Part shown: positions 1 to 64,000 of the stretch, one piece after another
Layout: each line of letters starts with the position of its first letter
Numbering within the stretch: position 1 is the stretch's first letter
Assembly (NCBI RefSeq): GCF_000026545.1
Contig: NC_011601.1
DNA from: Escherichia coli O127:H6 str. E2348/69
GTDB lineage: Bacteria; Pseudomonadota; Gammaproteobacteria; Enterobacterales; Enterobacteriaceae
DNA: 64,000 nucleotides
Direction: 5' to 3' (one strand)
Made by a program: the position numbers and the translations under genes
The notes under the pieces: model-generated
The model's input: the letters and a program-made list of their open reading frames with translations, nothing else
What the model was told of the DNA's origin: nothing
Databases searched by the model: none

Positions 1-497
1 TTATTGCCACTGCCAATACGCGCGATCGCGGCGTCAATGAAATGAGTGCCGCGCTAAAGCGTCGCTTCGATTTTGAAACTGTCTTTCCGATTATGGATTT
101 CGCCCAGGAGCTGGAGCTTGTCGCCAGTGCTTCGGCGCGTTTGCTGGCCCATAGCGGCATTCCGCATAAAGTGCCTGACGCGGTACTGGAGTTACTGGTC
201 CGCACCTTTCGCGATCTGCGTGCCAACGGCGAAAAGAAAACGTCAATGGATACACTAACAGCGATTATGTCCACCGCTGAAGCCGTGAACGTGGCCCACT
301 CGGTGGGCGTCCGCGCCTGGTTTTTAGCGAATCGAGCAGGTGAGCCAGCCGATCTGGTGGACTGTATTGCCGGAACCATCGTCAAAGATAACGAAGAAGA
401 TCGCGCGCGCCTGCGCCGTTACTTCGAACAACGTGTTGCTACACATAAAGAAGCTCACTGGCAGGCTTATTATCAAGCTCGCCACCGCCTGCCGTGA
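1..497 (+). CDS. yehL: MoxR-family AAA+ ATPase, C-terminal part (5' end lies outside the window; stop at 495-497)
   Basis: Open frame from the window edge to TGA 495-497; recognised as the C-terminus of the MoxR-like ATPase that heads the yehLMPQ operon; the next gene starts 10 nt downstream. Confidence 0.8.
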   Translation, partial: IATANTRDRGVNEMSAALKRRFDFETVFPIMDFAQELELVASASARLLAHSGIPHKVPDAVLELLVRTFRDLRANGEKKTSMDTLTAIMSTAEAVNVAHSVGVRAWFLANRAGEPADLVDCIAGTIVKDNEEDRARLRRYFEQRVATHKEAHWQAYYQARHRLP

Positions 498-507
498 GGA
501 AAGATGT

Positions 508-2787
508 ATGAGCGAGCCGTTAATTGTCGGCATCCGGCATCATAGCCCGGCCTGCGCCCGGCTGGTGAAATCGTTAATCGAAAGCCAGCGGCCACGATAC
601 GTATTGATTGAAGGCCCGGCTGATTTTAATGACCGGGTAGACGAACTGTTTTTAGCCCACCAGCTTCCGGTAGCTATTTACAGTTATTGCCAGTATCAGG
701 ACGGTGCGGCCCCCGGGCGTGGTGCCTGGACGCCATTTGCTGAATTTTCGCCGGAGTGGCAGGCGCTACAAGCCGCACGTCGTATTCAGGCACAAACTTA
801 CTTCATCGATTTGCCTTGCTGGGCGCAGAGTGAAGAAGAAGACGAATCACCCGATACGCAAGATGACAGCCAGACCTTACTGCTGCGTGCCACCTGCATG
901 GATAACAGCGATACCCTGTGGGATCACTTATTCGAAGATGAAAGCCAGCAAACTGCATTACCCTCTACGCTGGCGCACTATTTTGCCCAACTGCGGGGCG
1001 ATTCCCCCGGAGATGCTCTCAATCGTCAGCGCGAAGCCTTTATGGCTCGCTGGATTACATGGGCGATGCAGCAAAACAATGGCGACGTGTTAGTCGTCTG
1101 CGGCGGCTGGCACGCTCCTGCACTGGCAAAAATGTGGCGCGAATGCCCGCAGGAAATTAACAAGCCAGAATTGCCCTCGCTGGCAGATGCCGTTACAGGT
1201 TGTTATCTCACACCCTACAGTGAAAAGCGCCTTGATGTGCTGGCAGGATACCTTTCCGGAATGCCTGCCCCGGTCTGGCAAAACTGGTGCTGGCAGTGTG
1301 GCTTACAGCAGGCAGGTGAACAACTGCTGAAAACGGTTCTTACCCGTTTGCGCCAGCACAAATTGCCCGCTTCTACCGCTGATATGGCTGCCGCTCATCT
1401 GCATGCGATGGCACTGGCACAGTTGCGCGGCCATACACTACCTCTACGCACTGACTGGCTGGATGCCATAGCTGGTTCGCTGATTAAAGAAGCCTTGAAC
1501 GCGCCGTTGCCGTGGAGCTACCGCGGGGTCATTAATCCCGATACCGATCCGATTCTGGTAACGTTGATAGACACATTAGCGGGTGACGGATTCGGTAAAC
1601 TTTCCCCTTCTACGCCACAACCGCCTCTGCCAAAAGATGTCACCTGCGAACTGGAACGTACCGGAATCTCTCTTCCGGCGGAGCTTACCTTAAATCGCTT
1701 TACCCCCGATGGACTGGCGCAAAGTCAGGTGTTACATCGGTTGGCAATACTGGAGATCCCAGGGGTTGTGCGCCAGCAGGGAAGTACACTGTCACTTGCA
1801 GGCAACGGTGAAGAATGCTGGAAATTAACCCGCCCGCTTAGCCAGCATGCTGCATTGATTGAGGCCGCCTGCTTTGGCGCCACACTCCAGGAAGCCGCAC
1901 GCCATAAATTAGAAGCCGATATGCTGGACGCGGGTGGAATCGGCTGTATCACCACATGTCTTAGCCAGGCAGCGTTAGCGGGTCTGGCGTCTTTCAGTCA
2001 ACAATTACTGGAACAACTCACATTATTAATCGCCCAGGAAAATCAATTCGCCGAAATGGGCCAGGCGCTGGAAGTGCTATATGCCTTATGGCGGTTGGAT
2101 GAAATCAGCGGTATGCAAGGCGCGCAGATATTACAAACGACGTTATGCGCGGCTATCGATCGCACACTCTGGCTATGTGAATCCAACGGCAGACCGGATG
2201 AAAAGGAGTTTCACGCTCACCTGCATAGCTGGCAGGCGCTTTGCCATATCCTGCGCGATCTACATAGCGGCGTTAATTTACCCGGCGTTTCGCTTTCTGC
2301 GGCAGTAGCCTTACTGGAGCGCCGCAGTCAGGCGATTCATGCCCCGGCGCTGGATCGCGGCGCGACTCTTGGCGCACTGATGCGTCTGGAACATCCCAAC
2401 GCCAGTGCCGAAGCGGCGCTGACGATGCTGGCGCAGTTATCCCCGGCACAATCCGGCGAGGCGCTGCACGGTTTGCTGGCGCTGGCCCGCCATCAACTGG
2501 CCTGTCAGCCGGTATTTATCGCCGGTTTCAGCAGTCATTTAAATCAACTGAGTGATGCCGATTTTATCAATGCCCTGCCCGATTTACGCGCGGCGATGGC
2601 CTGGCTACCACCACGAGAACGCGGGACGCTGGCGCATCAGGTGCTTGAGCATTATCAACTGGCGCAACTTCCCGTTTCGGCACTGCAAATGCCGTTGCAT
2701 TGTCCACCACAAGCCATTGCACATCATCAACAACTCGAACAGCAGGCACTGGCATCGCTGCAATACTGGGGAGTTTTCCATGTCTGA
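508..2787 (+). CDS. yehM: Uncharacterized 759-aa protein, second gene of the yehLMPQ operon
   Basis: ATG 508 preceded by GAGGA at 496-500; the track ORF 340-2787 is in the same frame and I take its upstream part as non-coding read-through; stop overlaps the yehP start. Confidence 0.85.
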   Translation: MSEPLIVGIRHHSPACARLVKSLIESQRPRYVLIEGPADFNDRVDELFLAHQLPVAIYSYCQYQDGAAPGRGAWTPFAEFSPEWQALQAARRIQAQTYFIDLPCWAQSEEEDESPDTQDDSQTLLLRATCMDNSDTLWDHLFEDESQQTALPSTLAHYFAQLRGDSPGDALNRQREAFMARWITWAMQQNNGDVLVVCGGWHAPALAKMWRECPQEINKPELPSLADAVTGCYLTPYSEKRLDVLAGYLSGMPAPVWQNWCWQCGLQQAGEQLLKTVLTRLRQHKLPASTADMAAAHLHAMALAQLRGHTLPLRTDWLDAIAGSLIKEALNAPLPWSYRGVINPDTDPILVTLIDTLAGDGFGKLSPSTPQPPLPKDVTCELERTGISLPAELTLNRFTPDGLAQSQVLHRLAILEIPGVVRQQGSTLSLAGNGEECWKLTRPLSQHAALIEAACFGATLQEAARHKLEADMLDAGGIGCITTCLSQAALAGLASFSQQLLEQLTLLIAQENQFAEMGQALEVLYALWRLDEISGMQGAQILQTTLCAAIDRTLWLCESNGRPDEKEFHAHLHSWQALCHILRDLHSGVNLPGVSLSAAVALLERRSQAIHAPALDRGATLGALMRLEHPNASAEAALTMLAQLSPAQSGEALHGLLALARHQLACQPVFIAGFSSHLNQLSDADFINALPDLRAAMAWLPPRERGTLAHQVLEHYQLAQLPVSALQMPLHCPPQAIAHHQQLEQQALASLQYWGVFHV

Positions 2788-3916
2788 ACTGAACGATCTT
2801 CTGACCACCCGTGAGCTACAACGCTGGCGATTAATTCTTGGCGAAGCGGCAGAAACGACGCTTTGTGGGCTGGATGACAACGCCCGGCAGATAGACCACG
2901 CGCTGGAGTGGCTGTATGGGCGCGATCCTGAACGGCTCCAGCGTGGTGAACGCTCTGGTGGATTAGGTGGCTCAAATCTCACCACCCCTGAGTGGATCAA
3001 CAGTATTCACACGCTGTTTCCGCAACGGGTGATCGAGCGGCTGGAAAGCGATGCCGTGCTGCGCTACGGCATTGAAGATGTGGTGACGAATCTCGACGTG
3101 CTGGAACGTATGCAGCCTTCTGAAAGCCTGCTACGCGCCGTTTTGCACACTAAACATCTGATGAATCCCGAAGTACTGGCTGCCGCCCGCCGGATAGTGC
3201 ACCAGGTTGTTGAAGAGATTATGGCGCGACTGGCAAAGGAAGTTCGTCAGGCTTTTTCTGGAGTACGCGATCGCCGTCGCCGCTCATTTATTCCACTGGC
3301 GCGAAACTTTGATTTCAAAAGTACTCTGCGCGCCAACCTGCAACACTGGCACCCGCAACACGGCAAGTTGTATATCGAATCCCCCCGCTTTAACAGCCGC
3401 ATTAAACGCCATAGCGAACAATGGCAACTGGTCCTACTGGTTGATCAAAGCGGATCAATGGTGGACTCGGTGATCCACTCCGCAGTGATGGCGGCCTGTT
3501 TATGGCAGTTACCCGGTATTCGTACCCATCTGGTGGCGTTTGACACCAGCGTCGTCGATCTCACGGCAGACGTTGTCGATCCGGTAGAATTATTAATGAA
3601 AGTGCAATTAGGCGGCGGGACCAATATCGCCAGTGCCGTGGAGTATGGTCGGCAACTTATTGAACAACCAGCGAAAAGCGTCATTATTCTCGTGAGCGAT
3701 TTTTATGAAGGTGGGTCATCATCATTGCTGACGCATCAGGTGAAAAAGTGTGTCCAGAGCGGCATCAAAGTGCTGGGGCTGGCAGCGCTCGACAGCACCG
3801 CAACGCCTTGCTATGACCGCGATATGGCCCAGGCGCTGGTTAATGTCGGCGCACAAATAGCCGCAATGACACCGGGCGAGCTGGCTTCCTGGCTTGCGGA
3901 GAATCTTCAGTCATGA
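2780..3916 (+). CDS. yehP: von Willebrand factor A (VWA) domain protein with a MIDAS motif
   Basis: ATG 2780 overlaps the yehM stop (ATGTCTGA); 378 aa; DQSGS motif at residues 222-226 (nt 3443-3457) sits after a hydrophobic strand (LVLLV), as expected for a MIDAS site. Confidence 0.85.
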   Translation: MSELNDLLTTRELQRWRLILGEAAETTLCGLDDNARQIDHALEWLYGRDPERLQRGERSGGLGGSNLTTPEWINSIHTLFPQRVIERLESDAVLRYGIEDVVTNLDVLERMQPSESLLRAVLHTKHLMNPEVLAAARRIVHQVVEEIMARLAKEVRQAFSGVRDRRRRSFIPLARNFDFKSTLRANLQHWHPQHGKLYIESPRFNSRIKRHSEQWQLVLLVDQSGSMVDSVIHSAVMAACLWQLPGIRTHLVAFDTSVVDLTADVVDPVELLMKVQLGGGTNIASAVEYGRQLIEQPAKSVIILVSDFYEGGSSSLLTHQVKKCVQSGIKVLGLAALDSTATPCYDRDMAQALVNVGAQIAAMTPGELASWLAENLQS

Positions 3917-5916
3917 ATTCACGACGTCCGGAATTATTAGAACTGACACCACAGGCACTGACGGCGTTAAGCAATGCCGGTTTTGTTAAGCGCAGCCTTA
4001 AGGAACTGGAAAATGGCAACGTCCCGGAAATCAGTCATGAGAACGGCGCTTTAATCGCCACCTTCAGTGACGGTGTCCGTACCCAGCTGGCGAACGACCA
4101 GGCACTGAAAGAGGCTCAGTGCACCTGCGGGGCCAGCGGCATGTGCCGTCATCGCGTGATGCTGGTGTTAAGTTATCAACGACTTTGTGCCACCGCCCAG
4201 CCTACGGAAAAAAAAGAAGAAGAGTGGGATCCGGCAATCTGGCTGAAAGAACTGGCTACCCTGCCCGATGCCACCCGCAAACGCGCGCAGGCGCTGGTCG
4301 CTAAAGGCATCACCATTGAGTTGTTCTGTGCGCCTGGCGAAATTCCCTCTGCCCGATTACCGATGAGCGATGTGCGTTTTTATTCCCGCAGCAGCATTCG
4401 CTTCGCACGCTGTGATTGCATTGAAGGCACACTTTGCGAACATGTCGCACTGGCTGTGCAAGCCTTCGTCGAGGCCAAAACTCAGCAAGCGGAATTTACT
4501 CATTTAATCTGGCAGATGCGCAGTGAACACGCCACATCATCTGATGATCCGTTTGCCAGCGAAGAAGGCAAAACGTGTCGTCAATATGTTCAGCAATTAA
4601 GCCAGGCATTATGGCTGGGCGGGATAAGTCAACCGCCAATCCATTACGAGGCCGCTTTCAGTCGCGCGCAGCAAGCGGCAGAACGCTGCAACTGGCGATG
4701 GGTGAGTGAATCGCTACGGCAATTGCGCGCCAGTGTTGATGCCTTCCACGCCCGTGCCAGCCACTACCATGCCGGAGAATGCTTACGTCAGCTTGCGGCA
4801 TTAAACAGTCGATTAAATTGCGCACAAAAGATGGCGCGGCGCGACAGTGTTGGTGAAGTTCCTCCTGTGCCCTGGCGCACGGTCGTTGGCGCTGACATTG
4901 CCGGAGAAGCAAAACTTGATCATCTGCGGCTGGTGTCTTTAGGTATGCGTTGCTGGCAGGATATTGAGCAGTATGGTTTACGCATCTGGTTTACCGATCC
5001 CGACACAGGAAGTATTTTGCATCTTTCGCGTAGTTGGCAGAGAAGCGAACAGGAAAACTCACCGGCAGCGACGCGTCGGCTGTTTAGTTTTCAGGCTGGC
5101 GCACTGGCAGGTGGGCAAATTGTTTCACAAGCTGCAAAACGCAGTGCCGATGGCGAGCTGCTGTTAGCGACCCGTAACCGCTTGAGTAGTGTTGTTCCAC
5201 TGTCGCCAGACGCCTGGCAAATGTTGAGCGCGCCGTTGCGCCAGCCGGGCATTGTGGCTTTGCGGGAATATTTACGCCAGCGTCCCCCCGCCTGCATACG
5301 ACCACTCAACCAGGTCGATAACTTATTTATTCTGCCGGTAGCGGAGTGTATTTCGCTCGGTTGGGATAGCAGCCGCCAGACGCTGGATGCGCAGGTAATC
5401 AGCGGCGAAGGGGAAGATAATGTGCTGACGTTATCCCTTCCGGCATCTGCCTGTTCTCCTTTTGCCGTTGAACGCATGGCGGCGCTTTTGCAACAAACAG
5501 ACGACCCCGTGAGTCTGGTTTCTGGCTTTGTCAGTTTTGTAGAGGGGCAATTGACACTGGAACCACGGGTGATGATGACAAAAACCCGCGCCTGGGCGCT
5601 GGACGCAGAAACTGCGCCTGTGGCACCGCTACCTTCTGCCAGCGTTCTGCCTGTGCCGCCTACCGCTCATCAGTTGCTGATGCGCTGCCAGGCGTTACTT
5701 ATTCAACTGCTCCATAACGGCTGGCGCTATCAGGAACAGAGTGCTATTGGTGAGGCAGAGTTGCTGGCGAATGACCTCACCGCGGTGGGTTTTTATCGGC
5801 TGGCACATGTGTTGGGACAATTTCGTAATACAGAAAGCGAGGCACGGGTAGAAGCAATGAATAACGGTGTTTTACTTTGCGAACAATTATTCCCCATGCT
5901 TCAGCAACAAGGATGA
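3913..5916 (+). CDS. yehQ: SWIM zinc-finger domain protein
   Basis: ATG 3913 overlaps the yehP stop (ATGA); two CxCx5CxH motifs at nt 4120-4152 and 4411-4443; 667 aa if this start is used, but the start is uncertain. Confidence 0.75.
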   Translation: MNSRRPELLELTPQALTALSNAGFVKRSLKELENGNVPEISHENGALIATFSDGVRTQLANDQALKEAQCTCGASGMCRHRVMLVLSYQRLCATAQPTEKKEEEWDPAIWLKELATLPDATRKRAQALVAKGITIELFCAPGEIPSARLPMSDVRFYSRSSIRFARCDCIEGTLCEHVALAVQAFVEAKTQQAEFTHLIWQMRSEHATSSDDPFASEEGKTCRQYVQQLSQALWLGGISQPPIHYEAAFSRAQQAAERCNWRWVSESLRQLRASVDAFHARASHYHAGECLRQLAALNSRLNCAQKMARRDSVGEVPPVPWRTVVGADIAGEAKLDHLRLVSLGMRCWQDIEQYGLRIWFTDPDTGSILHLSRSWQRSEQENSPAATRRLFSFQAGALAGGQIVSQAAKRSADGELLLATRNRLSSVVPLSPDAWQMLSAPLRQPGIVALREYLRQRPPACIRPLNQVDNLFILPVAECISLGWDSSRQTLDAQVISGEGEDNVLTLSLPASACSPFAVERMAALLQQTDDPVSLVSGFVSFVEGQLTLEPRVMMTKTRAWALDAETAPVAPLPSASVLPVPPTAHQLLMRCQALLIQLLHNGWRYQEQSAIGEAELLANDLTAVGFYRLAHVLGQFRNTESEARVEAMNNGVLLCEQLFPMLQQQG

Positions 5917-6040
5917 AATAGTGCTTTTTATTAAGAGTTCTACTCCTGTTCCGGACTGCTCACGCCACAGTATTAGGCATATCCTATATAGCCCCTGGTG
6001 AGAGTCACCAGTTCCTTGATTAAATAAAATGGAGTTTTAC

Positions 6041-6502
6041 ATGAAGGCTTTCAATAAGCTGTTTTCCCTTGTTGTTGCATCTGTTCTGGTTTTCTCTCTT
6101 GCTGGCTGCGGTGACAAAGAAGAATCAAAGAAATTCAGCGCCAATCTGAACGGCACTGAAATTGCCATTACCTATGTCTACAAAGGTGACAAGGTGCTTA
6201 AGCAATCTTCTGAAACCAAAATTCAATTTGCCTCCATTGGTGCAACCACCAAAGAAGATGCCGCCAGGACACTTGAGCCGTTAAGCGCTAAATACAAAAA
6301 CATCGCGGGTGTTGAAGAAAAATTAACCTATACCGATACCTACGCGCAGGAAAACGTGACTATTGATATGGAAAAAGTGGATTTTAACGCCCTGCAGGGT
6401 ATTTCAGGAATCAACGTTTCTGCTGAAGATGCTAAAAAAGGTATCACTATGGCGCAAATGGAACTGGTGATGAAAGCCGCTGGTTTTAAAGAAGTGAAAT
6501 AA
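6041..6502 (+). CDS. yehR: Lipoprotein (signal peptide with lipobox LAGC)
   Basis: ATG 6041 with GGAG 6 nt upstream; N-terminus MKAFNKLFSLVVASVLVFSLAGC is a typical lipoprotein signal; 153 aa. Confidence 0.85.
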   Translation: MKAFNKLFSLVVASVLVFSLAGCGDKEESKKFSANLNGTEIAITYVYKGDKVLKQSSETKIQFASIGATTKEDAARTLEPLSAKYKNIAGVEEKLTYTDTYAQENVTIDMEKVDFNALQGISGINVSAEDAKKGITMAQMELVMKAAGFKEVK

Positions 6503-6508
6503 TCTGTC

Positions 6509-6533
6509 GGCGGCCATGTTTCGCATGGCCGCC
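6509..6533. terminator. Perfect 10-bp inverted repeat (GGCGGCCATG / CATGGCCGCC, 5-nt loop) between convergent yehR and yehS
   Basis: Read directly from the sequence; no clear U-tract on either strand, so termination is inferred from position only. Confidence 0.45.
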
Positions 6534-6542
6534 ATACCCGTC

Positions 6543-7013
6543 TTAGCTTTTCTTCACATGCTGGCGCGCTGCCAGTCCACGCAGAAAATAACGTAAAAAT
6601 TGATCGCCGCATTCGCGGAAGTTTTTATGATCCGGTGCACGCATCATCGCCGTAATTTCCGGCATCGAAACGCGGAACTGCTGTTCGGTGAGGATTGCCA
6701 GAATGTCATCGGTTTTAAGCGAAAACGCGATGCGTAATTTTTTCAGCACGATGTTGTTATTAATGCGACGTTCCGGCTCCAGTGCCAGAGCAGACTCATC
6801 CTTGCCGCGTTTTTCATAAATCAGGCCATTGAGGAATGAAGACAAAACAATGTCCGGACAACGCTGAAAACCCTCTTCGTCTTCTTTACGTAGCCAGACG
6901 GCGATCTGTTCCGCGGTGGCTTCGACATTACCCAGCGCCAGAATACGCACCAGGTCATTATTATTGGCTTTCAAAATGTAGCGCACGCTGCGCAGAATAT
7001 CGTTACTTAGCAT
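6543..7013 (-). CDS. yehS: Uncharacterized protein, immediately downstream of btsR
   Basis: ORF on the minus strand; start placed at the Met giving MLSNDILRSV (156 aa); the track ORF extends 19 codons further upstream. Confidence 0.75.
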   Translation of the reverse strand: MLSNDILRSVRYILKANNNDLVRILALGNVEATAEQIAVWLRKEDEEGFQRCPDIVLSSFLNGLIYEKRGKDESALALEPERRINNNIVLKKLRIAFSLKTDDILAILTEQQFRVSMPEITAMMRAPDHKNFRECGDQFLRYFLRGLAARQHVKKS

Positions 7014-7059
7014 GAGGCCTTCAGGTGTTGATGAGGCAAAAAGCCATTTTAGCAGTCTT

Positions 7060-7779
7060 TTACAGGCCAATCGCCTCTTTTAAGCTTTTCAGATAACGGC
7101 GGCTGACCGGCACGGTTAAGCCATTACGCAAAATCAACTCGGCCTGGCCGTTATCTTCCAGACGGATCTCCTGTAAATGCGCGAGGTTAACCAGATACTG
7201 ACGATGGCAGCGCAGTAGTGGTGTACGACTTTCCAGGGTACGTAATGTCAGTTCGGTAAAGCCCTCTTTCCCTTCGTGACTGGTAACGTAGACACCGCTC
7301 ATCCGACTGCTGACAAATGCCACATCTTTCATTTGCAGCAAATAAATCCGACTATGCCCCGTACAAGGGATAAATTTCAGCGCCTGTTGATTTTCCGGTA
7401 ACAACGAAACATCCTGCTTGCTGCGCTCCTGACGCAATCGCGCCAGCGTTTTCTCCAGTCGCGCTTCATCAATTGGCTTCAGCAGATAATCAAAGGCATG
7501 TTCTTCAAAGGCTTTAATGGCGTATTCGTCAAACGCGGTGAGAAAAACAATATACGGGCGATGTTCCGGGTCGAGCATCCCCACCATTTCCAGACCACTG
7601 ATGCGCGGCATCTGGATATCGAGAAACAGCACATCCGGGCGCAGTTTATGCACCGCGCCGATCCCTTCTACGGCGTTTGAACACTCTCCAACGATTTCAA
7701 TATCGCTCTGCTCCTGCAAAAATACGCGCAGGTTCTCCCGTGCTAACGGTTCATCATCGACAATTAAGACTTTAATCAT
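7060..7779 (-). CDS. btsR: LytTR-family response regulator (receiver domain plus LytTR DNA-binding domain)
   Basis: N-terminus [17 protein letters not shown] is a receiver domain; 239 aa; start overlaps the btsS stop (ATGA). Confidence 0.9.
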
Positions 7780-9461
7780 GCCTCGTCCCTCCATGGTAGT
7801 CGTAACGTTATTCGGGTGTAACTATCAGGCTCACAGGCGACGCTTATCCCATAGTCATCGCCAAACCGTTCACGTAAACGCTTATCCACCAGATTCATCC
7901 CCAGCCCACTGGCATTGGTTACCGGTTGATACAAACCGGCATTGTCTTCGATCTCCAGCATCAAATGTTGCCCCTCACGTCGGGCGCTGATTGCCACTCG
8001 CCCTGTATCCAGCAGTTGTGATGTCCCATGTTTAATGGCGTTTTCCACTATCGGTTGCAGGGTAAACGCGGGCAATTGCTGCTGGGATAATTCTTGCGGA
8101 ATAGCAATGTTGACCTGCAACCGCGACTGGAAGCGCGCCTTTTCAATTTGCAGATAAGCGTTCACATGTTCAATTTCGTCGGCGAGAGTAACAAACTCCG
8201 AAGGCCGCTTTAAGTTTTTGCGGAAAAAAGTAGAAAGATACTGCACCAGCTGGCTGGCCTGTTCGCTGTCGCGGCGGATCACCGCTTTAATGGTGTTAAG
8301 CGCATTAAACAAAAAATGGGGATTCACCTGGGCGTGAAGCAGTTTGATCTCTGACTGGGTGAGCATCGCTTTTTGCCGCTCATATTGCCCGGCGAGGATC
8401 TGCGCCGAAAGCAGTTGCGCAATCCCCTCGCCCAGCGTGCGGTTGATTGAACTGAATAAACGGTTTTTGGCCTCATACAATTTGATGGTACCCATCACTC
8501 GCTGATTTTCACCACGCAACGGAATGACCAGCGTCGACCCCAGTTTGCATTGCGGATGCAAAGAGCAACGGTAAGGCACTTCGTTGCCATCAGCGTAGAC
8601 CACTTCACCGGTTTCAATCGCTTTTAAGGTATAAGTCGAAGAAATCGGTTTGCCGGGTAAATGGTGGTCGTCACCAATTCCGGTAAAGGCCAGCAATTTC
8701 TCTCGATCGGTAATCGCGACTGCACCAATATCCAGCTCCTGATACAGCACCTGTGCCACTTTCATGCTGTTCACTTCGTTAAACCCCTGGCGCAAAATGC
8801 CTTCCGTCGAGGCCGCCACTTTCAGCGCAGTGGCAGAAAAAGCCGAAGTGTATTTTTCAAACATCGCGCGTTTATCGAGCAATATACGCATAAACAGTGC
8901 CGCGCCGACGGTATTGGTGACCATCATTGGCGCAGCAATATTACTCACCAGACGCACCGCATCTTCATAAGGTCGGGCGATCGCCAGGATAATCAACATT
9001 TGCACCATTTCAGCGACGAACGTGACGGCACCGGCGGTAATGGGGTTAAAGACTTTATCAGTGCGCCCGCGACGGATCAGGATGCTGTGTACCATGCCAC
9101 CGAGCAATCCTTCAACGATGGTCGAGATCATGCAACTTAGCGCGGTCATGCCCCCCATCGAATATCGATGTAACCCGCCGGTCAGACCAACCAGCCCACC
9201 GACGACCGGACCGCCGAGTAAGCCGCCCATTACCGCACCTATCGCACGGGTATTGGCAATAGAATCGTCAATGTGCAACCCAAACCAGGTGCCCATGATG
9301 CAGAAGATGGAAAAGACGATGTAGCAGAGAAATTTATGCGGCAGACGAACCGTGACCTGCATTAACGGTATGAATAATGGCGTTTTACTCATTAACCACG
9401 CAATGACTAAAAAAACGCACATCTGCTGAAGCAGCAGCAACACCAGATTAAAATCGTACAT
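7776..9461 (-). CDS. btsS: LytS-type membrane sensor histidine kinase
   Basis: Multi-pass hydrophobic N-terminus followed by a histidine-kinase core; 561 aa from the Met giving [11 protein letters not shown]. Confidence 0.9.
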
Positions 9462-9682
9462 ACCCGCAAACCACACTTCCCTTTAAAACGCGTAACATAC
9501 ATTGCTTGCGTTTAACTTTCTTTGAACTCTTGCAGAAAAATGAGAATTCGTGAGTACGATCACTCAAAATCGCCTGGCAAAAATAAAATCACCCTATAGA
9601 TGCACAAAAAACAGGCAAAACTACCTGGTTCGCAAAACTGCGTCTAAAGTTAAACCGGGACCTCGCGAGCAAGGGTGAGACG

Positions 9683-10414
9683 ATGGCGCTTTACACAATT
9701 GGTGAAGTGGCGTTGCTTTGTGATATTAACCCTGTCACGTTACGCGCGTGGCAGAGGCGTTACGGATTGCTGAAACCGCAGCGGACAGACGGCGGTCATC
9801 GGCTGTTCAACGATGCCGATATTGACCGGATCCGCGAGATCAAACGCTGGATCGACAACGGTGTGCAGGTCAGCAAAGTAAAAATGCTGCTCAGTAATGA
9901 AAATGTTGATGTGCAGAACGGCTGGCGCGATCAGCAAGAAACATTACTGACTTACCTGCAAAGCGGCAATCTGCATAGCCTGCGAACGTGGATCAAAGAG
10001 CGCGGTCAGGATTACCCCGCCCAGACACTCACCACACATCTGTTTATTCCTCTGCGCCGACGGCTTCAGTGCCAACAACCGACTCTCCAGACGCTGCTGG
10101 CGATCCTCGACGGCGTACTGATCAACTACATCTCTATTTGCCTGGCTTCGGCGCGCAAAAAACAGGGTAAAGATGCACTGGTGGTTGGCTGGAATATTCA
10201 GGATACCACTCGTCTGTGGCTGGAGGGCTGGATTGCCAGTCAACAAGGATGGCGCATTGATGTCCTCGCCCACTCGCTCAATCAACTACGCCCTGAACTG
10301 TTCGAAGGCCGTACATTGCTGGTGTGGTGCGGTGATAATCGAACCTCCGCCCAACAACAGCAACTCACCCGTTGGCAGGAACAAGGCCATGATATTTTCC
10401 CACTCGGCATTTAA
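9683..10414 (+). CDS. mlrA: MerR-family transcriptional regulator
   Basis: N-terminal MerR-type helix-turn-helix (YTIGEVALLCDINPVTLRAWQRRYGLL); 243 aa. Confidence 0.9.
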   Translation: MALYTIGEVALLCDINPVTLRAWQRRYGLLKPQRTDGGHRLFNDADIDRIREIKRWIDNGVQVSKVKMLLSNENVDVQNGWRDQQETLLTYLQSGNLHSLRTWIKERGQDYPAQTLTTHLFIPLRRRLQCQQPTLQTLLAILDGVLINYISICLASARKKQGKDALVVGWNIQDTTRLWLEGWIASQQGWRIDVLAHSLNQLRPELFEGRTLLVWCGDNRTSAQQQQLTRWQEQGHDIFPLGI

Positions 10415-10473
10415 TGATTCGTTAACAAATGCGCTTTACTGTACAATCCTTTCGTTAACATAAGGAGTGCATT

Positions 10474-10581
10474 ATGCGCATAGCTAAAATTGGGGTCATC
10501 GCCCTGTTCCTGTTTATGGCGTTAGGCGGAATTGGTGGCGTCATGCTCGCAGGTTATACCTTTATTTTGCGTGCTGGCTGA
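10474..10581 (+). CDS. yohO: Small membrane protein, 35 aa
   Basis: ATG 10474 with AAGGAG at 10462-10467; single hydrophobic helix ([35 protein letters not shown]); below the ORF-track size cut-off; 3' end overlaps yehW on the opposite strand. Confidence 0.7.
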
Positions 10582-11293
10582 ACGCCTGCACCAGCCTTTC
10601 AAACAGGCGGTCTGCGATGATCGCCGCCAGTGCCACCAGTAACGCCCCCTGGATCACATACGCGGTATTAAATCCGCTAAGCCCGATGATGATCGGCGTA
10701 CCCAGCGTGCTGGCCCCTACCGTTGAGGCGATCGTCGCCGTGCCAATGTTGATAATCACCGAAGTTCGCACGCCCGCCAGAATCACCGGAGCTGCCAGCG
10801 GTAGCTCGACCTTACGCAGTCGCTGACTACAGCTCATTCCCATGCCTTTGGCAACTTCGGTCACGCTGGCATCAATCGATCCCAGCCCGGCAAGTGTCGC
10901 CTGCAGGACGGGCAGCACACCGTAAAGGATCAAGGCGATAATCGCCGGTTGCTGACCAAAGCCGATCACCGGAACGGCAATCGCCAGCACTGCAACGGGC
11001 GGAAAAGTCTGTCCAACGGCGGCAATAGTTTCCACCAGTGGACGAAATTCCGCGCCCCAAGGGCGAGTGACAGCAATTCCGGCACCAGTACCAATGATCA
11101 CCGCAAACAAACTCGAAATTCCCACCAGCCAGAAATGAGCCAGTGCCAGAGCTGCAAAGCTTTCCTGCTGATAAACGGGTCGTGGCAGTTGTGGGAACAA
11201 GGCAGCAAACAGCGGCTGGCTGTAAGGCAGCCAGAAAATCAGCGCCACAAACAGAGCAATCAGCCAGAACAGCGGATCGCGCAACATCTTCAT
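10562..11293 (-). CDS. yehW: ABC transporter permease (osmoprotectant-type)
   Basis: Hydrophobic multi-pass ORF of 243 aa; last gene of the osmF-yehYXW operon. Confidence 0.9.
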
Positions 11294-11297
11294 ACGA

Positions 11298-12224
11298 TTA
11301 CGCCTCCTCCAGCAGATCCTGAAAATGCAGCGTGCCGCAAGGCTCGCCCTGCGTGTTCACCACCGGCAGCACCTCGCATCCCCGCGCGACAAACAGAGAA
11401 AGCGCATCGCGTAGCGTCATCTCTTCTGCCAGCGCCTCACCTTCTGCCCGTTCTTCGCGACGCACGTAATCTGCCACGCTACGTAACGAAAGCAGGCGTA
11501 CACCCAGCTCACTACGACCAAAAAACTGGCGGACAAAATCATTCGCCGGACGAGTCAGCATCGTCAGCGGATTACCCTGCTGCACCACTTCACCGTGATC
11601 CATCAATACAAGATGTTCTGCCAGCCGTAGCGCCTCATCAATATCATGAGTGACCAGCACAATAGTGCGCCCCTGCAAACGGTGAATGCGCGTCATCTCT
11701 TGTTGCAACGCGCCACGCGTTACCGGGTCCAGCGCGCCGAATGGTTCATCCATCAGCAAGACTTGCGGATCGGCAGCCAGCGCGCGGGCCACTCCCACAC
11801 GTTGCTGCTGACCGCCGGAAAGCTGATGCGGATAACGCTCACGCAAATCCGGCTCCAGCCCCAGTAGCGCCATTAATTCGTCGATACGATCGTCGATCCG
11901 CGCCCGTGACCATTTTTGCAATTGCGGCACGGTGGCGATGTTTTGTGCCACGCTCCAGTGGGGAAACAGGCCAATAGATTGAATGGCATAGCCCATCCGG
12001 CGGCGCAACTCCAGTACTGGCAGCGAGCGAATTTCTTCTCCGGCAAAGCGGATCACCCCGCTGTCATGCTCCACCAGGCGGTTAATCATTTTCAGGGTAG
12101 TGGATTTACCGGAACCCGACGTGCCAATCAGTACCGAAAAACTCCCTTCCTGAAAATTGAGATTGAGATCGTTAACGGCTTTTTGTGCGCCGAACAGTTT
12201 GCTGACATGGCTAAATTCAATCAT
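11298..12224 (-). CDS. yehX: ABC transporter ATP-binding protein
   Basis: Walker [13 protein letters not shown] signature LSGGQQQR and Walker B LLMDEP are all present; 308 aa. Confidence 0.92.
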
Positions 12225-13374
12225 TACGTTTCACCTTCAGCAGTGCGATAAGCAAATCGAACAGCGCGTCGGTAAGCACCGCCAGAACAATTACCGGGAT
12301 CACCCCCAGCAACACTAAATCAATGGCACTGCTTAGCAGCCCCTGGAAAACCAGCGCACCAAAACCGCCTGCGCCGATTAACGCCGCAATCACCGCCATG
12401 CCAACGGTTTGTACCATCACCACCCGCAGGCTGTGCAGAAATACCGGTAACGCCAGCGGTAACTGAACATGCAGGAAACGCTGCACCCCGCTCATCCCCA
12501 TCGCTCTGGCGCTCTCCAGCACATCGCGCGGGATCTGGTTCAAGCCGACTACTACGCCGCGCACCAGCGGCAGCAAGGCATAGAGCACCAGCGCAATCAG
12601 TGCGGGTGTCATTCCGGTTCCTGCTATGCCGAGCATTCCCAGCCACGGAAAGGCCGTAACCAGCGCGGCAAGCGGCGCAATCAGCAGGCCAAAGAGCGCT
12701 ATCGAAGGCACGGTCTGAATGACATTCAGCAGAGAAAAAATCGCTCCCTGCCGCGCGGTGGAAAAGTAGCACCAGATGCCCAACGGCACACCAATCACTA
12801 ACGCAGGCAGCACCGCACCAAACAGCAACGTCAGATGTTGTGCCAGCGCGTCGTCAAACACATCCTGACGGTTGGCGTATTCTTTCATTAACGAGAGATC
12901 GTTAAGCGTGCCGGAGTACAGCAACCACAGCGGAATAATGGCAATCTGCATATGCAACAACCAGCGCCACAGCGGATGCGTGGAGATTCGGCGGATGGCA
13001 TCGCTACAGGCCAGCAGTGCCAGCGCCGCAGCCAGCCAGAAACCACTGCCGAGGCTGGTACGCGCCAGCGCACTGCCATTTTGCGCCAGTTGTGTCGCCG
13101 CCTTTCCAGCTCCCCACACCAGCAATACGAAGACGAATTGCGCCAGAATGAGTGCAAAAATGCTGCCTTTTTTAGCGGGAATAAAACAGGCTGTCAGCCA
13201 GGCGCAACCAACGCCCACCAGCATCCAGAGAGTTTGCGGCCACAGCTGCCAGAGATGACGCCCCTCACCCGAAACTAAACGATTAGGTGCGTAACTGATA
13301 AACGGCAGCGCCGCTGCGATTGCCGTCAGCAACAGCAGCAGCGCCAGAACAGGATTAATACGGAAATAAGTCAC
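12217..13374 (-). CDS. yehY: ABC transporter permease
   Basis: Hydrophobic multi-pass ORF of 385 aa; overlaps the yehX start by 8 nt. Confidence 0.9.
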
Positions 13375-13380
13375 GGGAAA

Positions 13381-14298
13381 TTACTTCGTCCACCCTTTTT
13401 GTTTCAGGTAGTCGGCTGCCACTTTTTTGGCATCCAGTCCTTCCACTGCAATGCTGGCATTCAGCTGCTGCAATGTTTTTTCATCGAGGCTGGCGAAGAC
13501 TGGCTGTAGCCACTGTGCTATTTGCGGATACTCTTTCAGCACCGACTCACGCACCACTGGCGCAGGCGCGTAGATAGGTTGCACGCCTTGCGGATCGCTT
13601 AAGGTTTGCAGCCCCAGCGCCGCAACCGGGCCGTCGGTGCCGTAAGCCATTGCGGCATTAACACCAGAAGTTTGCTGGGCAGCGGCTTTGATCGTCACCG
13701 CCGTGTCACCACCGGCCAGTGACAGCAACTGATCCTGACCGAGCTTAAAGCCATAGGCTTTTTCAAACGCGGGTAAGGCATCGGCACGTTCGATAAACTC
13801 TGCCGAGGCTGCCAGTTTGAAGTTGCCACCCTCTTTCAGATAACGACTCAGCTCGGCAAGCGAAGTGAGTTTGTTTTTCTCTGCCACATCCTGACGCACG
13901 GCGATGGTCCAAGTGTTATTTGCAGGCGCGGGCGTCAGCCAGATTAACTTGTTTTGCTCTGCATCGAGTTTTTTGACTTTCTCATAGCCTTGCTGCGCGT
14001 TTTTCCATGCCGTATCGTTTTCATCTTTAAAGAAAAACGCGCCATTGCCAGTATATTCCGGATAGATATCCAGCTCGCCAGAAGTGATCGCCCCGCGCAC
14101 TACGGGAGTCGTTCCCAGCTGCACTTTATTTACCGTAGGAACGCCGTGACTTTCCAGCACCTGCAAAATGATATTGCCGAGCAGCGCGCCTTCCGTATCG
14201 ATTTTTGAACCAACCTTAACGGGGGAAGCCGCCTGTAGCGGCAGGCTCACGGCTGCCAACAAAACCAGTGAACCTGCCCAGAGCTTTGAGAGTGGCAT
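13381..14298 (-). CDS. osmF: Periplasmic glycine-betaine-type substrate-binding protein
   Basis: Signal peptide MPLSKLWAGSLVLLAAVSLPLQA; 305 aa; first gene of the transporter operon. Confidence 0.9.
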   Translation of the reverse strand: MPLSKLWAGSLVLLAAVSLPLQAASPVKVGSKIDTEGALLGNIILQVLESHGVPTVNKVQLGTTPVVRGAITSGELDIYPEYTGNGAFFFKDENDTAWKNAQQGYEKVKKLDAEQNKLIWLTPAPANNTWTIAVRQDVAEKNKLTSLAELSRYLKEGGNFKLAASAEFIERADALPAFEKAYGFKLGQDQLLSLAGGDTAVTIKAAAQQTSGVNAAMAYGTDGPVAALGLQTLSDPQGVQPIYAPAPVVRESVLKEYPQIAQWLQPVFASLDEKTLQQLNASIAVEGLDAKKVAADYLKQKGWTK

Positions 14299-14440
14299 GA
14301 TGCTTTCCTCATTCTTTTACTGTTGTTTTCAGCGAATTAAGAGAAAAGCATAGTTGATAATGGCGGGGTTAGCCTGACAAGGCGGATTCAGTTGCAGAAT
14401 CAGATAAATACTTAAAAAGCATCTTTTGCCCGGCGTTTCT

Positions 14441-14478
<38 letters not shown>

Positions 14479-14487
14479 CATCGAAAA

Positions 14488-16785
14488 TTACAACAACTCA
14501 AACTCGGCTTTCTTAACGCGTGCGGAATCAGTGCCGATGAAGACATTGAACTTGCCAGGCTCGGCGTCATATTTCATCTGTTGATTCCAGAACTTCAGCG
14601 CCTCAATATCGATTGGGAAGCTGACGGTCTGAGTTTCGCCCGGTTTCAGGGTGATTTTCTCAAAGCCTTTAAGCTGCTTCACCGGGCGACTCATGGAAGC
14701 CGTCACATCCTGCAAGTACATCTGTACTACCGTGGCCCCTTCGCGTTTACCGGTGTTCGTCACCTGCACGCTGGCCGTCACTTTACCGTCACGCTTCATG
14801 GTCGGCGCAGAAAGTTTCACATCAGAGACGGTGAAAGTGGTGTAGCTCAGCCCATAGCCGAACGGATAAAGCGCCCCGTTAGCTTCATCAAAATAACGCG
14901 AAGTGTATTTGTTCGGCTTGTCGGCATTATACGGACGCCCGGTATTCAGATGGCTGTAGTACACCGGGATCTGCCCGACAGAACGCGGGAAGGACATCGG
15001 CAGCTTGCCGGACGGGTTATAATCGCCAAACAATACATCGGCAATTGCATTACCGCCTTCAGTCCCCGCAAACCAGGTTTCCAGAATCGCATCAGCCTGC
15101 TGCTCTTCTTTCACCAGCGCCAGCGGACGCCCATTCATCAGCACCAGCACCAGCGGTTTACCGGTGGCTTTCAGCGCCGCAATCAAGTCACGTTGGCTTT
15201 GCGGAATAGTGATATCGGTACGACTGGAAGCTTCGTGCGCCATCCCCTGAGCTTCACCGACCACAGCCACCACCACATCAGATTGTTTCGCGGTTTGCAC
15301 CGCTTCATCAATCATCTCTTGCGGCGAACGCGGATCAACTTTGACCGCCTCTTCATACTGATTCAGGAAATCGATAATGCCTTTGTCACTGGTAACGTTC
15401 GCCCCTTTGGCATACAGCACTTTACCGTTCTCACCGACGGCGTTTTTAATCCCTGTTAGCACAGTAACAGATTGATCGGCGACACCTGCCGCCGACCAGC
15501 TTCCCATCACGTCACGCTTGCTGTCTGCCAGCGGGCCAACCACCGCAATGGTTGCAGATTTTTTCAGCGGCAGCGTTTCGAGACGGTTTTTCAGCAACAC
15601 CAGGCTTTCGCGCGCCACTTCACGCGCTTCTTTGCGGTGCAGGCGGCTTTCGGCATTGGTATCCACCGGGTCAGACTCTTTCGGCCCCAAATGGCTGTAT
15701 GGGTCGTTAAACAATCCCATATCATATTTAACGTTCAGTACATGGCGGGCAGCATCGTCCAGCTCTTCCATCGTCACTTTGCCGGATTTGATCAACCCAG
15801 GCAGATACTTCGAGTAATACTCGTCGCTCATGCTCATGTTGATTCCGGACTTCAGCGCCACGCGTACCGCATCCTCTGGGTCTGCCGCCGTGCCATGTTT
15901 AATCAGCTCTTTGATTGCGCCGTGATCGGAAACGGTGATGCCTTTAAAGCCCCACTGGTCGCGCAGAACATCTTTCAGCAGCCAGGAGTCGGAGGTGGCT
16001 GGCGTGCCGTTCAGCGAGTTCAGCGCCACCATCACCGCACCGCTGCCTGCATCCAGCCCCGCTTTGTACGGCGGCATATAGTCGTTAAACAGGCGCTGCG
16101 GACTCATATCGACGGTGTTGTACTCTTTACCGCCTTCTACCGCGCCGTATGCGGCAAAGTGTTTGACGCTGGTCATCACCGAGTAACGATCTGCCGGGCT
16201 TTTACCCTGCATCGCTTCCACCATGGTTTTGCCCATTATTGAGGTGAGATACGTATCTTCGCCAAAACCTTCGGAAGCACGTCCCCAGCGCGGATCGCGC
16301 GAGACATCGACCATCGGTGCCCAGGTCATATTCAGGCCATCATCTGCCGCTTCATAAGCAGAGACACGCCCGACTGTTTTCACCGCATCGAGGTTAAAAG
16401 ACGAGGCCAGACCGAGACTAATCGGGAACACCGTGCGCTGACCGTGCAGCACGTCGTAAGCAAAGAAAAGAGGAATTTTCAGGCGGCTTAATTCCATCAC
16501 CTGATCCTGCATGGCGCGGATATCCTGACGGGTTACGGTGTTGAAAATCGCCCCAACCTGACCGTCTTTGATCATCTCGCGGATCGCCTCTTTCGGGTTA
16601 TCCGGGCCGACGCTGATTAAGCGCAGCTGACCAATTTTCTCATCAACTGTCATTTTCTTAAGCAGTTCGGTGACGAACGCATCCCGCGCTTCGGGCGTTA
16701 ATGGATGGTTGCCGAATAAATCATCCGCCAGTGCTGGCTGCAGGGCCAGACTCACCGCGATTCCTACTGAACATAGCCATTTCAT
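14488..16785 (-). CDS. bglX: Periplasmic beta-glucosidase, glycoside hydrolase family 3
   Basis: Signal peptide MKWLCSVGIAVSLALQPALA; 765 aa from that Met; the track ORF is 24 codons longer. Confidence 0.9.
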   Translation of the reverse strand: MKWLCSVGIAVSLALQPALADDLFGNHPLTPEARDAFVTELLKKMTVDEKIGQLRLISVGPDNPKEAIREMIKDGQVGAIFNTVTRQDIRAMQDQVMELSRLKIPLFFAYDVLHGQRTVFPISLGLASSFNLDAVKTVGRVSAYEAADDGLNMTWAPMVDVSRDPRWGRASEGFGEDTYLTSIMGKTMVEAMQGKSPADRYSVMTSVKHFAAYGAVEGGKEYNTVDMSPQRLFNDYMPPYKAGLDAGSGAVMVALNSLNGTPATSDSWLLKDVLRDQWGFKGITVSDHGAIKELIKHGTAADPEDAVRVALKSGINMSMSDEYYSKYLPGLIKSGKVTMEELDDAARHVLNVKYDMGLFNDPYSHLGPKESDPVDTNAESRLHRKEAREVARESLVLLKNRLETLPLKKSATIAVVGPLADSKRDVMGSWSAAGVADQSVTVLTGIKNAVGENGKVLYAKGANVTSDKGIIDFLNQYEEAVKVDPRSPQEMIDEAVQTAKQSDVVVAVVGEAQGMAHEASSRTDITIPQSQRDLIAALKATGKPLVLVLMNGRPLALVKEEQQADAILETWFAGTEGGNAIADVLFGDYNPSGKLPMSFPRSVGQIPVYYSHLNTGRPYNADKPNKYTSRYFDEANGALYPFGYGLSYTTFTVSDVKLSAPTMKRDGKVTASVQVTNTGKREGATVVQMYLQDVTASMSRPVKQLKGFEKITLKPGETQTVSFPIDIEALKFWNQQMKYDAEPGKFNVFIGTDSARVKKAEFELL

Positions 16786-16980
16786 ATGGATTTTTCTTCC
16801 TTTGTTGCCCGACGTGGCAGCGAAAATGGTGCAAAAACCGTAGTTTGCCATAAGCATGATGGAGAGAGAAAAAGAATGCTCAGTTTATTGTCTGAATTTT
16901 CAAAATATTCACTCGCTGAATTGTCATACAAGGCGCTATTCTAGTTTGTGATATTTTTTCGCCACCACAAGGAGTGGAAA

Positions 16981-18696
16981 ATGTCTTCCATGACAACAAC
17001 TGATAATAAAGCCTTTTTGAATGAACTTGCCCGTCTGGTCGGTCATTCACACCTGCTCACCGATCCCGCAAAAACGGCCCGCTATCGCAAGGGCTTCCGT
17101 TCTGGTCAGGGCGACGCGCTGGCTGTCGTTTTCCCTGGCTCACTACTGGAATTGTGGCGGGTGCTGAAAGCCTGCGTCACCGCTGACAAAATTATTCTGA
17201 TGCAGGCTGCCAATACAGGCCTGACCGAAGGATCGACGCCAAACGGTAACGATTATGATCGCGATATCGTGATCATCAGCACCCTGCGTCTCGACAAGCT
17301 GCACGTTCTCGGCAAGGGCGAACAAGTGCTGGCCTATCCGGGCACCACGCTCTATTCACTGGAAAAAGCCCTCAAACCGCTGGGACGCGAACCGCACTCA
17401 GTGATTGGATCATCGTGTATAGGCGCATCGGTCATCGGCGGTATTTGTAACAACTCTGGCGGCTCGCTGGTGCAACGTGGCCCGGCGTATACCGAAATGT
17501 CGTTATTCGCGCGTATAAATGAAGACGGCAAACTGACGCTGGTGAACCATCTGGGGATTGATCTGGGCGAAACGCCGGAGCAGATCCTTAGCAAGCTGGA
17601 TGACGATCGCATCAAAGATGACGATGTGCGCCACGATGGTCGTCACGCCCACGATTATGACTATGTCCACCGCGTTCGTGATATTGAAGCCGACACGCCC
17701 GCACGTTATAACGCTGATCCGGATCGGTTATTTGAATCTTCTGGTTGCGCAGGGAAGCTGGCCGTCTTTGCGGTACGTCTTGATACCTTCGAAACGGAAA
17801 AAAATCAGCAGGTGTTTTATATCGGCACCAACCAGCCGGAAGTGCTGACCGAAATCCGCCGTCATATTCTGGCTAATTTCGAAAATCTGCCGGTTGCCGG
17901 GGAATATATGCACCGGGATATCTACGATATTGCGGAAAAATACGGCAAAGACACCTTCCTGATGATTGATAAGTTAGGCACCGACAAGATGCCGTTCTTC
18001 TTTAATCTCAAGGGACGCACCGATGCGATGCTGGAGAAAGTGAAATTCTTCCGTCCGCATTTTACCGACCGTGCAATGCAAAAATTCGGTCACCTGTTCC
18101 CCAGCCATTTACCGCCGCGCATGAAAAACTGGCGCGATAAATACGAGCATCATCTGCTGTTAAAAATGGCGGGCGATGGCGTCGGTGAAGCCAAATCGTG
18201 GCTGGTAGATTATTTCAAACAGGCCGAGGGCGATTTCTTTGTCTGTACGCCGGAGGAAGGCAGCAAAGCGTTTTTACACCGTTTCGCCGCTGCGGGCGCA
18301 GCAATTCGTTATCAGGCTGTGCATTCCGATGAAGTCGAAGACATTCTGGCGCTGGATATCGCTCTGCGGCGTAACGACACCGAATGGTATGAGCATTTAC
18401 CGCCGGAGATCGACAGCCAGCTGGTGCACAAGCTCTATTATGGCCATTTTATGTGCTATGTCTTCCATCAGGATTACATCGTGAAAAAAGGCGTGGATGT
18501 GCATGCGTTGAAAGAACAGATGCTGGAACTGCTTCAGCAGCGTGGCGCGCAATACCCTGCCGAACATAACGTCGGTCATTTGTATAAAGCACCGGAGACG
18601 TTGCAGAAGTTTTATCGCGAGAACGATCCGACCAACAGTATGAATCCGGGGATCGGTAAAACCAGTAAGCGGAAAAACTGGCAGGAAGTGGAGTAA
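16981..18696 (+). CDS. dld: FAD-dependent D-lactate dehydrogenase
   Basis: 571 aa from MSSMTTTDNKAF; recognised as the membrane-associated D-lactate dehydrogenase. Confidence 0.9.
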   Translation: MSSMTTTDNKAFLNELARLVGHSHLLTDPAKTARYRKGFRSGQGDALAVVFPGSLLELWRVLKACVTADKIILMQAANTGLTEGSTPNGNDYDRDIVIISTLRLDKLHVLGKGEQVLAYPGTTLYSLEKALKPLGREPHSVIGSSCIGASVIGGICNNSGGSLVQRGPAYTEMSLFARINEDGKLTLVNHLGIDLGETPEQILSKLDDDRIKDDDVRHDGRHAHDYDYVHRVRDIEADTPARYNADPDRLFESSGCAGKLAVFAVRLDTFETEKNQQVFYIGTNQPEVLTEIRRHILANFENLPVAGEYMHRDIYDIAEKYGKDTFLMIDKLGTDKMPFFFNLKGRTDAMLEKVKFFRPHFTDRAMQKFGHLFPSHLPPRMKNWRDKYEHHLLLKMAGDGVGEAKSWLVDYFKQAEGDFFVCTPEEGSKAFLHRFAAAGAAIRYQAVHSDEVEDILALDIALRRNDTEWYEHLPPEIDSQLVHKLYYGHFMCYVFHQDYIVKKGVDVHALKEQMLELLQQRGAQYPAEHNVGHLYKAPETLQKFYRENDPTNSMNPGIGKTSKRKNWQEVE

Positions 18697-18701
18697 AAAT
18701 T

Positions 18702-18727
18702 ACGGATGGCAGAGTATCGCCATCCGT
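18702..18727. terminator. Hairpin (ACGGATGGC / GCCATCCGT) between convergent dld and pbpG; U-run on the minus strand
   Basis: 9-bp perfect stem read from sequence; the minus-strand transcript would continue into AUUUUUAC. Confidence 0.6.
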
Positions 18728-18734
18728 CATTCAT

Positions 18735-19667
18735 TTAATCGTTCTGTGCCGTCTGCCCCGCCGCCGCCATTTGGGCGGCTTTTTGTTTTTTATAGCTCAA
18801 CGCTGCTGCCGGAACAGGCATCACTTTACCGGTTTCAATCCAGGTACGCAGGCGGCTGGCATCGGCAAAATGGGTATATTTGCCAAACGCGTCCATCACT
18901 ACCAGCGCCACCGGTTTATTATTGATAACCGTGCGCATCACCAGACAATGGCCCGCCGCATTGGTAAAACCGGTTTTGGTTAACTGAATATTCCAGTTAT
19001 CACGATACACCAGATGGTTAGTATTGCGGAACGGCAGCGTATACGTCGGGTTAGAGAAGGTTGCCATATCTTCCCGGGTAGTACTTAACTGCCCGATCAA
19101 CGGATATTGTTTGCTGGCAATAAGTAGTTTGGTTAAGTCACGGGCGGTTGAAACGTTATGCACCGACAATCCGGTTGGTTCAACAAAGCGCGTGTTGTTC
19201 ATTCCGAGCGATTTCGCTTTCGCATTCATCGCCTTAATAAAGGCTTTGTAACCACCGGGATAATGGTGCGCAAGGCTTGCCGCCGCACGGTTTTCTGAAG
19301 ACATCAACGCCAGCAACAGCATATCTTTACGGCTGATTTCGCTGTTCAGTCGTACGCGCGAATAGACCCCTTTCATCTCCGGCGTCTGGCTGATATCCAC
19401 TTTTAGTTTTTCATCCAGCGGCAGTCGTGCATCCAGCACAACCATCGCGGTCATTAATTTGCTGATAGACGCAATCGGACGCACCAGATCCGGGTGGTTC
19501 GAATAGATCACTTTGTTGGTATTCAGATCAACAATCATCGCGCTACCGGAGGCAATTTCCGGTTGTGACACGGTGGTAGCGGCTGCCGTTTTCGCAACGG
19601 CCTGCGGTGCCAAAGGCACAGCCAGCATCAGGGCCAGGCTAAATAAAGAAACTCGAAATTTCGGCAT
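18735..19667 (-). CDS. pbpG: D-alanyl-D-alanine endopeptidase (PBP7)
   Basis: Signal peptide; SISK (SxxK) active-site motif; 310 aa. Confidence 0.9.
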
Positions 19668-19840
19668 GATGAGCATTCAGATAGTGGTTCACGCGCACGG
19701 GTTGCGCACCGCCGGAGTAAGGATTTACTGAGGCTAGCGACGCCATCATAACGAGCAAAAAGTGCGATCGTCAAAGAAGAATCGTGAGGAAATGCTGCAT
19801 TGCTGACATTTACGCCAGCAATGCAGCGCAAAAGAACTTT

Positions 19841-20428
19841 CTAGAACAAACGATAACCGTAGCCCCATAGTATAACGGTAAGGGCGAGCAGCACTTCCAG
19901 CACCAGCACGCCTATCGCCAGTGTCGAACTGGAGAAGCTAAGTCCTTCCTCTTTGTTGATATTCAGGAAGCTCGGAATACCGAGATACAGCAGGTAGCCG
20001 GTGTAAAACAGCGCCACCGTGCCGACCAGCGCACACAACCAGACCAGCGGGTAAAGCGCCACCAGACCGCTTAAAAACAGCGGAGTTGCAACGTAGCCCG
20101 CGAAGACCATGCAGTGCGCAAGTGACGGACGCTGCGGATAATTACGCGCCATCCACCAGATGACCCGCCCCATCACCGCAACCCCAGCCAGCATAACGCC
20201 GTAAAACAAGACAGCCAGCGCCAGTCCGGTAAACCAGGATAACTTCAGGATAGTGCCATCGCCAAAATTCCAGCCAATCTGTGTAGTGCCAATGAAGGCG
20301 CAAATCACCGGAATCGCCGCCATCAGCAAAACGTGGTGGGTGTAGTGGTGAGAAATCGTTTCGTTTTCACGATTAATCACCTGCATTTCACGATCGGGAT
20401 GGGAAAACAGACCCCAGACATGGCTCAT
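19841..20428 (-). CDS. yohC: Inner membrane protein, Yip1-like
   Basis: Hydrophobic 195-aa ORF from MSHVWGLF. Confidence 0.8.
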   Translation of the reverse strand: MSHVWGLFSHPDREMQVINRENETISHHYTHHVLLMAAIPVICAFIGTTQIGWNFGDGTILKLSWFTGLALAVLFYGVMLAGVAVMGRVIWWMARNYPQRPSLAHCMVFAGYVATPLFLSGLVALYPLVWLCALVGTVALFYTGYLLYLGIPSFLNINKEEGLSFSSSTLAIGVLVLEVLLALTVILWGYGYRLF

Positions 20429-20597
20429 ACCGCCCCCTTGTTGTGAGTTCATGAACCTGACAGTTCAAGTATAAGTCAGCTTGTGATTATTTTTTGTTCA
20501 CTCATGTAATTTGCACCGTCTGATGTACGTCCTTTTTCAGCGTGAATGATTCACAGGGTGTATGCTTACAGGCAAGCAAAGGGAGACAGACTGTCCT

Positions 20598-21176
20598 ATG
20601 GATCTCAATACACTCATCTCACAATATGGTTATGCCGCGCTGGTGATCGGTAGCCTGGCGGAAGGTGAAACCGTGACTTTGCTGGGAGGCGTTGCGGCAC
20701 ATCAGGGGCTATTAAAGTTCCCGCTGGTGGTACTTTCTGTGGCGCTTGGCGGCATGATTGGCGACCAGGTGCTTTATCTGTGCGGGCGGCGGTTTGGCGG
20801 CAAGCTGTTACGCCGTTTCTCGAAACATCAGGATAAAATTGAGCGGGCGCAGAAACTTATCCAACGCCATCCGTATCTGTTTGTCATTGGTACGCGTTTT
20901 ATGTATGGCTTTCGGGTCATTGGCCCGACGCTGATTGGTGCCAGCCAGCTGCCGCCGAAAATCTTTCTGCCGCTGAATATTCTCGGCGCATTTGCCTGGT
21001 CGCTGATTTTTACCACTATCGGTTACGCTGGTGGGCAGGTGATTGCGCCGTGGTTGCACAATCTCGACCAGCATTTGAAGCACTGGGTCTGGTTGATTCT
21101 GGTCGTGGTTCTGGTGGTAGGCGTGCGCTGGTGGCTGAAACGGCGCGGGAAGAAAAAGCCGGATCATCAGGCGTAA
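20598..21176 (+). CDS. yohD: DedA-family inner membrane protein
   Basis: 192 aa from MDLNTLISQYGYAALVIGSLAEGETV. Confidence 0.85.
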   Translation: MDLNTLISQYGYAALVIGSLAEGETVTLLGGVAAHQGLLKFPLVVLSVALGGMIGDQVLYLCGRRFGGKLLRRFSKHQDKIERAQKLIQRHPYLFVIGTRFMYGFRVIGPTLIGASQLPPKIFLPLNILGAFAWSLIFTTIGYAGGQVIAPWLHNLDQHLKHWVWLILVVVLVVGVRWWLKRRGKKKPDHQA

Positions 21177-21183
21177 AACTATT

Positions 21184-21266
21184 GCCCTGGATAAGGTGTT
21201 CGCGCCGCATCCGACATCCGGTGCACCATGCCTGATGCGACGCTGGCGTGTCTTTTCTGGCCTAAC
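21184..21266. repeat. REP pair (BIME-like) between convergent yohD and yohF
   Basis: CTGGATAAGGTGTTCGCGCCGCATCCGACATCCGG and GCCTGATGCGACGCTGGCGTGTCTTTTCTGGCC are two REP-type palindromes. Confidence 0.8.
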
Positions 21267-21295
21267 CCAATGAAATAACCACGCACCTCACTGCG

Positions 21296-22057
21296 CTATT
21301 CTGGGTTGAACTGCGGATTCGCCAACATAAAGCCGCCATCCACTATCAACGACTGCCCGGTGGTGTAATTTGCGCCCTCCGAACAAAGCCATACCACCAG
21401 GCTGGCAATCTCATGCGTTGTGCCAAAACGTCGCAAGGGAATCGAAGGCTCCGCGTCAGGCTTCACGTCGCCGCCATCCATGCCGTTCATTGGCGTGGCG
21501 ATCGCCCCAGGTGCGACTGCATTCACCAAAATCTTATGCCTGACCAGCTCAAGCGCCATCGCTTTGGTTAGCCCACCGAGTGCATGTTTAGCGGCTGTAT
21601 AGGCGCTGGCATCCGGCAGCGGCGTATGTTCATGTACCGACGTAATGTTGATGATGCGACCGCCCTGCCCTTGTTTCACCATCTGGCGGGCCGCAATTTG
21701 CGAGCATAAAAATGCACCATCAACATCAACGGTAAAAATCTTGCGCCACTCATCGAAAGCCATATCAAGAAACGGCGCTTTGGTCATTGTGCCCGCATTA
21801 TTCACCAGCACATCGATGCGCCCCAGCCGTTGAATAAGTTTCTCCAGCGCCATTGCCCCCTCTGGCAGTTTACCGAGATCCAACTGCACCATCTCCGCAC
21901 GTACGCTGTGGCTAACCACCTCACGCGCGGTATCTTTTGCCCCTTCTTCATCTGAGTGCCAGGTAATACCAATATCAAACCCCTGCTGCGCCAGTAATAA
22001 CGCGCACTCTTTGCCGATCCCCGAATCGGAGGCAGTAATAATCGCAACCTGTGCCAT
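21296..22057 (-). CDS. yohF: Short-chain dehydrogenase/reductase family oxidoreductase
   Basis: N-terminal Rossmann motif TASDSGIG; 253 aa from MAQVAIITAS. Confidence 0.88.
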   Translation of the reverse strand: MAQVAIITASDSGIGKECALLLAQQGFDIGITWHSDEEGAKDTAREVVSHSVRAEMVQLDLGKLPEGAMALEKLIQRLGRIDVLVNNAGTMTKAPFLDMAFDEWRKIFTVDVDGAFLCSQIAARQMVKQGQGGRIINITSVHEHTPLPDASAYTAAKHALGGLTKAMALELVRHKILVNAVAPGAIATPMNGMDGGDVKPDAEPSIPLRRFGTTHEIASLVVWLCSEGANYTTGQSLIVDGGFMLANPQFNPE

Positions 22058-22109
22058 CGAGTTCTCCACTTAACGCTGAATAAACGTTAAGTATAGAAGG
22101 CGCATATCA

Positions 22110-23546
22110 TCAGCGTTTGTAACCCCCGCCCAACGCACCAGTGAGTTGAATGGAGGCATCCAGCCACTGCCCTTGCAATAACAGGCCATTGGCCCGCTCA
22201 CGCAGCGCGGGGATTCTGGCTTCGCTAACGCGGGAACCCGCAATGATGCCCGCGTTAAAGCGCGCCTGCGCAAGACCTACTACACGCAAGGCATCGCGCT
22301 CAATTTGCGCCTGATGCTGGTTTTTCTCCGCCAGTGTCTGAACCTGACTGGCTGCCTGCGCCACGTCATTCACCGCTTCAACCACCGCTTTGTTGTAGCT
22401 GGCGATAGACAAGTTGCTTTCGGCTTTTGCGATATCGAGGTTGGCGTTAAGACGACCACTATCGAAAATGGGTAGCGTCAGGCCTGCCGTAACGCCCATT
22501 TGCTGCGCGGAATGACGGAACAGATCGCTTAAGTGCAACGCATCCTGTTGCAGGAAGGCCATCAGGTTGATGTCAGGATAAAATGCCGCTTTTGCCGCAT
22601 CAATAGTGCTTAACGATGACTCAACGTACCAGTGCGCCGCCTGCAAATCTGCCCGCCGGGCCAGTAAGGAGTACCCCAGTTCATCAGGAAGCTGGCTTGC
22701 CACTTTCGGCAACGCGACCGGATTAAGCTTCAATGCCTTTGTCTGGTGATTTGTAAGTGCACTTAACCGTGCCTCAATAATTTTCATTTTCCCCGCGACA
22801 TCATTGAGCTGCTGCCGGGTTTTGCTGGCATTAATATCGGTTTCCACACCTTCAACTGAAGAAGTAATCCCGTTCTGATATAGCTGGCGATCGGTCGCGA
22901 TAATGGTGTTCTGCTCTTTTTCGATTTGCTGCAAGACCGTGTTTAACGCCGCCTGGGTTTGCCACTCCCAGTACAGACGGGCTACGCTGCCAGCCAGCAA
23001 TTGGCGGGTTTGCTCGCGTTCCGCCGCCCGTGCTTTAACCGTACCCAGGCGAGCAGTAACCTCCGCCCGATTCTTTCCCCAGATATCGAGATGCCAGCCC
23101 GCCGTTAAGCCAAAAGTACCGTTGGTGTACCACGGACCGGTCGTACCTGCGGCCGGATCGTTCAGAGCAAACGGCCCCATTAAGCCTTCTGCCGACATTT
23201 TTTGCCGCTCCATATCCGCAGAAAAGTCGAGCTGCGGACCATCCTGAGTGGCAACTGCCTTCGCCTGGGCTTCAGCCAGCTGAATGCGCTGTTCAGCCAC
23301 CTGCATATCCGGTGCGCTCTGTAGTGCGTTATTAATTAAGGAAGTGAGTTGATTATCGTGATACCCCAGCCACCATTGGCTGTCTGGCCAACCATTTTTC
23401 AGCGCCGTGGGTAATACGGTGTCAACTTGTGCAGCGGGCGTTTGCTGGCTTAACGCCTGGCGGGTTTCATGCATAGGCGCACACCCGGCCAGCATCAGTA
23501 ACAGCGAAAAACAGGCGATGGCGGGATAAAAGGAATCACGATTCAT
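22110..23546 (-). CDS. mdtQ: Outer-membrane efflux lipoprotein (OprM/NodT-like); the frame is intact in this window
   Basis: Lipoprotein signal MNRDSFYPAIACFSLLLMLAGC; open frame of 478 aa with no internal stop. Confidence 0.8.
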   Translation of the reverse strand: MNRDSFYPAIACFSLLLMLAGCAPMHETRQALSQQTPAAQVDTVLPTALKNGWPDSQWWLGYHDNQLTSLINNALQSAPDMQVAEQRIQLAEAQAKAVATQDGPQLDFSADMERQKMSAEGLMGPFALNDPAAGTTGPWYTNGTFGLTAGWHLDIWGKNRAEVTARLGTVKARAAEREQTRQLLAGSVARLYWEWQTQAALNTVLQQIEKEQNTIIATDRQLYQNGITSSVEGVETDINASKTRQQLNDVAGKMKIIEARLSALTNHQTKALKLNPVALPKVASQLPDELGYSLLARRADLQAAHWYVESSLSTIDAAKAAFYPDINLMAFLQQDALHLSDLFRHSAQQMGVTAGLTLPIFDSGRLNANLDIAKAESNLSIASYNKAVVEAVNDVAQAASQVQTLAEKNQHQAQIERDALRVVGLAQARFNAGIIAGSRVSEARIPALRERANGLLLQGQWLDASIQLTGALGGGYKR

Positions 23547-23769
23547 GGGGGAATAATCAGGTAAGAAAAGGTGCGCGGAGATTACCGTGTGTTGCGATAT
23601 ATTTTTTAGTTTCGCGTGGCAATACATCAGTAGCAATAAAACGACATATCCAGAAAAATATACACTAAGTGAATGATATTCGCCGATTTATCTTAATCGT
23701 TTATGGATAACGGCAAAGGGCTTCGTTTTTTCCTATACTTATTCAGCACTCACAAATAAAGGAACGCCA

Positions 23770-23853
23770 ATGAAAATTATACTCTGGGCTGTATTGATTA
23801 TTTTCCTGATTGGGCTACTGGTGGTGACTGGCGTATTTAAGATGATATTTTAA
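23770..23853 (+). CDS. yohP: Small membrane protein, 27 aa
   Basis: ATG 23770; MKIILWAVLIIFLIGLLVVTGVFKMIF is a single hydrophobic helix; below the ORF-track cut-off. Confidence 0.7.
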   Translation: MKIILWAVLIIFLIGLLVVTGVFKMIF

Positions 23854-24240
23854 AAATCAGATATGGCATATAAGTTGTCAGGTCAGGAACTCGATATTTT
23901 GTGTACTTGATTTGCAAACAGCTCCGGTGTTGGTGGCGTCAAAATCGCTGAAGCGTTCCCCGAAGGCCGGGGCAGCCCACATGGATGTGGGCTGAGGGCG
24001 CGTCTTACAAGGACGTTACCTCGCGCCCGACCCAGTAGCCGAAGGGGATAAGCTGAAGGTACCGCGCAGCGGAGATTTTGTTCGCCAGAGCCCGGGGGTG
24101 CAGGGGGAGGAGGCGATTGTCCTCCCCCTGCGCGCTCCTTGCGCCAGTGGCAATATGTGGCTTAGCTCATGAAAGGAGCGCAACAAGATGATGAAGCTGA
24201 ATAAGCGATTCATTGTCTCAGATAAGCTGCGATTCCACTA

Positions 24241-25191
24241 TTATCGTAGCTTATCGATATCAATTGCCTGAATAGCCCTTGCAATATCAGGGGAATTATT
24301 CAACACCCGAACATGCTGAAATAATTCCGTTGCTTCATCGTATTCTTTACGCAAATAACTCAACCACTGTTTAATCCGCGCAACGTGATATAACCCGGTA
24401 TCGCCCTGCTTTTCCAGACGGGTATATTTTTGCAGCAAAGCAACCACCTCCGGCCACGGCATTCGCGGTTCGTTATATTTCACCACACGGCTCAGGTTGG
24501 GAATATTGAGCGCCCCGCGACCAATCATCACTGCGTCGCAGCCGCTGATCGCCATGCATTGTTGCGCACTCTGCCAGTCCCAGATTTCACCGTTGGCAAT
24601 CACCGGAATATTAAGCCGCTGGCGAATCTCGCCAATCGCCTGCCAGTCAATATGTTCCGCGCGGTAACCCTGCTCTTTTGTCCGCCCATGTACTACCAGC
24701 TCCGTAGCGCCAGCCTGTTGCACCGCATCGGCGATTTCAAATTTCTTCTCACCGCTGTCCCAGCCCAGACGCACTTTTACGCTGACAGGCAAATGCGCCG
24801 GTACAGCTTCGCGCATCGCTTTTGCACCCTGGTAGATGAGTTCAGGATCTTTCAGTAACGTTGCCCCACCACCGCTACCGTTAACCGTTTTCGACGGGCA
24901 GCCGCAGTTAAGATCCACGCCCCAGGAACCTAACTCCACCGCACGGGCGGCGTTCTCTGCCAGCCACTGTGGGAACTGCCCTAACAACTGCACGCGCACC
25001 AGCGTACCGGATGGTGTCCGGCTGGCATTTTGTAGCTCAGGGCAAATGCGATGAAAGACTTTTACTGGCAGCAGTTGATCCACCACGCGGACAAACTCGG
25101 TGATGCACAGATCGTAGTCGTTAACTTCGGTCAGTAATTCCCGCACCAGAGAGTCAAGTACACCCTCCATCGGAGCCAGTAACACACGCAT
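24241..25191 (-). CDS. dusC: tRNA-dihydrouridine synthase C
   Basis: Start set at the Met giving [13 protein letters not shown]; the exact start is uncertain by a few codons. Confidence 0.85.
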
Positions 25192-25393
25192 ATCATCACC
25201 CGCAAAAAAATGAGGCGCTATGTTAGCGCCTCCGGTCAACGGATTAAAGGTCTGCAAAGAGGGATTGCTGCAAACTGCAATCCCTCTCTATGCTTGATGT
25301 ATGCCTGAGTTCGCTGCGCATTGTGTAATACCGGGGAGCGAAAAAATAAGCGCTGATTTCTTAATGTGATCGGTAGCACGTTTTACGAATTAA

Positions 25394-26520
<1,127 letters not shown>

Positions 26521-26544
26521 AATTTGCGATTCGTCGCACATTTT

Positions 26545-26590
26545 TGATGTAAGTTTCACGCGTTGCATAATTAATGAGATTCAGATCACA
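26545..26590. promoter_or_regulatory. cdd upstream control region with two CRP-like half-site pairs
   Basis: TGAGA-N6-TCACA at 26575-26590 and a weaker TGATG-N6-TCACG at 26545-26560; the cdd promoter is known to be CRP/CytR controlled. Confidence 0.45.
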
Positions 26591-26649
26591 TATAAAGCCA
26601 TAGCGGGTTCGTAAACTGTTATCCCATTACATGATTATGAGGCAACGCC

Positions 26650-28645
<1,996 letters not shown>

Positions 28646-28730
28646 TATTTTCCCTTTTCTGTTAATTATTGAGAATAATTATTACTTCACTCAATAAGCT
28701 GCGGATATAACATTCTGAACCGCAGCTATT

Positions 28731-28746
28731 TGTGAATCCTTTCACA
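28731..28746. promoter_or_regulatory. Perfect CRP-consensus palindrome TGTGA-N6-TCACA, 93 bp upstream of preT
   Basis: TGTGAATCCTTTCACA read from sequence. Confidence 0.5.
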
Positions 28747-28838
28747 GTTTAAATTTCCCCACGCGCATAGCCTTAATATCAGCACGCAATATTTATTTAG
28801 CGTTCGCCTTAATTACTCATAGCATTAAGGAAGATCAC

Positions 28839-30077
28839 ATGCCGCAACAAAATTATCTGGATGAACTCACTCCGGCTTTTACGCCTTTACTGGCGATTAA
28901 AGAAGCCTCTCGCTGTTTATTATGTCATGACGCTCCCTGTAGTCAGGCTTGCCCGGCACAGACCGATCCGGGGAAATTTATTCGCTCAATCTACTTTCGT
29001 AATTTTAAAGGCGCTGCCGAGACAATTCGCGAAAATAATGCCCTCGGTGCCGTTTGTGCCAGAGTGTGCCCGACGGAGAAATTATGCCAAAGCGGTTGTA
29101 CACGTGCCGGTGTTGATGCTCCCATTGATATCGGTCGCTTACAGCGTTTTGTTACTGATTTTGAACAACAAACTGGGATGGAAATTTATCAGCCCGGTAC
29201 TAAAACGCTCGGCAAAGTCGCCATTATTGGCGCAGGTCCTGCCGGATTGCAGGCCAGTGTGACGCTGACAAACCAGGGTTATGACGTCACGATCTATGAG
29301 AAAAAAGCACAACCCGGTGGCTGGTTGCGTAACGGCATTCCGCAATTCCGGTTACCGCAATCGGTGCTGGATGCAGAAATCGCCCGTATAGAAAAAATGG
29401 GCGTGACCATTAAGTGCAATAACGAAATCGGTAAAACACTCACCCTGGAGCAGCTGAAAGCGGAAAACCGCGCGGTACTGGTCACCGTAGGGTTATCGAG
29501 CGGTTCCGGGTTATCGCTGTTTGAGCATAGCGACGTTGAGATTGCCGTCGACTTCCTGCAACGTGCACGACAGGCGCAAGGCGATATCAGCATTCCACAA
29601 AGCGCATTAATTATCGGCGGCGGTGATGTCGCGATGGACGTAGCCAGCACGCTGAAAGTTCTCGGCTGTCAGGCGGTAACCTGCGTAGCGCGTGAAGAGT
29701 TAGATGAGTTTCCGGCAAGCGAAAAAGAGTTTACCAGCGCCAGAGAGCTGGGCGTTTCGATCATCGATGGATTTACACCAGTAGCCGTGGAAGGCAATAA
29801 AGTCACCTTTAAGCATGTTCGTTTACCGGGTGAACTAACGATAGCGGCGGACAAAATTATTCTCGCTGTAGGTCAACATGCCGAACTTGCTGCTTTTTCC
29901 GCACTGGAACCGCAACGTAACACCATCGAAACGCAACATTACCAGACCCGCGACCCGCAAGTCTTTGCTGCTGGCGATATTGTTGAGGGTGACAAAACCG
30001 TGGTCTATGCAGTGAAAACCGGGAAAGAAGCCGCCGGGGCGATTCATCACTATTTAGAGGGAGCTTGCTCATGTTAA
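28839..30077 (+). CDS. preT: NAD-dependent dihydropyrimidine dehydrogenase subunit PreT
   Basis: 412 aa; Fe-S Cys cluster near the N-terminus and dinucleotide-binding motif GAGPAG. Confidence 0.9.
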
Positions 30078-31306
30078 CGAAAGATCTTTCGATTACTTTT
30101 TGCGGCGTGAAGTTTCCCAACCCGTTCTGCCTTTCTTCTTCGCCGGTAGGCAACTGCTATGAGATGTGCGCCAAAGCCTACGACACAGGTTGGGGCGGCG
30201 TGGTGTTTAAAACGATCGGTTTTTTTATCGCCAACGAAGTCTCGCCGCGTTTTGATCATCTGGTGAAAGAAGATACCGGTTTTATCGGCTTCAAAAATAT
30301 GGAGCAGATTGCTGAACATCCGTTGGAAGAGAATCTGGCCGCCCTGCGTCGGCTGAAAGAAGATTACCCGGACAAAGTATTGATCGCTTCAATCATGGGC
30401 GAAAATGAGCAGCAATGGGAAGAGCTGGCGCGTCTGGTGCAAGAAGCTGGCGCGGATATGATCGAGTGTAACTTCTCCTGTCCGCAAATGACTTCTCATG
30501 CGATGGGTAGCGATGTCGGGCAAAGCCCGGAGCTGGTAGAAAAATATTGTCGGGCAGTAAAACGTGGTTCCACGCTGCCAATGCTGGCGAAGATGACGCC
30601 GAATATTGGTGATATGTGCGAAGTGGCGCTGGCGGCGAAGCGCGGCGGCGCAGATGGCATTGCGGCGATTAACACCGTTAAATCCATCACCAATATCGAT
30701 CTTAATCAGAAAATTGGTATGCCGATCGTTAACGGTAAATCGAGTATTTCCGGATATTCCGGTAAAGCGGTAAAACCGATCGCCCTACGCTTTATTCAGC
30801 AAATGCGCGCCCATCCAGAACTGCACGATTTCCCGATCAGCGGTATCGGCGGCATTGAAACCTGGGAAGATGCGGCGGAGTTTTTATTGCTCGGCGCAGC
30901 AACGTTGCAGGTGACCACCGGCATTATGCAGTACGGGTATCGGATAGTGGAAGATATGGCAAGCGGGTTGTCGCATTATCTCGCCGATCAAGGGTTTGAT
31001 TCGTTGCAGGAGATGGTGGGTCTGGCGAATCACAATATTGTCCCGGCGGAAGATTTAGACCGCAGTTATATTGTCTATCCCCATATCAATCTTGATAAAT
31101 GTGTTGGCTGTGGACGCTGTTATATTTCCTGTTACGACGGCGGTCACCAGGCGATGGAATGGAGCGAGAAAACCCGCACACCGCATTGTAATACCGAGAA
31201 ATGCGTGGGTTGTCTGCTTTGTGGTCATGTCTGCCCGGTAGGTTGTATTGATCTTGGGGAAGTGAAGTTTAAGAAAGGCGAGAAAGAACACCCGGTAACG
31301 TTGTAA
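30071..31306 (+). CDS. preA: NAD-dependent dihydropyrimidine dehydrogenase subunit PreA
   Basis: 411 aa from [10 protein letters not shown]; C-terminal ferredoxin-like Cys motifs (CVGCGRC, CVGCLLC). Confidence 0.9.
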
Positions 31307-31315
31307 AACCCGCGT

Positions 31316-31495
31316 CACATCCGGCATTTAGTTCCTGTCGCCGGATGCGGCTTGAACGCCTTATCCGGCATACAAAACAATATAAATCAGTATGTTGTGC
31401 TCATTGTAGGCCGGATAAAACGCGCCAGCGTTGCATCCGGCATTTGGTTCCTGTCGCCGGATGCGGCGTGAACGCCTTATCCGGACTACAAAACC
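31316..31495. repeat. BIME cluster of three REP elements in alternating orientation
   Basis: CGCCGGATGCGGCTTGAACGCCTTATCCGGCATAC, GTAGGCCGGATAAAACGCGCCAGCGTTGCATCCGGCA and CGCCGGATGCGGCGTGAACGCCTTATCCGGACTAC. Confidence 0.9.
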
Positions 31496-31548
31496 ACACA
31501 GATCATGATGTTATGTGCGTTTATGACCGAATGCGGACCACAATCACA

Positions 31549-32559
31549 TCACTTCTTACGCGCGTATTTCAGTGAATCCAGCGCCACGGCGAAGATAATA
31601 ATCGCCCCTTTGATGATGTACTGCCAGTACGGGTTTACGCCGATATACGTCAGGCCATAGTTAATGACGGTAAAAATAATTACCCCGGTCACCACACCAA
31701 TTACCGTCCCCACACCGCCGCTGAACGATACGCCGCCTACCACGCACGCCGCGATAGCATCCAGCTCATACATAAAGCCGAGGTTGTTGGTGGCTGAGCC
31801 GATACGTCCGGCTTCTAACATCCCGCCGAAGGCATAGAACACACCAGACAACGCGTAGATCATCAGCAGGTTCAGGCCGACGTTGACACCAGATACTTTC
31901 GCCGCTTCCGGGTTACCGCCAATGGCAAAAATGTTCTTACCGAAGCGGGTTTTGTTCCATAACACCCAGACAAACACCACCGCAATCAACGCATAGAAGG
32001 TGATGTAAGAGAGACGGAAACTCCCCAGCGCGACAAAGCCTTGAGCAAAGGTAGAGAAACCACTGTCAAAACCGGAAATTGGCGACGCCCCGACAAAGTC
32101 GTAATAGAGCGAGTTAATGCCGTAGACGATAATCATCGTACCGAGCGTGGTAATGAACGGCGTCACGTTGAGATAGGCGATAATCAGGCCGTTGATCAAA
32201 CCGATCACCGCACCAATGGCACAGACAATCAGAATAACCAGCGCAATCGGCATCGTCGCCATTTCCGGGAAGACTTTGTTGGCGTTATCCATGGACTGCA
32301 ATAACGTCGCTGCTACTACTGCCGCCAGCCCCACCTGGCGACCAGCAGAAAGGTCAGTCCCCTGGGTGACAATTAACCCTGCCACACCAAGCGCGATAAT
32401 AATACGCACCGATGACTGGGTGAGAATATTACTTAAGTTCAACAGACTTAAAAATGTTGGGTCCTGGAAAATAATAATCGCCAGCAAAACTAAAAGAACG
32501 ACGTAAATACCGCCCTCTTTCAGGTAAGTAAGAAAACTTTTCTTATTTAACGCACTCAT
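31549..32559 (-). CDS. mglC: Galactose/methyl-galactoside ABC transporter permease
   Basis: 336 aa hydrophobic ORF. Confidence 0.92.
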   Translation of the reverse strand: MSALNKKSFLTYLKEGGIYVVLLVLLAIIIFQDPTFLSLLNLSNILTQSSVRIIIALGVAGLIVTQGTDLSAGRQVGLAAVVAATLLQSMDNANKVFPEMATMPIALVILIVCAIGAVIGLINGLIIAYLNVTPFITTLGTMIIVYGINSLYYDFVGASPISGFDSGFSTFAQGFVALGSFRLSYITFYALIAVVFVWVLWNKTRFGKNIFAIGGNPEAAKVSGVNVGLNLLMIYALSGVFYAFGGMLEAGRIGSATNNLGFMYELDAIAACVVGGVSFSGGVGTVIGVVTGVIIFTVINYGLTYIGVNPYWQYIIKGAIIIFAVALDSLKYARKK

Positions 32560-32574
32560 GGGAAGCCCCTAATC

Positions 32575-34095
32575 TTAAAGGTGCAAAGACGCAAGACGCA
32601 GAATTTCGCTTTGCGTTGTTGTTTTTGTATCGACAATTCCGGAAACGAGACCATTGCTCATAACCAGAATACGGTCTGTTATCCCTAACAACTCTGGCAT
32701 TTCGGAGGAGATAATAATAATCCCCTTGCCTTTCTTCGCCAGTTCGGCAATTAACTGATAAATCTCAAACTTAGCCCCAACATCAATACCGCGCGTCGGT
32801 TCATCGAGCATTAATATTTCTGGTTGCGTTAACAGCCAGCGACCAATAATCACTTTTTGCTGATTACCACCGGAGAGCGAACCAATTTGCGTCCGATGCC
32901 CCGGTGTTTTTACCCGCATCGAATCAATCACCCACTGGGTATCGCTTTTCATCCGCGAGTTATCCAGTAAACCAACTTTATTTTTATAGTTGCGGATATT
33001 GGAAATTAACGAGTTAAAGCCAATATCCAGATAGGCATAAATTCCCGTTGAGCGGCGCTCTTCAGTTACCAGTGCAAATCCGTGGTTTATGGCTTCGTTG
33101 GCATTATGGTTATTGATCTTTTTGCCGTGCAACGTAATGGTGCCAGCCGATTTCTCGCGAATACCAAATAACGTCTCAACAATATCGGTACGTTTCGCTC
33201 CCACCAGACCGGCTATACCGAGAATCTCCCCTTTATGCAGATCAAACGAGACATCGCGAATCGACGGCTGGCGCAGCGACGTCAGGTTACGCACTTCCAG
33301 AATCACTTCGCCCGGCTTGTTTTCTTTGTCAGGGAAACGCTGGTTAAGAGAACGCCCAACCATCATGGCGATGATCTTGTCCATCGTCAGCCCTGCCAGC
33401 GGTTCGGTAGCGATCCACTGACCGTCGCGCAATACGGTAACTTCATCACATAACTGGAAGATTTCTTCCATTTTATGCGAGATATAAACAATACCGCAGC
33501 CGCGCTCTTTTAATTTACGAATAATAGTGAACAGATGATTGACCTCTTTTTCGGTTAACGAAGAAGTCGGTTCATCCATAATCACAATTTTCGCGTTATA
33601 GGAAAACGCTTTGGCAATTTCGATCATCTGCATTTGCGAAACAGATAATGTACCGACGCGCGCACGCGGATCGATATCAATATCCAGTTCATCAAAAATC
33701 GCTTTGGTTTCGCGGTACATTTTGTCCTGATCGACAAACATGCCTTTGGTGGGATATCGCCCCAGCCACATGTTGTCCATCACCGAACGTTGTAATACCA
33801 GGTTTAACTCCTGGTGTACCATCGAAATACCATTTTCCAGTGCTTCTTTGGCGGAATGGAAATCGATCTCTTTACCCTGGAATAAAATGGTGCCGGAGTC
33901 TTTTTGATAAATACCAAACAGGCATTTTAATAATGTCGATTTTCCTGCACCGTTTTCCCCCATTAATGCATGGATAGAATGTGGTCGGACTTTTAAATTA
34001 ACGTTATCAAGTGCCTTAACACCAGGAAAAGACTTGTTGATACCGCTCATTTCCAACAAGTATTCCCCGGAAGACGGAGTCGTTGAGCTGACCAT
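32575..34095 (-). CDS. mglA: Galactose/methyl-galactoside ABC transporter ATP-binding protein (duplicated ABC domains)
   Basis: 506 aa; first Walker [10 protein letters not shown] and two ABC domains. Confidence 0.92.
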
Positions 34096-34155
34096 ATAAT
34101 TTTACCTTGTTGGCCATACAATAAGGGCGCAGTAAACGACTGCGCCCAATCAGTC

Positions 34156-35154
34156 TTATTTCTTGCTGAATTCAGCCAGGTTGTCTTTATCTACGCCAAC
34201 ATAAGGTACGCGGACCACTTTGTTGTCGATTTTCCAGTTGGTGCCATCAGCCGCACCTTTGCCATCGGCCAGGTTTTTCGCCAGATCAAAGGTCGCTTTC
34301 GCCTGGTTGTTAGCATCGTTCAGTACGGTGCCCGCCAGTGCACCGGATTTCACCAGCGCCAGCGCTTCTGGCAGCGCATCGACGCCAAACACCGGAATGC
34401 TGGACTTGTTGTGTGCTTTCAGTGCTTCTACCGCGCCCATTGCCATCGCGTCGTTGTTGGCGATAACCACCTCGATTTTGTTGGCGTTCGGGCCAGACAG
34501 CCAGGCATCCATCTTATCTTTCGCCTGAGCGGTGTCCCACATAGCGGTATCTAACTGTAACTGTTCAGTTTTAATGCCTTTGTCGTTCAATTCTTTAATC
34601 ACGTAAGTGGTACGTGCTTCTGCATCCGGATGCCCCGGCTCACCTTTCAGCAGTACGAATTGAATCTGACCGTCTTTGTTCAGATCCCAACCCTGATTCG
34701 CCGCCCAGTGTTTAGCAATCAAATCGCCCTGAATAATGCCGGACTCTTTGGAGTCAGTGCCAACGTAGTAGGCTTTGTCGTAGCTATCCAGCGCCTTACG
34801 AGACGGTTCTTTGTTGAAGAAAACCACCGGCACGTTTTGCCCACGCGCTTTCTCAATCACCGTACCCGCAGCTGCCGGGTCAACCAGGTTGATTGCCAGT
34901 GCCTTCACCCCTTTCGCCAGCAATACGTCGATCTGATCGTTCTGCTTGGACTGGTCATTCTGAGAATCATTCATCAGCAGCTGAACATCTGGCGCGGCTT
35001 TCGCATCTTGCTCAATAGCCTTGCGCACTACAGACATAAAGTTATCGTCGTACTTATAGATTGTTACACCAATGCGAGTATCAGCAGCGTGTGCAGCGGC
35101 ACCGAATAACATGCTGGCCATCACAGCAGACAGGGTTAACACCTTCTTATTCAT
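34156..35154 (-). CDS. mglB: Periplasmic D-galactose/D-glucose-binding protein
   Basis: 332 aa; signal peptide [23 protein letters not shown]. Confidence 0.92.
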
Positions 35155-35405
35155 GGTATCTCCGGTTTTTCTTATGCAGGGTAGTGCTTGAGATAAATGC
35201 TCGGCGGGGCAGTAGAGTTAATGAAGTGTTACTGAACGCCGAAGCTCACTTTTTAAAATTCGTTCTTCCATGCCCGGTAACGCTCCAGAAAACGGCTTTA
35301 ATTGTTGTTATGACGCTATTACCTCGGTGAAAGTGATTATTAACTGTTACATACTGGTTACAACGTTAAAACGGTGCAATCATAGCCATCACATTGTTAA
35401 GATAC

Positions 35406-35421
35406 TGTGAAATCACTCACA
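35406..35421. promoter_or_regulatory. CRP-consensus palindrome TGTGA-N6-TCACA between galS and mglB
   Basis: TGTGAAATCACTCACA read from sequence; its role in the mgl promoter is inferred. Confidence 0.45.
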
Positions 35422-35433
35422 GATTGAAAGCGG

Positions 35434-36474
35434 TTACATCGCCTGATTTGTTGAGTTAGTGATCGCCGCCGCATTCTGGCGTGTTGCGACAGAATGGCGA
35501 CGCACTAACGTCGGCATAAAACAGTGGCTGGCACGAGGATCAATATTGTCTGCTGCCCCCTGCAAGGCCAGTTCGGTAGCTAATTTAGCCATTGAAGCAA
35601 TGGGATAACGCACCGTCGTTAATTGCGGGTCGGTGTAACGGGCGATGGGAATATCATCGAAACCAATGATTGAGAGATGTAACGGAATCGCAATGCCATT
35701 ATCTTTTAATGCTGTCAGTGCGCCAGCGGCCATATTGTCGTTATAAGCAAATACAGCGGTTAGTTGTAGGTTGCGCCCCAGCAGTTCAACCATCGCCGCC
35801 TCACCGCCCGGCATGTCCGGCGTGCCAGTGCCAATCCAGCTTTCCGGCGGAATAATATCCTGCTCTTTCAACGCACTCATCCAGCCTGCTTTACGCATGG
35901 CGTCATCTTCAATGCCGTGGCTGGAAGAAAGATAACCAATACGTTGATGACCGTTATTCAGCAACATGCGCGTCGCCATTCGGGCACCGCTGAGATTATC
36001 CAGGCAAACGCAACGATGGGCGTACCCCGGCACAACGCGGTTGATTAACACCATACCGGGAATGTTATCCATAAATTGTGCCAGTTCATCGTCACTCAAT
36101 GCTTTTGAGTGAACAATCAACGCATTACAACGCTGGCGAATTAACACCTCAATGGCGTGACGCTCTTTTTCCGCTTCATGATAGCTATTGCCGATTAGCA
36201 CGTATTTCTGATGCTGCTGGGCGACCAGATCCACCGCTTTTACCAGCGCGCCGAAAAACGTATCAGAAACGTCCATCACCACCACGCCAATGGTATCGCT
36301 AACCTGAGTTGCCAGCGCCTGGGCATTGGCGTTTGGCCGATAATCCAGCTCACTCACGGCTTTCATTACTGCTTCACGCGTATCGGCACTGACCAGCGTG
36401 CTGTTATTGAGCACCCGGGAAACCGTTGCCACAGAGACGCCAGCCTGACGCGCTACATCACGAATGGTGATCAT
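35434..36474 (-). CDS. galS: LacI/GalR-family repressor
   Basis: 346 aa from [23 protein letters not shown] (LacI-type helix-turn-helix). Confidence 0.92.
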
Positions 36475-36550
36475 ATTCACTACCTGTTATGAGATTGCAG
36501 TAAATGACTGCTCGCTGGCGGCTATTTTGTCAGCACTGAATACAGGACTT

Positions 36551-36585
36551 CGTGAATCGAGTCACAGCAATGGAAACGGTTACAG
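36551..36585. promoter_or_regulatory. galS control region: CRP-like site plus gal-operator-like palindrome
   Basis: CGTGA-N6-TCACA at 36551-36566; TGGAAACGGTTACA at 36571-36584 resembles the GalR/GalS operator as I recall it. Confidence 0.5.
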
Positions 36586-36615
36586 CCGTTTTGTTAACGA
36601 ATGTGATCCAGATCG

Positions 36616-37773
36616 TTATCTTGATGTTTTAGATATTGTCGGTCCGGCAGCACGCAAAGTTAACTGACGCCAGAGCCATTCCACCGGCCCCTGGCGGAAG
36701 TAACGCAGCCAGATAACAGAGAAGAAGATATTCGCCAGCCATACCGGAATAACAAACGCCAGCAGCTCCAGACGGTCAAACTGCATAAACAAACCGAGGT
36801 GGTAAAAAAGCGTAGTACAAATCAGCGTTTGCAATAGATAGTTGGTCAGTGCCATCCGTCCGACACAGGCGATTGCCAGCACCAGCTTAAAGCGGCTTAA
36901 TTGCGGCCAGAAGCCATAAAACAGCGACGCATAGCCAATCGCCTGAAACGGCGCACTCAGTTCCCGCGGCATCTGAAGTAAGAAGGCGCACCAACGATAC
37001 GCCCAGTCCAGTCGCCATTGCAGGGCGATGACAGGAAGGTTAATGATCATCCCAATCGCCACCAGCACAAAACCAGTACGACGATAGTGACGTAAGCTGA
37101 ACTGCCCTTTCAGCCAGCCACTGCGCATCAATGCGGCACCAATGAGCATCATCCCAGCCAGTTGCCAGCCATACTGTGCGCCCAGTGCCAGTAAACTGTT
37201 GCCAACACCATCGGCACGATTACTGATCGCTTCAACACCACCGTGAAGTTTCCAGTGCTTTTCATACAAAATAGCCGATGCATCAGGTGTCCAGGCGCGG
37301 CTGGTCTGGCTATCGGAAATCAACCCCAATAACAGCAAAACGCCAAGCCCCACCAGATAAAGCATGACGCCGGTATTAAACAGGCTTTTTACCGATGGCG
37401 CATCGCGCACCAGCCGCCAGCAGATTAAGCCCACCAGCCCGTAAGCCAGCAGAATATCGCCGTCCCAGAACAATAAACCGTGAATAAAGCCCAGCAAGAC
37501 TAACAGCGTTAACCGCGACTGGATCCATCGTCTGCCACGGGGCAGCAACATTTGCAGGCCCGCACCAAACAACAGCGCAAAAAGCGTGAGGAATTTCACC
37601 TGGCCGATGAGATCGAGAAATGCCCAGGTCCATGCATCCTGTGGCGTAATAGCGCCGTACCAGGCGGGATTGAGATAAGCCGCCTTTGGTAGCCCAAAGG
37701 CGCTGATGTTTAATAGCAGGATCCCCAGAATGGCGACGCCGCGAACAAAATCGAGCGTGACGTTGCGCTCCAC
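36616..37773 (-). CDS. yeiB: DUF418-family inner membrane protein
   Basis: No in-frame ATG gives the expected size; GTG at 37773 (14 nt after the folE stop) gives 385 aa. Confidence 0.7.
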   Translation of the reverse strand: MERNVTLDFVRGVAILGILLLNISAFGLPKAAYLNPAWYGAITPQDAWTWAFLDLIGQVKFLTLFALLFGAGLQMLLPRGRRWIQSRLTLLVLLGFIHGLLFWDGDILLAYGLVGLICWRLVRDAPSVKSLFNTGVMLYLVGLGVLLLLGLISDSQTSRAWTPDASAILYEKHWKLHGGVEAISNRADGVGNSLLALGAQYGWQLAGMMLIGAALMRSGWLKGQFSLRHYRRTGFVLVAIGMIINLPVIALQWRLDWAYRWCAFLLQMPRELSAPFQAIGYASLFYGFWPQLSRFKLVLAIACVGRMALTNYLLQTLICTTLFYHLGLFMQFDRLELLAFVIPVWLANIFFSVIWLRYFRQGPVEWLWRQLTLRAAGPTISKTSR

Positions 37774-37789
37774 GGTTCCTGCCTTTTTA

Positions 37790-38458
37790 TCAGTTGTGAT
37801 GACGCACAGCGCGCAGAAACTCGTGGCGCGTATTCTGACTGGATTTGAACAATCCACCAAGAGAGGTCGTTGTCGTGGCACTGGTTGCATCGCGGATGCC
37901 ACGCGCCTTCACGCAGTAATGCACCGCGTCGATAGAGACAGCCACATTATTGGTGCCCAGCAGCGTTTGTAGCGCAATGAGAATTTGCTGCGTCAGACGT
38001 TCCTGTACCTGCGGACGCTGGGCAAAGAACTGCACAATACGGTTAATTTTTGACAGACCAATGACCGAATCTTTCGGGATATAGGCCACCGTCGCTTTGC
38101 CATCGATGGTAACAAAATGGTGTTCACAGGTGCTGGTCAGAGTGATATCGCGCACGGTGACCATTTCATCGACCTTCATTTTGTTTTCAATGAGGGTGAT
38201 TTTCGGGAAATTGGCGTAATCCAGACCGGAGAAAATTTCATCGACATACATTTTAGCGATGCGATGCGGCGTTTCCATCAAACTGTCATCAGCCAGGTCG
38301 AGATTCAGCAGCTGCATGATTTCGGTCATATGACCAGCAATAAGGCTTTTGCGCGTTTCGTTATCCATTTCATGCACGGGCGGGCGCAGCGGTGTTTCCA
38401 GTCCTCGCGCAACTAACGCTTCATGAACCAGGGCCGCTTCTTTACTGAGTGATGGCAT
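37790..38458 (-). CDS. folE: GTP cyclohydrolase I
   Basis: 222 aa; recognised from conserved sequence including the TSTCEHH zinc-site motif. Confidence 0.92.
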
Positions 38459-38682
38459 TTATGATTTCTCCTGCAGGTGTGACGCCTCCGCCCTGCGTGG
38501 GGGCAAAGTTATTAAGCTGATTTACAGCCTGATTATTGTGCGTGAGGCGGCGCACATAATCCAGTATTCACAGCGATAATTATTGTAATTGCCGCTGCCT
38601 TTCATCAGCAGATGTTAAAACATCGTTATGCAAATACGGAAGTGAAAGTTACTCACAGCACATTGAATAAACGGTATGATGA

Positions 38683-39552
<870 letters not shown>

Positions 39553-39583
39553 AAGTCCGCCCGGTTCGCCGGGCATCTTCTCA

Positions 39584-41575
39584 TCAGAAGCGATAATCCA
39601 CTGCCATAAAGTAACGACGTCCGTCTTCGTTATAGCTGTAGTCGTCACGACTGAGATCCTTGTCGCCAAGGTTCAGCACGCCTGCGCGCAGTTTGACGTC
39701 TTTAGTTACCTGCCAGGCCGCACCGGTATTCCAGATGGTATAACCGCCCGGAGTTTTAGCCGTCGCGCTGTCGGCGCGTTTCTGCCCGGTATAGTGACCA
39801 GAAACATAGAATGACCAGTCTTCCAGCGCCAGCGGTTTCCAGTCCAGCGTACCGTTAGCAGTATGGAACGGCAGATCGGATAGCGGTTTGTTTTCGCCGT
39901 TGCTGACATCACGACCATCGTTGTAGGTGTAGTTGATCGACAGTTTCCATTCATCGTTGAACGGAATTTTCAGTTCGGTTTCCACGCCCTGAATACGAGC
40001 TTTGTTAACGTTGTAGTAGCTAAATACCGGTATGCGCCGTCCGTTAGCGCCCGTCTCAAAACCGACAAAGTTTTGGTAGCCCGGTGCAGCGTTGACGTCA
40101 GACGTACGGCTGATGCTGATACGATCTTTCACATCGTTACGGAAAACGGTAACGCTGGATTCAACCCCTTCCAGCCAGCCTTCTTCACCCATGTAGTAAA
40201 GCCCCAGCTCCCAACTTTCGCTGGTTTCTGGTTTCAGATCCGGGCTACCCACAATCTTACATGCGCCACGGCAGGAATTGCTCGTCCAGTCAGGGCTAAG
40301 TTGCAACAGAGAAGGTGCTTTAAATGCCGTCGCCCAGCCCCCTTTCACCGTTACGGTGTCGGTGGCGTTATAAACCAGGTAGGCACGCGGACTCCAGTGT
40401 TCACCGTAGGTTTCGTGATCGTCCATACGCACGCCGGTCGTCAGCGCCAGCGGCTCGAAGATCCGCCATTCATCTTCCACAAACAGCGCGTACTGGCTGG
40501 CAGACGTTTTGGAGCTGGTTCCCCCGGTCAGGTTCACCGCATCGCTAAGTTTGTCGTGACGCCATTCACCGCCAACCGTGAGAAACTGATTAATCGCCGT
40601 CAGCGGCAACGTGTATTTGCCGTCGACCGTATTGCTTTCGGAAGTTATCGGGCTGCTGTTGCCAGGGTTTTTGTTCTCGATTTTCTCACCGTAGTATTTC
40701 AGTTCGCTGGTGCCGTAATCCCAACGCCCATTATGGCTGACGGAGTAGTTCTGGCGTTCCAGGCGGTTTTTGTCCAGCGAGTCGGAATCACGATCCTGAC
40801 GGTCGAAACCGTATCCGGCAGTAAAATCGTGATTTTGATTCGGTGTCCAGGCAAATTCGACATTGCCGTCGCGGCTGGAGAATCCTTCAATACGCGGCGT
40901 TTCTCCGGTATCGGTGGTTGTTGAGTTTTGCGGGTCATCCTTTTCACGTTTTGCCAGGCTGCCGTAAGCTTTCATTCCCAGCACGCCGTCAATTAATGGT
41001 CCGCTGGTAAAGAATTGACCGTTATAGGTATCACCGCGATCGCGATGTTCCTGAACGGTGGTATCGACGGTAACGGTGCCCGACCATTTCTGACCGATTT
41101 TTTTGGTGATGATATTCACTACACCGCCGAGCGCATCGGAACCGTACAGCGACGACATCGGGCCACGGACCACTTCAATACGTTCGATGGAATCGACAGG
41201 GATCCAGTTCAGATCGAAATCATTGTGGCGGAAGACGGCATTGCGGGAGTTAACGCGTTTACCGTCGACAAGAATCAGGGTGTAGCTGCTGTCCAGACCA
41301 CGAATACTTACGCCCTTACGGTTATCCCCTTCGTTCGTCAGTTGTACGCCAGGCACTTCTTTGAGGACATCCTCCAGATTCTGTACCGGTTTTCGCTGCA
41401 GGTCTTCCTGGGTAATGACGCTGATACTGGCGGGAGCATCTTTAAGGTTTTGTTCAACGGAAGATGCAGTGACAACCATCGTTTCGCCATCATCATCGAC
41501 CGCTAACACAGGCCATGCACAAGAAATAGCGGACAAACACAGCCCGACCCGTACGAAAGGGTTCAACCTAAACAT
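39584..41575 (-). CDS. cirA: TonB-dependent outer-membrane catecholate siderophore / colicin receptor
   Basis: 663 aa from [25 protein letters not shown] (signal peptide); C-terminus ends in the TonB-dependent-receptor terminal Phe; the track ORF runs 65 codons further upstream through the leader. Confidence 0.9.
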
Positions 41576-41739
41576 TCCATATCTCCATGAGGTAACTACG
41601 AAAATAAAATGGGTATCGCTCACATCTTCTTTACGTCCCCTTGCGTACGGCAGCATCGCGGTGGACTTATTTGTATGCAGGTGATCATCCCAGAAAGCCG
41701 GAACAGCCTCTGATTTGTCAGCCTTTTTTGATTGCGGCG

Positions 41740-41772
41740 TAACGATAATGCAAACGATAACAATTATCAATC
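41740..41772. promoter_or_regulatory. Fur-box-like AT-rich repeat in the cirA promoter region
   Basis: AACGATAATGCAAACGATAACAATTATCAATCC contains GATAAT / ATAAC / ATTATC hexamers typical of Fur sites; cirA is a classic Fur target. Confidence 0.55.
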
Positions 41773-41823
41773 CAAATGTTAAATTTTATATCAGCATGAT
41801 TTGTCAGGGAAATGGAATTGAAA

Positions 41824-41847
41824 AAGCCCTCTCGGTTGAGAGGGCTT
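41824..41847 (-). terminator. Rho-independent terminator of lysP
   Basis: Stem GCCCTCTC / GAGAGGGC with a 4-nt loop, followed on the minus strand by UUUUUCAAUU. Confidence 0.8.
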
Positions 41848-41866
41848 AGCAAGGAAGCGAGGAAAC

Positions 41867-43336
41867 TTATTTCTTATCGTTCTGCGGGAACTTCATTTCG
41901 CTGTAGCGTACGAAGTGAGTTCCTTTAATCAGCTTGTAGCCGAACCAAATAATCAGGAACAGCGGGATACCAATATACGTTGCCGCTACGCCGCCCCAGT
42001 CAATGGTATCTTTCAGGAACGCTTCGTAGTTCTGGCCCAAAGTGATAATCAGACACAGAATGAATGCGAAGATCGGCCCCAGTGGGAAGAAACCTGAACG
42101 GTACGGCAGATCGTTAATGTCGTGTCCCTGCAATACGTAACCGCGACGGAAGCGATAGTGGCTAATGGCAATCCCCAGCCAGGCGATAAAACCCGTCATC
42201 CCGGAGGTGTTCAGCAGCCACAGGTATACCGTCTGGTTGCCAAACATGGAGGTCAGGAAGCACAAACCGGCAATCACCGTCGTCGCATACAGCGCATTAC
42301 GCGGCACGCCACCACGCGACAGTTTAGCGAAAATGCGCGGCGCTTTACCGTCACACGCCAGGGTATACAGCATACGAGTAGACGCATACATACCGGAGTT
42401 ACCTGCTGACAGCACTGCCGTCAGAATAACTGCGTTCATCACCGCCGCCGCAGAGAGCAGACCCGCGTGCTGGAACACCAGGGTGAACGGACTGACGCTG
42501 ATGTCTTTAACATCGTTACGCAGCAGGCTCGGATCGGTATACGGAATAATCAGGCTGATAATCAGGATCGCGAACACATAGAACAACAGGATTCGCCAGA
42601 ATACCTGACGTACCGCGCGTGGAATGTTTTTCGCCGGATCTTCGGACTCGCCTGCAGCAATACCGATCAGCTCGGTTCCCTGGAAAGAGAAGCCGACAAT
42701 CATAGCTACGCCGATCATCGCCGCAAAACCACCAGCAAACGGCGCTTCGCCGATTGTCCAGTTGCTCCAGCCTGCAGGCTGCGCGCCTTTGAAGATACCG
42801 ATAATCATCAGCACGCCAACGATGATAAAGACAATAACTGTCGTGACTTTGATCAGTGAGAACCAGTATTCCGCTTCACCAAAGCCGCGAACAGAGATGT
42901 AGTTCAACAGGAAGATAACGCCGAGGAACAACGCACTCCAGATCCAGCCCGGTGTATCCGGGAACCACCAGCTCATGACCAGCTGTGCTGCAACCAGGTC
43001 AACGGCAATAGTCACCGCCCAGTTGTACCAGTAGTTCCAGCCCAGCGCGAAGCCAAAGCCTTCTTCAACATAGTTCTGACCGTAAGTGGCAAACGAACCG
43101 GAAACCGGCATATATGCAGCCAGTTCACCGAGACTGGTCATCAGGAAGTAAACCATCAGGCCAATCAGCATATACGAGAGCAATGCCCCGCCCGGACCTG
43201 CCTGAGAAATCGTTGCGCCAGAGGCAACAAAAAGACCTGTACCGATGGAACCGCCAATGGCAATCATCGTCAGGTGACGCGCCTTCAATTCACGGCGTAA
43301 GCCCGGCGCTTCTGTAGTTTTAGTTTCGGAACCCAT
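41867..43336 (-). CDS. lysP: Lysine-specific permease (APC family)
   Basis: 489 aa multi-pass ORF. Confidence 0.92.
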   Translation of the reverse strand: MGSETKTTEAPGLRRELKARHLTMIAIGGSIGTGLFVASGATISQAGPGGALLSYMLIGLMVYFLMTSLGELAAYMPVSGSFATYGQNYVEEGFGFALGWNYWYNWAVTIAVDLVAAQLVMSWWFPDTPGWIWSALFLGVIFLLNYISVRGFGEAEYWFSLIKVTTVIVFIIVGVLMIIGIFKGAQPAGWSNWTIGEAPFAGGFAAMIGVAMIVGFSFQGTELIGIAAGESEDPAKNIPRAVRQVFWRILLFYVFAILIISLIIPYTDPSLLRNDVKDISVSPFTLVFQHAGLLSAAAVMNAVILTAVLSAGNSGMYASTRMLYTLACDGKAPRIFAKLSRGGVPRNALYATTVIAGLCFLTSMFGNQTVYLWLLNTSGMTGFIAWLGIAISHYRFRRGYVLQGHDINDLPYRSGFFPLGPIFAFILCLIITLGQNYEAFLKDTIDWGGVAATYIGIPLFLIIWFGYKLIKGTHFVRYSEMKFPQNDKK

Positions 43337-43540
43337 ACAAAAATGCTATCCATCTTAAAAATGAGGCGCGATTGTAGCAGACGATTGGCAATCCTTCCGG
43401 CAGAAATACACGGTTATAAGACACCTTCATGATCGCCCAGGGATTATAAGTAAAGCAGCCAATCTCTTTTCTGGCGAATGCATGCTGAGGGCGCTGCGTC
43501 ACGAAATCGACACAGCACCAGCATGTTCTTGTACAGCACC

Positions 43541-44422
43541 TTAACGCGGTACATTCGCGGGATCGCAATAGTCCAGAAAGCGCCGTAGCGCGTTGGAAAG
43601 GTGTTTTTGCCGATGATGTATACGCCACAACGTACGCATCAGGCGCGGCAGAGGGACTGCAACTTCACTTAATGTGCCTGCCTGCAATTGATCTTCAATC
43701 ACCCGTCGCGACAGGCAACTAATTCCCAACCCATGACGCACCGCATGTTTGATTGCCTCGGAGTTACCTAATTCCATCGCCATCTCAAACTTCGGTAAAT
43801 GTGACAGCAACAGATAATCGACAATCTCCCGCGTGCCGGAACCGCGTTCACGCAGGATCCACGGCGCAGCGGCCAGCTGTTCTAAGGTGACCGGACCACG
43901 AGCCAACGGCGAAGTCGGCGCGGCGAAAACCACCAGCTCGTCTTCCAGCCACGGTTCAGAAATGATTTCAGTGCTGTGGCACGGTCCTTCAATAAAGCCA
44001 ATATCAACGCGGAAATCCAGCACCGCTTGCATCACGTCCTGGCTATTCCCAACGCTAAGTTCAATCGGCAACTGCGGATAATCATGGCGATAACGGGCGA
44101 TAACTGCAGGCAGAATGTAGTTACCGATGGTACTACTGGCATAGATACGAATCGCGCCGTTGTCTTCGCGAAACAGTTGTTCGATTTCAACCGCCTGTTC
44201 AAGCAGTGCCAACGCTCGCGGATAGAGCAGCCGCCCGTGTTCATTAACAACCAGTCTTTTCCCCACGCGATCAAACAGTTGAACGCCAAGCTGCCCTTCC
44301 AGGTCGGTCAAGGCTGCGCTCACTGCTGATTGCGACAACGCCAGCATCACCGACGCCTGGGTGGTTGATCCACTTTTCAATACTTCTGCAAAAACTTCCA
44401 ACTGCCGGAGGGTGATGTGCAT
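43541..44422 (-). CDS. yeiE: LysR-family transcriptional regulator
   Basis: 293 aa with an N-terminal LysR-type helix-turn-helix; divergent from yeiH. Confidence 0.9.
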
Positions 44423-44520
44423 AGTCGCTTACCACTTATAAAGATTAATTATAAATATATAATCAATTTTATTTTTAAACCAGTTAGTCGTAACCTTATG
44501 CCCGGTTAAAGGAGAGGGTT

Positions 44521-45570
44521 ATGACGAATATCACCTTACAGAAACAACATCGTACACTGTGGCATTTTATTCCGGGGTTAGCCCTGAGTGCAGTTATCAC
44601 CGGGGTCGCCCTGTGGGGTGGTTCCATTCCCGCGGTTGCGGGTGCCGGGTTTAGTGCCCTCACCCTCGCAATCTTGTTGGGGATGGTTTTAGGCAACACC
44701 ATTTACCCGCACATCTGGAAAAGCTGTGACGGTGGTGTGCTGTTTGCCAAGCAATATTTATTACGTCTGGGTATCATTCTTTATGGCTTCCGTCTGACGT
44801 TCTCGCAAATTGCCGATGTCGGTATCAGTGGGATCATCATTGACGTGTTGACGCTGTCCAGTACCTTCCTGCTGGCTTGCTTCCTGGGGCAGAAAGTGTT
44901 TGGTCTGGATAAGCACACCAGCTGGTTGATCGGTGCCGGTAGCAGTATCTGTGGTGCTGCCGCGGTACTGGCGACTGAGCCGGTAGTGAAAGCAGAAGCC
45001 AGTAAAGTAACCGTGGCTGTTGCAACCGTTGTTATCTTCGGGACCGTCGCGATTTTCCTCTACCCGGCGATATATCCGCTGATGTCTCAATGGTTTAGTC
45101 CGGAAACTTTCGGTATCTACATTGGTTCTACTGTGCACGAAGTGGCGCAGGTGGTGGCGGCAGGTCATGCCATCAGCCCGGATGCAGAAAACGCAGCAGT
45201 TATTTCCAAAATGCTGCGCGTGATGATGCTGGCTCCGTTCCTCATCCTGCTGGCGGCGCGTGTTAAACAGCTGTCTGGGGCGAACAGCGGCGAGAAAAGC
45301 AAAATCACTATTCCGTGGTTTGCCATCTTGTTCATCGTCGTTGCCATCTTTAACTCGTTCCACCTGTTACCGCAGAGCGTGGTGAACATGCTGGTAACGC
45401 TGGATACCTTCCTGCTGGCAATGGCGATGGCGGCGCTGGGTCTGACCACTCACGTCAGCGCGCTGAAAAAAGCCGGGGCGAAACCTCTGCTGATGGCACT
45501 GGTACTGTTTGCCTGGCTGATTGTTGGTGGTGGTGCGATTAACTATGTGATTCAAAGCGTCATCGCATAA
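44521..45570 (+). CDS. yeiH: UPF0324-family inner membrane protein
   Basis: 349 aa hydrophobic ORF with AGGAGAGGG upstream. Confidence 0.88.
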
Positions 45571-45643
45571 ACCACTACATCTTGCTCCTGTTAACCCGCT
45601 ATCATTACCGTTTTCCTCCAGCGGGTTTAACAGGAGTCCTCGC

Positions 45644-46501
45644 ATGAAATACATTGGAGCGCACGTTAGTGCTGCTGGCGGTCTGGCAAATGCCGCAATT
45701 CGCGCCGCCGAAATCGACGCAACCGCGTTTGCCTTGTTCACCAAAAACCAACGTCAGTGGCGTGCCGCACCGCTCACGACGCAAACCATCGATGAATTCA
45801 AAGCCGCCTGTGAAAAATATCACTACACATCGGCGCAAATTCTTCCCCACGACAGTTATCTGATTAACCTCGGACATCCGGTTGCTGAAGCTCTGGAAAA
45901 ATCGCGCGATGCCTTTATAGATGAAATGCAGCGTTGCGAACAGCTGGGGCTTTCTTTGCTCAACTTCCACCCTGGCAGCCATCTGATGCAGATTTCAGAA
46001 GAGGATTGCCTTGCGCGTATTGCCGAATCCATCAACATTGCGCTGGATAAAACTCAAGGTGTCACCGCGGTGATTGAAAACACCGCCGGTCAGGGCAGTA
46101 ACTTAGGGTTTAAATTCGAACATCTCGCGGCGATTATCGACGGCGTGGAAGATAAATCCCGCGTCGGCGTCTGCATTGATACCTGCCATGCTTTCGCTGC
46201 CGGGTATGATTTGCGTACTCCTGCCGAATGCGAGAAAACGTTCGCTGATTTTGCCCGTATTGTAGGCTTTAAGTATCTGCGCGGGATGCACCTCAACGAT
46301 GCGAAAAGCACCTTTGGCAGCCGCGTTGACCGTCATCATAGCCTCGGCGAAGGCAATATCGGTCATGATGCGTTCCGCTGGATCATGCAAGACGACCGTT
46401 TCGACGGCATTCCGCTGATCCTTGAAACCATCAACCCGGATATCTGGGCAGAAGAGATCGCCTGGCTGAAAGCGCAACAAACTGAAAAAGCGGTGGCCTG
46501 A
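45644..46501 (+). CDS. nfo: Endonuclease IV (AP endonuclease)
   Basis: 285 aa; recognised from the AP-endonuclease family-2 sequence. Confidence 0.92.
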
Positions 46502-46504
46502 TCG

Positions 46505-47593
46505 ATGAACGACAGGGAAAAGCAGATTCTTAAAATTTTACGGCGTAACCCGCTGATTCAACAGAATGAAATCGCCGATATTCTGCAAATCAGCCGCTCA
46601 CGTGTTGCCGCTCATATTATGGATTTGATGCGCAAGGGTTTGATTAAAGGCAAAGGATATATCCTTACCGAGCAGGATTACTGTGTGGTTGTGGGTGCAA
46701 TCAATATGGATATTCGCGGAATGGCGGATATCCGTTACCCGCAAGCAGCCTCTCATCCAGGTTCTGTTCACTGTTCCGCAGGCGGCGTCGGACGTAATAT
46801 CGCGCATAACCTGGCTCTGCTTGGTCGGGATGTGCATTTAATTTCAGCTATTGGCAACGATTTTTACGGCGAGACATTACTGGAAGAAACGCGCCGCTCG
46901 GGCGTGAACGTTTCAAACTGCATTCGTCTGCATGGACACAGCACTGCAACTTATCTCGCTATCGCTAATAAGCAGGAAGAAACTATCCTGGCAATCAATG
47001 ACACACATATTCTGCAACAGCTAACGCCTCAACTGCTCAATACTTCACGGGACTTGATTCGCCATGCTGGTGTGGTGCTGGCTGATTGTAATCTCACACC
47101 TGAAGCCCTGGAGTGGGTCTTTACCATTGCTGATGAAATTCCGATGTTTGTCGATACCGTTTCCGAATTTAAAGCGAACAAAGTAAAAAACTGGTACAGC
47201 CGGATCCACACTCTGAAACCGACACAAAATGAACTGGAAATTTTGTGGGGGCAACCGATTAAAGACGACAACGATCGTATCAGAGCTGTAAATTCGCTGC
47301 ATCAACAAGGTGTTAAACGCATTTTTGTTTATCTGAAAGATGAATCTGTATTTTGCAGCGATAAGGATGGAGAACAATTTTTGCTGACCGCGCCAGCGCA
47401 TACGACAGTAGACAGTTTTGGTGCTGACGATGGTTTTATGGCGGGCCTGGTATATAGCTTTCTTGAAGGATACAGTTTCCGCGACAGCGCCCGTTTTGCG
47501 ATGGCCTGCGCGGCAATTTCACGCGCCAGCGGCAGCTTAAACAACCCTACCCTGTCTGCCGATAACGCGCTTTCATTAGTGCCAATGGTGTAA
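46505..47593 (+). CDS. yeiI: Fusion of an N-terminal winged-HTH domain to a PfkB-family carbohydrate/nucleoside kinase
   Basis: 362 aa; residues ~1-55 look like a helix-turn-helix (QNEIADILQISRSRVAAHIMDLMRKGLI); the rest contains GGVGRNIAHNLALLG and aligns with PsuK. Confidence 0.88.
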   Translation: MNDREKQILKILRRNPLIQQNEIADILQISRSRVAAHIMDLMRKGLIKGKGYILTEQDYCVVVGAINMDIRGMADIRYPQAASHPGSVHCSAGGVGRNIAHNLALLGRDVHLISAIGNDFYGETLLEETRRSGVNVSNCIRLHGHSTATYLAIANKQEETILAINDTHILQQLTPQLLNTSRDLIRHAGVVLADCNLTPEALEWVFTIADEIPMFVDTVSEFKANKVKNWYSRIHTLKPTQNELEILWGQPIKDDNDRIRAVNSLHQQGVKRIFVYLKDESVFCSDKDGEQFLLTAPAHTTVDSFGADDGFMAGLVYSFLEGYSFRDSARFAMACAAISRASGSLNNPTLSADNALSLVPMV

Positions 47594-47648
47594 CAATGTT
47601 GCCGGATTCGACGCTTGACCGCATCTTATCCGGCTCATAAATTGCGCA

Positions 47649-48899
47649 CTACGCTAAACCAATAAAGAATCCTGCAATAGTAGCACTCATCAGGTTAGAA
47701 AGTGTCGCCGCCGCCAGCGCGCGTAAACCAAGTTGGGCGATTTCCGGCGCACGGTGTGGCGCAACCGCAGAAAACGCCCCCACCACCACCCCGATAGAAC
47801 CAAAGTTAGCGAAACCGCACAACGCGAAAGAAATAATCGCCACGGTTTTAGCATCCAGAGTGCCACCCGTTTGCAGATATGGCGAGAAATTGAGATAAGC
47901 GACAAATTCATTGATCGCCAGCTTCTGCCCAATCAAACTCCCGGCAAGATTTGCATCACTCCAGTCAACCCCCATCACCCACGCCAATGGGGCCAACAGG
48001 TAACCTAAAATCGACTCCAGCGAAGCATGTTCAAAACCAAACCAGCCGCCAACACCGCCGATAATACCGTTAATCAACGCAATTATTGCAACAAATGCCA
48101 TCACCACTGTCGCCACACCTGCGGCGATTTTCAGCCCGGTCATTGCCCCTGTTGCAGCGGCTTCAATAATGCTCTTTGGCGGTGTTTCGGTGAAAGAGAG
48201 GTTATTAAAGGAAACCTGCGAAGATTCCGTAGCCGGGCTTAACAGGCGGGCAAACAAGATCCCACCGGGAATCGCCATTAACGATGCCGCCAGCAGATAT
48301 TCCACAGGCACGCCCAGTGCGGCGTAACCAATCATTGTCGAACCAGCAATCGAGGCCATACCGCTGCAAATCGCTGTAAATAATTCATTGCGATTCAGCC
48401 GATCGATAAAGGGTTTGACGATTGCCGGAATTTCGTTTTGCCCGAGGAAAATGGTAGTGACCGCGACGAATGACTCGATCTTGCTGATATTTAATGCTTT
48501 CTGGAAGATACCGCCGAGAATTCGAATTAAGATCCCCATCACACCGATGTAGTAGAGAATACTCACCAGCGCGGTGACGAAGATAATTGCCGGTAACACC
48601 CTGAAACCAAAGATAAATCCTGCGCCATCAAATAAGGTATCCATTTTCGGTCCGACCAGAGAACCGAAAATAAATGCGCTACCCGCGTCGCTGTACGCCA
48701 TCACTTTATGGACGCCAAAAGCGACTTTTTCTGCGACCCAACGCCCTGGCGGTAACCAAAGCATTATGCCGCCAATCACGACCTGTAACACTAACGCCGC
48801 GCCAACGGTACGCAGGCTGATCTTCTTTTTGTTTACTGACAGCAAAAACGCAATAGCCAGTAATACCACCATTCCCAGAACACTTCTCATGACATCCAT
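47649..48899 (-). CDS. nupX: NupC-family nucleoside permease
   Basis: 416 aa; about 88% identical by eye to the PsuT ORF at 50835-52085. Confidence 0.9.
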   Translation of the reverse strand: MDVMRSVLGMVVLLAIAFLLSVNKKKISLRTVGAALVLQVVIGGIMLWLPPGRWVAEKVAFGVHKVMAYSDAGSAFIFGSLVGPKMDTLFDGAGFIFGFRVLPAIIFVTALVSILYYIGVMGILIRILGGIFQKALNISKIESFVAVTTIFLGQNEIPAIVKPFIDRLNRNELFTAICSGMASIAGSTMIGYAALGVPVEYLLAASLMAIPGGILFARLLSPATESSQVSFNNLSFTETPPKSIIEAAATGAMTGLKIAAGVATVVMAFVAIIALINGIIGGVGGWFGFEHASLESILGYLLAPLAWVMGVDWSDANLAGSLIGQKLAINEFVAYLNFSPYLQTGGTLDAKTVAIISFALCGFANFGSIGVVVGAFSAVAPHRAPEIAQLGLRALAAATLSNLMSATIAGFFIGLA

Positions 48900-48998
48900 A
48901 GTTATTATCTCTTCATGTCATTTTGGGCGACGGCTCTCTGCCCATCATAAATAGCCGGGCCTGCATCTTGCGATACTGACCCGGCTTGTTATCAACAC

Positions 48999-49940
48999 TT
49001 AATGGGTTTTTATGTAGCCGCGTACGCACTCTTCGACTAATCCCCAGAACCAGTCGGTATCAATAGTGATGCCGACTTTGGTATTGGCGGGCTTGCCAAG
49101 AACACCCAGCTCGTCGCAGACGGTACGCCCATAGCAAGGGCCACTGTTAACGTCCACTTCGACGTACATTTCCTGGGTTTTAATGCCATCAGGGTTAATC
49201 AAATAACCGATGCAGGTGGCGTCGTGCACCGGGCCGCCAGCCAGGCCGTAGTTTTCGAACTGCGTTTTGAGAGTGAAGTTCATGATGTCGCTGAACAGCT
49301 CTCCGGCAGGGCCGCCAGCCCTTTCCATCCGAGCAATCACATCCGGGGTGCAAACGGTCTGGTTGGTAAGATCGAGGCCCATCATCACTAATGGAACGCC
49401 GGAGGTGAACACCACACGTGCGGCCTCCGGGTCAGCAAAGATGTTGAACTCAGCAGATGGGGTGAAGTTGCCAGTACCATAAGCACCGCCCATCAGAACA
49501 ATTTCACGGATTTTCGGCAGGATCGCGGGTTGCATACGCATTGCCACCGCGATGTTTGACAACGGACCAACCGGCACCAGAGTGATATCGCCATCGCTTG
49601 CCATAAGGGTATCGATGATATATTTCACCGCATGAGTGTTTTCTGCCTGGCGGGTCAGCGGCTCGAATACCGGGCCATCCAGTCCGGTTTCACCGTGAAT
49701 ATTATCGGCAACAATTTGTTGACGCATAATGGGCTGCGGCATCCCCGCATAAACCGGAACATTAATCTCCAGTTTCTGGCAAACATTCAGGCCATTAATT
49801 AATGTTTTATCGAGGGTTTGATTACCCGCTACAATGGTGATACCTAATAAATCAATCGCCGGATGTTTCGCCGCCATCATTATAGCAATAGCATCATCAT
49901 GACCCGGATCACAATCCAGAATAATTTTTCTCTTTTCCAT
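48999..49940 (-). CDS. rihB: Pyrimidine-specific ribonucleoside hydrolase (IU-NH family)
   Basis: 313 aa; N-terminal DCDPGHDD aspartate motif. Confidence 0.9.
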
Positions 49941-50108
49941 TGTTTATTTCCTCTGTTTCCAGTTGCGTTATTGTTTCTACAGCAAAGAAAATTCGATCGG
50001 GCCGATGATTGAATCTTAACAACAGCGTACGTATGCTAAATATGAGAAATCTCATAGCGGATAAACATCGTGAAAGAAATCCACAATAATGATCTTAAGC
50101 AGCAATTG

Positions 50109-50768
50109 ATGAGTGAATCTGCGTTTAAGGATTGCTTTTCAACGGATGTTTCAGCCGATACGCGGCTGTTTCATTTTTTAGCGCGTGACTACATTGTGCA
50201 GGAAGGGCAACAGCCGTCCTGGCTGTTTTACCTGACGCGAGGCCGCGCCAGGCTTTACGTCACGCTTGCTAATGGTCGCGTGTCGCTGATCGATTTCTTT
50301 GCCGCGCCCTGTTTTATTGGCGAGATTGAGTTAATCGACAAAGACCATGAACCGCGTGCAGTGCAGGCTATTGAAGAGTGTTGGTGCCTTGCGCTCCCTA
50401 TGAAGCATTACCGCCCGTTGTTATTAAACGACACGCTATTTTTACGAAAACTCTGCGTCACCTTAAGTCATAAAAATTATCGTAATATTGTTTCTTTAAC
50501 TCAGAATCAATCATTTCCGTTAGTGAATCGCCTGGCAGCTTTTATATTACTCTCGCAGGAAGGTGATCTTTATCACGAAAAGCATACGCAAGCGGCAGAG
50601 TATTTAGGCGTCTCTTATCGTCATCTTTTATATGTTCTCGCGCAATTCATTAATGACGGTTTATTAATTAAAAGCAAGAAAGGGTATCTCATTAAAAACA
50701 GAAAGCAGTTGTCAGGACTGGCGCTGGAGATGGACCCGGAGAATAAATTCTCCGGGATGATGCAGTAA
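50109..50768 (+). CDS. yeiL: CRP/FNR-family transcriptional regulator
   Basis: 219 aa from [10 protein letters not shown]; cNMP-binding-like fold followed by a C-terminal helix-turn-helix. Confidence 0.8.
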
Positions 50769-50788
50769 AAATTATTGGCAATAGTGCG

Positions 50789-50828
50789 ATTGCCGGATGC
50801 AACGCTTAATAAGGTGTACATCCGGCAA
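50789..50828. repeat. REP-like palindrome between convergent yeiL and psuT
   Basis: TTGCCGGATGCAACGCTTAATAAGGTGTACATCCGGCAA is a degenerate REP. Confidence 0.6.
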
Positions 50829-50834
50829 TGAAAC

Positions 50835-52085
50835 TCAAGCTAAACCAATAAAGAACCCGGCAATGGTCGCGCTCATCAGGTTAGAAAGTGTCGCCGCCGC
50901 CAGCGCCCGTAAACCAAGCTGGGCGATTTCCGGCGCACGTTTTGGCGAAATAGCCGAAAACGCCCCAACGACAACACCGATAGAACCAAAGTTAGCAAAA
51001 CCACACAGCGCAAAGGAGATGATCGCCACGGTTTTCACTTCCAGCGTGCCGCCCGTTTGCAGATATGGCGAAAAACTCAGGTAAGCGACAAATTCGTTAA
51101 TCGCCAGTTTCTGCCCAATCAAACTTCCGGCAAGATTTGCATCACTCCAGTCCACCCCCATAATCCATGCCAACGGGGCCAGCACATAGCCGAAAATGCT
51201 TTCCAGAGAGACATTGGCAAAACCAAACCAGCCGCCAACTCCACCAATAATGCCGTTGATCAGCGCAATGATCGCCACAAATGCCATTACCACCGTCGCC
51301 ACACCGGCGGCGATTTTCAGCCCGGTCATTGCACCGTTCGCCGCAGCTTCAATAATGCTTTTTGGCGGTGTTTCGCTAAACGACAGATTTTCAAATGTCA
51401 CCTGCGAAGGCTCGGTGGCTGGGCTAAGAATACGTGCAAACAAAATACCACCAGGGATCGCCATCAGCGATGCCGCTAACAGGTAGTCAATTGGTACGCC
51501 CATTCCGGCATAACCAATCATCATCGAACCGGCAATGGACGCCATCCCGCTACAAATTGCCGTAAATAGCTCGTTGCGATTCATGCGATCGATAAACGGT
51601 TTAACGATCGCCGGGATCTCATTTTGCCCGAGGAAAATAGTGGTAACCGCAACAAAAGATTCGATTTTGCTGATGTTGAGGGCTTTCTGAAAAATACTAC
51701 CAAGAATGCGGATTAGCAGCCCCATCACGCCAATGTAGTACAGCAGGCTGATGAGCGCGGTAACGAAAATAATCGCCGGGAGTACGCGAAAGGCGAAGAT
51801 AAAGCCCGCACCGTCAAACAGAACATCCATTTTGGGACCGACCAGCGAACCAAAAATAAAGGCACTTCCTGCGTCACTGTAGGACATCACTTTATGGACG
51901 CCTAATGCCGCCTGCTCTACTGCCCATTTTCCCGGGGGAAAATAGAGCATGATGCCACCAATGGCAATTTGCAGCAGCAGCGCAGCCCCAACCGTGCGCA
52001 AGCTGATGCTCTTTTTATTTACCGACAACACAAAGGCAATTGCCAGCAATACCACCATCCCCACAACACTTCTCATTATATCCAT
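50835..52085 (-). CDS. psuT: NupC-family pseudouridine/nucleoside transporter
   Basis: 416 aa; paralogue of nupX. Confidence 0.9.
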   Translation of the reverse strand: MDIMRSVVGMVVLLAIAFVLSVNKKSISLRTVGAALLLQIAIGGIMLYFPPGKWAVEQAALGVHKVMSYSDAGSAFIFGSLVGPKMDVLFDGAGFIFAFRVLPAIIFVTALISLLYYIGVMGLLIRILGSIFQKALNISKIESFVAVTTIFLGQNEIPAIVKPFIDRMNRNELFTAICSGMASIAGSMMIGYAGMGVPIDYLLAASLMAIPGGILFARILSPATEPSQVTFENLSFSETPPKSIIEAAANGAMTGLKIAAGVATVVMAFVAIIALINGIIGGVGGWFGFANVSLESIFGYVLAPLAWIMGVDWSDANLAGSLIGQKLAINEFVAYLSFSPYLQTGGTLEVKTVAIISFALCGFANFGSIGVVVGAFSAISPKRAPEIAQLGLRALAAATLSNLMSATIAGFFIGLA

Positions 52086-52178
52086 AATGATTTTCCCTTC
52101 ATGCCAGTAAACCCGGCGTCAGCGCCAGGTTTTGGTATGTTTGATGAGTACGGGCGACGGCTTTCTGCCCACCAGAAA

Positions 52179-53117
52179 TTAACCCACGAGACGCTGATAT
52201 TCTTTGGCAATTTCGCTCGCCAGAATGGCGTTATTAAAGACCAGTTGAATATTGGATTTCAGGCTATCACCGCCGGTTAGCTCCGCAACACGCGCCAGCA
52301 GGAACGGTGTACTCTCTTTCCCAATAACACCCTGTTCTTCGGCTTCAGCAACGGCTTGATCAATTGCTGCATTGATGGTTTCTTCTGGCATCGCAAACTG
52401 TTCCGGGATCGGGTTCGCTACCACCAGGCCGCCGTTCAAACCGGTTTGCCACTTCACTGCCATCGCGCGAGCAATTTCGCGGGCACTGTCAAGACGAATG
52501 CTGACTTCAAATGGGCTGGTTCGGCAGAAAAACGCAGGCAGCGCTTTTGTCTGATAACCAATTAACGGTACACCGAAGGTTTCTAAATATTCTGTTGTTA
52601 ATCCTAAATCGAGAATAGATTTTGCCCCCGCACAAACAACAGTGACATTGGTATTTGCCAGTTCCTGTAAATCGGCAGAAATATCGAAGGTATGTTCCGC
52701 TCCGCGATGCACACCACCAATACCTCCGGTTGCAAAAACTTTAATCCCAGCCAGTGCTGCAATAATCATGGTTGATGCAACGGTAGTCGCGCCATTTTTC
52801 CCTGCAGCAACGACAAAAGGTAAATCACGACGACTAACTTTCGTCACGTTATGTCCTTCACGGCCCAGCAATTCGATTTCTTCTTTACTTAAGCCCACTT
52901 TCATCACACCGCCAATAATGGCGATAGTGGCTGGTACTGCGCCCTGTTTACGAATTGTTTCTTCTACTTCAATTGCGGTTTGGGCATTTTGTGGGAATGG
53001 CATTCCGTGAGAAATTATGGTCGATTCCAGCGCAACAACCGGTTTTTTATTTTTTAAAGCATCCTGTACTTCAGCGGATATTTGTAATAATTCAGGGGAC
53101 AGAGTTAATTCAGACAT
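52179..53117 (-). CDS. psuG: Pseudouridine-5'-phosphate glycosidase
   Basis: 312 aa; start overlaps the psuK 3' end by 13 nt. Confidence 0.9.
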   Translation of the reverse strand: MSELTLSPELLQISAEVQDALKNKKPVVALESTIISHGMPFPQNAQTAIEVEETIRKQGAVPATIAIIGGVMKVGLSKEEIELLGREGHNVTKVSRRDLPFVVAAGKNGATTVASTMIIAALAGIKVFATGGIGGVHRGAEHTFDISADLQELANTNVTVVCAGAKSILDLGLTTEYLETFGVPLIGYQTKALPAFFCRTSPFEVSIRLDSAREIARAMAVKWQTGLNGGLVVANPIPEQFAMPEETINAAIDQAVAEAEEQGVIGKESTPFLLARVAELTGGDSLKSNIQLVFNNAILASEIAKEYQRLVG

Positions 53118-54046
53118 TCTGTGTTCTCCACTAACGATGTAACATTGGCAATTGATAATTCAGGGTTGTTGGTATATTCACAGGCAAGTGCCATTGACGA
53201 ACATCCCTGCGCAAATCGAACAGAATCGATAAACGGCATACCGTCTACCCAACAGGAGGCCAGCCCCGCCATCATGGCGTCGCCTGCCCCAGTAACATTG
53301 ATGACATTCGTTTTAATAGGGGCCGACCACCCACTTTCACCGTTGATATCACTGTAGTAAACGCCATCCCCTCCCATGCTCAGCACCAGGCGGTTCAGGC
53401 CGTGTTGATGAAACCAGGCGGCGACCTTTGCGACATCTTCACGTCCGGAAAGTGCAATTCCGCTCAACGTTTCGGCTTCAAGACGGTTAGGTTTTAACGT
53501 ATGGATTTTGCTCAGATGATCGCGGATTTTGACGCATTTCCATGCCGATACCGGATCAATAAATACAGGCGTTTCCCCGCTATTTTCCAGAACCCAGACC
53601 AGCGCCTCTTCACTAAGGTTGCAATCCGCGACAATAACCTTTGCACCGCGAATAAACTCCTGATGCTGGGCAAGAAATTCTGCAGAAATACAGTCACTAA
53701 TACTCATATCATTTATCGCGACAAGCATTTCTCCTGTATTATCGAGCAGTGATAAATAGCTGGATGTATTCTCACCCGGAACAATTAAGCATTTATCGAC
53801 ATAAACACCGGATTGATTAGTTTGCGCCAGTAATGATTGCCCATAAAAATCACCACCTACTGCACTTAAAAGCCAGGCATTTTTCCCCAGTAACGCCAGA
53901 TTATGAGCGATATTCCTTCCCACGCCACCTGGGGTAAATTTAATTTTTCCGGGATTCGAATCCGCATAATTCAATGGATGATGTGAATACCCAGCCACAT
54001 CAATATTCGCCGAGCCAATAATTACTATGTAGTCCTTTTCGCGCAT
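53105..54046 (-). CDS. psuK: Pseudouridine kinase (PfkB family)
   Basis: 313 aa from MREKDYIVIIGSANID; PfkB motif GGVGRNIAHNLALLG; the track ORF has a 38-codon in-frame upstream extension. Confidence 0.85.
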   Translation of the reverse strand: MREKDYIVIIGSANIDVAGYSHHPLNYADSNPGKIKFTPGGVGRNIAHNLALLGKNAWLLSAVGGDFYGQSLLAQTNQSGVYVDKCLIVPGENTSSYLSLLDNTGEMLVAINDMSISDCISAEFLAQHQEFIRGAKVIVADCNLSEEALVWVLENSGETPVFIDPVSAWKCVKIRDHLSKIHTLKPNRLEAETLSGIALSGREDVAKVAAWFHQHGLNRLVLSMGGDGVYYSDINGESGWSAPIKTNVINVTGAGDAMMAGLASCWVDGMPFIDSVRFAQGCSSMALACEYTNNPELSIANVTSLVENTECLN

Positions 54047-54345
54047 AGCACGCCCCCTGGCAATAAATTGCCAACGAAGAAATTGGGTAAAATAGTCATT
54101 ACAGTCAATAAGACTATTAGAGCACGTGTTCAGATTTAAACACATGTTCATAATAAGCATGTTTAACGTAATGTAAATCGATCAGAAAAAACGAAATCGG
54201 CCAGATATGAAGGCGGTCACAAAATTTGTCTATTTATGCAGCAACAAAAGAGAAAGTTGTGATGTGTAACACACAATATGGCAGGCAAGAAAAAGGGCAG
54301 AGATGTTTCTGCCCTCAGATTGTTGACAATGCGCGCTTTGTTCAT

Positions 54346-54444
54346 GCTGGATGTGGCGTAAACGCCTTATCCGACCTACAAAAGCGCAAAAATTCAATAT
54401 ATTGCAGGGTTCATGTAGGTCTGATAAGCATAGCGCATCAGGCA
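54346..54444. repeat. REP pair between psuK and fruA
   Basis: GCTGGATGTGGCGTAAACGCCTTATCCGACCTAC and GTAGGTCTGATAAGCATAGCGCATCAGGCA. Confidence 0.8.
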
Positions 54445-54501
54445 ATTTTGCGTTTGTCATCATCGGGGCAGAGATGTCTCAGCCCCGATGATGAAGAGAA
54501 A

Positions 54502-56193
54502 TTATGCGTTTTTTTCTACTATTTGTGTTTCCGGGCGTTTGAGGAAGGCATAGGCCAAACCCGCCACCAGCGTACCGGCAATAATTGCTACCAGGTAACC
54601 CAATACCGGCGTAATAGCGCCAGGGATCAGCAGAACAAACAGACCACCGTGTGGTGCCATCAGTTTCGCACCAATCGCCATTGAAATTGCGCCAGTCAGC
54701 GCCCCACCAACGATACAGCACGGTAGCACACGCATCGGATCACGAGCAGCAAACGGAATTGCACCTTCCGAAATAAAGCACAGACCAAGTACCAGAGCGG
54801 CTTTGCCACCTTCCTGCTGCGCTTTGTCGAATTTGCGACGCGCCACCATTGTTGCCAGACCCATTGCCAGCGGTGGCACCATACCTGCCGCCATAATCGC
54901 CGCCATCGGGCCATAGGTTTGAGTACTCAGCAGACCCACACCGAATGCGTACGCTGCTTTGTTTACCGGACCGCCCATGTCAGTACACATCATGCCACCG
55001 AGGATCGCCCCCAGCAGAACCGCATTCGCAGTCCCCATGGTCTGCAGCCAGTGAGTCAACCCATCGAGAATGCCAGCAACCGGTTTACCGATTAGGTAGA
55101 TCATCGCCAGACCGACCACCAGACTGGAAATTAGCGGAATGATCAGGATCGGTTTCAGTGCCTCCATACTCTGTGGCAGTTTCAGTTGCGTACTGATTAA
55201 CTTCGCAATGTAACCCGCCAGGAAGCCCGCAATAATACCACCAATGAAGCCAGAACCGGTGCTAACCGCCAGCATACCGCCAATCAGACCCGGCGTGAGA
55301 CCCGGACGATCGGCAATGGAGAAGGCAATATAACCTGCCAGTACCGGCACCATCAGCGCAAAGGCTGAACCACCACCAATCTGCATCAGCGCCGCTGCCA
55401 ACGTACCCGGCTCTTTAAACGCTTCGATACCAAAAGCAAAAGAAAGCGCGATACACAGACCACCTGCAACAACCATCGGCAGCATGTAAGAGACGCCCGT
55501 CAGCAAGTGACGGTAAGCACCTGCACTCTCTTTCTTACCTTCAGTGGTCGCTGTTTGAGTTTTGCCCGCCGGTTCATACGGCGTTGCTTCAGCAACCGCT
55601 TTATCCAGTTCCTGCGCAGTTTTCTTCAGCGCCAGACCGGTAGAGGTGCGATACATCGGTTTACCAGCAAATTTCGCCAGATCCACTTCGATATCTGCCG
55701 CCACAATCACCAGATCCGCTGCTGCGACTTCTTCAGGGGTGATTGCATTGCCCGCGCCAACAGAACCACGGGTTTCAACTTTCACCCACCAGCCACGTTT
55801 TTTCGCTTCGGTTTCAATGGCTTCAGCCGCCATAAAGGTGTGTGCTACGCCAGTCGGGCAAGCAGTCACCGCAACTACGCGTTTCGGACCGCTGGCAGCA
55901 ACCGGTGCTGTCGCAGCGACCGGCGCAGTGTAAGGTTTCGCATGGCCTTTGGCTTCACTCAGGAACAACTCAGGGTGCGCAACTGCCCGGGAAATATCAC
56001 CCAGCCAGACATTTTTACCGTTCAGCGCGCTGTCATTCGGGATGGAATCACCGAGAACAATCGCCATTTCTGCGTCGTTCGGATTGTCGATGATTTCCAG
56101 TTTTGCTTTTCGCGCCGCCGCGCCCAGCAGGGTCTTCGCCATATAGGCGCGTGCCTGACCGAGATTAGCGTCAATAATCAGCAGCGTTTTCAT
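54502..56193 (-). CDS. fruA: Fructose-specific PTS EIIB'BC component
   Basis: 563 aa; soluble B domains followed by a large hydrophobic C domain. Confidence 0.92.
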   Translation of the reverse strand: MKTLLIIDANLGQARAYMAKTLLGAAARKAKLEIIDNPNDAEMAIVLGDSIPNDSALNGKNVWLGDISRAVAHPELFLSEAKGHAKPYTAPVAATAPVAASGPKRVVAVTACPTGVAHTFMAAEAIETEAKKRGWWVKVETRGSVGAGNAITPEEVAAADLVIVAADIEVDLAKFAGKPMYRTSTGLALKKTAQELDKAVAEATPYEPAGKTQTATTEGKKESAGAYRHLLTGVSYMLPMVVAGGLCIALSFAFGIEAFKEPGTLAAALMQIGGGSAFALMVPVLAGYIAFSIADRPGLTPGLIGGMLAVSTGSGFIGGIIAGFLAGYIAKLISTQLKLPQSMEALKPILIIPLISSLVVGLAMIYLIGKPVAGILDGLTHWLQTMGTANAVLLGAILGGMMCTDMGGPVNKAAYAFGVGLLSTQTYGPMAAIMAAGMVPPLAMGLATMVARRKFDKAQQEGGKAALVLGLCFISEGAIPFAARDPMRVLPCCIVGGALTGAISMAIGAKLMAPHGGLFVLLIPGAITPVLGYLVAIIAGTLVAGLAYAFLKRPETQIVEKNA

Positions 56194-56209
56194 TATGCCT
56201 CTCCTGCTG

Positions 56210-57148
56210 TCAGTTAAAAGGTTGTAAGTCGACGCGCGCCATCATTGCGGCCAACTGCGGACGATCGGTAATACCCACATTGCTTTGACTTACCGCCAGG
56301 GCTGCAACAGCTGTCGCCAGACGCAGTGTGTGTTCACTGGATTCACGCATCAGCAAGCCATAAATCAGGCCACCAACCATAGAATCCCCTGCGCCAACGG
56401 TGCTTACGACATCGACTGACGGTGGTTTGGCGATCCATTCGCCGGAGGCATTAACCCAAAGCGCGCCTTCGGCACCCAGTGAAATAACAACATGCGCGAT
56501 GCCTTGTTCACGCAGCGCATGCGCAGCTTCAATCACATCTTTCATTTCAGGCAGTTTACGGCCTGCCCAGATTTCCAGCTCGCGGCGGTTAGGTTTCACC
56601 AGCCACGGTGCCGCTTTCAAACCTGCTACTAACGCTTCACGGCTACTATCAAAGATAATGCAAGGACACTGACTACGCAGGCGAGTCATCCAGTCGGTGA
56701 ACGCTTCCGGGCTGACGCCTGACGGTAAGCTTCCGCTGACACAGACCATATCGAACTGACCGAGCCAGCTCAGAGAATCAGTCACAAAGCGTTCCCAGTC
56801 GGCGGGGGTGACTTCAAAACCCGAGAAGTTGAAGTCGGTCACTTCGCCGTCTTTTTCCGTCAGCTTAACGTTAATTCGGGTGCGCCCCTGTACAACCTGG
56901 AAACGGTTGGCAATGCCCAGCTCGCTGAACAGTTGCTGAAAACCATCCTGATTGTCTTTACCCATGAAGCCGCCAACGGTGACATCAATTCCCAGGTCTT
57001 TTAATACTTTGGCCACGTTGATGCCTTTACCCGCCGCATGCAGACCGGTGGTTTTCACCAGGTTCACTTCGCCGCGTTCAATTTCCGGGCAGAAACCAAC
57101 AAGGTCATAAGCCGGATTAAGGGTGATAGTAGCAACACGTCTGCTCAT
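56210..57148 (-). CDS. fruK: 1-phosphofructokinase
   Basis: 312 aa PfkB-family kinase; start overlaps the fruB stop. Confidence 0.92.
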   Translation of the reverse strand: MSRRVATITLNPAYDLVGFCPEIERGEVNLVKTTGLHAAGKGINVAKVLKDLGIDVTVGGFMGKDNQDGFQQLFSELGIANRFQVVQGRTRINVKLTEKDGEVTDFNFSGFEVTPADWERFVTDSLSWLGQFDMVCVSGSLPSGVSPEAFTDWMTRLRSQCPCIIFDSSREALVAGLKAAPWLVKPNRRELEIWAGRKLPEMKDVIEAAHALREQGIAHVVISLGAEGALWVNASGEWIAKPPSVDVVSTVGAGDSMVGGLIYGLLMRESSEHTLRLATAVAALAVSQSNVGITDRPQLAAMMARVDLQPFN

Positions 57149-58278
57149 TATGCGCCCTCCCCAAGACCAGCAGCGATAGCGTCGCCAATGGCTTTCAGCG
57201 CCTGTTCAGCATCTGCACCCTGGGCGGTAAAGCGTAGGCGATGACCTTTCTTAACGCCAAGTGCCACAACTTTCATCAGACTACGTCCGTTTGCCGGTTT
57301 GCCGGTGCCATCAAGGTTTGTCACGGTAATATCACTGTTAAATTGTTTAATGGTATTGACCAGCATGGTACCTGGACGAGCATGCAGGCCGTGTTCATTG
57401 CGCACCACAAACTCCGCGCTTAACACGTCGTCGGTCGGCGCATCATCGCTGGTCAGCAGCGCCAGCAACGTTGCCGCATCCGCTTTCAGCAAGCGGTCAG
57501 CTTTATTATCGAGCAACAAATCAGCGAGACGCTTAAGAACCGCGATGGGCTGATCGTCATTCATCGCCACACTCACCAGCATGGCTGCCGTTTCGCCGTC
57601 CACATCAAAAGCATTTGCCGCACGGCTTACCGCAATCGCGCTACGCAGATTGCCTTCGGCGCTATCGCTCAGCCAGATACCCTGCCCGAGGTTCAGCGGT
57701 TGTTCATTGATGGCTTTGGTGACGAAAGTGGCGTCAACTGCCCCCGCTTCTTTCAGACGCGCAGCGTTCAGCGCCTGAAGAGTCAGCAGATCGCTGGCGA
57801 CGATATCCAGCGTCAGCATTTCGTTGTCGAGCTTCAGCTGCTCACTCTGCTTTTCGCCCATCAGCAATGCGCGAAGTTCTTCTGCTGTTGTTGCTGACTT
57901 CAGTTGTTCAGCAACGGAATCATCGCTCAGTACGTGGGTCAGCTGGCGTAGCAGGCCCAGATGTTCATCCGAGCTGGCAGCAATACCGATCGCCACGTAC
58001 GCTACCTGGCCGTCACCCCAGGTGACGCCTTCCGGGAACTGAAATACCTGAACGCCGGTTTTCAGCACCTGATCGCGGGTGTCGGTAGTGCCGTGTGGAA
58101 TAGCAATACCATTGCCGAGGAACGTTGAGGTTTGCTGTTCGCGCGCCAGCATGCCATTGACGTAGCCTTCAGCTACATTACCGGCCTGCACCAGCGCCGC
58201 AGCGACCTGGCGAATCGCCTCTTCTTTGTCTCCGGCCTTTTCGCCCGGATGGATGTCCTGTACGGATAACTGGAACAT
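57148..58278 (-). CDS. fruB: Fructose-specific PTS EIIA / FPr multiphosphoryl transfer protein
   Basis: 376 aa; recognised as the fused EIIA-FPr protein. Confidence 0.92.
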
Positions 58279-58292
58279 AGTTCTCCTCTCTT

Positions 58293-58376
58293 GCTGAATT
58301 GAAACGATTCAGCTTCTATGAGAAAAAAGCGCCAACCTGGCTTAGGGTTAAAGACAAGATCGCGCTGAAACGTTTC
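58293..58376. promoter_or_regulatory. Two Cra (FruR)-type operators in the fruBKA promoter region
   Basis: GCTGAATTGAAACGATTCAGC at 58293-58313 and the perfect palindrome TGAAACGTTTCA at 58365-58376, both matching the Cra consensus TGAAWCGNTTCA. Confidence 0.7.
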
Positions 58377-58644
58377 AAGAAAGCATAATACTTTTGTTTC
58401 AGCACGCAAGGAAAGCCGTAAAGTTATGAGCAAAAGTTTGATGTGCTGCACAATTTTTTGTCATTTTTCCTAATTGCTGATGGGAAAATCCGTTATCAGC
58501 AATTTCATTTCAGCAGCGTCAGCAGCCAATCAGCAACAGTGAAATGGCATTTTGATTATTCGTGGCGCTTTTGATTTCGCTGTCTGTTTATTTTCTGACA
58601 AGCAGCGTAAACTCCGCGTCTTCCTCTTCCAGTGATCGACCAGC

Positions 58645-59826
58645 ATGCATAACTCCCCCGCAGTCACCAGCGCGAAATCGTTTGACCTGACCTCGATGGC
58701 GTTTTTAATCGTTGCCTTTCTCACCGGTATTGCGGGCGCTCTGCAAACCCCGACACTCAGTATTTTTCTTACTGATGAAGTACATGCCCGTCCGGCGATG
58801 GTGGGATTCTTCTTTACCGGCAGCGCAGTCATTGGGATTCTGGTGAGTCAGTTTCTCGCCGGGCGCTCTGATAAGCGCGGCGATCGCAAATCGCTGATTG
58901 TCTTTTGCTGCCTGTTAGGCGTGCTGGCCTGCACCCTTTTTGCCTGGAATCGCAACTACTTTGTTTTGCTATTCGTTGGCGTCTTTCTTAGCAGCTTTGG
59001 CTCGACCGCTAACCCGCAAATGTTTGCCCTTGCCCGTGAACATGCCGACAAAACCGGACGTGAGGCGGTGATGTTCAGCTCTTTTTTACGCGCTCAGGTT
59101 TCACTGGCATGGGTCATTGGCCCACCGCTGGCTTATGCCTTAGCGATGGGTTTCAACTTTACGGTAATGTATCTGAGCGCAGCGGTAGCGTTTATTGTTT
59201 GCGGCGTGATGGTGTGGCTGTTTTTGCCGTCGATGCAAAAAGAGCTTCCGCTGGCGACCGGCACGGTTGAAGCGCCGCGCCGTAACCGTCGCGATACGTT
59301 GCTGCTGTTTGTCATTTGTACATTGATGTGGGGCTCGAACAGCCTGTACATCATCAACATGCCGCTATTTATTATCAACGAACTGCATCTTCCCGAGAAA
59401 CTGGCCGGTGTGATGATGGGGACCGCCGCCGGGCTGGAAATCCCGACCATGTTGATTGCCGGATATTTTGCCAAACGTCTAGGTAAGCGCTTCTTAATGC
59501 GCGTTGCTGCCGTGGGTGGCGTCTGTTTTTACGCAGGAATGCTGATGGCGCATTCACCTGTCATTCTGTTGGGCTTGCAGCTGCTAAATGCTATTTTTAT
59601 TGGCATTCTGGGCGGCATCGGGATGCTCTATTTTCAGGATTTGATGCCCGGTCAGGCAGGTTCAGCCACCACGCTCTATACCAACACGTCGCGCGTGGGC
59701 TGGATCATCGCAGGATCAGTGGCGGGCATCGTCGCCGAGATCTGGAATTATCACGCTGTGTTCTGGTTTGCGATGGTGATGATTATCGCCACTCTGTTTT
59801 GCTTACTGCGAATTAAAGATGTTTAA
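58645..59826 (+). CDS. setB: Sugar efflux transporter (major facilitator superfamily)
   Basis: 393 aa with about 12 hydrophobic segments. Confidence 0.88.
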
Positions 59827-60077
59827 GGCGCGGTCAGCATTTCCAGATCGATAAGCCAGGTCATTGCCTGCTGACGCGAGTTACCGCACATTTCAGCGCT
59901 GGCTTGTAAGCCTGCACAGACTTTCGGTCGCAGTGGCGAGGTGAAAATTTTACAGCGTTGCTGTTCATCAAGCTGAATGCAGGGCGTATTGGCGGGCTTG
60001 CCATCTGGCATACCGGGAATAGGGCTGGAAATTGAAGGGGCAGTGCAACACGCCCCGCAACCCGGACGGCATTCCAT
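59823..60077 (-). CDS. yeiW: Small cysteine-rich protein (UPF0153-like)
   Basis: 84 aa from [14 protein letters not shown], with 9 cysteines; its stop shares the TTAA palindrome with the setB stop. Confidence 0.7.
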
Positions 60078-60231
60078 ACGTTGTTCTCTTAAGGTTAACC
60101 ACCGGATTGATGAGCGCGCACAGTACCACCTTTTTTGCACCAGCAAAAGTGCGAATACCACTTGCCCGAAAGGCCCGTCGCGAGTACTTTGTCGCGATAT
60201 TTTTGACATTTTTGACTACAGGAATTTTTCG

Positions 60232-60804
60232 ATGCCAAGAGCGAACGAAATTAAAAAAGGTATGGTACTGAATTACAACGGCAAACTGCTGCTGGTTAAG
60301 GACATTGATATTCAGTCGCCCACTGCCCGCGGTGCCGCTACGCTGTACAAAATGCGTTTTTCTGATGTCCGTACCGGGCTGAAAGTAGAAGAGCGTTTCA
60401 AAGGTGATGATATCGTTGACACCGTGACGCTGACCCGCCGTTACGTTGACTTCTCCTATGTCGATGGCAACGAATATGTCTTTATGGATAAAGAAGACTA
60501 TACCCCGTATACCTTCACCAAAGATCAGATTGAAGAAGAGTTGCTGTTTATGCCTGAGGGCGGCATGCCGGACATGCAGGTGCTGACCTGGGACGGTCAA
60601 TTGCTGGCGCTTGAGCTGCCGCAGACCGTTGATCTGGAAATCGTTGAAACTGCACCAGGCATCAAAGGGGCATCTGCCAGCGCCCGTAACAAACCGGCGA
60701 CATTGAGCACTGGTCTGGTGATTCAGGTACCAGAATACTTAAGCCCGGGCGAAAAAATTCGTATCCATATCGAAGAACGCCGTTATATGGGTCGTGCTGA
60801 CTAA
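60232..60804 (+). CDS. yeiP: Elongation factor P-like protein
   Basis: 190 aa from [24 protein letters not shown] (EF-P fold N-terminus); the track ORF is an upstream in-frame read-through. Confidence 0.88.
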
Positions 60805-60820
60805 CTTCAGCCGCATGCAG

Positions 60821-60852
60821 AAAAGGGATAGCTCAGGCTGTCCCTTTTTTAA
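60821..60852 (+). terminator. Rho-independent terminator of yeiP
   Basis: AAAAGGGATAGCTCAGGCTGTCCC followed by TTTTTT; the stem needs one G-U pair. Confidence 0.65.
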
Positions 60853-61026
60853 TTTATTATACCAATCTTCTATTTTGCGCTTCCTGAACACCTTACGCCC
60901 GCAATTTTCACTCGTTGATTGATCGCCCTCACACTTCATCGCATTAACAATCCAGACCAATTTCAATTGTTGTCATATAACTTTACACTGTCATTGTTAA
61001 TTAATCGTTACTAAGACGTGACTCCT

Positions 61027-62493
61027 ATGAATACAATCGCCTCCGTTACGCTCCCGCATCATGTACACGCTCCACGATACGATCGACAGCAGTTGCAATC
61101 ACGTATCGTTCATTTTGGCTTTGGAGCCTTTCACCGCGCACATCAGGCATTACTGACCGATCGTGTGCTGAATGCCCAGGGCGGCGACTGGGGGATCTGT
61201 GAAATCAGCTTGTTCAGCGGCGATCAACTGATGAGCCAACTCCGCGCACAGAACCATTTATATACCGTGCTGGAGAAAGGTGCGGACGGCAATCAGGCGA
61301 TAATTGTCGGTGCCGTTCACGAATGTCTGAATGCAAAACTGGATTCCTTAGCGGCAATTATTGAGAAATTTTGCGAGCCACAGGTGGCAATTGTTTCCCT
61401 GACGATTACCGAAAAAGGCTATTGTATTGACCCGGCCACCGGTGCACTCGACACCAGCAATCCGCGTATTATTCACGATCTACAAAACCCTGAAGAACCT
61501 CACTCCGCGCCAGGTATTCTCGTCGAAGCACTGAAACGCCGCCGTGAGCGCGGCCTTACACCGTTTACCGTGCTCTCCTGCGACAATATTCCCGACAATG
61601 GCCATGTGGTGAAAAACGCGGTGCTGGGAATGGCAGAAAAACGTTCGCCAGAACTCGCCGGGTGGATAAAAGAACACGTCAGTTTTCCGGGAACTATGGT
61701 CGACCGCATTGTTCCGGCTGCAACCAACGAATCACTGGCGGAAATAAGCCAGCATCTGGGGGTGAATGATCCCTGCGCAATTAGCTGCGAACCGTTTATC
61801 CAGTGGGTGGTTGAAGATAACTTCGTCGCTGGGCGTCCTGCCTGGGAAGTCGCAGGTGTACAAATGGTGAATGATGTCCTGCCATGGGAAGAGATGAAAC
61901 TGCGGATGCTTAATGGCAGCCACTCTTTTCTCGCTTATCTGGGTTACCTCTCAGGATTCGCCCATATCAGTGATTGCATGCAGGATCGCGCATTTCGCCA
62001 TGCTGCCAGAACATTAATGCTGGATGAGCAAGCGCCGACACTGCGGATTAAAGATGTCGATTTAACACAATATGCGGATAAGTTAATTGCACGTTTTGCT
62101 AATCCGGCACTGAAACATAAGACCTGGCAAATCGCGATGGATGGCAGCCAAAAATTACCGCAACGCATGCTGGCAGGTATTCGCATACATCTGGGGCGCG
62201 AAACGGACTGGTCGTTGCTGGCATTAGGCGTTGCAGGCTGGATGCGTTACGTCAGCGGCGTTGATGATGCCGGAAATGCCATTGATGTTCGCGATCCGCT
62301 TAGCGATAAAATTCGTGAACTTGTTGCGGGCAGCAGCAGTGAACAACGCGTAACCGCCCTGCTTTCCCTGCGTGAAATTTTCGGTGATGATCTGCCAGAT
62401 AACCCGCATTTTGTGCAGGCCATCGAACAAGCCTGGCAACAAATCGCACAATTCGGCGCGCATCAGGCGCTATTAAACACCCTCAAAATTTAA
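61027..62493 (+). CDS. yeiQ: Mannitol dehydrogenase-family oxidoreductase
   Basis: 488 aa from MNTIASVTLP; N-terminal Rossmann segment IVHFGFGAFHRAHQ. Confidence 0.88.
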   Translation: MNTIASVTLPHHVHAPRYDRQQLQSRIVHFGFGAFHRAHQALLTDRVLNAQGGDWGICEISLFSGDQLMSQLRAQNHLYTVLEKGADGNQAIIVGAVHECLNAKLDSLAAIIEKFCEPQVAIVSLTITEKGYCIDPATGALDTSNPRIIHDLQNPEEPHSAPGILVEALKRRRERGLTPFTVLSCDNIPDNGHVVKNAVLGMAEKRSPELAGWIKEHVSFPGTMVDRIVPAATNESLAEISQHLGVNDPCAISCEPFIQWVVEDNFVAGRPAWEVAGVQMVNDVLPWEEMKLRMLNGSHSFLAYLGYLSGFAHISDCMQDRAFRHAARTLMLDEQAPTLRIKDVDLTQYADKLIARFANPALKHKTWQIAMDGSQKLPQRMLAGIRIHLGRETDWSLLALGVAGWMRYVSGVDDAGNAIDVRDPLSDKIRELVAGSSSEQRVTALLSLREIFGDDLPDNPHFVQAIEQAWQQIAQFGAHQALLNTLKI

Positions 62494-62610
62494 CGATTTC
62501 TGCGGTTAAAGCGGATGAAGCTCGCCTTCGTCCGCTCTCCCCTTCTCTTTTCTGCCTTTTTTAGCCAGGATTAACGCTCAGTTAACTTACCAGAGTATTG
62601 CGGAGCCGTT

Positions 62611-63597
62611 GTGACCAGAACCAACCTCATCACCGGTTTTCTCGGCAGCGGGAAAACTACGTCGATTCTTCATCTGTTAGCCCATAAAGATCCCAACGAA
62701 AAATGGGCGGTACTGGTTAATGAATTTGGGGAAGTCGGAATTGATGGTGCTTTGCTCGCCGATAGCGGCGCACTGCTGAAAGAGATCCCCGGCGGCTGCA
62801 TGTGCTGCGTTAATGGTTTACCCATGCAGGTAGGGTTGAATACCTTACTGCGTCAGGGAAAACCAGACCGCTTGTTGATAGAGCCGACCGGGCTGGGCCA
62901 TCCGAAACAGATCCTCGATCTCTTAACCGCACCCGTCTATGAACCGTGGATAGATCTGCGCGCCACGTTGTGCATTCTCGATCCACGCCTGTTGCTGGAC
63001 GAAAAAAGCGCCAGCAATGAAAACTTCCGTGACCAACTGGCTGCCGCAGACATTATTGTCGCCAATAAATCCGACCGTGCGACGCCCGAAAGTGAGCAAG
63101 CGCTAGAGCGCTGGTGGCAGCAAAATGGTGGCGATCGGCAATTAATTCACAGCGAGCATGGAAAAATTGACGGTCATCTTCTGGATTTGCCGCGTCGCAA
63201 TTTAGCCGAGTTGCCCGCCAGCGCCGCGCATTCTCATCAGCATAGCGTGAAAAAAGGGTTAGCAGCGTTAAGCCTGCCAGAGCATCAACGCTGGCGTCGC
63301 AGTCTGAACAGCGGACAAGGGCATCAGGCCTGTGGCTGGATATTCGACGCTGATACGGTATTCGACACCATTGGTATTCTGGAATGGGCGCGACTTGCAC
63401 CGGTGGAACGCGTCAAAGGCGTGCTGCGTATTCCCGAAGGGCTGGTGCGAATCAACCGTCAGGGCGATGACCTGCACATTGAAACGCAAAACGTTGCGCC
63501 ACCGGACAGTCGTATTGAGCTGATTTCCAGCAGCGAAGCTGACTGGAATGCCTTGCAGAGCGCGCTGTTGAAGCTTCGTTTAGCGACTACCGCGTAA
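62611..63597 (+). CDS. yeiR: COG0523 (CobW-like) zinc-associated GTPase
   Basis: GTG 62611 with GGAG 6 nt upstream; P-loop GFLGSGKTT; CxCC motif GGCMCC at nt 62797-62808; His-rich HSHQH at 63229-63243; 328 aa. Confidence 0.88.
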   Translation: MTRTNLITGFLGSGKTTSILHLLAHKDPNEKWAVLVNEFGEVGIDGALLADSGALLKEIPGGCMCCVNGLPMQVGLNTLLRQGKPDRLLIEPTGLGHPKQILDLLTAPVYEPWIDLRATLCILDPRLLLDEKSASNENFRDQLAAADIIVANKSDRATPESEQALERWWQQNGGDRQLIHSEHGKIDGHLLDLPRRNLAELPASAAHSHQHSVKKGLAALSLPEHQRWRRSLNSGQGHQACGWIFDADTVFDTIGILEWARLAPVERVKGVLRIPEGLVRINRQGDDLHIETQNVAPPDSRIELISSSEADWNALQSALLKLRLATTA

Positions 63598-63635
63598 GGT
63601 TGCCTGCGTTTTTCAGTAAGATAATTAGAGAAAAT

Positions 63636-64000
63636 ATGATTAAAAATTTGCCGCAAATAGTGTTGTTGAATATTGTCGGCCTCGCGCTGTTTCTTTCCTG
63701 GTATATTCCCATTAATCATGGATTCTGGTTGCCGATTGATGCGGATATTTTTTATTTCTTTAATCAGAAACTGGTCGAAAGTAAGGCCTTTTTGTGGCTG
63801 GTTGCATTGACCAACAATCGCGCTTTCGACGGTTGTTCACTGCTGGCGATGGGAATGTTGATGCTGAGTTTCTGGCTGAAAGAAAACGCCCCAGGCAGAC
63901 GACGTATCGTGATTATTGGTCTGGTCATGCTATTAACTGCAGTGGTATTAAACCAGCTGGGTCAGGCACTAATTCCTGTAAAACGGGCCAGCCCAACGTT
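63636..64000 (+). CDS. lpxT: PAP2-family undecaprenyl-pyrophosphate phosphatase / lipid A phosphotransferase, N-terminal part (runs off the window end)
   Basis: ATG 63636 with an open hydrophobic frame to the window edge (MIKNLPQIVLLNIVGLALFLSWYIP). Confidence 0.7.
   Translation, partial: MIKNLPQIVLLNIVGLALFLSWYIPINHGFWLPIDADIFYFFNQKLVESKAFLWLVALTNNRAFDGCSLLAMGMLMLSFWLKENAPGRRRIVIIGLVMLLTAVVLNQLGQALIPVKRASPT

Follow-up and report, generated by a model that had tools for sequence, protein, structure and literature searches.

What occupies the 387 bp between yohP (23770-23853, + strand) and dusC (24241-25191, - strand) in Escherichia coli O127:H6 strain E2348/69? The interval is GC-rich and dense in hairpins, and RefSeq annotation places nothing under it. 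We analysed it within a window of 64,000 nt, the whole stretch of DNA considered here, to which all coordinates refer unless another record is named. An earlier note, made from the letters of this DNA, had reported no assigned feature and had proposed, among other things, an undescribed repeat family. The E2348/69 genome matches the window over the segment at 100%. BLAST against K-12 TRIP1a (RRS-lysO) aligned 23893-24195 at 90.4% identity over 303 bp, and against K-12 TRIP1c it aligned 23930-24201, in inverted orientation, at 88.2% identity over 272 bp. The best K-12 match of the segment lies between lysO (ybjE) and aqpZ, with a partial copy between putP and efeU. On its yohG/mdtQ side the segment is flanked by yohP and on the other by the dusC (yohI) 3' end, which is the location of TRIP1c. 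Judged by homology at 88-100% identity, the segment between yohP and dusC is beyond doubt TRIP1c, which is RRS-dusC. Taken as a whole, the explanation that we favour, and hold with good confidence, is a dusC-proximal TRIP1/RRS copy that acts at the DNA level as a polymerase block and is present here as an allele in what would be the less active orientation.

The TRIP1 family was first listed by Rudd in 1999 and was identified as such in Li et al. 2024 (PMC10888264), and TRIP1a and TRIP1c are the RRS-lysO and RRS-dusC ('replication risk sequences') of Pham et al. (PMC10287960, PMC11194060). RRS-dusC is also treated in a 2026 preprint. With a catalogue entry dating from 1999 and functional studies since 2023, the element is not new as a discovery. 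The earlier note was right about a structured repeat family, but 'undescribed' did not hold, the family being TRIP1/RRS (PMC10888264, PMC10287960, PMC11194060); because of this, the match to a known repeat family that the note had named as evidence against its reading is what we found. Likewise, the absence of an assigned feature is true of RefSeq annotation but not of the literature on TRIP1/RRS. What goes beyond the published accounts is the dusC inversion with its G-quadruplex (G4) on the leading-strand template, the direct-repeat arrangement of the lysO and dusC copies, and a resemblance to TwoAYGGAY and CsrA targets.

TRIP1/RRS is a GC-rich structured repeat of ~275-300 bp with 1-5 copies per E. 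coli genome. It occupies five E. coli loci with presence/absence polymorphism (PMC10888264): 1a between aqpZ and ybjE, 1b between putP and ycdN with a 125-bp internal deletion, 1c between yohG and yohI (the mdtQ/yohP-dusC interval), 1d between alx and sstT, and 1e between copA and ybaP. Both orientations are known for 1a and 1c, and 156 rearrangements, mainly 1a x 1c inversions, have been reported (PMC10888264). The copy-number search suggested in the earlier note bore out the repeat family: among the 5426 complete E. coli genomes, 5425 had TRIP1-matching places, the median number being 3 per genome. A second copy is absent within the 64-kb window. Elsewhere in the neighbourhood, mdtQ (22111-23547, -) is intact in the E2348/69 record and a pseudogene in K-12 MG1655.

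With its less conserved edges, as delimited by BLAST and the literature, the whole element spans 23905-24205, its G-rich 'sense' strand being the + strand. The core common to all full-length copies, whatever their locus or orientation, runs from 23912 to 24186 (+; 275-bp matches at 79-98% identity). It draws on copies of types 1a, 1c and 1d from Escherichia species and from Pseudocitrobacter, and the 17 copies aligned come from E. coli, E. albertii, E. whittamii, two Escherichia without species names and two Pseudocitrobacter species. The 5' domain (23926-24099, +; 200 bits with our covariance model R1) is TwoAYGGAY-like, with a long closing helix around two GGA-loop hairpins. In the consensus structure the closing helix, P1, pairs a 5' arm at 23934-23956 with a 3' arm at 24064-24087 (both +) through 20 pairs. 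With 5 outer pairs and the inner helices inside, it has the large P1 typical of TwoAYGGAY, and compensatory changes in P1 were seen in comparison with a second Pseudocitrobacter element. Within it, hairpin 1 (23973-23994, +) consists of the 10-nt arms CAGCCCACAT and ATGTGGGCTG with 2 nt between them and carries the invariant tip ACAUGGAUGU, with GGA at 23983-23985. Hairpin 2 (23996-24028, +) is formed by GGGCGCG at 23996-24002 with CGCGCCC at 24022-24028 and has the tip UUACAAGGACGU (UUACAGGGAUGU in K-12), with GGA at 24011-24013. The loop sequences of the two hairpins are ACATGGATGT and ACAGGGATGT.

Downstream of the closing helix, a G-quadruplex-forming tract identified by G4Hunter, GGGGGTGCAGGGGGAGGAGG (K-12: GGGGGTGCAGGGGGCGGCGG), lies at 24094-24113 (+). 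It is overlapped by a perfect 12-bp hairpin (24100-24131, +), whose arms GCAGGGGGAGGA (24100-24111) and TCCTCCCCCTGC (24120-24131) enclose an 8-nt loop. The 3' helix (24132-24181, +) pairs GCGCTCCTT at 24132-24140 with AAGGAGCGC at 24173-24181 around a variable loop, an inverted repeat conserved among copies. All three perfect stems that had been described from the letters (hairpin 1, hairpin 2 and the 12-bp hairpin) are present where they had been placed. The minus-strand open reading frame described along with them (24016-24213, 65 aa, with a low-complexity translation) also exists. We rejected it as a gene, since other copies carry 1-2-nt frame-breaking indels in the equivalent stretch, so it is not a conserved reading frame, and the translation is of low complexity.

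Several smaller features were noted at the right edge of the element. At 24173-24271, a Shine-Dalgarno-like AAGGAG, itself paired within the predicted 3' helix, is followed after 8 nt by ATGATG, which opens a 27-codon reading frame (24188-24271, +) antisense into the dusC 3' end. An ATG occurs within 2-7 nt after ...GGAGCGCAAC in five of seven distinct flank contexts, and the downstream reading frames, of 3-27 codons, are not conserved; the AAGGAG/ATGATG frame at the element edge is probably incidental. Across the dusC stop codon, a 13-nt inverted repeat at 24221-24255 (GATAAGCTGCGAT / ATCGTAGCTTATC, 92% complementary) is present in the window-type allele and absent from the K-12 allele, and no T-run follows it.

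We next consider folding and selection on pairing. Folded as RNA, the + strand of the 387 nt reached -172.1 kcal/mol against -135.4 +/- 6.1 kcal/mol for shuffles (z = -6.0), and the - strand gave z = -4.4. With DNA parameters, 23905-24205 folded to -74.9 and -72.3 kcal/mol on its two strands (z = -6.2 and -6.8), about equal between strands. Model R1, built from the TRIP1 5' domain, aligned 19 matches in which 97.6% of the cells pair. Both-side changes affected 23 of 55 base pairs in this alignment, compared with 7.9 +/- 2.1 in shuffles and 2-5 in slid-partner controls, a count to be read with the alignment being fitted to R1 and the sequences representing few independent lineages. The search for compensatory changes proposed in the earlier note thereby gave a positive answer. 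In hairpin 1, the stem CAGCCCAC/GUGGGCUG (also written CAGCCCAC/GTGGGCTG) is replaced by CGACGCGC/GCGCGGCG under a constant loop in 1d-type copies and in a putP-flanked contig (L028), and the same copies have G-C changed to A-U at the base of the hairpin 2 stem. In the 12-bp hairpin, two C-to-A changes on one arm of window-type copies are matched by G-to-T changes on the other, and pairing is kept. Read from the aligned copies, these last changes show selection for pairing, which competes with G4 formation on the same strand and is a point against the polymerase-block model. The mean column identity of TRIP1 is 89-94%, and such conservation together with compensatory base-pair changes argues for purifying selection. 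As to which strand folds, variable pairs included G-U in seven cases versus A-C in five, singling out no strand; four fixed G-U pairs are located at helix ends and may be prediction artefacts.

Could such a structure simply serve the 3' ends of the convergent yohP and dusC, as a terminator or as an mRNA-stabilising cluster of hairpins? The element is located 40-50 bp downstream of both stop codons; yohP reads into its sense strand in this allele, dusC converges on it, and the sense strand shares its direction with one flanking gene in either allele of the dusC locus (in K-12 it is the dusC strand). However, no stem is followed by a U-tract on either strand, as the earlier note had pointed out in setting intrinsic terminators aside, and a terminator scan of 23600-24400 was empty on both strands. 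The element also precedes lysO and runs antisense to aqpZ and putP, and a conserved multi-helix fold of 300 bp exceeds the needs of a terminator. We regard a 3'-end function as highly improbable.

A REP element had likewise been discounted from the letters, and we agree: there is no sequence or model match to REP at the site, and naRNA4 matches lie elsewhere in the window. At gathering thresholds, Rfam models hit the whole window only with naRNA4 and Peptidase-S11. The naRNA4 hit (REP-derived nucleoid-associated RNA; 31409-31486, -; 77 bits, above threshold) is an ordinary REP/BIME cluster, and the Peptidase-S11 RNA motif lies at 19672-19752 (-; 72.8 bits, threshold 34.8).

As the segment is RRS-dusC, published work on RRS bears directly on its role. 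RRS were described as 222-bp GC-rich repeats ~650 kb on either side of dif, and in K-12 the G4 tract GGGGGTGCAGGGGGCGGCGG belongs to the lagging-strand template of both copies (PMC10287960, PMC11194060). The K-12 tract has been demonstrated by experiment to form a G4 (PMC11194060). RRS block Pol I, Pol II and Pol IV in vitro, and in K-12 they give rise to lagging-strand gaps of ~2 kb that load RecA and SSB; the RecA/SSB peaks in ssGap-seq vanish on RRS deletion, and a relocated element acts at its new site, so the effect is transferable (PMC10287960, PMC11194060). A double RRS deletion was obtained only with a ~200-kb amplification, and deleting or inverting both RRS altered supercoiling genome-wide (PMC10287960, PMC11194060). 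According to the 2026 preprint, placing the G4 strand on the leading-strand template lowers the frequency of lagging-strand gaps but does not abolish them. All of these functional experiments were carried out in K-12 or in vitro.

The K-12 G4 tract has its counterpart in the window copy. Within the 64-kb window, G4Hunter peaks highest at 24094-24113 (1.92), and the G runs of this tract do not vary among the 17 aligned copies. As in TRIP1/RRS generally, the G4 tract is on one strand only, GGGGGTGCAGGGGGAGGAGG being on the + strand with all G runs retained. In the model that we favour, unwinding of the duplex would allow the GC-rich strand to form hairpins of very high stability as well as a G-quadruplex at GGGGGTGCAGGGGG(A/C)GG(A/C)GG. 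The folded strand would then block DNA polymerases and leave a lagging-strand gap of ~2 kb, to be filled by SSB and RecA, as the K-12 data indicate. Such gaps, in the proposal of the published authors, would relieve topological stress near the terminus domain. TRIP1 copies also serve as substrates for homologous recombination.

The orientation of the window copy departs from this scheme. It is inverted compared with the K-12 copy between the same two flanking genes. As the flanking 30-60 bp also differ, the two dusC forms differ as alleles across the entire intergenic region and are not related by a clean flip. The GC skew of the + strand is negative throughout the window (cumulative -0.56) and gene order is as in K-12; together with the inversion, this indicates that the G4 strand is the leading-strand template, the reverse of K-12. 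A G4 strand on the lagging-strand template is a trait of the K-12 arrangement and not of the TRIP1 family, for which both orientations are on record (PMC10888264). At the E2348/69 dusC copy, the lagging-strand template holds only the C-rich complement. Judging by the inversion and single-molecule experiments that have been published, we infer that gaps would form less often here than at K-12 dusC or at the E2348/69 lysO copy. The latter is in K-12 orientation, so the two full-length copies of E2348/69, at lysO and dusC, are direct repeats.

This arrangement is not a peculiarity of one strain. Between yohP and dusC, 1999 of the 5426 complete genomes carry the window-type copy and 3309 the K-12-type copy; between aqpZ and lysO, the K-12-type copy was found in 4027 and the inverted one in 896. 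Among complete E. coli genomes, ~37% have the flipped dusC copy, E2348/69, CFT073 and O157:H7 being examples. All four combinations of lysO and dusC orientation exist, represented by K-12, E2348/69, strain 120899 (hit H31 with H65) and strain E69 (L020 with L021), and in strain E69 both G4 strands are on leading-strand templates. E. whittamii and Escherichia sp. E1V33 have the same arrangement as E2348/69, which may for that reason be the older one. Complete E. coli genomes with one copy also occur, for instance strains A20 (hit H5) and SF-468 (hit H54). The single match of SF-468 is on the strand opposite to K-12-type hits, consistent with a flipped dusC copy; if this is borne out, such strains would be naturally occurring carriers of a single RRS, its G4 located on the leading-strand template. 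Variability of orientation was already reported by Li et al. (PMC10888264), and neither that paper nor the RRS papers cited here relate it to the lagging-strand G4 model. Varied orientations and single-copy genomes sit uneasily with a strict requirement that a G4 lie on the lagging-strand template or that the copies form an inverted pair. The natural variety of dusC and lysO orientations may be useful to RRS researchers.

Other copies show how the element changes and where it occurs. In TRIP1b and the L016 copy, the interior has been lost between CCGGGG...GCAG repeats; hairpin 1 is lost from the L039 copy, and 11 nt between TGCGC repeats from the L038 copy. Recurrent independent deletions between short direct repeats are expected from slippage across a stable structure. 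Contig L028 has a full-length TRIP1 adjoining putP, which confirms that TRIP1b arose in place by deletion. L028 (583 bp, from a Bacillus sp. assembly) and L010 (432 bp, from a Pseudobutyrivibrio assembly) are short low-coverage contigs with E. coli putP at 99-100% beside TRIP1, and are almost certainly Escherichia contamination. When GTDB species representatives were scanned for exact 18-mers, the repeat turned up in Escherichia species and Pseudocitrobacter only, other hits being chance or unrelated; a scan of this kind misses more diverged enterobacterial copies and is no test of the wide conservation claimed in the literature. In Pseudocitrobacter faecalis and P. vendiensis, a TRIP1-like copy occupies an additional locus, between mdlB and glnK(-amtB). 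There it stands head to head with a much diverged element, ~40 bp apart (L014 1868-2400, L031 5311-5850), which has the architecture of TRIP1, including the G-rich hairpin after the closing helix, and is essentially missing from E. coli (one partial match in 5426 genomes). In this head-to-head pair each DNA strand bears one G-rich strand, whatever the direction of replication. TRIP1 has eight plasmid matches, and the one examined carries a chromosomal efeU-putP segment. In the alx-sstT interval, K-12 carries another GC-rich palindromic segment of ~210 bp, of the CTCTCCC...GGGAGAGGG type (L044 3047-3444 compared with L043 1554-2168). K-12 has no empty site for TRIP1d there, and the alleles diverge from the last alx codons onward.

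This distribution also bears on whether TRIP1 is the relic of a mobile or selfish repeat kept by hitch-hiking and gene conversion, with stalling and inversions as side effects. Five polymorphic loci in E. coli plus mdlB-glnK in Pseudocitrobacter, both orientations at the same two loci, decayed copies with internal deletions and the multi-copy state of TwoAYGGAY in Psychromonas ingrahamii would all suit such an origin. Against this, allele comparison revealed whole intergenic segments that differ, without terminal inverted repeats or target-site duplications; no associated transposase was found, and plasmid matches are few. The 89-94% mean column identity with compensatory changes, and the published conditional essentiality in K-12 (PMC11194060), also speak against a relic, which we consider quite unlikely. 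A MITE or IS-derived element was rejected, as inverted ends, duplications and empty sites are missing at lysO, dusC and alx-sstT.

The polymerase-blocking model, although it is the one we prefer, gives no account of the constancy of the tips ACAUGGAUGU and ACA(R)GGAYGU over covarying stems. The Rfam covariance-model search that the earlier note had recommended gave no hit at the site at gathering thresholds, TwoAYGGAY being found below threshold: RF01731 matched the window copy at 23939-24078 (+) over the full model with 27.5 bits, against a gathering score of 43. Because of this score, we do not file TRIP1 as a TwoAYGGAY member. Other full-length TRIP1 copies tested gave 26-33 bits, again over the full model and always on the G-rich strand. 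The diverged Pseudocitrobacter element scored 49.2 bits, above the gathering score, and was also detected at full length by the TRIP1-only model R1 (L014 2173-2344, 35.6 bits; L031 5625-5796, 33.3 bits; E ~1e-4), providing an intermediate sequence through which TRIP1 connects to TwoAYGGAY. Loop 1, AUGGAU, fits AYGGAY; at loop 2 the window copy reads AAGGAC and other copies read AGGGAU or AGGGAC, a departure at the Y position. A TwoAYGGAY seed member from Psychromonas ingrahamii, where the original alignment has the motif in multiple copies, contains the loop ACAGGGACGU, a variant also present in TRIP1. Model scores and loops together make the TRIP1 5' domain a probable diverged relative of TwoAYGGAY. 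The TRIP1/RRS papers cited here make no mention of Rfam, CsrA or RNA.

CsrA binding had been proposed for TwoAYGGAY by RMfam. Compared with the CsrA SELEX consensus RUACARGGAUGU, the tip CCACAUGGAUGU matches at 9 of 12 positions, and UUACAAGGACGU in the window and UUACAGGGAUGU in K-12 match at 10 and 11 of 12, respectively. The two GGA motifs are 28 nt apart, and one CsrA dimer can bridge 10-63 nt. The segment might, on such features, be read as a structured RNA of the TwoAYGGAY family, perhaps a 3' extension of the yohP mRNA, whose GGA-loop hairpins bind a dimeric RNA-binding protein such as CsrA; a structured non-coding RNA and a protein-binding platform had been among the suggestions of the earlier note. 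The G-rich-strand-only matches to RF01731, the recovery of the diverged element by both models, the ACAGGGACGU variant in the TwoAYGGAY seed, the agreement of the tips with the CsrA consensus at 28-nt spacing and the RMfam proposal are all consistent with this. We nevertheless think it unlikely. The window copy is under the Rfam threshold. A promoter scan found no + strand site, and its single minus-strand site (23869-23842) was no more than shuffles give, so that the sense strand has neither a promoter-like site upstream nor a terminator. Its orientation to neighbouring genes varies, and in K-12 it is antisense to aqpZ and putP; in Pseudocitrobacter, head-to-head elements ~40 bp apart leave scant room for promoters. 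SELEX hairpins mostly have 4 base pairs or fewer, as opposed to the long GC-rich stems of TRIP1, and the G-U versus A-C test (7 and 5 variable pairs) favours no strand. In the part of the CsrA CLIP-seq data of Potts 2017 available to us, the gene table marks dusC and ybjE as not bound, and yohP, aqpZ and putP have no entry in the supplement.

The DNA-level block and recognition of the tips could be combined. In a speculative and rather doubtful extension, TRIP1/RRS would be the enterobacterial branch of TwoAYGGAY, and its ACA-N-GGA-Y-GU tips would be recognised by a specific ligand, CsrA in the case of a transcript or else some protein with affinity for single-stranded DNA hairpins. If this were true, RRS gap formation, or a separate role at the RNA level, would hinge on recognition of the tips and not on the G-quadruplex alone. 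The link would supply an orphan Rfam motif with an experimentally tractable member, could be of use to those who study RRS, and raises the question of what recognises the loops. More generally, the case illustrates that a reading of the letters alone can flag a real and functionally important element that RefSeq leaves blank.

Among known systems, K-12 TRIP1c/RRS-dusC (NC_000913.3 2229122-2229394) shares locus, family, helices and G-run pattern with the window copy, at ~88-89% identity over ~256-272 bp. The window copy differs in its opposite direction relative to the flanking genes, in the 30-60 bp on each side, and in its G4 tract, which has A for C at two positions, with T for G on the other hairpin arm. 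Similarity to K-12 TRIP1a/RRS-lysO extends further, beyond the core by ~19 bp on the left and 9 bp on the right, although the locus is another one (aqpZ-lysO). REP/BIME elements (naRNA4 model) are, like TRIP1, GC-rich intergenic palindromic repeats of E. coli; however, TRIP1 has no sequence or model match to them, is ~10x longer and occurs in 1-5 copies, not hundreds. The pilE G4 of Neisseria gonorrhoeae, cited by the RRS authors, is likewise reported to be a gap-triggering G-quadruplex, but its sequence is unrelated and it serves pilin antigenic variation. CsrA-sequestering RNAs of the CsrB/CsrC type resemble TRIP1 in presenting GGA in RUACARGGAUGU-like hairpin loops at a spacing compatible with a dimer, whereas TRIP1 has two clear sites instead of many, long stable stems, and no promoter, terminator or gene-level CLIP signal. 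TwoAYGGAY, like TRIP1, has a long closing stem around two adjacent hairpins with ACA-N-GGA-Y-GU tips and is multi-copy in some genomes; TRIP1 adds a 3' part made of the G4 tract and the GC hairpin, which lies outside the description of the motif.

Follow-up and report, generated by a model that had tools for sequence, protein, structure and literature searches.

A catalogued cAMP-CRP activator site of preTA, most likely of class II geometry, and a separate hairpin, probably at the 3′ end of the sanA-yeiS unit, in Escherichia coli

The window analysed here is a stretch of 64,000 nucleotides from Escherichia coli O127:H6 str. E2348/69. Its local gene order is cdd, sanA, yeiS, preT and preA, followed by mglCAB on the opposite strand. 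PreTA, the bacterial dihydropyrimidine dehydrogenase, makes the cancer drug 5-fluorouracil inactive in the gut. Our subject is the interval between yeiS and preT, whose features are listed in Table 1 with the neighbouring genes. The region 28400-29000 was matched in 5424 of 5426 complete E. coli genomes, and over at least 80% of its length in 5409 of them.

Table 1. Positions of genes and of observed or predicted features around the yeiS-preT interval, in window coordinates
Feature	Position	Strand	Remarks
sanA	27684-28403		between cdd and yeiS
yeiS	28406-28645	+	79 aa, DUF2542; from the open reading frame list and RefSeq annotation of identical or near-identical E. coli records; the hairpin lies 3′ of it
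preTA Fur box, TATTGAGAATAATTATTACTTCACTC	28667-28692	+	conserved alignment block upstream of the hairpin
Stem-loop, AGCTGCGG-N15-CCGCAGCT	28697-28727	+	8-bp stem (28697-28704 / 28720-28727), 15-nt loop
cAMP-CRP site, TGTGA-ATCCTT-TCACA (TGTGAATCCTTTCACA)	28731-28746	+	centre 28738.5; catalogued activator site of preTA (yeiTA)
Candidate -10, TAGCCT	28768-28773	+	for a putative class II CRP-dependent preT promoter; predicted start ~28780-28781
Alternative downstream promoter region	28787-28800	+	-10-like CAATAT at 28787-28792, start near 28795-28800; RegulonDB start
Inverted repeat, CCTTAAT-N10-ATTAAGG	28807-28830	+	preT leader; 3′ arm overlaps the Shine-Dalgarno sequence; arms invariant in three genera
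preT (yeiT)	28839-30077	+	first gene of the operon, ATG at 28839; from the open reading frame list and RefSeq annotation
preA	~30071-31306		follows preT

An earlier note on this DNA had pointed to a hairpin followed immediately by a perfect CRP-type palindrome upstream of preT. Both can be read straight from the sequence, exactly where the note had put them, with three bases (ATT, 28728-28730) separating the hairpin stem from TGTGAATCCTTTCACA. The position upstream of preT was also right, but the distance given, 93 bp, was one too many, as 92 bases intervene between the palindrome and the ATG. The 16-bp core TGTGA-N6-TCACA has dyad symmetry and matches the canonical CRP-N consensus at 10 of 10 core positions. 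Dinucleotide-preserving shuffles predict 0.06 perfect cores for the window, which has two (a 33-fold excess); none of 100 shuffles contained two or more. The second core, at 35406, is the catalogued CRP site of mglB, and there is no other in the window. In the accessible part of Table S4 of Shimada et al., only 1 of ~70 distinct RegulonDB sites is perfect in both half-sites.

Control of the dihydropyrimidine dehydrogenase operon by CRP had been thought undescribed when the palindrome was first noticed, but yeiT was already a known RegulonDB target in Shimada et al. 2011 (PMC3105977). Table 1A of that work places yeiT among the cAMP-CRP targets of RegulonDB that were recovered too by genomic SELEX-chip, an assay that gave no specific peaks without cAMP. 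In Table S3 the yeiS-yeiTA interval has a peak whose box, TGTGAAAAGATTCACA, is the K-12 site read on the opposite strand, and Table S4, which reproduces the RegulonDB entry, gives yeiTA, activator, -57.5, TGTGAATCTTTTCACA. The 'aaa...aaa' flanks of the yeiTA row in Table S4 were considered as a sequence difference and rejected; they are padding common to other rows. The same authors caution that some RegulonDB CRP targets were merely predicted from a CRP box. Binding of cAMP-CRP to this region in vitro is thus documented by SELEX-chip, and activation of preTA by CRP in vivo is catalogued in RegulonDB. A search of the literature for preT, yeiT, yeiA or yeiTA together with CRP returned nothing beyond Shimada et al. 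2011, and the accessible text of the ChIP-exo supplements of Latif 2018 makes no mention of preT. Expression studies lend circumstantial support to CRP control in vivo. In one proteome study PreT rose along with Mal, Tdc, Glp and Tre proteins, and in a second with Mal, Tdc, Psu and Idn proteins; of these, the Mal, Tdc, Glp, Psu and Idn proteins are CRP-dependent. Transcripts of yeiT rose at a growth-phase transition in glucose minimal medium. TGTGAATCCTTTCACA is an already known, ordinary regulatory site, the CRP site of preTA.

A scan of one genome per species yielded 19 enterobacterial preT loci besides the window, namely five Escherichia, E. whittamii, eleven Citrobacter, one Pseudocitrobacter and a metagenome-assembled genome labelled Raoultella. 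A perfect TGTGA-N6-TCACA was present upstream of preT in all 19. Its half-sites were invariant, while the spacer took four forms (ATCCTT, ATCTTT, AACCTT and ATAGAT). Pseudocitrobacter retains the site though its upstream gene is not yeiS, and the site therefore belongs to preT. The earlier suggestion that the palindrome is a CRP site serving preT was borne out by binding in SELEX-chip, by the RegulonDB yeiTA entry at this exact sequence, and by half-sites invariant in three genera. Comparison of these orthologous preT promoters indicates that the half-sites are under purifying selection.

In the class II arrangement, CRP is centred at -41.5, its site takes the place of a -35 element, and the -10 hexamer occupies -12 to -7. 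Downstream of the preT site, the hexamer TAGCCT starts 22 nt after the 16-bp core (21 bp between the two) in 19 of 20 sequences from three genera, and 21 nt after it in the other; in the same 20 sequences, the ATG lies anywhere from 91 to 263 bp beyond the site. From the centre of the CRP site to the first base of TAGCCT is 29.5 bp. This fixed spacing, together with a geometry shared with the cdd, mglB and galS promoters of the same window (compared in the closing paragraphs), favours a class II promoter with CRP at about -41.5 and a start near 28780, a reading drawn from comparison of sequences that we judge about evenly balanced between right and wrong. The invariance of TAGCCTT could reflect another function, because GCCTTAA recurs in the preT leader. 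A better -10-like hexamer, TAATAT, lies 6 bp downstream of TAGCCT.

Class I CRP sites usually keep a helical phase of -61.5, -71.5 and so on. A rival to the class II geometry is that the site acts as RegulonDB annotates it, as a class I-like activator site at about -57.5 in K-12 that serves a downstream promoter. The RegulonDB start maps to K-12 position 2233989, or about 28795 in the window, ~16 bp downstream of the class II start. In the window strain, CRP would then lie at -56.5 to -61.5, and the -10 element would be CAATAT here and CATTAT or TATTAT in K-12. This geometry has points in its favour: the position -57.5 stands in RegulonDB and is reproduced in Table S4 of Shimada et al., plausible K-12 -10 hexamers (TACATT, CATTAT and TATTAT) lie just upstream of the RegulonDB start, and a start at 28800 in the window would give the canonical -61.5, with CAATAT and AATATT at offsets 41-42. 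However, -57.5 itself is off the usual class I phase, and the stretch between TAGCCTT and the leader element, in which this promoter would lie, is the least conserved of the region. K-12 and the window differ there by a 1-bp indel, and Citrobacter has 8-13 extra bases and is not alignable. Because of the indel and the extra bases, the phase between CRP and the annotated promoter would not be kept across genera, whereas the TAGCCT spacing is.

Independent start-site support for the annotated geometry was found neither in the accessible Cappable-seq supplements nor in Kim 2012. The Cappable-seq supplements gave no start site for either of the two candidate preT promoters. In Kim 2012, the only start assigned to yeiT is supported by two reads; it precedes the ATG by 228 nt and so falls within the 3′ end of yeiS. 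This weak start corresponds to about 28611 in the window (K-12 U00096.2 2231827), and a transcript from it would cross the Fur box, the hairpin and the CRP site. Since the region of the RegulonDB start carries an indel and cannot be aligned with Citrobacter, while the TAGCCT spacing is fixed, a class II start near 28780 is favoured, and the annotated geometry remains in our view a credible but less likely alternative.

Between the candidate -10 elements and preT lies a leader with repeats of its own. The inverted repeat of Table 1 is predicted in the fold of 28780-28845, but this fold is no better than that of shuffled sequences (z = 0.18), and a strong RNA structure in the leader is unsupported. 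The repeat could be an anti-Shine-Dalgarno leader hairpin or an operator. The motif GCCTTAA occurs twice in direct orientation (28770-28776 and 28806-28812) and once inverted, as ATTAAGG, over the Shine-Dalgarno sequence (28824-28830); one of the copies overlaps the candidate -10 TAGCCT. In Pseudocitrobacter a C is replaced by T, which would retain a U:G pair, and Citrobacter carries TAGCCTT twice, 12 bp apart.

In many strains, an ERIC (IRU) repeat of ~125 bp lies between the CRP/-10 region and the preT leader. Of 5426 complete E. coli genomes, 2203 have it here with both flanks; in K-12 and in the window strain the site is empty (28796/28797 in the window). E. coli E69 has a 69-bp short form, E. 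albertii a diverged copy upstream of preT, and a cryptic-clade Escherichia a longer form with an internal insert. Such an insertion would make the 5′ leader of preT longer and could cause strains to differ in PreTA expression.

We turn to the hairpin, which sits 52 nt past the yeiS stop codon. Folded alone it reaches -13.5 kcal/mol (z = -4.2), a value equalled by 1 of 200 shuffles, and 6 of the 8 pairs of its stem are GC. In eight Escherichia sequences every cell of the stem alignment is paired, with one compensatory change from C:G to U:A (in E. albertii) and one from A:U to G:U; the covariation comes down to a single compensatory event and was matched by 84 of 500 shuffles. The wobble pairs of the stem would be C:A mismatches on the opposite strand, which favours an RNA of the + strand. 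Citrobacter, too, has a hairpin at this position after yeiS, but an unrelated one (GGGA..AATGCTG-N5-CAGCATT-TCCC, -14.2 kcal/mol), whose loops vary and which contains a U:G pair in two sequences. In Pseudocitrobacter, where yeiS is not upstream, the hairpin is absent. The hairpin thus tracks the upstream yeiS and not preT, and a functional link between it and the CRP site is unsupported.

A structure conserved without its sequence, straight after a stop codon, is what leads us to regard the hairpin as probably the 3′-end stem-loop of the sanA-yeiS transcript and a feature separate from the CRP site. Its place after the yeiS stop and the hairpins kept at that place in Escherichia and Citrobacter agree with a terminator. 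It fails the definition of an intrinsic terminator, because it has no U-tract and its loop in Escherichia is 15 nt long. The E. coli tail, AUUUGUGA, falls short of at least five U in the eight positions after the stem, the Citrobacter tail, UCCCUCAG, is likewise without a U-tract, and a terminator scan did not call the hairpin. It may act as a terminator of non-canonical type, or it may be a stem-loop that protects a sanA-yeiS transcript terminated by Rho.

Searches for relatives of the hairpin gave little. In Rfam no family matched; the only hit, PrrF, had E = 0.99 and 19 bits against a gathering score of 90, a chance match. An origin from a repeat family was rejected, the 93-bp stretch of hairpin and CRP site being present only once in each E. 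coli genome where it occurs. The supplements of Adams 2021, which hold 3′-end data, have no entry for yeiS, preT or sanA. The column headed 'transcription_start_site' in the S1 Table of Latif 2018 appears to give the 3′ ends of transcription units (for example thrLABC, 5020, and sanA-yeiS, 2231861, which is the end of yeiS), and should be reused with care; its sanA-yeiS entry was left out of account here.

Alternatively, the hairpin and the CRP palindrome might together form an RNA terminator or attenuator of two hairpins, acting on sanA-yeiS read-through into preTA. Both elements do fold in the + strand RNA (z = -4.8 for the 115-nt region), the G:U and U:G stem pairs favour that strand, and in Escherichia the palindrome forms a 7-bp hairpin followed by GUUUAAAUUU. 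In Citrobacter, however, the palindrome is followed by GAAUACUCUU, without a U-tract. Its half-sites are invariant and never covary, as expected of a protein site, and Pseudocitrobacter has the CRP site without yeiS or the hairpin. We consider this attenuator improbable.

The interval contains a second regulatory element, the Fur box. The supplement of Sastry 2019 predicts its K-12 equivalent as the preTA Fur motif and assigns preT to the Fur-2 iModulon; in the text of that supplement preT appears under Fur-2, and membership in a Crp module was not seen, a point against CRP control in vivo. In Beauchene 2015, Fur gave a ChIP-seq peak at preTA, and the operon was activated in a Fur-dependent manner under anaerobiosis. 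Here the Fur 19-mer has 13 of 19 matches, at 28665, and the box is conserved across genera and more Fur-like in Citrobacter and Pseudocitrobacter (TGATAATGGTTAYYATT). In Pseudocitrobacter it is part of a long perfect palindrome, which may at the same time serve to terminate the upstream gene.

The earlier note had also raised FNR- and CytR-type factors as possible users of the palindrome, and both lost ground on inspection of the intergenic sequence. No FNR-type TTGAT-N4-ATCAA was found at up to 2 mismatches in 28646-28838, and the intergenic region has neither a second CRP-like site at up to 2 mismatches nor a CytR-type TTGCA or TGCAA motif; apart from the palindrome, the CRP-like 16-mer that comes closest in 28600-28860 differs at 3 positions and is located over the Shine-Dalgarno sequence. 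That FNR or YeiL, as other members of the CRP/FNR family, or a CytR-CRP complex uses the site, and not CRP alone, is highly improbable: one proteome study groups PreT, an Fe-S protein, with anaerobic enzymes, and control by CytR and CRP is classical for the neighbouring cdd promoter, but the core is a perfect CRP-type TGTGA/TCACA surrounded by none of the above motifs, purified cAMP-CRP alone selected the region in SELEX, and preTA transcripts are lower anaerobically, opposite to FNR activation.

Taken together, these observations make it very probable that TGTGAATCCTTTCACA is a CRP activator site of preTA, with class II its most likely mode of action, and that the hairpin is the separate 3′ end of sanA-yeiS. 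In the mechanism we propose, scarcity of glucose would raise cAMP, and a CRP dimer bound to the palindrome would recruit RNA polymerase, most likely with its centre at -41.5 or -42.5, at a promoter with the weak conserved -10 TAGCCT and a predicted start near 28780. PreTA, a pyrimidine-reducing enzyme, would thereby be produced under catabolite-derepressed conditions. CRP would act jointly with Fur, bound about 60 bp further upstream, and the hairpin, as the 3′-end stem-loop of the preceding sanA-yeiS unit, would stand outside the CRP switch.

The CRP site and the Fur box imply that sugar and iron availability would set PreTA levels, which is of practical interest and not new. In the accessible parts of the literature found on PreTA and 5-fluorouracil, transcriptional regulation is handled as a confounder and CRP is unmentioned. 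A two-part proposal, that CRP acts from a class II position at -41.5 and not from the catalogued -57.5, and that the leader of this promoter bears a polymorphic ERIC repeat in 2203 of the 5426 genomes, strikes us as plausible but a little more apt to fail than to hold. If it is true, catabolite-controlled PreTA levels, and bacterial 5-fluorouracil inactivation with them, could vary with diet and from one gut E. coli strain to another.

Three kinds of known system are available for comparison. The closest is the yeiTA site catalogued by RegulonDB in K-12, which is orthologous to ours: it lies at the same place between yeiS and preT, at K-12 positions 2233924-2233939, and has the same half-sites and the same flanks. 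The two differ in one spacer base (C in the window, T in K-12) and in a 1-bp deletion 41 bp downstream of the CRP site. Our comparative analysis differs from the RegulonDB entry in favouring the -41.5 geometry over the annotated -57.5.

The hairpin resembles intrinsic terminators and the protective 3′ stem-loops of Rho-terminated transcripts in that its GC-rich stem closely follows a stop codon. As in those 3′ stem-loops, it is the structure and not the sequence that is conserved between genera, and the wobble pairs fit an RNA of the sense strand. Unlike intrinsic terminators, the yeiS hairpin has no U-tract, and its loop in Escherichia is 15 nt.

Finally, three catalogued CRP sites within the window, those of cdd (26575-26590), mglB (35406-35421) and galS (36551-36566), provide an internal calibration of class II geometry. 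RegulonDB, as given in Table S4 of Shimada et al., places CRP at -42.5, -41.5 and -42.5, respectively. In all three, a -10-like xAxxxT hexamer (TAAACT, TATGAT and CAAAAT) likewise begins 22 nt past the 16-bp core, and these promoters, like that of preT, have a single CRP site in this arrangement and no recognisable -35. With 3 of 6 positions, the preT hexamer TAGCCT matches TATAAT less well than those of cdd, mglB and galS (4 to 5 of 6), and cdd, unlike preT, also uses CytR and a second CRP site.

Follow-up and report, generated by a model that had tools for sequence, protein, structure and literature searches.

The lysP–cirA spacer of Escherichia coli O127:H6 E2348/69 as the known regulatory region of cirA

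The spacer between lysP and cirA in Escherichia coli O127:H6 str. E2348/69 can be identified, with a probability of about nine in ten for the account as a whole, with the cirA control region already described for E. coli. Regulation through the cirA leader has been worked out in detail in E. coli K-12, and the locus holds nothing new in this respect. The spacer was analyzed within a stretch of 64,000 nucleotides from contig NC_011601.1, referred to here as the window. Both the list of open reading frames and the RefSeq annotation place the two genes on the minus strand, lysP (lysine permease; NCBIfam PRK10836, 1080 bits) at 43336..41867 and cirA (catecholate siderophore and colicin Ia/Ib receptor; NCBIfam equivalog NF007478) at 41575..39584. 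Their RefSeq neighbors are yeiE upstream and yeiG downstream. The spacer occupies positions 41576–41866, which at 291 nt agrees with the approximately 290 bp given in an initial annotation of this DNA, and its K-12 counterpart measures 293 nt. A segment of 601 nt spanning the spacer is 100% identical to E2348/69, and 5425 of 5426 complete E. coli genomes contain it. Residues 1–663 of CirA align to positions 1–663 of the 663-position NF007478 profile (1456 bits), and because the equivalog profile is aligned end to end from it, the annotated start needs no extension. On the lysP side, a terminator scan identified the lysP intrinsic terminator, AAGCCCTCTC-AACC-GAGAGGGCTT plus a T-rich tail (41814..41847, minus strand). 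Its 10-bp stem at 41847..41824 includes 6 G-C pairs, closes on a 4-nt loop and is followed by a T run, in keeping with the initial annotation, which had set the Fur-like repeat next to the lysP terminator.

Two promoters have been mapped for K-12 cirA, p1 producing a leader of 173 nt and p2 one of 160 nt (Griggs, Tharp and Konisky 1987, as relayed in PMC2588501). A promoter scan of the window located the corresponding elements on the minus strand. P1 (41754..41782) is composed of a -35 hexamer TTAACA (41782..41777), a 17-nt spacer with a TGn motif and a -10 hexamer TATCGT (41759..41754). P2 (41742..41770) is composed of TTGATA (41770..41765), a 17-nt spacer and TATCGT (41747..41742). The K-12 start at -173 transfers to an A at 41746, 8 nt past the P1 -10 hexamer, and the start at -160 transfers to an A at 41733, 9 nt past the P2 -10 hexamer. 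With the K-12 lengths transferred in this way, the 5′ untranslated leader of cirA would be 171 nt from P1 (41576..41746, minus strand) and 158 nt from P2 (41733), rather than 173 and 160 nt, because the window has two 1-nt deletions within the leader.

A long leader had been postulated in the initial annotation, and it is supported by the published K-12 starts, as PMC2588501 reports them, and by the fit of the window's promoter hexamers to those positions. The same relayed mapping places the starts far from the ATG and not within a few tens of nucleotides of it. The alternative is that the Fur-like repeat upstream of cirA arose by chance in AT-rich sequence, or has to do with the processing of the lysP 3′ end, and that the cirA promoter is located near the ATG and generates a short leader. 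Such an arrangement is at odds with the K-12 starts at -173 and -160 relayed in PMC2588501 and with the scan, which shows no minus-strand promoter-like site from 41742 to the cirA ATG. It is also at odds with the behavior of cirA fusions lacking -149..-54, which are still expressed (PMC2588501); therefore the promoter must be upstream of -149.

What can be said in favor of a chance repeat is that consensus scans alone are weak evidence and that the 19-mer Fur consensus is poorly matched. Allowing up to 3 mismatches, this consensus had no match, and the cirA box fits it at 13 of 19 positions (6 mismatches), a mediocre match. Compared with the 7-1-7 consensus, the box has 2 mismatches, a level at which there were 2 matches in the 64 kb while 0.30 were expected. 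Searching with a degenerate version of the CirA plug motif, one genome per species, yielded 88 loci, from which 75 distinct upstream regions were extracted. The core of the box, ATTGATAAT, is unchanged in 25 of 25 aligned orthologous promoters from 25 genera or species, an invariance that rules out a chance match, and in most of them the spacing to the ATG is kept too. We consider the chance repeat with a short leader to be extremely improbable.

The Fur box, identified by consensus and conservation, reads GATAAT-t-GTTATC-gtttgc-ATTATC on the minus strand and lies over P1 and P2 at 41768..41744, 169–193 nt upstream of the cirA ATG. The Fur-box-like repeat that had been placed at 41740–41772, some 170–200 bp upstream of the ATG, is thus confirmed and narrowed to 41744–41768. 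The box spans the P1 -10 hexamer (41759..41754), the P1 start (about 41746) and both the -35 and -10 hexamers of P2; it is an operator over both promoters and lies outside the leader proper. K-12 and other Escherichia share the 25-mer unchanged, and most genera have related sites at -174..-209. Fur-like sites are present in most of the 75 upstream regions, mostly at 175–210 nt from the ATG. Escherichia, Salmonella, Klebsiella, Kluyvera, Raoultella and others have the box at -174..-209, and it is nearer to the ATG (about -116..-170) in Atlantibacter, Pseudescherichia, Cedecea, Buttiauxella and two Citrobacter loci. Fur is reported to repress cirA and to be bound upstream of the gene in vivo (PMC4676285; repression also in PMC2588501). 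The second 7-1-7 match in the window, TGAGAATAATTATTA at 28670–28684 on the plus strand, also has 2 mismatches; it is located in the preT–yeiS intergenic region and is compatible with chance (0.30 expected per window).

The 3′ part of the leader is where small RNAs act. RyhB activates cirA directly, as demonstrated with compensatory mutants (PMC4666370). The pairing site was delimited in the window by the predicted duplex, the published mutants and conservation (41615..41638, minus strand), with the core UGUGAGC at 41624..41618. The site GAAGAUGUGAGCG (around -54..-42) and the core (about -49) are intact, and GAAGATGTGAGCG, the experimentally validated RyhB site, is present exactly at -54. RyhB nucleotides 40–59 are predicted to form a duplex with 41638..41615 at -19.5 to -19.7 kcal/mol. 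The mutagenic oligonucleotide used in PMC4666370 changed the bracketed TGTG of GAAGA[TGTG]AGCG to GTAT, and a compensatory ryhB allele was used alongside it; in the window the altered bases are 41624..41621, within the predicted duplex. The RyhB seed GCUCACA has TGTGAG as its complement, and 64 of the 75 leaders carry this hexamer at -70..-40, against a background of 0.007 per leader.

According to Salvail 2013, as summarized in PMC5006887, PMC4148430, PMC5286369 and PMC5418344, Hfq bound to a translational enhancer of cirA blocks translation, and RyhB pairs upstream, restructures the cirA 5′ UTR and stops Hfq from binding. Reading of the window sequence points to the A/U-rich stretch AUUUUAUUUU (41601..41610, minus strand) as a candidate for this Hfq-bound enhancer. 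The stretch sits between the RyhB site and the ribosome-binding site, and a U-rich tract is conserved at that place.

The OmrA/B site, UACCUCAUGG (-19..-10), is found at 41594..41585 and is identical to that of K-12. It overlaps the Shine-Dalgarno GGAG (41586..41583), so that the element defined by the published mutants and the predicted duplex covers 41583..41594 on the minus strand and can be read as UACCUCAUGGAG, the OmrA/B site fused to the Shine-Dalgarno sequence. OmrA and OmrB repress cirA in an Hfq-dependent manner by pairing within -35..-10, of which -19..-10 suffices, as supported by compensatory mutations; this control was kept after deletion of -149..-54 and lost after deletion of -149..-21 (PMC2588501). 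Nucleotides 2–10 of OmrA/B are predicted to form a 9-bp duplex with UACCUCAUGG at -12.7 kcal/mol. Among the 75 Enterobacterales cirA leaders ACCUCAUGGAG is nearly invariant, and ACCTCATGGAG is found exactly, at about -18, in most of the 75 upstream regions, those of Pantoea and Mixta included. A third regulator, the island-encoded EHEC small RNA Esr41, also represses cirA (PMC5286369). Small-RNA regulation of the leader, suggested in the initial annotation on general grounds, is therefore published for OmrA/B (PMC2588501), for RyhB with Hfq (PMC4666370; Salvail 2013 as summarized in the sources above) and for Esr41 (PMC5286369).

The pairing prediction proposed along with that suggestion gave a divided answer. 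RyhB and OmrA/B duplexes were predicted at the published sites, and their energies were no better than those of shuffled leaders: in windowed calculations, 15 of 40 shuffles were at least as good for RyhB, 22 of 40 for OmrA and 33 of 40 for OmrB. Since the duplex energies match those of shuffled leaders, the case for small-RNA pairing rests on the published mutants and on conservation. Full-length RNAduplex prediction of small RNA–target pairs was also tried and discarded; it produced meaningless full-length duplexes. A separate observation concerns the start codon itself. A GGAA motif (41576–41579 plus the start codon, minus strand) directly precedes and overlaps the AUG, and most orthologs have GGAATG or GAAATG there. 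Mutating GGAA at the cirA AUG increased expression 3- to 8-fold, and a decoy Shine-Dalgarno was proposed (Guillier and Gottesman, PMC2588501).

Judging from the sequences compared, conservation across the family extends to the long leader as well as to its three modules near the 3′ end. One locus in the sample deserves a remark. The record CACSKA010000001.1 (L085), titled Chryseobacterium sp. 18061, carries an Enterobacteriaceae-type cirA locus with the conserved leader blocks; its leader shares long identical stretches with that of Citrobacter sp. 18056 (L056), and its Fur box is set back from the ATG by about 60 nt more. Contamination or mislabelling of this assembly is probable.

The window allele is not identical to that of K-12. 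The leader has 1-nt deletions at 41615/41616 and about 41678 (minus strand), there are three substitutions in the spacer, and the RyhB core has an A/G change and one of the deletions at its flanks. The predicted RyhB duplex is -19.7 kcal/mol for the window allele versus -22.1 for K-12. We infer K-12-like behavior for this allele of the E2348/69 type, both 1-nt deletions and the A/G change included.

One of these deletions has a consequence for the reading frame upstream of cirA. The ATG at 41656..41654 (minus strand) is 27 codons (81 nt) upstream of the cirA ATG and in frame with it, and the cirA frame is open from a stop at 41788 and holds TTG 41770, ATG 41656 and GTG 41623. The initial annotation was correct about an in-frame upstream ATG; the open reading frame to which it referred does not end at this ATG and extends to TTG 41770. 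The open frame invites the idea that translation truly begins at ATG 41656 or TTG 41770, so that CirA would have an N-terminal extension or a regulatory upstream frame would be fused to cirA. Comparison of offsets speaks against it. The K-12 equivalent of ATG 41656 has an offset of 82 nt, which puts it out of frame, and a peptide of 29 aa would start there. The cirA frame of K-12-like Escherichia contains a TGA 16 codons upstream, and in other Escherichia a stop is found 10–16 codons upstream; the window's 1-nt deletion beside the RyhB core (GCGAT-ACCC) takes that TGA out of the cirA frame. The 81-nt stretch bearing this deletion, which opens the frame, is identical in only 1310 of 5424 E. coli genomes (about 24%). 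In 4113 genomes (about 76%) the stretch is 95–99% identical, and among the matches listed all span 82 nt like K-12. Other evidence is also contrary to initiation upstream: reading of the sequence identified no Shine-Dalgarno sequence before ATG 41656, the extension would bury the CirA signal peptide, profile positions 1–663 match residues 1–663 from the annotated start, and TTG 41770 is upstream of both mapped start sites. A functional upstream start is hardly credible. The upstream ATG was judged non-functional, and the open upstream frame is an accident of this lineage caused by the 1-nt deletion, the ATG itself being of no significance.

The length of the leader also raises the idea of a self-contained structured sensor, which would respond to a ligand or to temperature (as a riboswitch or a thermosensor would) and would not serve as a platform for RNAs acting in trans. 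Also in favor of such a device is a hairpin with a CAAnGUA loop, immediately 5′ of the RyhB site, which was located by alignment (columns 26–32 with 49–55 of alignment A1; about -85..-60 in most genera; about 41636–41670 in the window, minus strand) and shows compensatory changes across genera in 7 of 7 pairs. When this hairpin was evaluated together with a GUGAG:CUCAU helix, 84.7% of the cells could pair (74.6% for the hairpin alone), compared with 28–50% in slid controls. The E. coli sequence, however, fits the CAAnGUA-loop helix poorly. Furthermore, no Rfam family came near threshold, either for this spacer or for its ortholog from Klebsiella, the best hits being terminator-like noise at 25 bits against a gathering score of 55 bits. 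The 201-nt 5′ region of the transcript (the leader plus the first 30 nt of cirA) has an ordinary folding energy, with z = +0.55 and 150 of 200 shuffles at least as stable, which rules out an unusual stability of the leader. RNAalifold applied to 42 leaders produced almost no consensus structure, just the invariant GUGAG:CUCAU pairing, and the conserved single-stranded blocks coincide with the validated small-RNA sites. A self-contained sensor is thus very unlikely, and the leader is better read as a platform for small RNAs.

An anti-Shine-Dalgarno hairpin, in which the GUGAG of the RyhB site would pair with the CUCAU beside the Shine-Dalgarno sequence, was considered and rejected as a simple mechanism. 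Its mean pairing probability was 0.013 in partition-function calculations on 61 leaders, and blocking the RyhB site left the accessibility of the Shine-Dalgarno sequence unchanged (Wilcoxon p = 0.93). The minimum-free-energy fold of the E. coli leader joins the RyhB site to +2..+11 and the A/U tract to the Shine-Dalgarno sequence; this predicted fold would be compatible with remodelling by RyhB. Two further observations were made on the folded leader. The CAAUGU variant of the hairpin loop is complementary to the ACAUUG repeats in RyhB, and other loop variants are not. In the predicted fold, CCGUACG at -75..-69 of the leader (41644–41650, minus strand) pairs perfectly with CGUACGG at +21..+27 of the coding region (41549–41555, minus strand); this would be a long-range contact from the 5′ UTR into the coding sequence, but it is without statistical support and may be coincidental.

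Positions 41746–41655 (about -171 to -80) make up the 5′ half of the leader. This half lies upstream of the RyhB site, and it is dispensable for OmrA/B control because the -149..-54 deletion leaves that control intact (PMC2588501). In many other Enterobacteriaceae this half carries the conserved blocks GGAUGAAGCCAC ... GACCAGCCACAUCUGC and an A-run, a domain that can be written as GGAUGAAGCCAC...CAGCCACAUCUGC in the orthologous cirA leaders and that the alignments place at about 11430–11520 in one such locus, L089. The first block, GGATGAAGCCAC, is present in 23 of the 75 orthologous leaders (Klebsiella, Kluyvera, Raoultella, Yokenella, Pluralibacter and others). The second, CAGCCACATCTGC / GACCAGCCACATCTGC, follows 41–56 nt 3′ of GGATGAAGCCAC in 19 of the 75 and precedes the A-run, and the four Kluyvera-type leaders among the 23 are without it. 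Frames that open at the ATG in the GGATGAAGCCAC block begin MKP(L/I/F)(P/S/L) and vary widely in length (8 to more than 40 aa). The E. coli counterpart of these blocks, AAAGGCUGACA...GAUCACCUGCAUACAAA at 41725..41672 (minus strand), has diverged, and the minimum-free-energy fold predicts for it a hairpin followed by an A-rich run. Sequence-based alignment gave no consensus structure for the 5′ half, and Rfam gave no match to it. The regulators described in the cited cirA literature account for neither the 5′-half blocks nor the CAAnGUA hairpin. That the 5′ half carries a further post-transcriptional element is a tentative idea, which we rate as rather unlikely. The cirA leader opens no new question, with the possible exception of this 5′ half.

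The elements described suggest the following sequence of events. Transcription of lysP would end at its own intrinsic terminator, and about 30 nt further on the overlapping sigma-70 promoters P1 and P2 would direct that of cirA. When iron is sufficient, Fe2+-Fur bound to the box over the -35 and -10 elements would block cirA transcription. The transcripts made from these promoters would bear a leader of about 171 or 158 nt, the 3′ end of which would present three modules, the RyhB site UGUGAGC, the A/U tract and the OmrA/B site with the Shine-Dalgarno sequence UACCUCAUGGAG. In the published account, Hfq bound to the leader represses translation. Once Fur is inactive, RyhB is made, pairs upstream, remodels the leader, relieves the repression by Hfq and stabilizes the mRNA. 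Repression comes from OmrA/B, and in EHEC from Esr41, through pairing in or close to the ribosome-binding site. The present analysis established the sequence elements, where they lie, that they equal the K-12 sites tested by experiment, and how far they are conserved; the start sites, the binding of Fur and the effects of the small RNAs and Hfq come from published work.

The spacer has the architecture of the E. coli K-12 cirA region and a nearly identical sequence, with an identical Fur 25-mer, GAAGAUGUGAGCG, A/U tract and OmrA/B–Shine-Dalgarno element; the differences are leaders of 171/158 nt instead of 173/160 nt and the loss from the cirA frame of the TGA that is in frame in K-12. The shiA mRNA is another relative of this system, and there RyhB is described as opening an inhibitory hairpin by the classical anti-antisense mechanism. 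Unlike at shiA, the repressor displaced at cirA is Hfq, and the folding test gave a simple anti-Shine-Dalgarno hairpin no support. As in cirA, RyhB pairs upstream of the ribosome-binding site in the shiA 5′ UTR and raises translation, and shiA is the other mRNA reported to be translationally activated by RyhB (PMC4666370). As described in PMC11979758 and PMC2588501, fepA and other Fur-repressed genes for TonB-dependent receptors that OmrA/B also target resemble cirA in having a Fur-controlled promoter and small-RNA pairing near the translation initiation region; compared with those genes as described there, cirA adds a positive RyhB input and an unusually long leader.

As a whole, the locus served as a positive control, in that a long regulated leader was correctly predicted from a reading of the sequence alone. 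CirA imports catecholate siderophores and is the entry gate for colicins Ia and Ib, as well as for siderophore-conjugated antibiotics. The level of cirA expression therefore sets both iron uptake and toxin sensitivity. The cirA leader is a textbook integration of the Fur signal with upregulation by RyhB and downregulation by OmrA/B and Esr41, through Hfq.

Follow-up and report, generated by a model that had tools for sequence, protein, structure and literature searches.

The 73-bp spacer between yeiH and nfo of Escherichia coli O127:H6 str. E2348/69 contains a stable hairpin that is real and conserved in the Enterobacteriaceae. Its 3' arm carries the Shine-Dalgarno (SD) sequence of nfo, and its loop carries the start zone of the nfo promoter. 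Based on the structure, on a conservation that includes compensatory changes, on the promoter elements in the loop and on the difference in the predicted energy of opening the nfo ribosome-binding site (RBS), we consider it probable, with moderate confidence, that the hairpin insulates nfo from yeiH transcription, as a terminator-derived element that would act specifically on read-through RNA. Below, "the window" is the whole 64,000-nucleotide stretch that was analyzed (contig NC_011601.1), and positions are counted from its first letter.

Two neighboring genes with different inducers

According to the open reading frame list and the RefSeq annotation, both genes lie on the forward strand. The yeiH coding sequence (349 aa) occupies 44521–45570, with its TAA stop at 45568–45570, and nfo, which encodes endonuclease IV (285 aa), occupies 45644–46501 and begins with the ATG at 45644; the corresponding MG1655 coordinates are 2249717–2250766 and 2250840–2251697. 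The gene names proposed in the first-pass annotation, made from the letters alone, were correct: of 5426 complete E. coli genomes, 5425 have the region annotated as yeiH followed by nfo, and the 401 bases around the hairpin are found once in each of these 5425, at an identity of at least 99%.

The two neighbors respond to different stresses. In broth, the activity of the Salmonella yeiH promoter falls below detection, and sulfite turns the promoter on via YeiE (PMC12880088); nfo is a member of the SoxS/MarA/Rob regulon (PMC3709825). This difference in inducing stress provides a rationale for insulating nfo. For unstressed cells, Kim et al. (2012) reported a yeiH start at -17 and gave none for nfo. 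The same study placed a yeiI start inside the nfo coding sequence, at about 46247, 258 nt upstream of yeiI; that gene starts at 46505, leaving a gap of 3 nt after the end of nfo at 46501. The portion of the Adams 2021 supplementary text that was searched gives no 3' end near yeiH or nfo, an absence that says little, because yeiH is barely expressed in broth.

A stable hairpin that buries the nfo SD

The stem begins 14 nt past the yeiH stop. Its 5' arm, CTCCTGTTAACCCGCT, spans 45585–45600 and its 3' arm, AGCGGGTTTAACAGGAG, spans 45620–45636 with a bulged U at 45626, both read on the forward strand; between them RNAfold leaves a loop of 19 nt (45601–45619). The last five nucleotides of the 3' arm (45632–45636) are the nfo SD sequence, AGGAG, 7 nt before the ATG. 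In the predicted fold, AGGAG is fully paired, and the inner helix, CCCGC/GCGGG, is GC-rich. The position, the arms, the loop, the SD spacing and the inclusion of the SD in the stem match exactly what had been read from the sequence in the first-pass annotation.

In isolation, the 52 nt fold into 16 base pairs plus the one bulged U, at -23.3 kcal/mol (RNAfold). Shuffled 52-mers average -7.7 ± 2.2 kcal/mol, none of 200 being as stable (z = -7.1). The helix is also the centroid structure when folded in a 161-nt context, where it gains an extra pair, G45584–U45637. Across both strands of the window, only 0.5% of 52-nt segments fold as stably.

We compared the region with described elements. An Rfam scan of 45300–45900 at a permissive E-value returned only two chance-level matches (E = 3.5 and 5.2), far below gathering scores, and thus no covariance model of a described RNA family (riboswitch, leader, small RNA or thermometer) matched at the hairpin. 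A REP or MITE repeat was ruled out: the sequence occurs in one place per E. coli genome, and the window holds no second close copy. No description of the nfo promoter or of the hairpin was found in the literature searched, which stopped short of the first reports of the nfo sequence and of the primary work on SoxS footprinting.

Several other structures are present in the window. Several 52-nt segments exceed the nfo hairpin in stability (-29 to -38 kcal/mol); they lie at 24089–24140 and 23953–24004, and on the reverse strand at 11767–11818, 8385–8436 and 54445–54496. The strongest contains an 18-bp stem (14 + 4 bp, with one bulge) at 24094–24138, and the last has 18-nt arms at 54457–54494. 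An inverted repeat at 50789–50829, with GCCGGATG…CATCCGGC, resembles a REP-type palindrome.

The nfo promoter starts transcription inside the loop

The nfo -10 hexamer, TATCAT, lies where the 5' arm meets the loop (45600–45605, forward strand), as indicated by its conservation and by the assignment of Mendoza-Vargas 2009, which gives acccGCTATCATtacc as the sigma-70 -10 box of an nfo 5' end (PATSER 4.83; PMC2760140). That 5' end was located 29 nt upstream of the ATG by 454 sequencing of unstressed cells, with a frequency of 3 reads (Mendoza-Vargas 2009 Table S1, PMC2760140). In the window it falls at about 45615, 10 nt from the -10 hexamer, a rather long distance; the geometry of the -10 predicts 45611–45613, a placement that we infer relative to the hexamer. 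The published end and the -10 geometry together delimit a start zone in the loop at 45611–45615 on the forward strand. Among 28 aligned Enterobacteriaceae spacers, the T, A, T and last T of TATCAT are invariant, the variants being TATGAT, TATACT and TATTAT. The pattern T-A-T-n-n-T is the classic signature of a sigma-70 -10 element.

Upstream of the hexamer, TCATCGCATAAACCACTACATC (45560–45581, forward strand) is a predicted SoxS/MarA/Rob box, listed as the predicted SoxS site for nfo in supplementary file 6 of Mendoza-Vargas 2009 (PMC2760140). Within it, ATCGCATAAACCACTACAT fits the mar/sox consensus AYnGCACnnWnnRYYAAAY, as quoted in PMC3709825, at 12 of its 14 specified positions, and the box is conserved as GGCATAAACCACTACAT in many genera. 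It ends 18 bp before the -10, is accompanied by a poor -35 hexamer and spans about -50 to -31, positions included in the range that defines class II marboxes (PMC12052159). Judged by its sequence, the nfo promoter is a class II-type SoxS promoter, with a predicted box and a start in the hairpin loop. The 5' arm of the hairpin, at about -28 to -12, doubles as the promoter spacer that separates the SoxS box/-35 region from the -10.

The box also overlaps the final codons and the stop of yeiH (…GTC ATC GCA TAA…), and the motif GGCATAA is kept across the Enterobacteriaceae. Since the activator site is embedded in the 3' end of yeiH, the C-terminus of YeiH and the activator site of nfo constrain each other.

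A start at about 45611–45615 places the 5' arm upstream of +1, so that it is absent from nfo's own mRNA, as both the conservation of the -10 and the three-read 5' end indicate. The hairpin therefore cannot form in, or regulate, SoxS-driven nfo mRNA. The proposal of translational control on top of the SoxS-induced transcript is thus not supported, with both the -10 and the mapped 5' end in the loop. The first-pass annotation had looked to an nfo start downstream of about 45620 as the finding that would tell against it; in substance this is what we see, as the 5' arm is missing from the mRNA, although the start lies at about 45611–45615 and not beyond 45620. Because nfo promoter RNA starts in the loop, yeiH is the sole source of RNA that could contain both arms, and what survives of the earlier interpretation, on the predicted layout of the two transcripts, is the suggested connection with read-through from yeiH.

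In a promoter scan of 45300–45800, no promoter-like site was found upstream of the 5' arm. The only promoter-like match of that scan, at 45627–45655, overlaps the nfo start codon and was set aside. The supplements of a MarA screen, a Salmonella MarA/SoxS/Rob/RamA study and a Cappable-seq study contain no entries for nfo or yeiH.

Two further observations concern sequence variation at the promoter. One of 5425 E. coli genomes, that of the ST80 strain Es_ST80_L1_NDM_10_2017 (locus L082), has a 2-nt TG deletion in the 5' arm, at the equivalent of 45589–45590, which shortens the stem and takes the promoter spacer from 17 bp down to 15; an error in the assembly and a promoter-down allele are both conceivable. 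Outside the Enterobacteriaceae and Erwiniaceae, a strongly conserved AATG(C/T/A)CATAATG is found about 31 nt upstream of the nfo ATG (loci L025, L034, L036, L038, L039, L043, L045, L047, L050, L052, L055, L062, L063, L067–L070, L072, L074 and L079). It resembles an extended -10 (TGnCATAAT) in which a 7-nt palindrome, ATGCCAT, is included, and these loci have no obvious SoxS-box-like sequence, which suggests that nfo may be regulated differently in the families that carry it.

Read-through RNA is predicted to hide the RBS

The two kinds of transcript differ in the predicted accessibility of the RBS. Opening the SD costs 2.7 kcal/mol in transcripts that start at 45610–45615 and 10.6–11.4 kcal/mol in RNA arriving from yeiH; for the stretch from the SD to the AUG, the predicted values are 6.8 kcal/mol (short transcript) and 12.4–13.2 kcal/mol (RNA from yeiH). 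The idea that the hairpin would occlude the nfo RBS accordingly stands for any RNA that contains both arms (about 11 versus 2.7 kcal/mol) and fails for nfo's own mRNA. In the minimum free energy fold of the short mRNA (-19.5 kcal/mol), the freed CCAGCGG of the 3' arm pairs with GCUGCUGG in nfo codons 10–12 (45618–45624 with 45672–45679), and the SD lies in an internal loop. With 14 nt between the yeiH stop and the stem, a terminating ribosome would at most fray the base of the stem.

To relate this effect to other genomes, the sequence before the predicted nfo start was compared with shuffled segments at each locus. The native upstream segment raised the RBS opening energy above at least 95% of the shuffled segments at 22–23 of 31 Enterobacteriaceae loci; at about 8 of the 31, occlusion was no better than with shuffles. 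Across the Enterobacterales as a whole, occlusion of the RBS by upstream sequence is not general, being consistent in the Enterobacteriaceae only.

Conservation and compensatory changes

We collected 80 nfo loci from Enterobacterales genomes, 68 of which have yeiH upstream. A hairpin that encloses the -10 is present in all 30 of the 30 Enterobacteriaceae yeiH–nfo spacers, with minimum free energies of -20 to -43 kcal/mol. The loop varies in length from 9 nt in Citrobacter to about 50 nt in Phytobacter, which favors a single-strand structure and disfavors a protein site of fixed spacing. Within E. coli, the region is 100% identical in 29 of 30 genomes taken from across the matches listed, and its identity is 99% or more in 5424 of 5425.

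A fixed-column MAFFT alignment (A1) was too rigid, as the helix register shifts between clades, and was replaced by a covariance-model alignment (A3). In the latter, 83.6% of cells can pair, versus 34–49% when the partners are slid. Five pairs are altered on both sides, a count reached by 15 of 500 shuffles, and nine individual cells are altered on both sides, which none of 500 shuffles reach. The covariation score is 0.111 versus 0.082 in the control, and again no shuffle among 500 attains the observed value; with related sequences and an alignment fitted to the structure, these statistics are suggestive only. The inner GC helix is paired in 93% of cases and the outer, SD-bearing helix in 72%.

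Individual clades display the compensatory changes directly. Enterobacter ENT03 has CCCGG/CCGGG, with C-G replaced by G-C, and Kosakonia has AGAC/GUCU, with A-U replaced by G-C. In Bisph1 and ESNIH1, TGTA/TACA replaces U-A with A-U, and in Shimwellia, GTCAAAC/GTTTGAC replaces U-A with C-G and fills the bulge. Citrobacter and Kluyvera have lost the outer helix and the AGGAG, and have gained a new inner helix, TATACTC/GAGTATG, keeping about -24 kcal/mol. At these loci (L004, L006, L012 and L014), no AGGAG is recognizable before the nfo ATG (…GGCGGGTTTAATTTATG), and the hairpin has moved inward to about 40 nt upstream of the ATG, where the -10, TATACT, pairs with GAGTAT. In the Erwiniaceae, the spacers are short, lack a terminator and do not consistently form an occluding hairpin, a pattern which implies that insulation is not universally required.

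Probable descent from a yeiH terminator

In other families with longer spacers (Serratia, Yersinia nurmii, Edwardsiella and Providencia), a canonical intrinsic terminator separates yeiH from the nfo promoter. The Serratia terminator reads GGCCCGCGA-TTTA-TCGCGGGCT-TTTTTG and that of Edwardsiella GCACCCTGTTAACC-TAT-GGTTAGCAGGGTGT-TTTTATTTT, with AACAGGAG as the context of the Edwardsiella nfo SD. The 5' arm of the Edwardsiella terminator, CCCTGTTAACC, contains the core CCTGTTAACC, which lies 19 nt from the yeiH stop, the same offset as in E. coli. A match of that length between the two 5' arms arose in only 0–14 of 2000 shuffles. Owing to the same offset and the shared core, the E. coli 5' arm looks terminator-derived and, from these sequences, orthologous to an ancestral yeiH terminator arm.

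The E. coli hairpin itself is no canonical intrinsic terminator. Such terminators have short loops of about 3–8 nt. In E. coli, a GC-rich stem does follow the yeiH stop, but the loop is 19 nt and no U-tract follows the stem (UCCUCGCA, 2 U in 8 nt), and a terminator scan found nothing at the hairpin. Among the 26 genera that keep the AGGAG, about 10 have T at five or more of the 8 positions that follow the stem, as in GGAGTTTTTTATG (RIT691) and GGAGTTTTTATG (Pluralibacter).

Proposed mechanism and alternatives

We suggest that the fate of nfo translation depends on where its RNA begins. RNA made from the nfo promoter would contain only the 3' arm, as part of its 5' untranslated region, leaving the SD free and nfo translated. 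RNA that starts at the sulfite- and YeiE-controlled yeiH promoter and continues past the yeiH stop would contain both arms, and its stem of -23 kcal/mol would bury the nfo SD. In such read-through RNA, nfo would be poorly translated, and the ribosome-free nfo segment may be exposed to Rho or to decay, which would uncouple Nfo output from yeiH induction. The stem may itself descend from the intrinsic terminator of yeiH, and some residual termination, or protection of the yeiH 3' end, is possible.

More tentatively, the evolutionary path might be drawn as follows, a scenario that we regard as conceivable and hold with less confidence than insulation itself. In the Enterobacteriaceae, the nfo -10 and start would have ended up within the loop of the yeiH terminator hairpin, and the 5' arm would have found a new partner in the SD region of nfo. 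Translation would thereby depend on the promoter, and the SoxS (superoxide) and YeiE (sulfite) regulons would be kept apart without a separate terminator.

The most serious competitor, which we nevertheless judge rather unlikely, is that the hairpin is chiefly a 3'-end element of yeiH, a weak terminator or exonuclease barrier, whose overlap with the SD is incidental to the squeeze of 73 bp. The positional orthology of the 5' arm with the Edwardsiella terminator arm speaks for it, as do the best conserved part of the structure being the inner helix CCCGC/GCGGG followed by TTT, the T-rich runs after the stem in about 10 of the 26 AGGAG-keeping genera (such as GGAGTTTTTTATG), and the retention of a strong hairpin in Citrobacter and Kluyvera, although the AGGAG is gone. 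It has difficulty, however, with E. coli, with its 19-nt loop, its lack of a U-tract and its empty terminator scan, and with the outer helix, which bears the SD, requires transcript beyond the inner helix and its TTT, and also has compensatory changes. A related possibility, which appears improbable, is that the hairpin is a remnant of the ancestral yeiH terminator and serves no function in E. coli today. The U-tract has indeed decayed in Escherichia, and with yeiH normally silent, selection on read-through RNA could be weak; yet a mere relic sits poorly with stems of -20 to -43 kcal/mol maintained in every Enterobacteriaceae spacer despite sequence turnover and clade-specific re-pairing, and with the near-identity of the region among E. 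coli genomes.

Two other readings seem to us very doubtful. The inverted repeat could be a DNA operator that spans the nfo -10 and start and is recognized by a dimeric regulator, as its well-conserved arms flank the core promoter, a common position for repressor sites. Depending on the genus, the arms are 9 to about 50 bp apart and yet remain complementary, the parts of the arms that are retained differ between clades, and the compensatory substitutions preserve pairing rather than the sequence of a half-site, all of which weigh against an operator. Equally doubtful is a cis-acting translational regulator in nfo's own mRNA that modulates SoxS-induced expression. The very stable stem does contain the SD, and an additional nfo start upstream of 45585, inside yeiH, remains conceivable under some condition; against it stand the location of both the conserved -10 hexamer and the mapped 5' end in the loop, the lack of a promoter-like site upstream of the 5' arm in 45300–45800, the lack of an Rfam leader or riboswitch match, and the fact that no alternative anti-sequestor structure is apparent. 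Insulation of nfo from read-through RNA thus remains the reading that we prefer.

If true, insulation by this hairpin would constitute a compact chromosomal case in which translation is set by the promoter of origin, an arrangement best known from insertion sequences. It would also explain how adjacent, co-oriented genes for different stresses remain independent with only 73 bp between them. In practice, nfo reporters and operon predictions that extend upstream into yeiH would then differ from those that start at the nfo promoter. More generally, an SD-occluding hairpin near a start codon should not be read as a regulator before the transcription start has been placed relative to its arms.

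Comparison with known systems

RNA thermometers and riboswitch expression platforms similarly pair the SD in a stable stem. These structures lie in the gene's own transcript and are switched by a signal, whereas the 5' arm of the nfo hairpin lies outside nfo's own transcript and the region has no Rfam match. Class II SoxS/MarA/Rob promoters (PMC12052159) share with nfo a forward box that overlaps the -35 region, the nfo box ending at the distance from the -10 given above. That class, however, describes a promoter and not a hairpin. To our knowledge, no other promoter of the SoxS/MarA/Rob regulon lies inside a hairpin loop.

The yeiH terminators of Edwardsiella, Serratia, Yersinia and Providencia occupy the same position, directly after yeiH, and that of Edwardsiella shares the 5'-arm sequence CCCTGTTAACC. 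They differ in having stems of 8–14 bp, loops of 3–7 nt and a U-tract, and in preceding the nfo promoter in its entirety; the stem of E. coli, in contrast, has a 19-nt loop that holds the -10 and the start, lacks a U-tract, and uses the SD region as its 3' arm.

The left end of IS200 combines a terminator against impinging transcription with a separate stem-loop that sequesters the SD (PMC4513863). As the nfo hairpin would, this end joins a block to incoming transcription with SD sequestration right upstream of its gene, which in IS200 is weakly expressed. IS200, however, employs two separate inverted repeats, with the SD stem in its own 5' untranslated region, while at nfo a single hairpin would do both and nfo's own mRNA escapes it.

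The closest parallel may be the "fold-back inhibition" of IS10/Tn10, reportedly described by Davis, Simons and Kleckner in 1985, in which the transposase gene is said to be protected from outside transcription. There, the promoter reportedly fires between the arms of an inverted repeat, so that only transcripts from outside contain both arms and have their RBS sequestered. The predicted arrangement at nfo is alike in that transcription starts between the arms and only incoming RNA would sequester the RBS. It differs in that yeiH–nfo is a chromosomal housekeeping/stress gene pair and not a mobile element, and in that the 5' arm of the nfo hairpin, known here from computation, apparently came from the terminator of the upstream gene.

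Follow-up and report, generated by a model that had tools for sequence, protein, structure and literature searches.

Two Nested Nucleoside Salvage Units in Escherichia coli and YeiI as a Candidate Pseudouridine-Sensing Repressor

Gene Organization of the yeiI–psuK Region

The window, a 64-kb stretch of DNA that was analyzed as a whole, is a 100% match to E. coli O127:H6 E2348/69, and the gene positions and orientations described in the initial annotation were all confirmed on the sequence (Table 1). The region holds two sets of salvage genes that have both been annotated already, with YeiI, labelled a “sugar kinase,” as the sole uncharacterized protein among them (PMC9061257, PMC12506659). The family assignments made earlier hold as well: NupX and PsuT score 501 and 518 bits against TIGR00804, above its curated cutoff of 442, and are thus CNT (NupC) transporters, RihB reaches 726 bits against the NF007417 equivalog (cutoff 459) and carries in its translation DCDPGHDD, the N-terminal DXDXXXDD motif of IU-type hydrolases, and PsuG matches Pfam Indigoidine_A (PF04227) at E = 5.7e-133. 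As had been recognized, the transporter genes are paralogues, each partnered with a different glycosidic-bond-cleaving enzyme. The psuKGT genes of the window are the psuK-psuG-psuT (yeiC-yeiN-yeiM) operon of E. coli, reportedly described as a pseudouridine catabolic operon by Preumont and colleagues in 2008. For the YeiI/NupX/RihB set the substrate had been regarded as not established, however RihB (YeiK) is a characterized uridine/cytidine hydrolase, and in 2024 NupX (YeiJ) was found to transport uridine and cytidine and PsuT was found not to, so that RihB and NupX, which are encoded by the window genes themselves, agree in their substrates (PMC11241209). The stop codon of nfo and the start codon of yeiI are separated by 3 nt in E. 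coli, Citrobacter, and Klebsiella, an arrangement not seen in Brenneria and Affinibrenneria; yeiI of E. coli is apparently co-transcribed with nfo and not with the psu genes, which counts against the main interpretation given below.

Table 1. Genes and sequence features of the yeiI–psuK region (positions in the window).
Feature	Position	Strand	Remarks
nfo (endonuclease IV)	45644..46501	+	context gene 5′ of yeiI
yeiI, 362 aa	46505..47593	+	winged-helix HTH_24 (residues 1–48) and PfkB domain (58–348)
Convergent yeiI/nupX intergenic region	47594..47648		contains REP-like palindrome
nupX, CNT-family transporter, 416 aa	47649..48899	-	psuT paralogue; second gene of rihB-nupX operon
rihB, pyrimidine-specific ribonucleoside hydrolase (IU-type)	48999..49940	-	NF007417 profile
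16-bp palindrome TATGAGAAATCTCATA	50041..50056		candidate site for regulation of yeiL and rihB-nupX
yeiL, CRP/FNR-family regulator	50070..50768	+	divergent from rihB
psuT, CNT-family transporter, 416 aa	50835..52085	-	third gene of psuKGT
psuG, pseudouridine-5′-phosphate glycosidase	52179..53117	-	Indigoidine_A domain
psuK, pseudouridine kinase, 313 aa	53105..54046	-	without HTH; canonical PfkB motifs
Box 2, palindrome GAACACGTGCTC	54120..54131		3′ of predicted transcription start
Box 1, palindrome GAACATGTGTTT	54138..54149		adjoins -10 hexamer; overlaps predicted start
Predicted psuK sigma-70 promoter TTTACA-16-TATTAT	54150..54177	-	consensus match
CRP-like site TGTGACCGCCTTCATA	54206..54221		putative, from consensus; center about -70 from predicted start

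Two Salvage Units and Their Phyletic Pattern

The phyletic comparison is based on a sample of 14 locus types and consists of 11 that carry yeiI and three taxa with unit A (yeiL and rihB-nupX) alone. In 11 of 11 yeiI-bearing locus types yeiI lies next to psuK-psuG-psuT, even where the chromosomal contexts are unrelated. Three of these loci hold unit A in addition (E. coli, C. freundii L084, and L089), and the other eight do not, namely three Citrobacter species, Leclercia L004, E. albertii L007, K. oxytoca L092, Brenneria L093, and Affinibrenneria L091, the last two lying in unrelated neighborhoods with neither nfo nor fruA. Both yeiI and psuKGT are missing from the three taxa with unit A only (Leclercia adecarboxylata L082/83, Salmonella L085/86, and Superficieibacter L009), and yeiL shares its inheritance with rihB-nupX, the three genes forming one unit. 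The module yeiI/nupX/rihB of the initial annotation therefore does not stand, with three taxa holding nupX-rihB-yeiL without yeiI, eight holding yeiI without nupX-rihB, and yeiI tracking psuKGT.

The genuine units are yeiI with psuKGT for pseudouridine (unit B) and yeiL with rihB-nupX for uridine/cytidine (unit A), the latter being independent of yeiI, which is a new point on RihB and NupX. In E. coli unit A sits between yeiI and psuT and is bracketed by nupX and psuT in the same orientation. Unit B takes up pseudouridine, phosphorylates it at the 5′ position and cleaves the C-glycoside, and unit A serves in the uptake of uridine and cytidine and their hydrolysis. As an explanation of the whole region we favor, with moderate confidence, two independent pyrimidine-nucleoside salvage units, A nested in B, with YeiI as the repressor of psuKGT. 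The palindrome TATGAGAAATCTCATA lies 14 bp 5′ of the GTG start of yeiL and is invariant in seven taxa. Some psuKGT operons have neither an HTH nor yeiI, indicating that a separate regulator is not obligatory.

Divergence of nupX and psuT

The two transporters had been described as nearly identical along 416 aa. The common length is correct and 370 of 416 residues (89%) are identical without gaps (E = 0), however the wording is too strong, since the genes share 80% of their nucleotides and 55% of third positions, with dS of about 1.2 and dN of 0.07. nupX branches inside the psuT radiation, a nesting that is weakly supported (NupX monophyly 64%). The 3′ thirds of the two genes are 85–92% identical within a genome vs. 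76–80% between orthologues, and gene conversion has acted in this third of nupX. A nupX-type flank is found 3′ of psuT in E. albertii and C. youngae, and E. albertii lacks rihB-nupX-yeiL. We suggest that nupX is a copy of psuT that arose within the Enterobacteriaceae, its 89% protein identity being held by strong purifying selection, and that unit A is gained or lost through homologous recombination between nupX and psuT.

Domains and Residue Pattern of YeiI

YeiI begins with a winged helix (HTH_24, E = 2.8e-11) that is absent from PsuK and continues with a PfkB domain (PF00294, E = 5.5e-64). This extra winged helix and the non-canonical phosphoryl-transfer motifs were both overlooked in the initial annotation. 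We surveyed 43 YeiI-clade sequences against 128 canonical sequences, taking the roles of residues from the studies that report PsuK structures (7VKP etc.; PMC9061257, PMC9247573). Like PsuK, YeiI has the PUKI fold with its hallmark residues, defined as Ser/Thr30, Asn143, and Lys170 (PMC9061257) and present here as S30, N143, and K170, which together with the ribose ligands N14 and D16 are found in 98–100% of the YeiI clade. N14, D16, S30, Y97, N112, N143, K170, K185, E190, and D256 are each kept in at least 95% of the 43 sequences, and the N-terminal GG dipeptide motif is present as GGVGRN in YeiI and clade-wide. Almost all residues in contact with pseudouridine are retained in YeiI.

Unlike PsuK, YeiI lacks GXXG, the Asn of NXXE, and the Gly of the anion hole. 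The small ATP-binding loop GXXG (PMC9247573) has changed from GGDG to KDES or EDES with both Gly gone, and to (E/K/P)D(E/D)S across the clade. In place of the NXXE motif YeiI reads KPTQNELE, with Thr in the place of Asn187 in 93% of the clade (99–100% Asn in the 128 canonical sequences) and the Glu retained, and the anion hole G/A-X-G-D reads GADD, with Asp in the place of Gly255 in 100% of the clade and the catalytic Asp retained; N250 is Asp in 100% of the clade. GXXG, Asn187, Gly255, and Asn250 are each at least 90% conserved among the canonical sequences. The best-conserved part of YeiI is the HTH, with 92% identity within the clade vs. 73% for the PfkB domain, and with 73 vs. 47% against the Yersinia fused kinase. 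Between yeiI alleles of dS 0.9 the dN/dS is 0.10, indicating purifying selection, and 0.05 for the HTH, and the ORF is intact at every locus examined.

Fused Kinases and the History of YeiI and PsuK

As first noted, YeiI and PsuK belong together as PfkB homologues, with 41% identity over 311 aa (E = 9e-83) and with GGVGRNIAHNLALLG and DFYG in common. In a neighbor-joining tree with 300 bootstraps, the YeiI clade was monophyletic in 98%, PsuK grouped with the HTH-fused kinases of other families (Yersinia, Pasteurellaceae), with YeiI left outside, in 87%, and a sister grouping of YeiI and PsuK appeared in 0 of 300. YeiI has a long branch, and its position in this tree could be a long-branch artifact.

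The fused kinases (HTH_24 and PfkB) of Yersinia, Serratia, Xenorhabdus, Pasteurellaceae, Aeromonas, and Shewanella have the same two-domain architecture as YeiI. In the HTH, YeiI shares 67–77% identity with the proteins of Yersinia, Serratia, Xenorhabdus, and Pasteurellaceae and 52% with that of Aeromonas. The canonical kinase motifs are all intact in the fused kinases, whose genes open the psu operon (wHTH-psuK-psuG-CNT in Yersinia, wHTH-psuK-psuG in Aeromonas), whereas YeiI is encoded by a separate convergent gene and has a remodelled ATP site. We know of no HTH-fused pseudouridine kinase that has been characterized. The ancestor may have been such a winged-helix-fused kinase, which persists as one gene in Yersinia, Serratia, Pasteurellaceae, and Aeromonas and is found in two copies in Enterobacteriaceae and some Pectobacteriaceae, the PsuK copy having lost the HTH and kept catalysis, and the YeiI copy having kept the HTH and the pseudouridine pocket and lost the ATP/Mg/K site.

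Palindromic Boxes at the psuK Promoter

The predicted psuK promoter is the top consensus match in a 9.2-kb region and is adjoined by Boxes 1 and 2, which lie 18 bp apart from start to start and overlap the predicted transcription start; no further match was found in the 64-kb window. The boxes are conserved in 10 Enterobacteriaceae, where the rest of the intergenic region is only about 60% identical, and the half-sites of the CRP-like site TGTGACCGCCTTCATA are also conserved in 10 Enterobacteriaceae. Boxes are present in Brenneria, and in Yersinia and Klebsiella sp. BIGb0407 they stand immediately 5′ of the fused kinase genes with the 18-bp spacing kept. They were not found at two psuKGT loci without an HTH partner nor at the fused-kinase operon of Aeromonas veronii, and Affinibrenneria has one box only, far upstream.

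A Proposed Function of YeiI and Its Alternatives

We propose, giving it an even chance, that YeiI senses pseudouridine and represses psuKGT, having been subfunctionalized from a duplicated bifunctional winged-helix kinase-repressor and having lost its ATP site, and with it presumably its kinase activity. A YeiI dimer would sit on the two palindromic GAACAYRTGTTY boxes at the psuK transcription start and repress psuKGT; binding of pseudouridine, the putative inducer, would bring about the Ser-mediated dimer closure that is documented for PsuK, move the HTHs and release the DNA, and CRP would provide activation. YeiI is named as the putative binding protein of the GAACAYRTGTTY boxes from its comparative association with them. 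The assignment of YeiI to the psu operon, which we infer from these comparisons of sequence, is new.

The catalytic Asp, Lys185, and Glu190 are still present in YeiI, making a residual or altered kinase activity possible, and the GG motif and the pocket hallmarks S30, N143, and K170 point the same way. It is conceivable, if rather doubtful, that YeiI is an active HTH-bearing kinase, either a second pseudouridine kinase or one for a pseudouridine derivative or with another phosphate donor, and that it could be bifunctional in the manner of the fused ancestor; the clade-specific changes of pocket-lining residues (M114 to T, M107 to T, and D29 to A) could retune specificity, and YeiI homologues carry the automatic annotation “pseudouridine kinase.” However, four independent signatures of the ATP/Mg/K site have given way to other residues that are fixed throughout the YeiI clade, and the exchange of Gly for Asp in the anion hole beside the catalytic base is, to our knowledge, essentially unknown among active PfkB kinases. 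A review of E. coli unknowns also takes PsuK as the enzyme behind pseudouridine kinase activity (PMC12506659). The loss of canonical catalytic motifs might also be read as the decay of a functionless remnant, which is hardly credible given the low dN/dS, the conservation of the replaced motifs themselves and of the HTH, and the intact ORF at all loci.

A role of YeiI in regulating or sensing something besides psuKGT, such as a stress response tied to nfo, with another transcription factor acting on the psuK boxes, appears improbable. The tight coupling of nfo and yeiI in Enterobacteriaceae would agree with it, and the half-sites GAACA/TGTTC loosely resemble DeoR/GlpR-type operators, but the nfo linkage is missing in Brenneria and Affinibrenneria while the psuKGT linkage is universal among the loci examined, and the boxes, confined to psuK within the 64 kb, track the HTH. 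The initial annotation had envisaged that a transporter and a kinase were duplicated together long ago, with a YeiI/NupX/RihB set parallel to PsuK/PsuG/PsuT that may act on another modified nucleoside. The homology within each pair is genuine and the genes are neighbors in E. coli, C. freundii, and L089, yet yeiI tracks psuKGT and not nupX-rihB across taxa and lies outside the rihB-nupX operon, convergent to it and 3′ of nfo, and NupX and RihB already share uridine and cytidine as known substrates (PMC11241209). The two pairs have diverged to very different extents, by about ten-fold at the protein level (89 vs. 41% identity), and the transporters are roughly mutual closest homologues whereas the kinases, never sisters in the bootstraps, are not, a result that speaks directly against a joint duplication and makes it very improbable.

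Related Systems and Implications

Enzyme and regulator are also paralogues among ROK proteins, with the repressors NagC and Mlc on one side and the sugar kinases NagK and Glk on the other, and the repressors combine an HTH with a sugar-kinase fold that senses a pathway metabolite and a degenerate kinase ATP motif, as we propose for YeiI. They differ from YeiI in having the ROK/ASKHA fold instead of PfkB/ribokinase and an HTH of a different type. The plant fructokinase-like proteins FLN1 and FLN2 are PfkB pseudokinases that lost the catalytic signatures and gained a transcription-related role, however unlike YeiI these are eukaryotic plastid proteins with neither an HTH nor a nucleoside ligand. 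If YeiI is indeed the repressor of psuKGT, this would provide a function for an E. coli y-gene and a PfkB-fold counterpart of the ROK repressor/kinase split.

Gene Families and Paralogy

A 100% match across 9 kb identifies the window as E. coli O127:H6 E2348/69, and RefSeq gives the gene order as nfo, a "sugar kinase" (yeiI), nupX, rihB, yeiL, psuT, psuG, psuK and fruA. The gene coordinates of the initial annotation are exactly those of RefSeq, and the two paralogies it described are confirmed: NupX and PsuT, each of 416 aa, align without gaps at 89% identity, and YeiI and PsuK are 41% identical over 311 residues (E = 9e-83), with GGVGRNIAHNLALLG and DFYG common to both. Among family models, TIGR00804 fits both NupX and PsuT, NF007417 RihB, NF007707 YeiL and NF007355 PsuK, while PsuG matches Pfam Indigoidine_A. 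YeiI carries a winged-helix domain at its N-terminus (HTH_24, residues 1-48), which PsuK lacks. The original observation is real, and its genes and their paralogy are ordinary, already textbook E. coli annotation; the evolutionary and functional interpretation attached to it is mostly wrong.

Two start sites deserve comment. The yeiL gene is annotated from a GTG in E2348/69 (232 aa, PGAP) and from a downstream ATG in K-12 (219 aa; position 4856 of L090, the K-12 comparison locus); with the longer form, the NCBIfam alignment starts at residue 1. A 351-aa open reading frame was rejected as the psuK coding sequence; its 38-codon extension crosses the predicted -10 hexamer and both of the palindromic boxes described below; the annotated start (313 aa) agrees with the crystallised protein.

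Coordinates of features in the window
Feature	Position	Remarks
Divergent allelic segments	46505-47300 and 53105-54500	compared with K-12 (L090)
3′ thirds of nupX and psuT	47649-48060 and 50835-51246
Palindrome TATGAGAAATCTCATA	50041-50056	perfect, 16 bp; 14 bp upstream of yeiL GTG
yeiL GTG start	50070
Annotated psuK start	54046
38-codon extension	54047-54160	reading frame from 54160
Boxes GAACAYRTGTTY	54138-54149 and 54120-54131	two 12-bp palindromes, 18 bp apart, directly after -10
Predicted psuK sigma-70 promoter	54177-54150	TTTACA-16-TATTAT; best match in 9.2 kb
Site of mouse-gut SNP 2257444	54172-54177	L090 8920-8925; base approximate, reference version not stated
CRP-like site		TGTGA-N6-TCATA; centred near -70 of predicted psuK start; in conserved core of ten Enterobacteriaceae

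A Salvage Unit Nested within Another

The initial annotation had grouped YeiI with NupX and RihB as one module. We compared loci obtained by a genome scan with NupX (L002-L009, at least 8 close loci) and by exact-protein look-ups, and three arrangements were found. All seven genes occur together in E. coli, Citrobacter freundii (L084) and a metagenomic enterobacterium (L089). The yeiI gene lies convergent with psuT-psuG-psuK, and rihB, nupX and yeiL are absent, in three Citrobacter species, Leclercia (L004) and E. albertii (L007), and likewise in Klebsiella oxytoca (L092), Brenneria (L093) and Affinibrenneria (L091); in the last two the neighbourhood is entirely different and lacks nfo and fruA, and psuK, psuG, psuT and yeiI are still together. 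Finally, yeiL-rihB-nupX stands without yeiI and psuKGT in Leclercia adecarboxylata (L082/83), Salmonella (L085/86) and Superficieibacter (L009). Because of these three arrangements we regard it as very probable that yeiI belongs with psuKGT and yeiL with rihB-nupX, so that the proposed YeiI/NupX/RihB set does not form a unit in the sampled loci. The locus is composed of two known salvage units, one nested inside the other. Published transport data fit this split, since NupX carries uridine and cytidine, which are also the substrates of RihB, and PsuT carries neither (PMC11241209). The association of psuK with yeiI is not universal: no yeiI lies beside the HTH-less psuK of Aeromonas jandaei or of a Pasteurellaceae metagenome-assembled genome (MAG).

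The A. jandaei locus (L094, 2472-10277) holds an enterobacterial-type psuK-psuG-psuT operon, its PsuK being 64% identical to that of E. coli, with a phage-type integrase and a WYL-domain gene a few kb away, a setting that suggests horizontal mobility of the psu operon. In E. coli strain 81, psuK is interrupted by an IS1 element (database match H18, NZ_CP088131.1 1713429-1714706).

Duplication and Probable Recombination of nupX and psuT

At the DNA level nupX and psuT are 80% identical, with a near-saturated dS of ~1.2, a dN of 0.07 and dN/dS of ~0.06. In a tree labelled by gene context, 300 of 300 bootstraps group NupX with PsuT apart from the transporters linked to psu genes in Yersinia and Klebsiella sp. 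BIGb0407, and the rihB-linked NupX clade (64% support) is nested in the psuG-linked PsuT radiation, which suggests that nupX is a copy of psuT that arose within Enterobacteriaceae. The 5′ third of the two genes has a pS of 0.74-0.80, equal to between-genus levels. The 3′ thirds are 85% (E. coli) and 92% (C. freundii) identical in nucleotides within a genome, compared with 76-80% for orthologues between genera, which indicates gene conversion or repeated recombination between them. In loci without rihB-nupX-yeiL, psuT is followed by a nupX-type flank (E. albertii compared with E. coli, and C. youngae with C. freundii), placing the junction inside the transporter gene. A junction of this kind would be expected from homologous recombination between the direct repeats that bracket rihB-yeiL, through either excision or Campbell-type integration. 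Homology of nupX and psuT into the intergenic flanks is marginal (z ~2), comprising ~20 nt next to the ribosome-binding site and REP-like palindromes.

As a core element, rihB-yeiL is present in 5380 of 5426 complete E. coli genomes. The genes around it show a deep allelic dimorphism: between E2348/69 and K-12, yeiI is 81% identical in nucleotides (70-76% in its centre; dS 0.9), psuK 81% (dS 1.4), psuG 88% and psuT 92%, and nfo, fruA and fruK are 97-100% identical. On either side of yeiL divergence increases symmetrically with distance, and at the nfo and fruA ends it falls sharply. The yeiI and psuK alleles are discrete, being either at least 99% identical or undetectable, and the E2348-type was found in ~2070 (yeiI) and ~1190 (psuK) of the 5426 genomes, among which the divergent alleles of the two genes did not strictly co-segregate.

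Relationship of YeiI to the Pseudouridine Kinases

Database searches revealed that proteins of ~360 aa combining HTH_24 and PfkB domains are widespread in Gammaproteobacteria. In Yersinia the gene order is winged-HTH kinase, psuG and CNT transporter, and in Aeromonas winged-HTH kinase and psuG, from which it follows that outside Enterobacteriaceae the pseudouridine kinase itself bears the HTH. PsuK is 58% and YeiI 47-51% identical to these fused kinases, compared with only 40% between PsuK and YeiI. A neighbor-joining tree was built from the PfkB domains of 49 sequences (310 columns, 300 bootstraps). In it the YeiI sequences form a monophyletic clade (98%), the enterobacterial HTH-less PsuK forms a separate group (99.7%), and PsuK joins the Yersinia-type and Pasteurellaceae fused kinases to the exclusion of YeiI (87%). 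YeiI never appeared as the sister of PsuK. On present evidence the two are not each other's closest homologues, a result that the initial annotation had named as refuting the duplication of a transporter-kinase pair, although the long YeiI branch could be misplaced in such a tree. The HTH of YeiI is nearest to those of Yersiniaceae and Morganellaceae (71-77%), making an origin within Enterobacterales likely. Six-frame translation and tblastn searches using five HTH domains revealed no HTH relic ahead of psuK; only a weak linker match overlapping the PsuK N-terminus was obtained.

A protein from a 1.4-kb ENA metagenome contig (P0080) joins a YeiI-type HTH (90% identical) to a PfkB domain that is 41% identical to YeiI and has a canonical motif, TGCGD. 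The join reflects either a domain swap in nature or a faulty assembly, and the protein was set aside as a possible chimera.

Residues Kept and Lost in YeiI

YeiI is treated as uncharacterised in the literature (PMC9061257; PMC12506659) and does not figure among the 58 unknown E. coli transcription factors listed in 2022; machine-learning annotators mislabel it as a second pseudouridine kinase (PMC12506659). Our literature search on HTH-fused pseudouridine kinases found no paper, and no solved structure covers the HTH-PfkB fusion. We compared 43 sequences of the YeiI clade with 128 canonical sequences (59 HTH-less and 69 fused), taking residue roles from the structures of the E. coli pseudouridine kinase PsuK, also termed EcPUKI (PMC9061257, PMC9247573). 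The pseudouridine ligands Asn14 and Asp16 (ribose), Tyr97 and Asn112, as well as the "hallmarks" of the PUKI family, Ser30, Asn143 and Lys170, are kept at 98-100% in the YeiI clade, and Lys185, Glu190 and the catalytic Asp256 in at least 95%. The YeiI clade differs in ten columns whose invariance among the canonical sequences is at least 90%, and at least four of these belong to the phosphoryl-transfer site: the NXXE Asn is Thr (93%), the anion-hole Gly255 is Asp (100%), Asn250 of the monovalent-cation loop is Asp (100%), and the GXXG small ATP-binding loop reads (E/K/P)-D-(E/D)-S, so that both glycines are gone.

A kinase that had acquired a new sugar substrate, or a gene in decay, might be considered for such a protein. 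When tested for family membership, YeiI qualifies as a PfkB-fold protein with a PUKI ligand pocket; as it fails three defining tests of catalytic motifs, we do not file it as a kinase. Altered phosphoryl-transfer residues beside a preserved pseudouridine pocket do not fit a kinase with a new sugar substrate. Nor does the pattern fit decay, as the replacement residues are themselves conserved and purifying selection acts on yeiI (two E. coli alleles with a dS of 0.9 give a dN/dS of 0.10). The HTH is the most conserved part of YeiI (92% compared with 73% identity within the clade). Judged from the sequences, this is the pattern that would be expected for a ligand-sensing DNA-binding protein for which binding of ATP is no longer necessary.

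The psuK Promoter and a Candidate Operator

Between E2348/69 and K-12 the psuK-fruA spacer shows only ~60% identity. Aligned across ten Enterobacteriaceae, it still has a conserved core of three elements: the CRP-like site, the sigma-70 promoter match and the two boxes. The boxes overlap the predicted psuK start, which implies repression, and this pair is the only occurrence in the 64-kb window, none being found, for example, upstream of nfo-yeiI or rihB. In Yersinia and Klebsiella sp. BIGb0407 a box pair of equal spacing immediately precedes the fused kinase gene, and in K. oxytoca and Brenneria such a pair precedes psuK; boxes are absent from two psuKGT loci without a fused HTH or yeiI, the A. 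jandaei island and the Pasteurellaceae MAG. The obvious candidate for binding the boxes is the winged HTH that YeiI shares with the fused kinases. There are two exceptions: Aeromonas veronii, with an HTH only 52% identical, has no boxes, and Affinibrenneria has one distant box. ERIC-like repeats are seen upstream of Affinibrenneria psuK (L091 13350-13650) and, over ~120 bp, in the Salmonella yeiL-rihB spacer (L085 6711-6963), and such an insertion may explain the lone distant box.

An A to C change at K-12 position 2257444, between psuK and fruA, was selected in five of seven lineages in the mouse gut (PMC9509342, Supplementary Data 7-8). We considered whether it falls on the boxes, and it maps instead to the predicted -35 hexamer region of psuK; with an offset of +1978, one plausible choice, it turns TTTACT into the consensus-like TTGACT.

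The palindrome upstream of yeiL shows no variation among E. coli, C. freundii, Leclercia, Salmonella, Superficieibacter and the metagenomic enterobacterium L089 (chance expectation 0.01), and probably serves as operator for the yeiL / rihB-nupX unit.

A Proposed Function for YeiI

We put at even or slightly better the chance that YeiI acts as a pseudouridine-responsive repressor of psuKGT. Its closest functional analogy is the ROK family, in which NagC and Mlc are HTH-bearing paralogues of sugar kinases with degenerate ATP motifs, and PfkB pseudokinases exist in plants (FLN1/2). Pseudouridine binding through Ser30 closes the EcPUKI dimer by ~14 Å (PMC9061257), and with HTHs joined to the N-terminus of the domain that closes, a plausible allosteric route to DNA would be available in the existing fold.

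These results change the reading of the locus, placing yeiI with the pseudouridine operon rather than with nupX and rihB, and propose a specific role, cheap to test, for a protein that is among those of E. coli still lacking a known function. Were YeiI the repressor, this would contribute to explaining why selection in the mouse gut repeatedly acts on the psuK promoter region (PMC9509342), and would offer a pseudouridine-responsive switch useful in strains engineered for pseudouridine production. If true, the locus would also illustrate clearly how duplication can resolve a fusion of enzyme and regulator.

Follow-up and report, generated by a model that had tools for sequence, protein, structure and literature searches.

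A winged helix-turn-helix protein with a PsuK-like domain: YeiI as a candidate pseudouridine-responsive repressor of psuK-psuG-psuT in Escherichia coli

Gene content of the yeiI-psuK locus

The window, i.e. the whole stretch of DNA analysed, comprises 64,000 nucleotides of contig NC_011601.1 (assembly GCF_000026545.1) of Escherichia coli O127:H6 str. E2348/69. The genes relevant here were the following:

46505..47593, plus strand: yeiI, coding sequence of 362 aa and stop, winged helix-turn-helix (HTH) fused to a PfkB-like domain (open reading frame and translation, Pfam, NCBIfam, AlphaFold2 model)
47649..50768, no strand assigned: nupX-rihB-yeiL block, an insertion separating yeiI from psuT that is seen only in E. 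coli (locus comparison)
50835..52085, minus strand: psuT, NupC-family transporter of the psu operon
52179..53117, minus strand: psuG, pseudouridine-5'-phosphate glycosidase
53105..54046, minus strand: psuK, pseudouridine kinase, 313 aa, the HTH-less paralogue of yeiI (canonical NxxE and GAGD)

The yeiI gene belongs to the core of the species, being present in 5421 of 5426 complete E. coli genomes. It lies outside the psu operon and is not co-operonic with psuG. In all the YeiI-type loci examined (Escherichia, three of Citrobacter, two of Enterobacter, Leclercia and one Klebsiella-like locus) yeiI was convergent to psuT-psuG-psuK, and the psuK of these loci lacked the HTH. The same convergent linkage was found in three unrelated neighbourhoods without nfo, namely an IS-flanked island of Salmonella, Affinibrenneria and the P0098 lineage.

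Domain architecture and predicted fold of YeiI

Two domains were distinguished in the protein:

46505..46666, plus strand: winged-HTH DNA-binding domain, residues 1-54, with the recognition helix at about residues 31-43 (SRSRVAAHIMDLM) (HTH_24 match and predicted helices)
46676..47548, plus strand: PfkB-like (PsuK-like) domain, residues 58-348, the presumed pseudouridine sensor (Pfam, Foldseek, contact residues)

The fusion of a winged HTH with a PfkB domain, read from the sequence alone in a preliminary description of the locus, was borne out by Pfam, which placed HTH_24 (PF13412) at residues 1-48 (E 1.1e-11, 44.6 bits against a cutoff of 21.9) and PfkB (PF00294) at residues 58-348 (E 4.5e-64, 217 bits against a cutoff of 25.8). 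Also families of the HTH_AsnC type matched the N-terminus. The absence of the HTH from PsuK, likewise proposed there, agrees with the alignment, in which PsuK covers residues 55-359 of YeiI only. The HTH-PfkB architecture is already recorded in databases, and YeiI is already listed as a predicted E. coli transcription factor. It matched the NCBIfam equivalog PRK09954 at 814 bits; its own equivalog, NF007416, is labelled merely 'sugar kinase', and to the PsuK equivalog NF007355 it scored 266 bits, which is below the cutoff of 540 bits. The name 'YeiI' in a paper on LeuO seems to stand there by mistake for the LysR-type YeiE.

The AlphaFold2 model of the whole protein, built from an alignment of 133 sequences, had a pLDDT of 93.8 and a pTM of 0.87. 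In this model the N-terminus is predicted to be a three-helix winged HTH, with helices at residues 3-14, 20-27 and 31-43 and a hairpin at 47-53 (strands 47-49 and 52-53), and the pLDDT over this part was 84-97 by block. The preliminary description would have given up the idea of a DNA-binding domain had structure prediction produced another fold, but the prediction returned the DNA-binding one. A model of the isolated HTH made without an alignment reached a pLDDT of 66 and was set aside. In Foldseek comparisons the kinase domain matched E. coli PsuK with a target-normalised TM-score of 0.96 and an rmsd of 1.6-1.9 Å, and the model matched ribokinases with target-normalised TM-scores of 0.84-0.91.

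The sequences of solved structures nearest to the YeiI HTH were Lrp/AsnC-type (FFRP) winged HTHs (E 1e-3 to 5e-2), for example PH0061 (2dbb) and LrpA (1i1g). The effector domains differ, being PfkB in YeiI and RAM/ACT-like in Lrp/AsnC, so that the dimer geometry of YeiI would putatively come from the PfkB beta-clasp. Seven residues of the HTH (R31, S32, H37, L41, K44, G45 and Y52) were at least 88% conserved across the family.

The family of HTH-fused pseudouridine kinases

YeiI is a member of a large family of HTH-fused pseudouridine kinases (HTH-PsuK) spanning several phyla. Members with HTH_24 and PfkB as in YeiI were found in Yersinia, Serratia, Photorhabdus, Vibrio, Shewanella, Aeromonas, Betaproteobacteria, Clostridia and Spirochaetes, and they share with YeiI a conserved N-terminus (MTxRExxIL) and recognition helix, as well as the same paired-palindrome operator at their psu promoters (see below). 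The family has no name of its own, and its members are annotated as 'PfkB family carbohydrate kinase', 'pseudouridine kinase' or 'winged helix-turn-helix transcriptional regulator'. Across 78 species-level loci a full-length HTH-PfkB gene was followed directly by psuG on the same strand, the exceptions being the YeiI-type loci, one second paralogue in Xenorhabdus and two truncated contigs; in almost all the loci examined the HTH-PfkB gene heads a psuK-psuG operon. These proteins retain all the catalytic motifs and are for that reason presumed to be bifunctional, whereas YeiI is encoded by a separate convergent gene, has degenerate ATP-site motifs and occurs alongside an HTH-less PsuK.

In the phylogeny both YeiI and the HTH-less PsuK were nested within the HTH-PsuK of Enterobacterales (bootstrap 83), and the stem leading to YeiI was longer than that leading to PsuK (0.44 vs 0.21). 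No HTH remnant was found in frame upstream of E. coli psuK, where the DNA is AT-rich promoter sequence. The topology is compatible with a duplication in Enterobacteriaceae of a bifunctional HTH-PsuK, which would have been both the enzyme and the auto-repressor of its own operon. Thereafter PsuK would have lost the HTH but not catalysis, and in YeiI catalysis would have gone while the HTH and ligand binding persisted; the undivided bifunctional protein would still be present in most other lineages.

Ligand site and ATP/phosphate site of the PfkB-like domain

E. coli PsuK (YeiC; PDB 7vkp, 7vtd; EC 2.7.1.83) and YeiI have the same PfkB fold, are about 40% identical and belong to one gene cluster. 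The residues of PsuK that contact pseudouridine are N14, D16, S30', G41, V42, N45, Y97, M114, N143, V166, S167 and K170 (PMC9247573). Eleven of these twelve were identical in the YeiI clade, and the sole difference was M114, which is replaced by T167. The base-clamp methionines have been replaced by threonine twice (M107T and M114T), and both changes were fixed in the clade. Three motifs of the ATP/phosphate site were, on the other hand, altered, as judged from the alignment of the YeiI clade (n = 12) with the rest of the family (n = 121), on which all the motif counts are based:

47222..47233, plus strand: degenerate NxxE motif, T240-Q-N-E243 (N187-R-L-E190 in PsuK)
47336..47347, plus strand: degenerate ATP-loop motif, K278-D-E-S281 (family G-x-x-G)
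47420..47431, plus strand: altered catalytic/anion-hole motif, G306-A-D308-D309 (GADD, family GAGD)

The first position of NxxE was T in 10 of the 12 YeiI sequences and N in 107 of the 121 others; N187 and E190 of PsuK lie at the putative Mg2+ site (PMC9247573). The ATP loop, [ST]-L-G-x-x-G in the family, reads YLKDES in YeiI (LGxxG to LKDES), and glycine was present at positions 278 and 281 in 108 and 116 of the 121 family sequences, respectively, and in none of the 12 YeiI sequences at either. D308 was found in all 12, against G in 109 of the 121 others. The YeiI proteins of E. coli and other Enterobacteriaceae have kept the catalytic D309, which more distant YeiI-like proteins have lost (GADE in Affinibrenneria, GIDN in P0098). 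About 70 non-YeiI fusions had G[ACG]GD, KPNxxE was present in nearly all of them, and the combination of GADD, TxxE and a missing GxxG was found in the YeiI clade alone. PsuK, which has no HTH, carries canonical NxxE, GxxG and GAGD in place of the TxxE, KDES and GADD of YeiI.

Also the rates of change differed between the parts of the protein. Among 11 genomes the mean pairwise identity of YeiI was 94.6% in the HTH, 83.4% in the nucleoside half and 74.0% in the ATP half, and that of PsuK was 81.0 and 81.7% in the nucleoside and ATP halves, respectively. The HTH was thus the best conserved portion of YeiI, with a dN close to 0. Between E. coli and E. albertii the omega of the ATP half was 0.150 in YeiI and 0.016 in PsuK; by these sequence comparisons the ATP half of YeiI is relaxed relative to that of PsuK.

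The degeneration of the three ATP/phosphate motifs is peculiar to the YeiI clade. We therefore favour a pseudokinase that binds the ligand over a kinase carrying its own DNA-binding domain, and YeiI has probably lost kinase activity. The dependence of DNA binding on phosphorylation, which the preliminary description had considered, thereby finds no support. In a different reading YeiI would combine regulation with kinase activity, i.e. be a bifunctional 'trigger enzyme' like HTH-PsuK, in which D308 compensates for the lost N187 and the substrate is perhaps a modified pseudouridine or another pyrimidine nucleoside fitting a base pocket enlarged by M107T and M114T. D309, E243, D217 and the GG motif are all kept, the fixation of both threonines in the clade would suit a changed substrate, an omega of about 0.1-0.15 indicates that purifying selection still acts on the ATP half, and enzyme and HTH coexist in single canonical HTH-PsuK proteins. 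As Asp can take Gly-like backbone conformations, N240T and G308D could also have rewired the Mg2+ site in a compensatory way, with no loss of function. We nevertheless regard this reading as unlikely: three separate motifs are altered together, the catalytic Asp is gone from the diverged proteins of Affinibrenneria and P0098, the ATP half is relaxed, and the conservation of N196 and K223, the readers of N3/O4 and O2, speaks for a pseudouridine-like base. Furthermore, a psuK mutant is unable to use pseudouridine, as relayed in PMC12506659, which cites Preumont 2008; by that account YeiI would not be a substitute kinase in vivo.

Promoter and operator boxes upstream of psuK

The following features were located upstream of and over the start of the psuK transcript:

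54206..54221, minus strand: CRP-like site TGTGAccgcctTCATA upstream of the promoter (read from the sequence, conserved in the alignment)
54172..54177, minus strand: -35 hexamer TTTACA (promoter scan, conserved in 12 genomes)
54155..54166, minus strand: operator box C (TTAAACATGCTT), in the spacer between the -35 and the -10, the latter of which it overlaps
54150..54155, minus strand: -10 hexamer TATTAT (promoter scan)
54138..54149, minus strand: operator box A (GAACATGTGTTT), covering the predicted transcription start
54120..54131, minus strand: operator box B (GAACACGTGCTC), 18 bp downstream of box A

The promoter scan upstream of psuK yielded TTTACA-16-TATTAT (10/12). The site at 54206..54221 we take to be a CRP site from the consensus TGTGA-N6-TCACA. 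The pair of boxes A and B was the top paired site of the window (15/16). A paired-box-like match within the coding sequence of yeiE (44172, score 14) is probably due to chance. A single 12-mer GAACANNTGTTC with at most two mismatches was not enriched in the window (30 found vs 27 expected), and therefore the paired arrangement alone is informative. The boxes were kept on every YeiI-type psuK promoter, a conservation that is partly circular because the box core belonged to the search pattern.

Paired AAACAnnTGTTT boxes, 12-bp palindromes 18-19 bp apart, were present in 36 of 71 upstream regions of HTH-psuK genes, compared with 4 of 1686 other upstream regions and 4 of 234 AT-matched ones (odds ratio 59, p-value 1.4e-22). 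They often flank a TATAAT-like spacer. The strict form of the boxes was thus found at only about half of the HTH-psuK promoters, the remainder having variants or nothing. The same boxes occurred at promoters beside kinase-dead members of the family in non-psu operons, and they were not found at three loci whose psuK lacks the HTH and in which no HTH paralogue was seen. Because a conserved operator accompanies the family, the winged HTH of YeiI would be expected to bind DNA sequence-specifically, and the boxes at psuK are its probable sites. In Clostridia the recognition helix TRSSxAVHISNL occurs with AAGCA boxes, and in the YeiI clade R33/A36/D40 occur with G/C at the outer box positions; this co-variation is suggestive but confounded by phylogeny, and is not claimed as evidence.

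No boxes were found in the nfo/yeiI region, nor in the 300 nt that precede yeiI in each of 11 genomes, and there is consequently no sign of autoregulation. Rfam detected no riboswitch or leader in 44000-56500; two weak sub-threshold matches to sRNA families lay in the psuK-fruA spacer.

The preliminary description had proposed nupX-rihB or yeiL as the targets. The proximity of these genes to yeiI in E. coli speaks for such a role, NupX and RihB handle pyrimidine nucleosides, and NupX, which is 89% identical to PsuT and judged from this a recent copy of it, could conceivably have carried over some regulation. However, the nupX-rihB-yeiL block was present in two E. coli loci only (the window and L011); E. 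albertii (L008) lacks it, and so do all the other YeiI-type loci that were compared, namely those of Citrobacter, Enterobacter, Leclercia and Salmonella and the Klebsiella-like locus. Moreover, yeiI and nupX are convergent, not divergent, and in the rihB-yeiL, nupX-rihB, yeiI-nupX, yeiL-psuT, yeiH-nfo and yeiE-yeiH intergenic regions and at the 3' end of nfo only single boxes, at best 5-6 of 8, and no pairs were found. With psuT-psuG-psuK as the conserved partner of yeiI instead, we consider regulation of the immediate neighbours very improbable.

Gut-adaptive mutations in the psuK promoter

The position of the promoter was anchored by a published mutation. In the mouse-gut evolution experiment a recurrent adaptive A>C SNP of MG1655 changes TTTACT to TTGACT in the psuK promoter, and it maps to the hexamer equivalent to the -35 of psuK. 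In the same experiment the repressors frlR, srlR, dgoR and kdgR were knocked out repeatedly, and psuK was up-regulated through this one specific -35 SNP. The mutation-table rows covering three of the seven mice contained no yeiI mutations. The -35 SNP together with the lack of yeiI knock-outs in these tables is unexpected for a simple repressor.

These observations would fit with YeiI as an activator or dual regulator of psuKGT that is required for induction by pseudouridine in an AraC-like manner. There would then be no yeiI loss-of-function alleles to select in the three mice despite the selected up-regulation of psuK, and the three boxes, one of them in the -35/-10 spacer, together with a weak -35 that a single SNP improves, point in the same direction. 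The geometry is nevertheless typical of repressors: box A covers the predicted transcription start, with box B further downstream, and in many other species the -10 is bracketed by the boxes. An activating role seems to us quite improbable.

A candidate mechanism of psuKGT repression

The reading that we prefer, with a probability of roughly 0.6, is that YeiI is a one-component repressor of psuK-psuG-psuT responding to pseudouridine and built on a pseudokinase sensor derived from PsuK. The C-terminal pseudokinase domain would still bind pseudouridine, or a very close analogue, having lost phosphoryl transfer. The winged HTH would bind the paired 12-bp palindromes (GAACAyrTGTTy, 18 bp apart) and the third box at the psuK promoter, which together overlap the -10, the transcription start and the early transcribed region. 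Ligand-free YeiI on the boxes would block RNA polymerase. Binding of the nucleoside would close the PfkB lid and re-orient the closely tethered HTH domains, and the DNA would be released. Of the regulatory role suggested earlier, a one-component regulator with substrate-dependent DNA binding appears well supported by comparative genomics, the HTH being the most conserved part and the operator accompanying HTH-PfkB genes across phyla; the suggested targets and the part of phosphorylation found no support. No direct binding, expression or enzymatic work on YeiI or any HTH-PsuK was found in the searchable literature, and neither was a published regulator of pseudouridine catabolism.

Known systems offer partial parallels. 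The ROK repressors NagC, Mlc and XylR carry a winged HTH at the N-terminus and use a sugar-kinase fold as ligand sensor, and the active kinase paralogues lack the HTH. The logic would be the same as in YeiI, but ROK proteins have an unrelated fold (ASKHA/ROK in place of PfkB/ribokinase) and respond to sugars instead of a nucleoside, and there were no ROK families among the Pfam matches of YeiI nor any sequence relationship. BirA, NadR and PutA are 'trigger enzymes' that combine an enzyme and the repressor of the cognate pathway in one polypeptide. Canonical HTH-PsuK resembles them in this layout, although the enzyme folds differ, and YeiI appears to be a post-enzymatic descendant of such a protein instead of a working bifunctional one. 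The plant plastid proteins FLN1 and FLN2 belong to the PfkB family, are reported to lack kinase activity and act in transcription complexes. Their likeness to YeiI is an analogy only, as they are eukaryotic, HTH-less subunits of the plastid RNA polymerase complex and not ligand-responsive DNA binders.

More broadly, HTH-PsuK may form a widespread undescribed class of trigger enzymes that auto-repress psu through paired palindromes from Clostridia and Spirochaetes to Proteobacteria, and that would have been split by duplication into PsuK and YeiI in Enterobacteriaceae, and separately or earlier in Affinibrenneria and other lineages. We hold the chances of this wider scheme to be evenly balanced.

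Implications

Pseudouridine is the most abundant modified nucleoside from RNA turnover. Among the 'y-genes' of E. coli, yeiI is one of those still uncharacterised, and the analysis replaces a generic label of sugar kinase or predicted transcription factor with a specific hypothesis, in which the promoter to be controlled, the exact bases of the operator boxes, a candidate effector and the diagnostic residues are all specified. If the hypothesis is true, E. coli would have in YeiI the regulator so far missing from its pseudouridine catabolism. Since the psuK promoter has been selected repeatedly in the mouse gut, the identity of its regulator bears on gut colonisation, and it may also matter for pseudouridine-production strains, in which psuK and psuG are already manipulated. 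YeiI and PsuK would, moreover, be a clean natural case in which one bifunctional enzyme-repressor has given way to two specialised genes, and YeiI would be a PfkB-based addition to the sensor regulators derived from enzymes, with the bifunctional ancestors still extant for comparison.

Domain architecture and fold of YeiI

Over yeiI the window matched the E. coli E2348/69 sequence at 100%, and the gene order was yeiE-yeiH-nfo-yeiI-nupX-rihB-yeiL-psuT-psuG-psuK-fruA. Two paralogous genes are compared:

46505..47593, plus strand: yeiI, 362-aa product, identical to the protein quoted in the preliminary description
53105..54046, minus strand: psuK, paralogue of yeiI lacking the HTH

Pfam assigned HTH_24 to YeiI residues 1-48 (E 1.1e-11, 44.6 bits, cutoff 21.9) and PfkB to residues 58-348 (E 4.5e-64). 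The AlphaFold2 model, with an input alignment of 133 sequences, had a pLDDT of 93.8 and a pTM of 0.87. Its N-terminus forms a winged HTH (helices 3-14, 20-27 and 31-43 with a beta hairpin), and the remainder superimposed on the solved E. coli PsuK with a target-normalised TM of 0.96 and an rmsd of 1.6-1.9 A; among the PDB matches listed, none aligned beyond the kinase domain. The preliminary description had proposed a DNA-binding N-terminal domain on a PfkB kinase fold and set structure prediction beforehand as the refuting test; the Pfam domains and the confident model bear the proposal out. Also the lack of the HTH in PsuK was confirmed, as the alignment of PsuK was confined to YeiI residues 55-359 and no HTH remnant was found in the sequence upstream of psuK.

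The architecture itself is not new, being already present in databases. NCBI names some YeiI orthologues 'winged helix-turn-helix transcriptional regulator', and YeiI is counted among the 108 E. coli transcription factors that are predicted but uncharacterised (PMC6055005) and is termed 'uncharacterized' in the PsuK literature (PMC9061257). Since pseudouridine cannot be used by a psuK mutant, a benchmarking paper of 2025 rejected 'pseudouridine kinase', a label that machine learning had given to YeiI (PMC12506659). The literature search found neither a published psu-operon regulator nor any HTH-PfkB regulator. In a paper on LeuO, 'YeiI' is cited as a characterised LysR-type regulator (PMC6698644), evidently a slip for YeiE that could mislead text-mining on YeiI.

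Gene neighbourhoods and ancestry

The HTH-PfkB family is large, with 783 clusters at 50% identity (E < 1e-30), and most of the best 150 of these were full length, HTH included. The 78 loci annotated by comparison with E. coli proteins (one genome per species; Gamma- and Betaproteobacteria, many Clostridia, Spirochaetes) all encoded a protein aligning to YeiI from about residue 1. Outside one enterobacterial group, psuG directly followed the HTH-PfkB gene on the same strand, often with a NupC-type transporter present, the only exceptions being a second Xenorhabdus paralogue and two truncated contigs. Because the canonical PfkB catalytic motifs are intact in the non-YeiI proteins (G[ACG]GD, and KPNxxE with few exceptions), the psuG-linked ones are, on sequence grounds, best read as HTH-fused pseudouridine kinases (HTH-PsuK).

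The Xenorhabdus genomes carried two HTH-PfkB paralogues (proteins P0079 vs P0092/P0094/P0097) with canonical motifs in both, and the copy in locus L022 had no psuG after it. The pair may represent another, independent duplication.

Convergence of nfo-yeiI to psuT-psuG-psuK, with an HTH-less psuK, was found in Escherichia, Citrobacter, Enterobacter, Leclercia and a Klebsiella-like locus. The four-gene unit of yeiI and psuT-psuG-psuK was present without nfo in three more neighbourhoods: an IS-flanked island of Salmonella, Affinibrenneria, and the metagenomic lineage of protein P0098. In the neighbour-joining tree of the kinase domain, YeiI and the HTH-less PsuK both fell within the HTH-PsuK radiation of Enterobacterales (bootstrap 83), PsuK joining the Yersinia, Serratia and Photorhabdus fusions (bootstrap 75), and the stem of YeiI was twofold that of PsuK (0.44 vs 0.21). 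The simplest history would be a duplication of the fused gene, after which one copy lost the HTH and the other changed fast.

One further block separates yeiI from the psu genes in the window:

47649-50768, between yeiI and psuT: nupX-rihB-yeiL, an insertion in E. coli loci only

Neither E. albertii nor the other genera examined carried it. At 89% identity to PsuT, NupX is a recent duplicate of this psu-operon transporter and now forms a pair with a nucleoside hydrolase. The start codon of yeiI lies 3 nt past the nfo stop (window 46501-46505), so that the two genes are probably co-transcribed. In an RpoD genomic-SELEX table the nfo>yeiI spacer is entered with a constitutive promoter (PMC3946193); the consensus scan gave only weak candidates for a yeiI promoter, inside nfo.

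The psuK promoter and its predicted operator

The elements shared by the twelve psuK promoters of YeiI-type loci were a CRP-like TGTGA-N6-TCATA, -35 (TTTACA/T) and -10 (TAyTAT) hexamers, and palindromic boxes of 12 bp. The corresponding features of the window are:

54316-54293: fruA terminator, in the psuK-fruA spacer
54206-54221, minus strand: CRP-like site TGTGAccgcctTCATA, ~30 bp upstream of the psuK -35
54177-54150: psuK promoter by consensus scan, TTTACA-16-TATTAT
54166-54155, minus strand: box C TTAAACATGCTT, candidate operator
54149-54138, minus strand: box A GAACATGTGTTT, candidate operator
54131-54120, minus strand: box B GAACACGTGCTC, candidate operator

The position of the promoter was anchored by a recurrent A>C mutation at 2257444 in the psuK/fruA spacer. 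In a study of long-term mouse-gut evolution (PMC9509342) it arose in 5/7 mice, with effects on psuK expression and growth, and the study places it only in the promoter region. With the coordinate offset calibrated on two srlR mutations of the same table, both +1978, the mutation maps to NC_000913.3:2259422 (position 1923 of locus L086), where the plus-strand base is A, equivalent to window 54175. Read on the psuK strand, the -35 hexamer TTTACT becomes TTGACT, so that the change is an up-mutation and fixes the promoter position; the independent consensus scan agrees.

Box C lies in the -35/-10 spacer and overlaps the -10, box A covers the transcription start and box B follows just downstream, a predicted layout of repressor-type geometry. 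The CRP-like site was conserved in all YeiI-type genomes, Affinibrenneria included (TGTGA-N6-TCATC), and suggests catabolite control of pseudouridine use. The A-B pair was the top paired site of the 64-kb window (15/16). The sole other site near this score, AAACAGTTGTTC-N6-AACCGCCTGTTC (14/16, 44172-44201) in the yeiE coding region, is probably due to chance. No sites comparable to the psuK boxes were found near rihB, nupX, yeiL, nfo or yeiI, and the earlier suggestion of rihB-nupX or yeiL as targets, genes of a block present in E. coli loci only, was not borne out. The psuK-fruA spacer (54340-54422) matched the naRNA4 and ES036 sRNA families weakly and below threshold, probably through its REP-type repeats.

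Paired boxes (AAACAnnTGTTT, 18-19 bp apart) were present within 120 nt upstream of HTH-psuK in 36 of 71 cases, and in 4 of 1686 upstream regions of other genes in the same loci; against AT-matched regions (4/234) the odds ratio was 59 (p 1.4e-22). Only about half of the family promoters passed this strict criterion. The spacer between the boxes was TATAAT-like in many species, and the boxes therefore bracket the -10 element and start site. Their outer positions, which were not in the search pattern, were G/C in YeiI-type promoters and A/T elsewhere. Boxes were present also at the Affinibrenneria and P0098-lineage psuK promoters, and no paired boxes were found in three loci whose HTH-less psuK had no HTH paralogue within the region covered. 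Two HTH-PfkB proteins without the catalytic Asp (P0199 and P0212) adjoin non-psu operons, one PRAI/Fe-ADH/nucleoside hydrolase and one AllF/AllG/AllH-like, and at both promoters the family boxes surround a TATA-like element (loci L090, 1292-1487, and L091, 4100-4366), which argues for recruitment of pseudokinase regulators of this family to other pathways.

Canonical paired boxes were missing upstream of Aeromonas HTH-psuK (loci L003, L032, L035 and L042), where GCAAACGTTTCC and GGACAAACGTTT elements were found instead. These resemble a PurR-type box and hint at a different or additional regulator. In the Yersinia (loci L001/L002, 8001-8030) and Serratia-type (P0067, P0071) HTH-PsuK, the operator boxes encode an annotated N-terminal extension, MFKNKQVS(I/N)M; since the conserved family start, MTSREKQIL, lies downstream, translation probably begins 9 codons after the annotated start.

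Ligand pocket, ATP site and selection

When the ligand contacts were transferred from the PsuK-pseudouridine crystal structure (PMC9247573), 11 of 12 were identical in the YeiI clade (N67, D69, S83, G94, V95, N98, Y150, N196, V219, S220 and K223), the single change being that of the base clamp M114 to T167. Three ATP/phosphate-site motifs were altered in the YeiI clade only: NxxE to TxxE (T in 10/12 vs N in 107/121 elsewhere), the [ST]LGxxG loop to YLKDES (Gly in 0/12 vs 108/121 and 116/121) and GAGD to GADD (D308 in 12/12 vs G in 109/121). More diverged YeiI-like proteins have lost the catalytic Asp (GADE in Affinibrenneria, GIDN in P0098). A one-component regulator, as generally conceived in the preliminary description, is supported; the targets proposed for it are not, nor is the role given to phosphorylation in DNA binding, with which the altered motifs do not agree. 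It is possible that the YeiI site is rewired but still active, as D309 is kept and Asp is able to mimic the Gly backbone conformation.

Loss of kinase function is the reading preferred here, and constraint was compared between YeiI and PsuK in 11 matched genomes. Identity was 94.6% in the HTH of YeiI, 83.4% (PsuK 81.0%) in the nucleoside half and 74.0% (PsuK 81.7%) in the ATP half, where 60 vs 82 columns were invariant. Omega, computed on the unsaturated E. coli-E. albertii pair, was 0, 0.11 and 0.15 for the HTH, nucleoside half and ATP half of YeiI, and 0.08 and 0.016 for the two halves of PsuK. By these measures YeiI is maintained, not decaying, with constraint strongest on DNA binding and weakest on the ATP site.

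Within E. coli, yeiI occurred as two deeply diverged alleles: 2005 complete genomes had a copy ~99% identical to that of the window, and in 3323 genomes the nucleotide identity was 80-90% (~81% among the matches listed). In the sole diverged-allele strain examined closely (locus L011) also psuK was diverged (88% aa), and its psuK-promoter variant was the same as that of K-12 MG1655. GADD/TxxE and the operator boxes are common to the two alleles. Since the divergence far exceeds that usual for E. coli core genes, it points to either an ancient import by recombination or balancing selection.

Proposed function of YeiI

Ancestrally, HTH-PsuK was probably both an enzyme and the repressor of the operon that encodes it. 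Of the proteins near the psu genes in Enterobacteriaceae, only YeiI retains the family HTH, and the operator persists on the promoter of psuK, whose enzyme has lost the HTH; YeiI is therefore proposed as a repressor of psuKGT. Among the gut-evolution mutations examined, from 3/7 mice (PMC9509342), several other repressors were hit and no yeiI loss-of-function alleles were present, which leaves room for YeiI as an activator or dual regulator of psuKGT.

As a repressor, YeiI would bind boxes C, A and B. Pseudouridine in the conserved nucleoside pocket would close the PfkB lid, a closure on substrate documented for PsuK (PMC9061257), and the HTHs, which are tethered to strand beta-1 by only ~5 residues, would be re-oriented and the DNA released. 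CRP would probably add catabolite control. We infer that YeiI acts as a pseudokinase sensor that regulates pseudouridine catabolism, and that it descends from the widespread HTH-fused pseudouridine kinases, a family with a conserved operator; it is this specific, testable assignment that is new.
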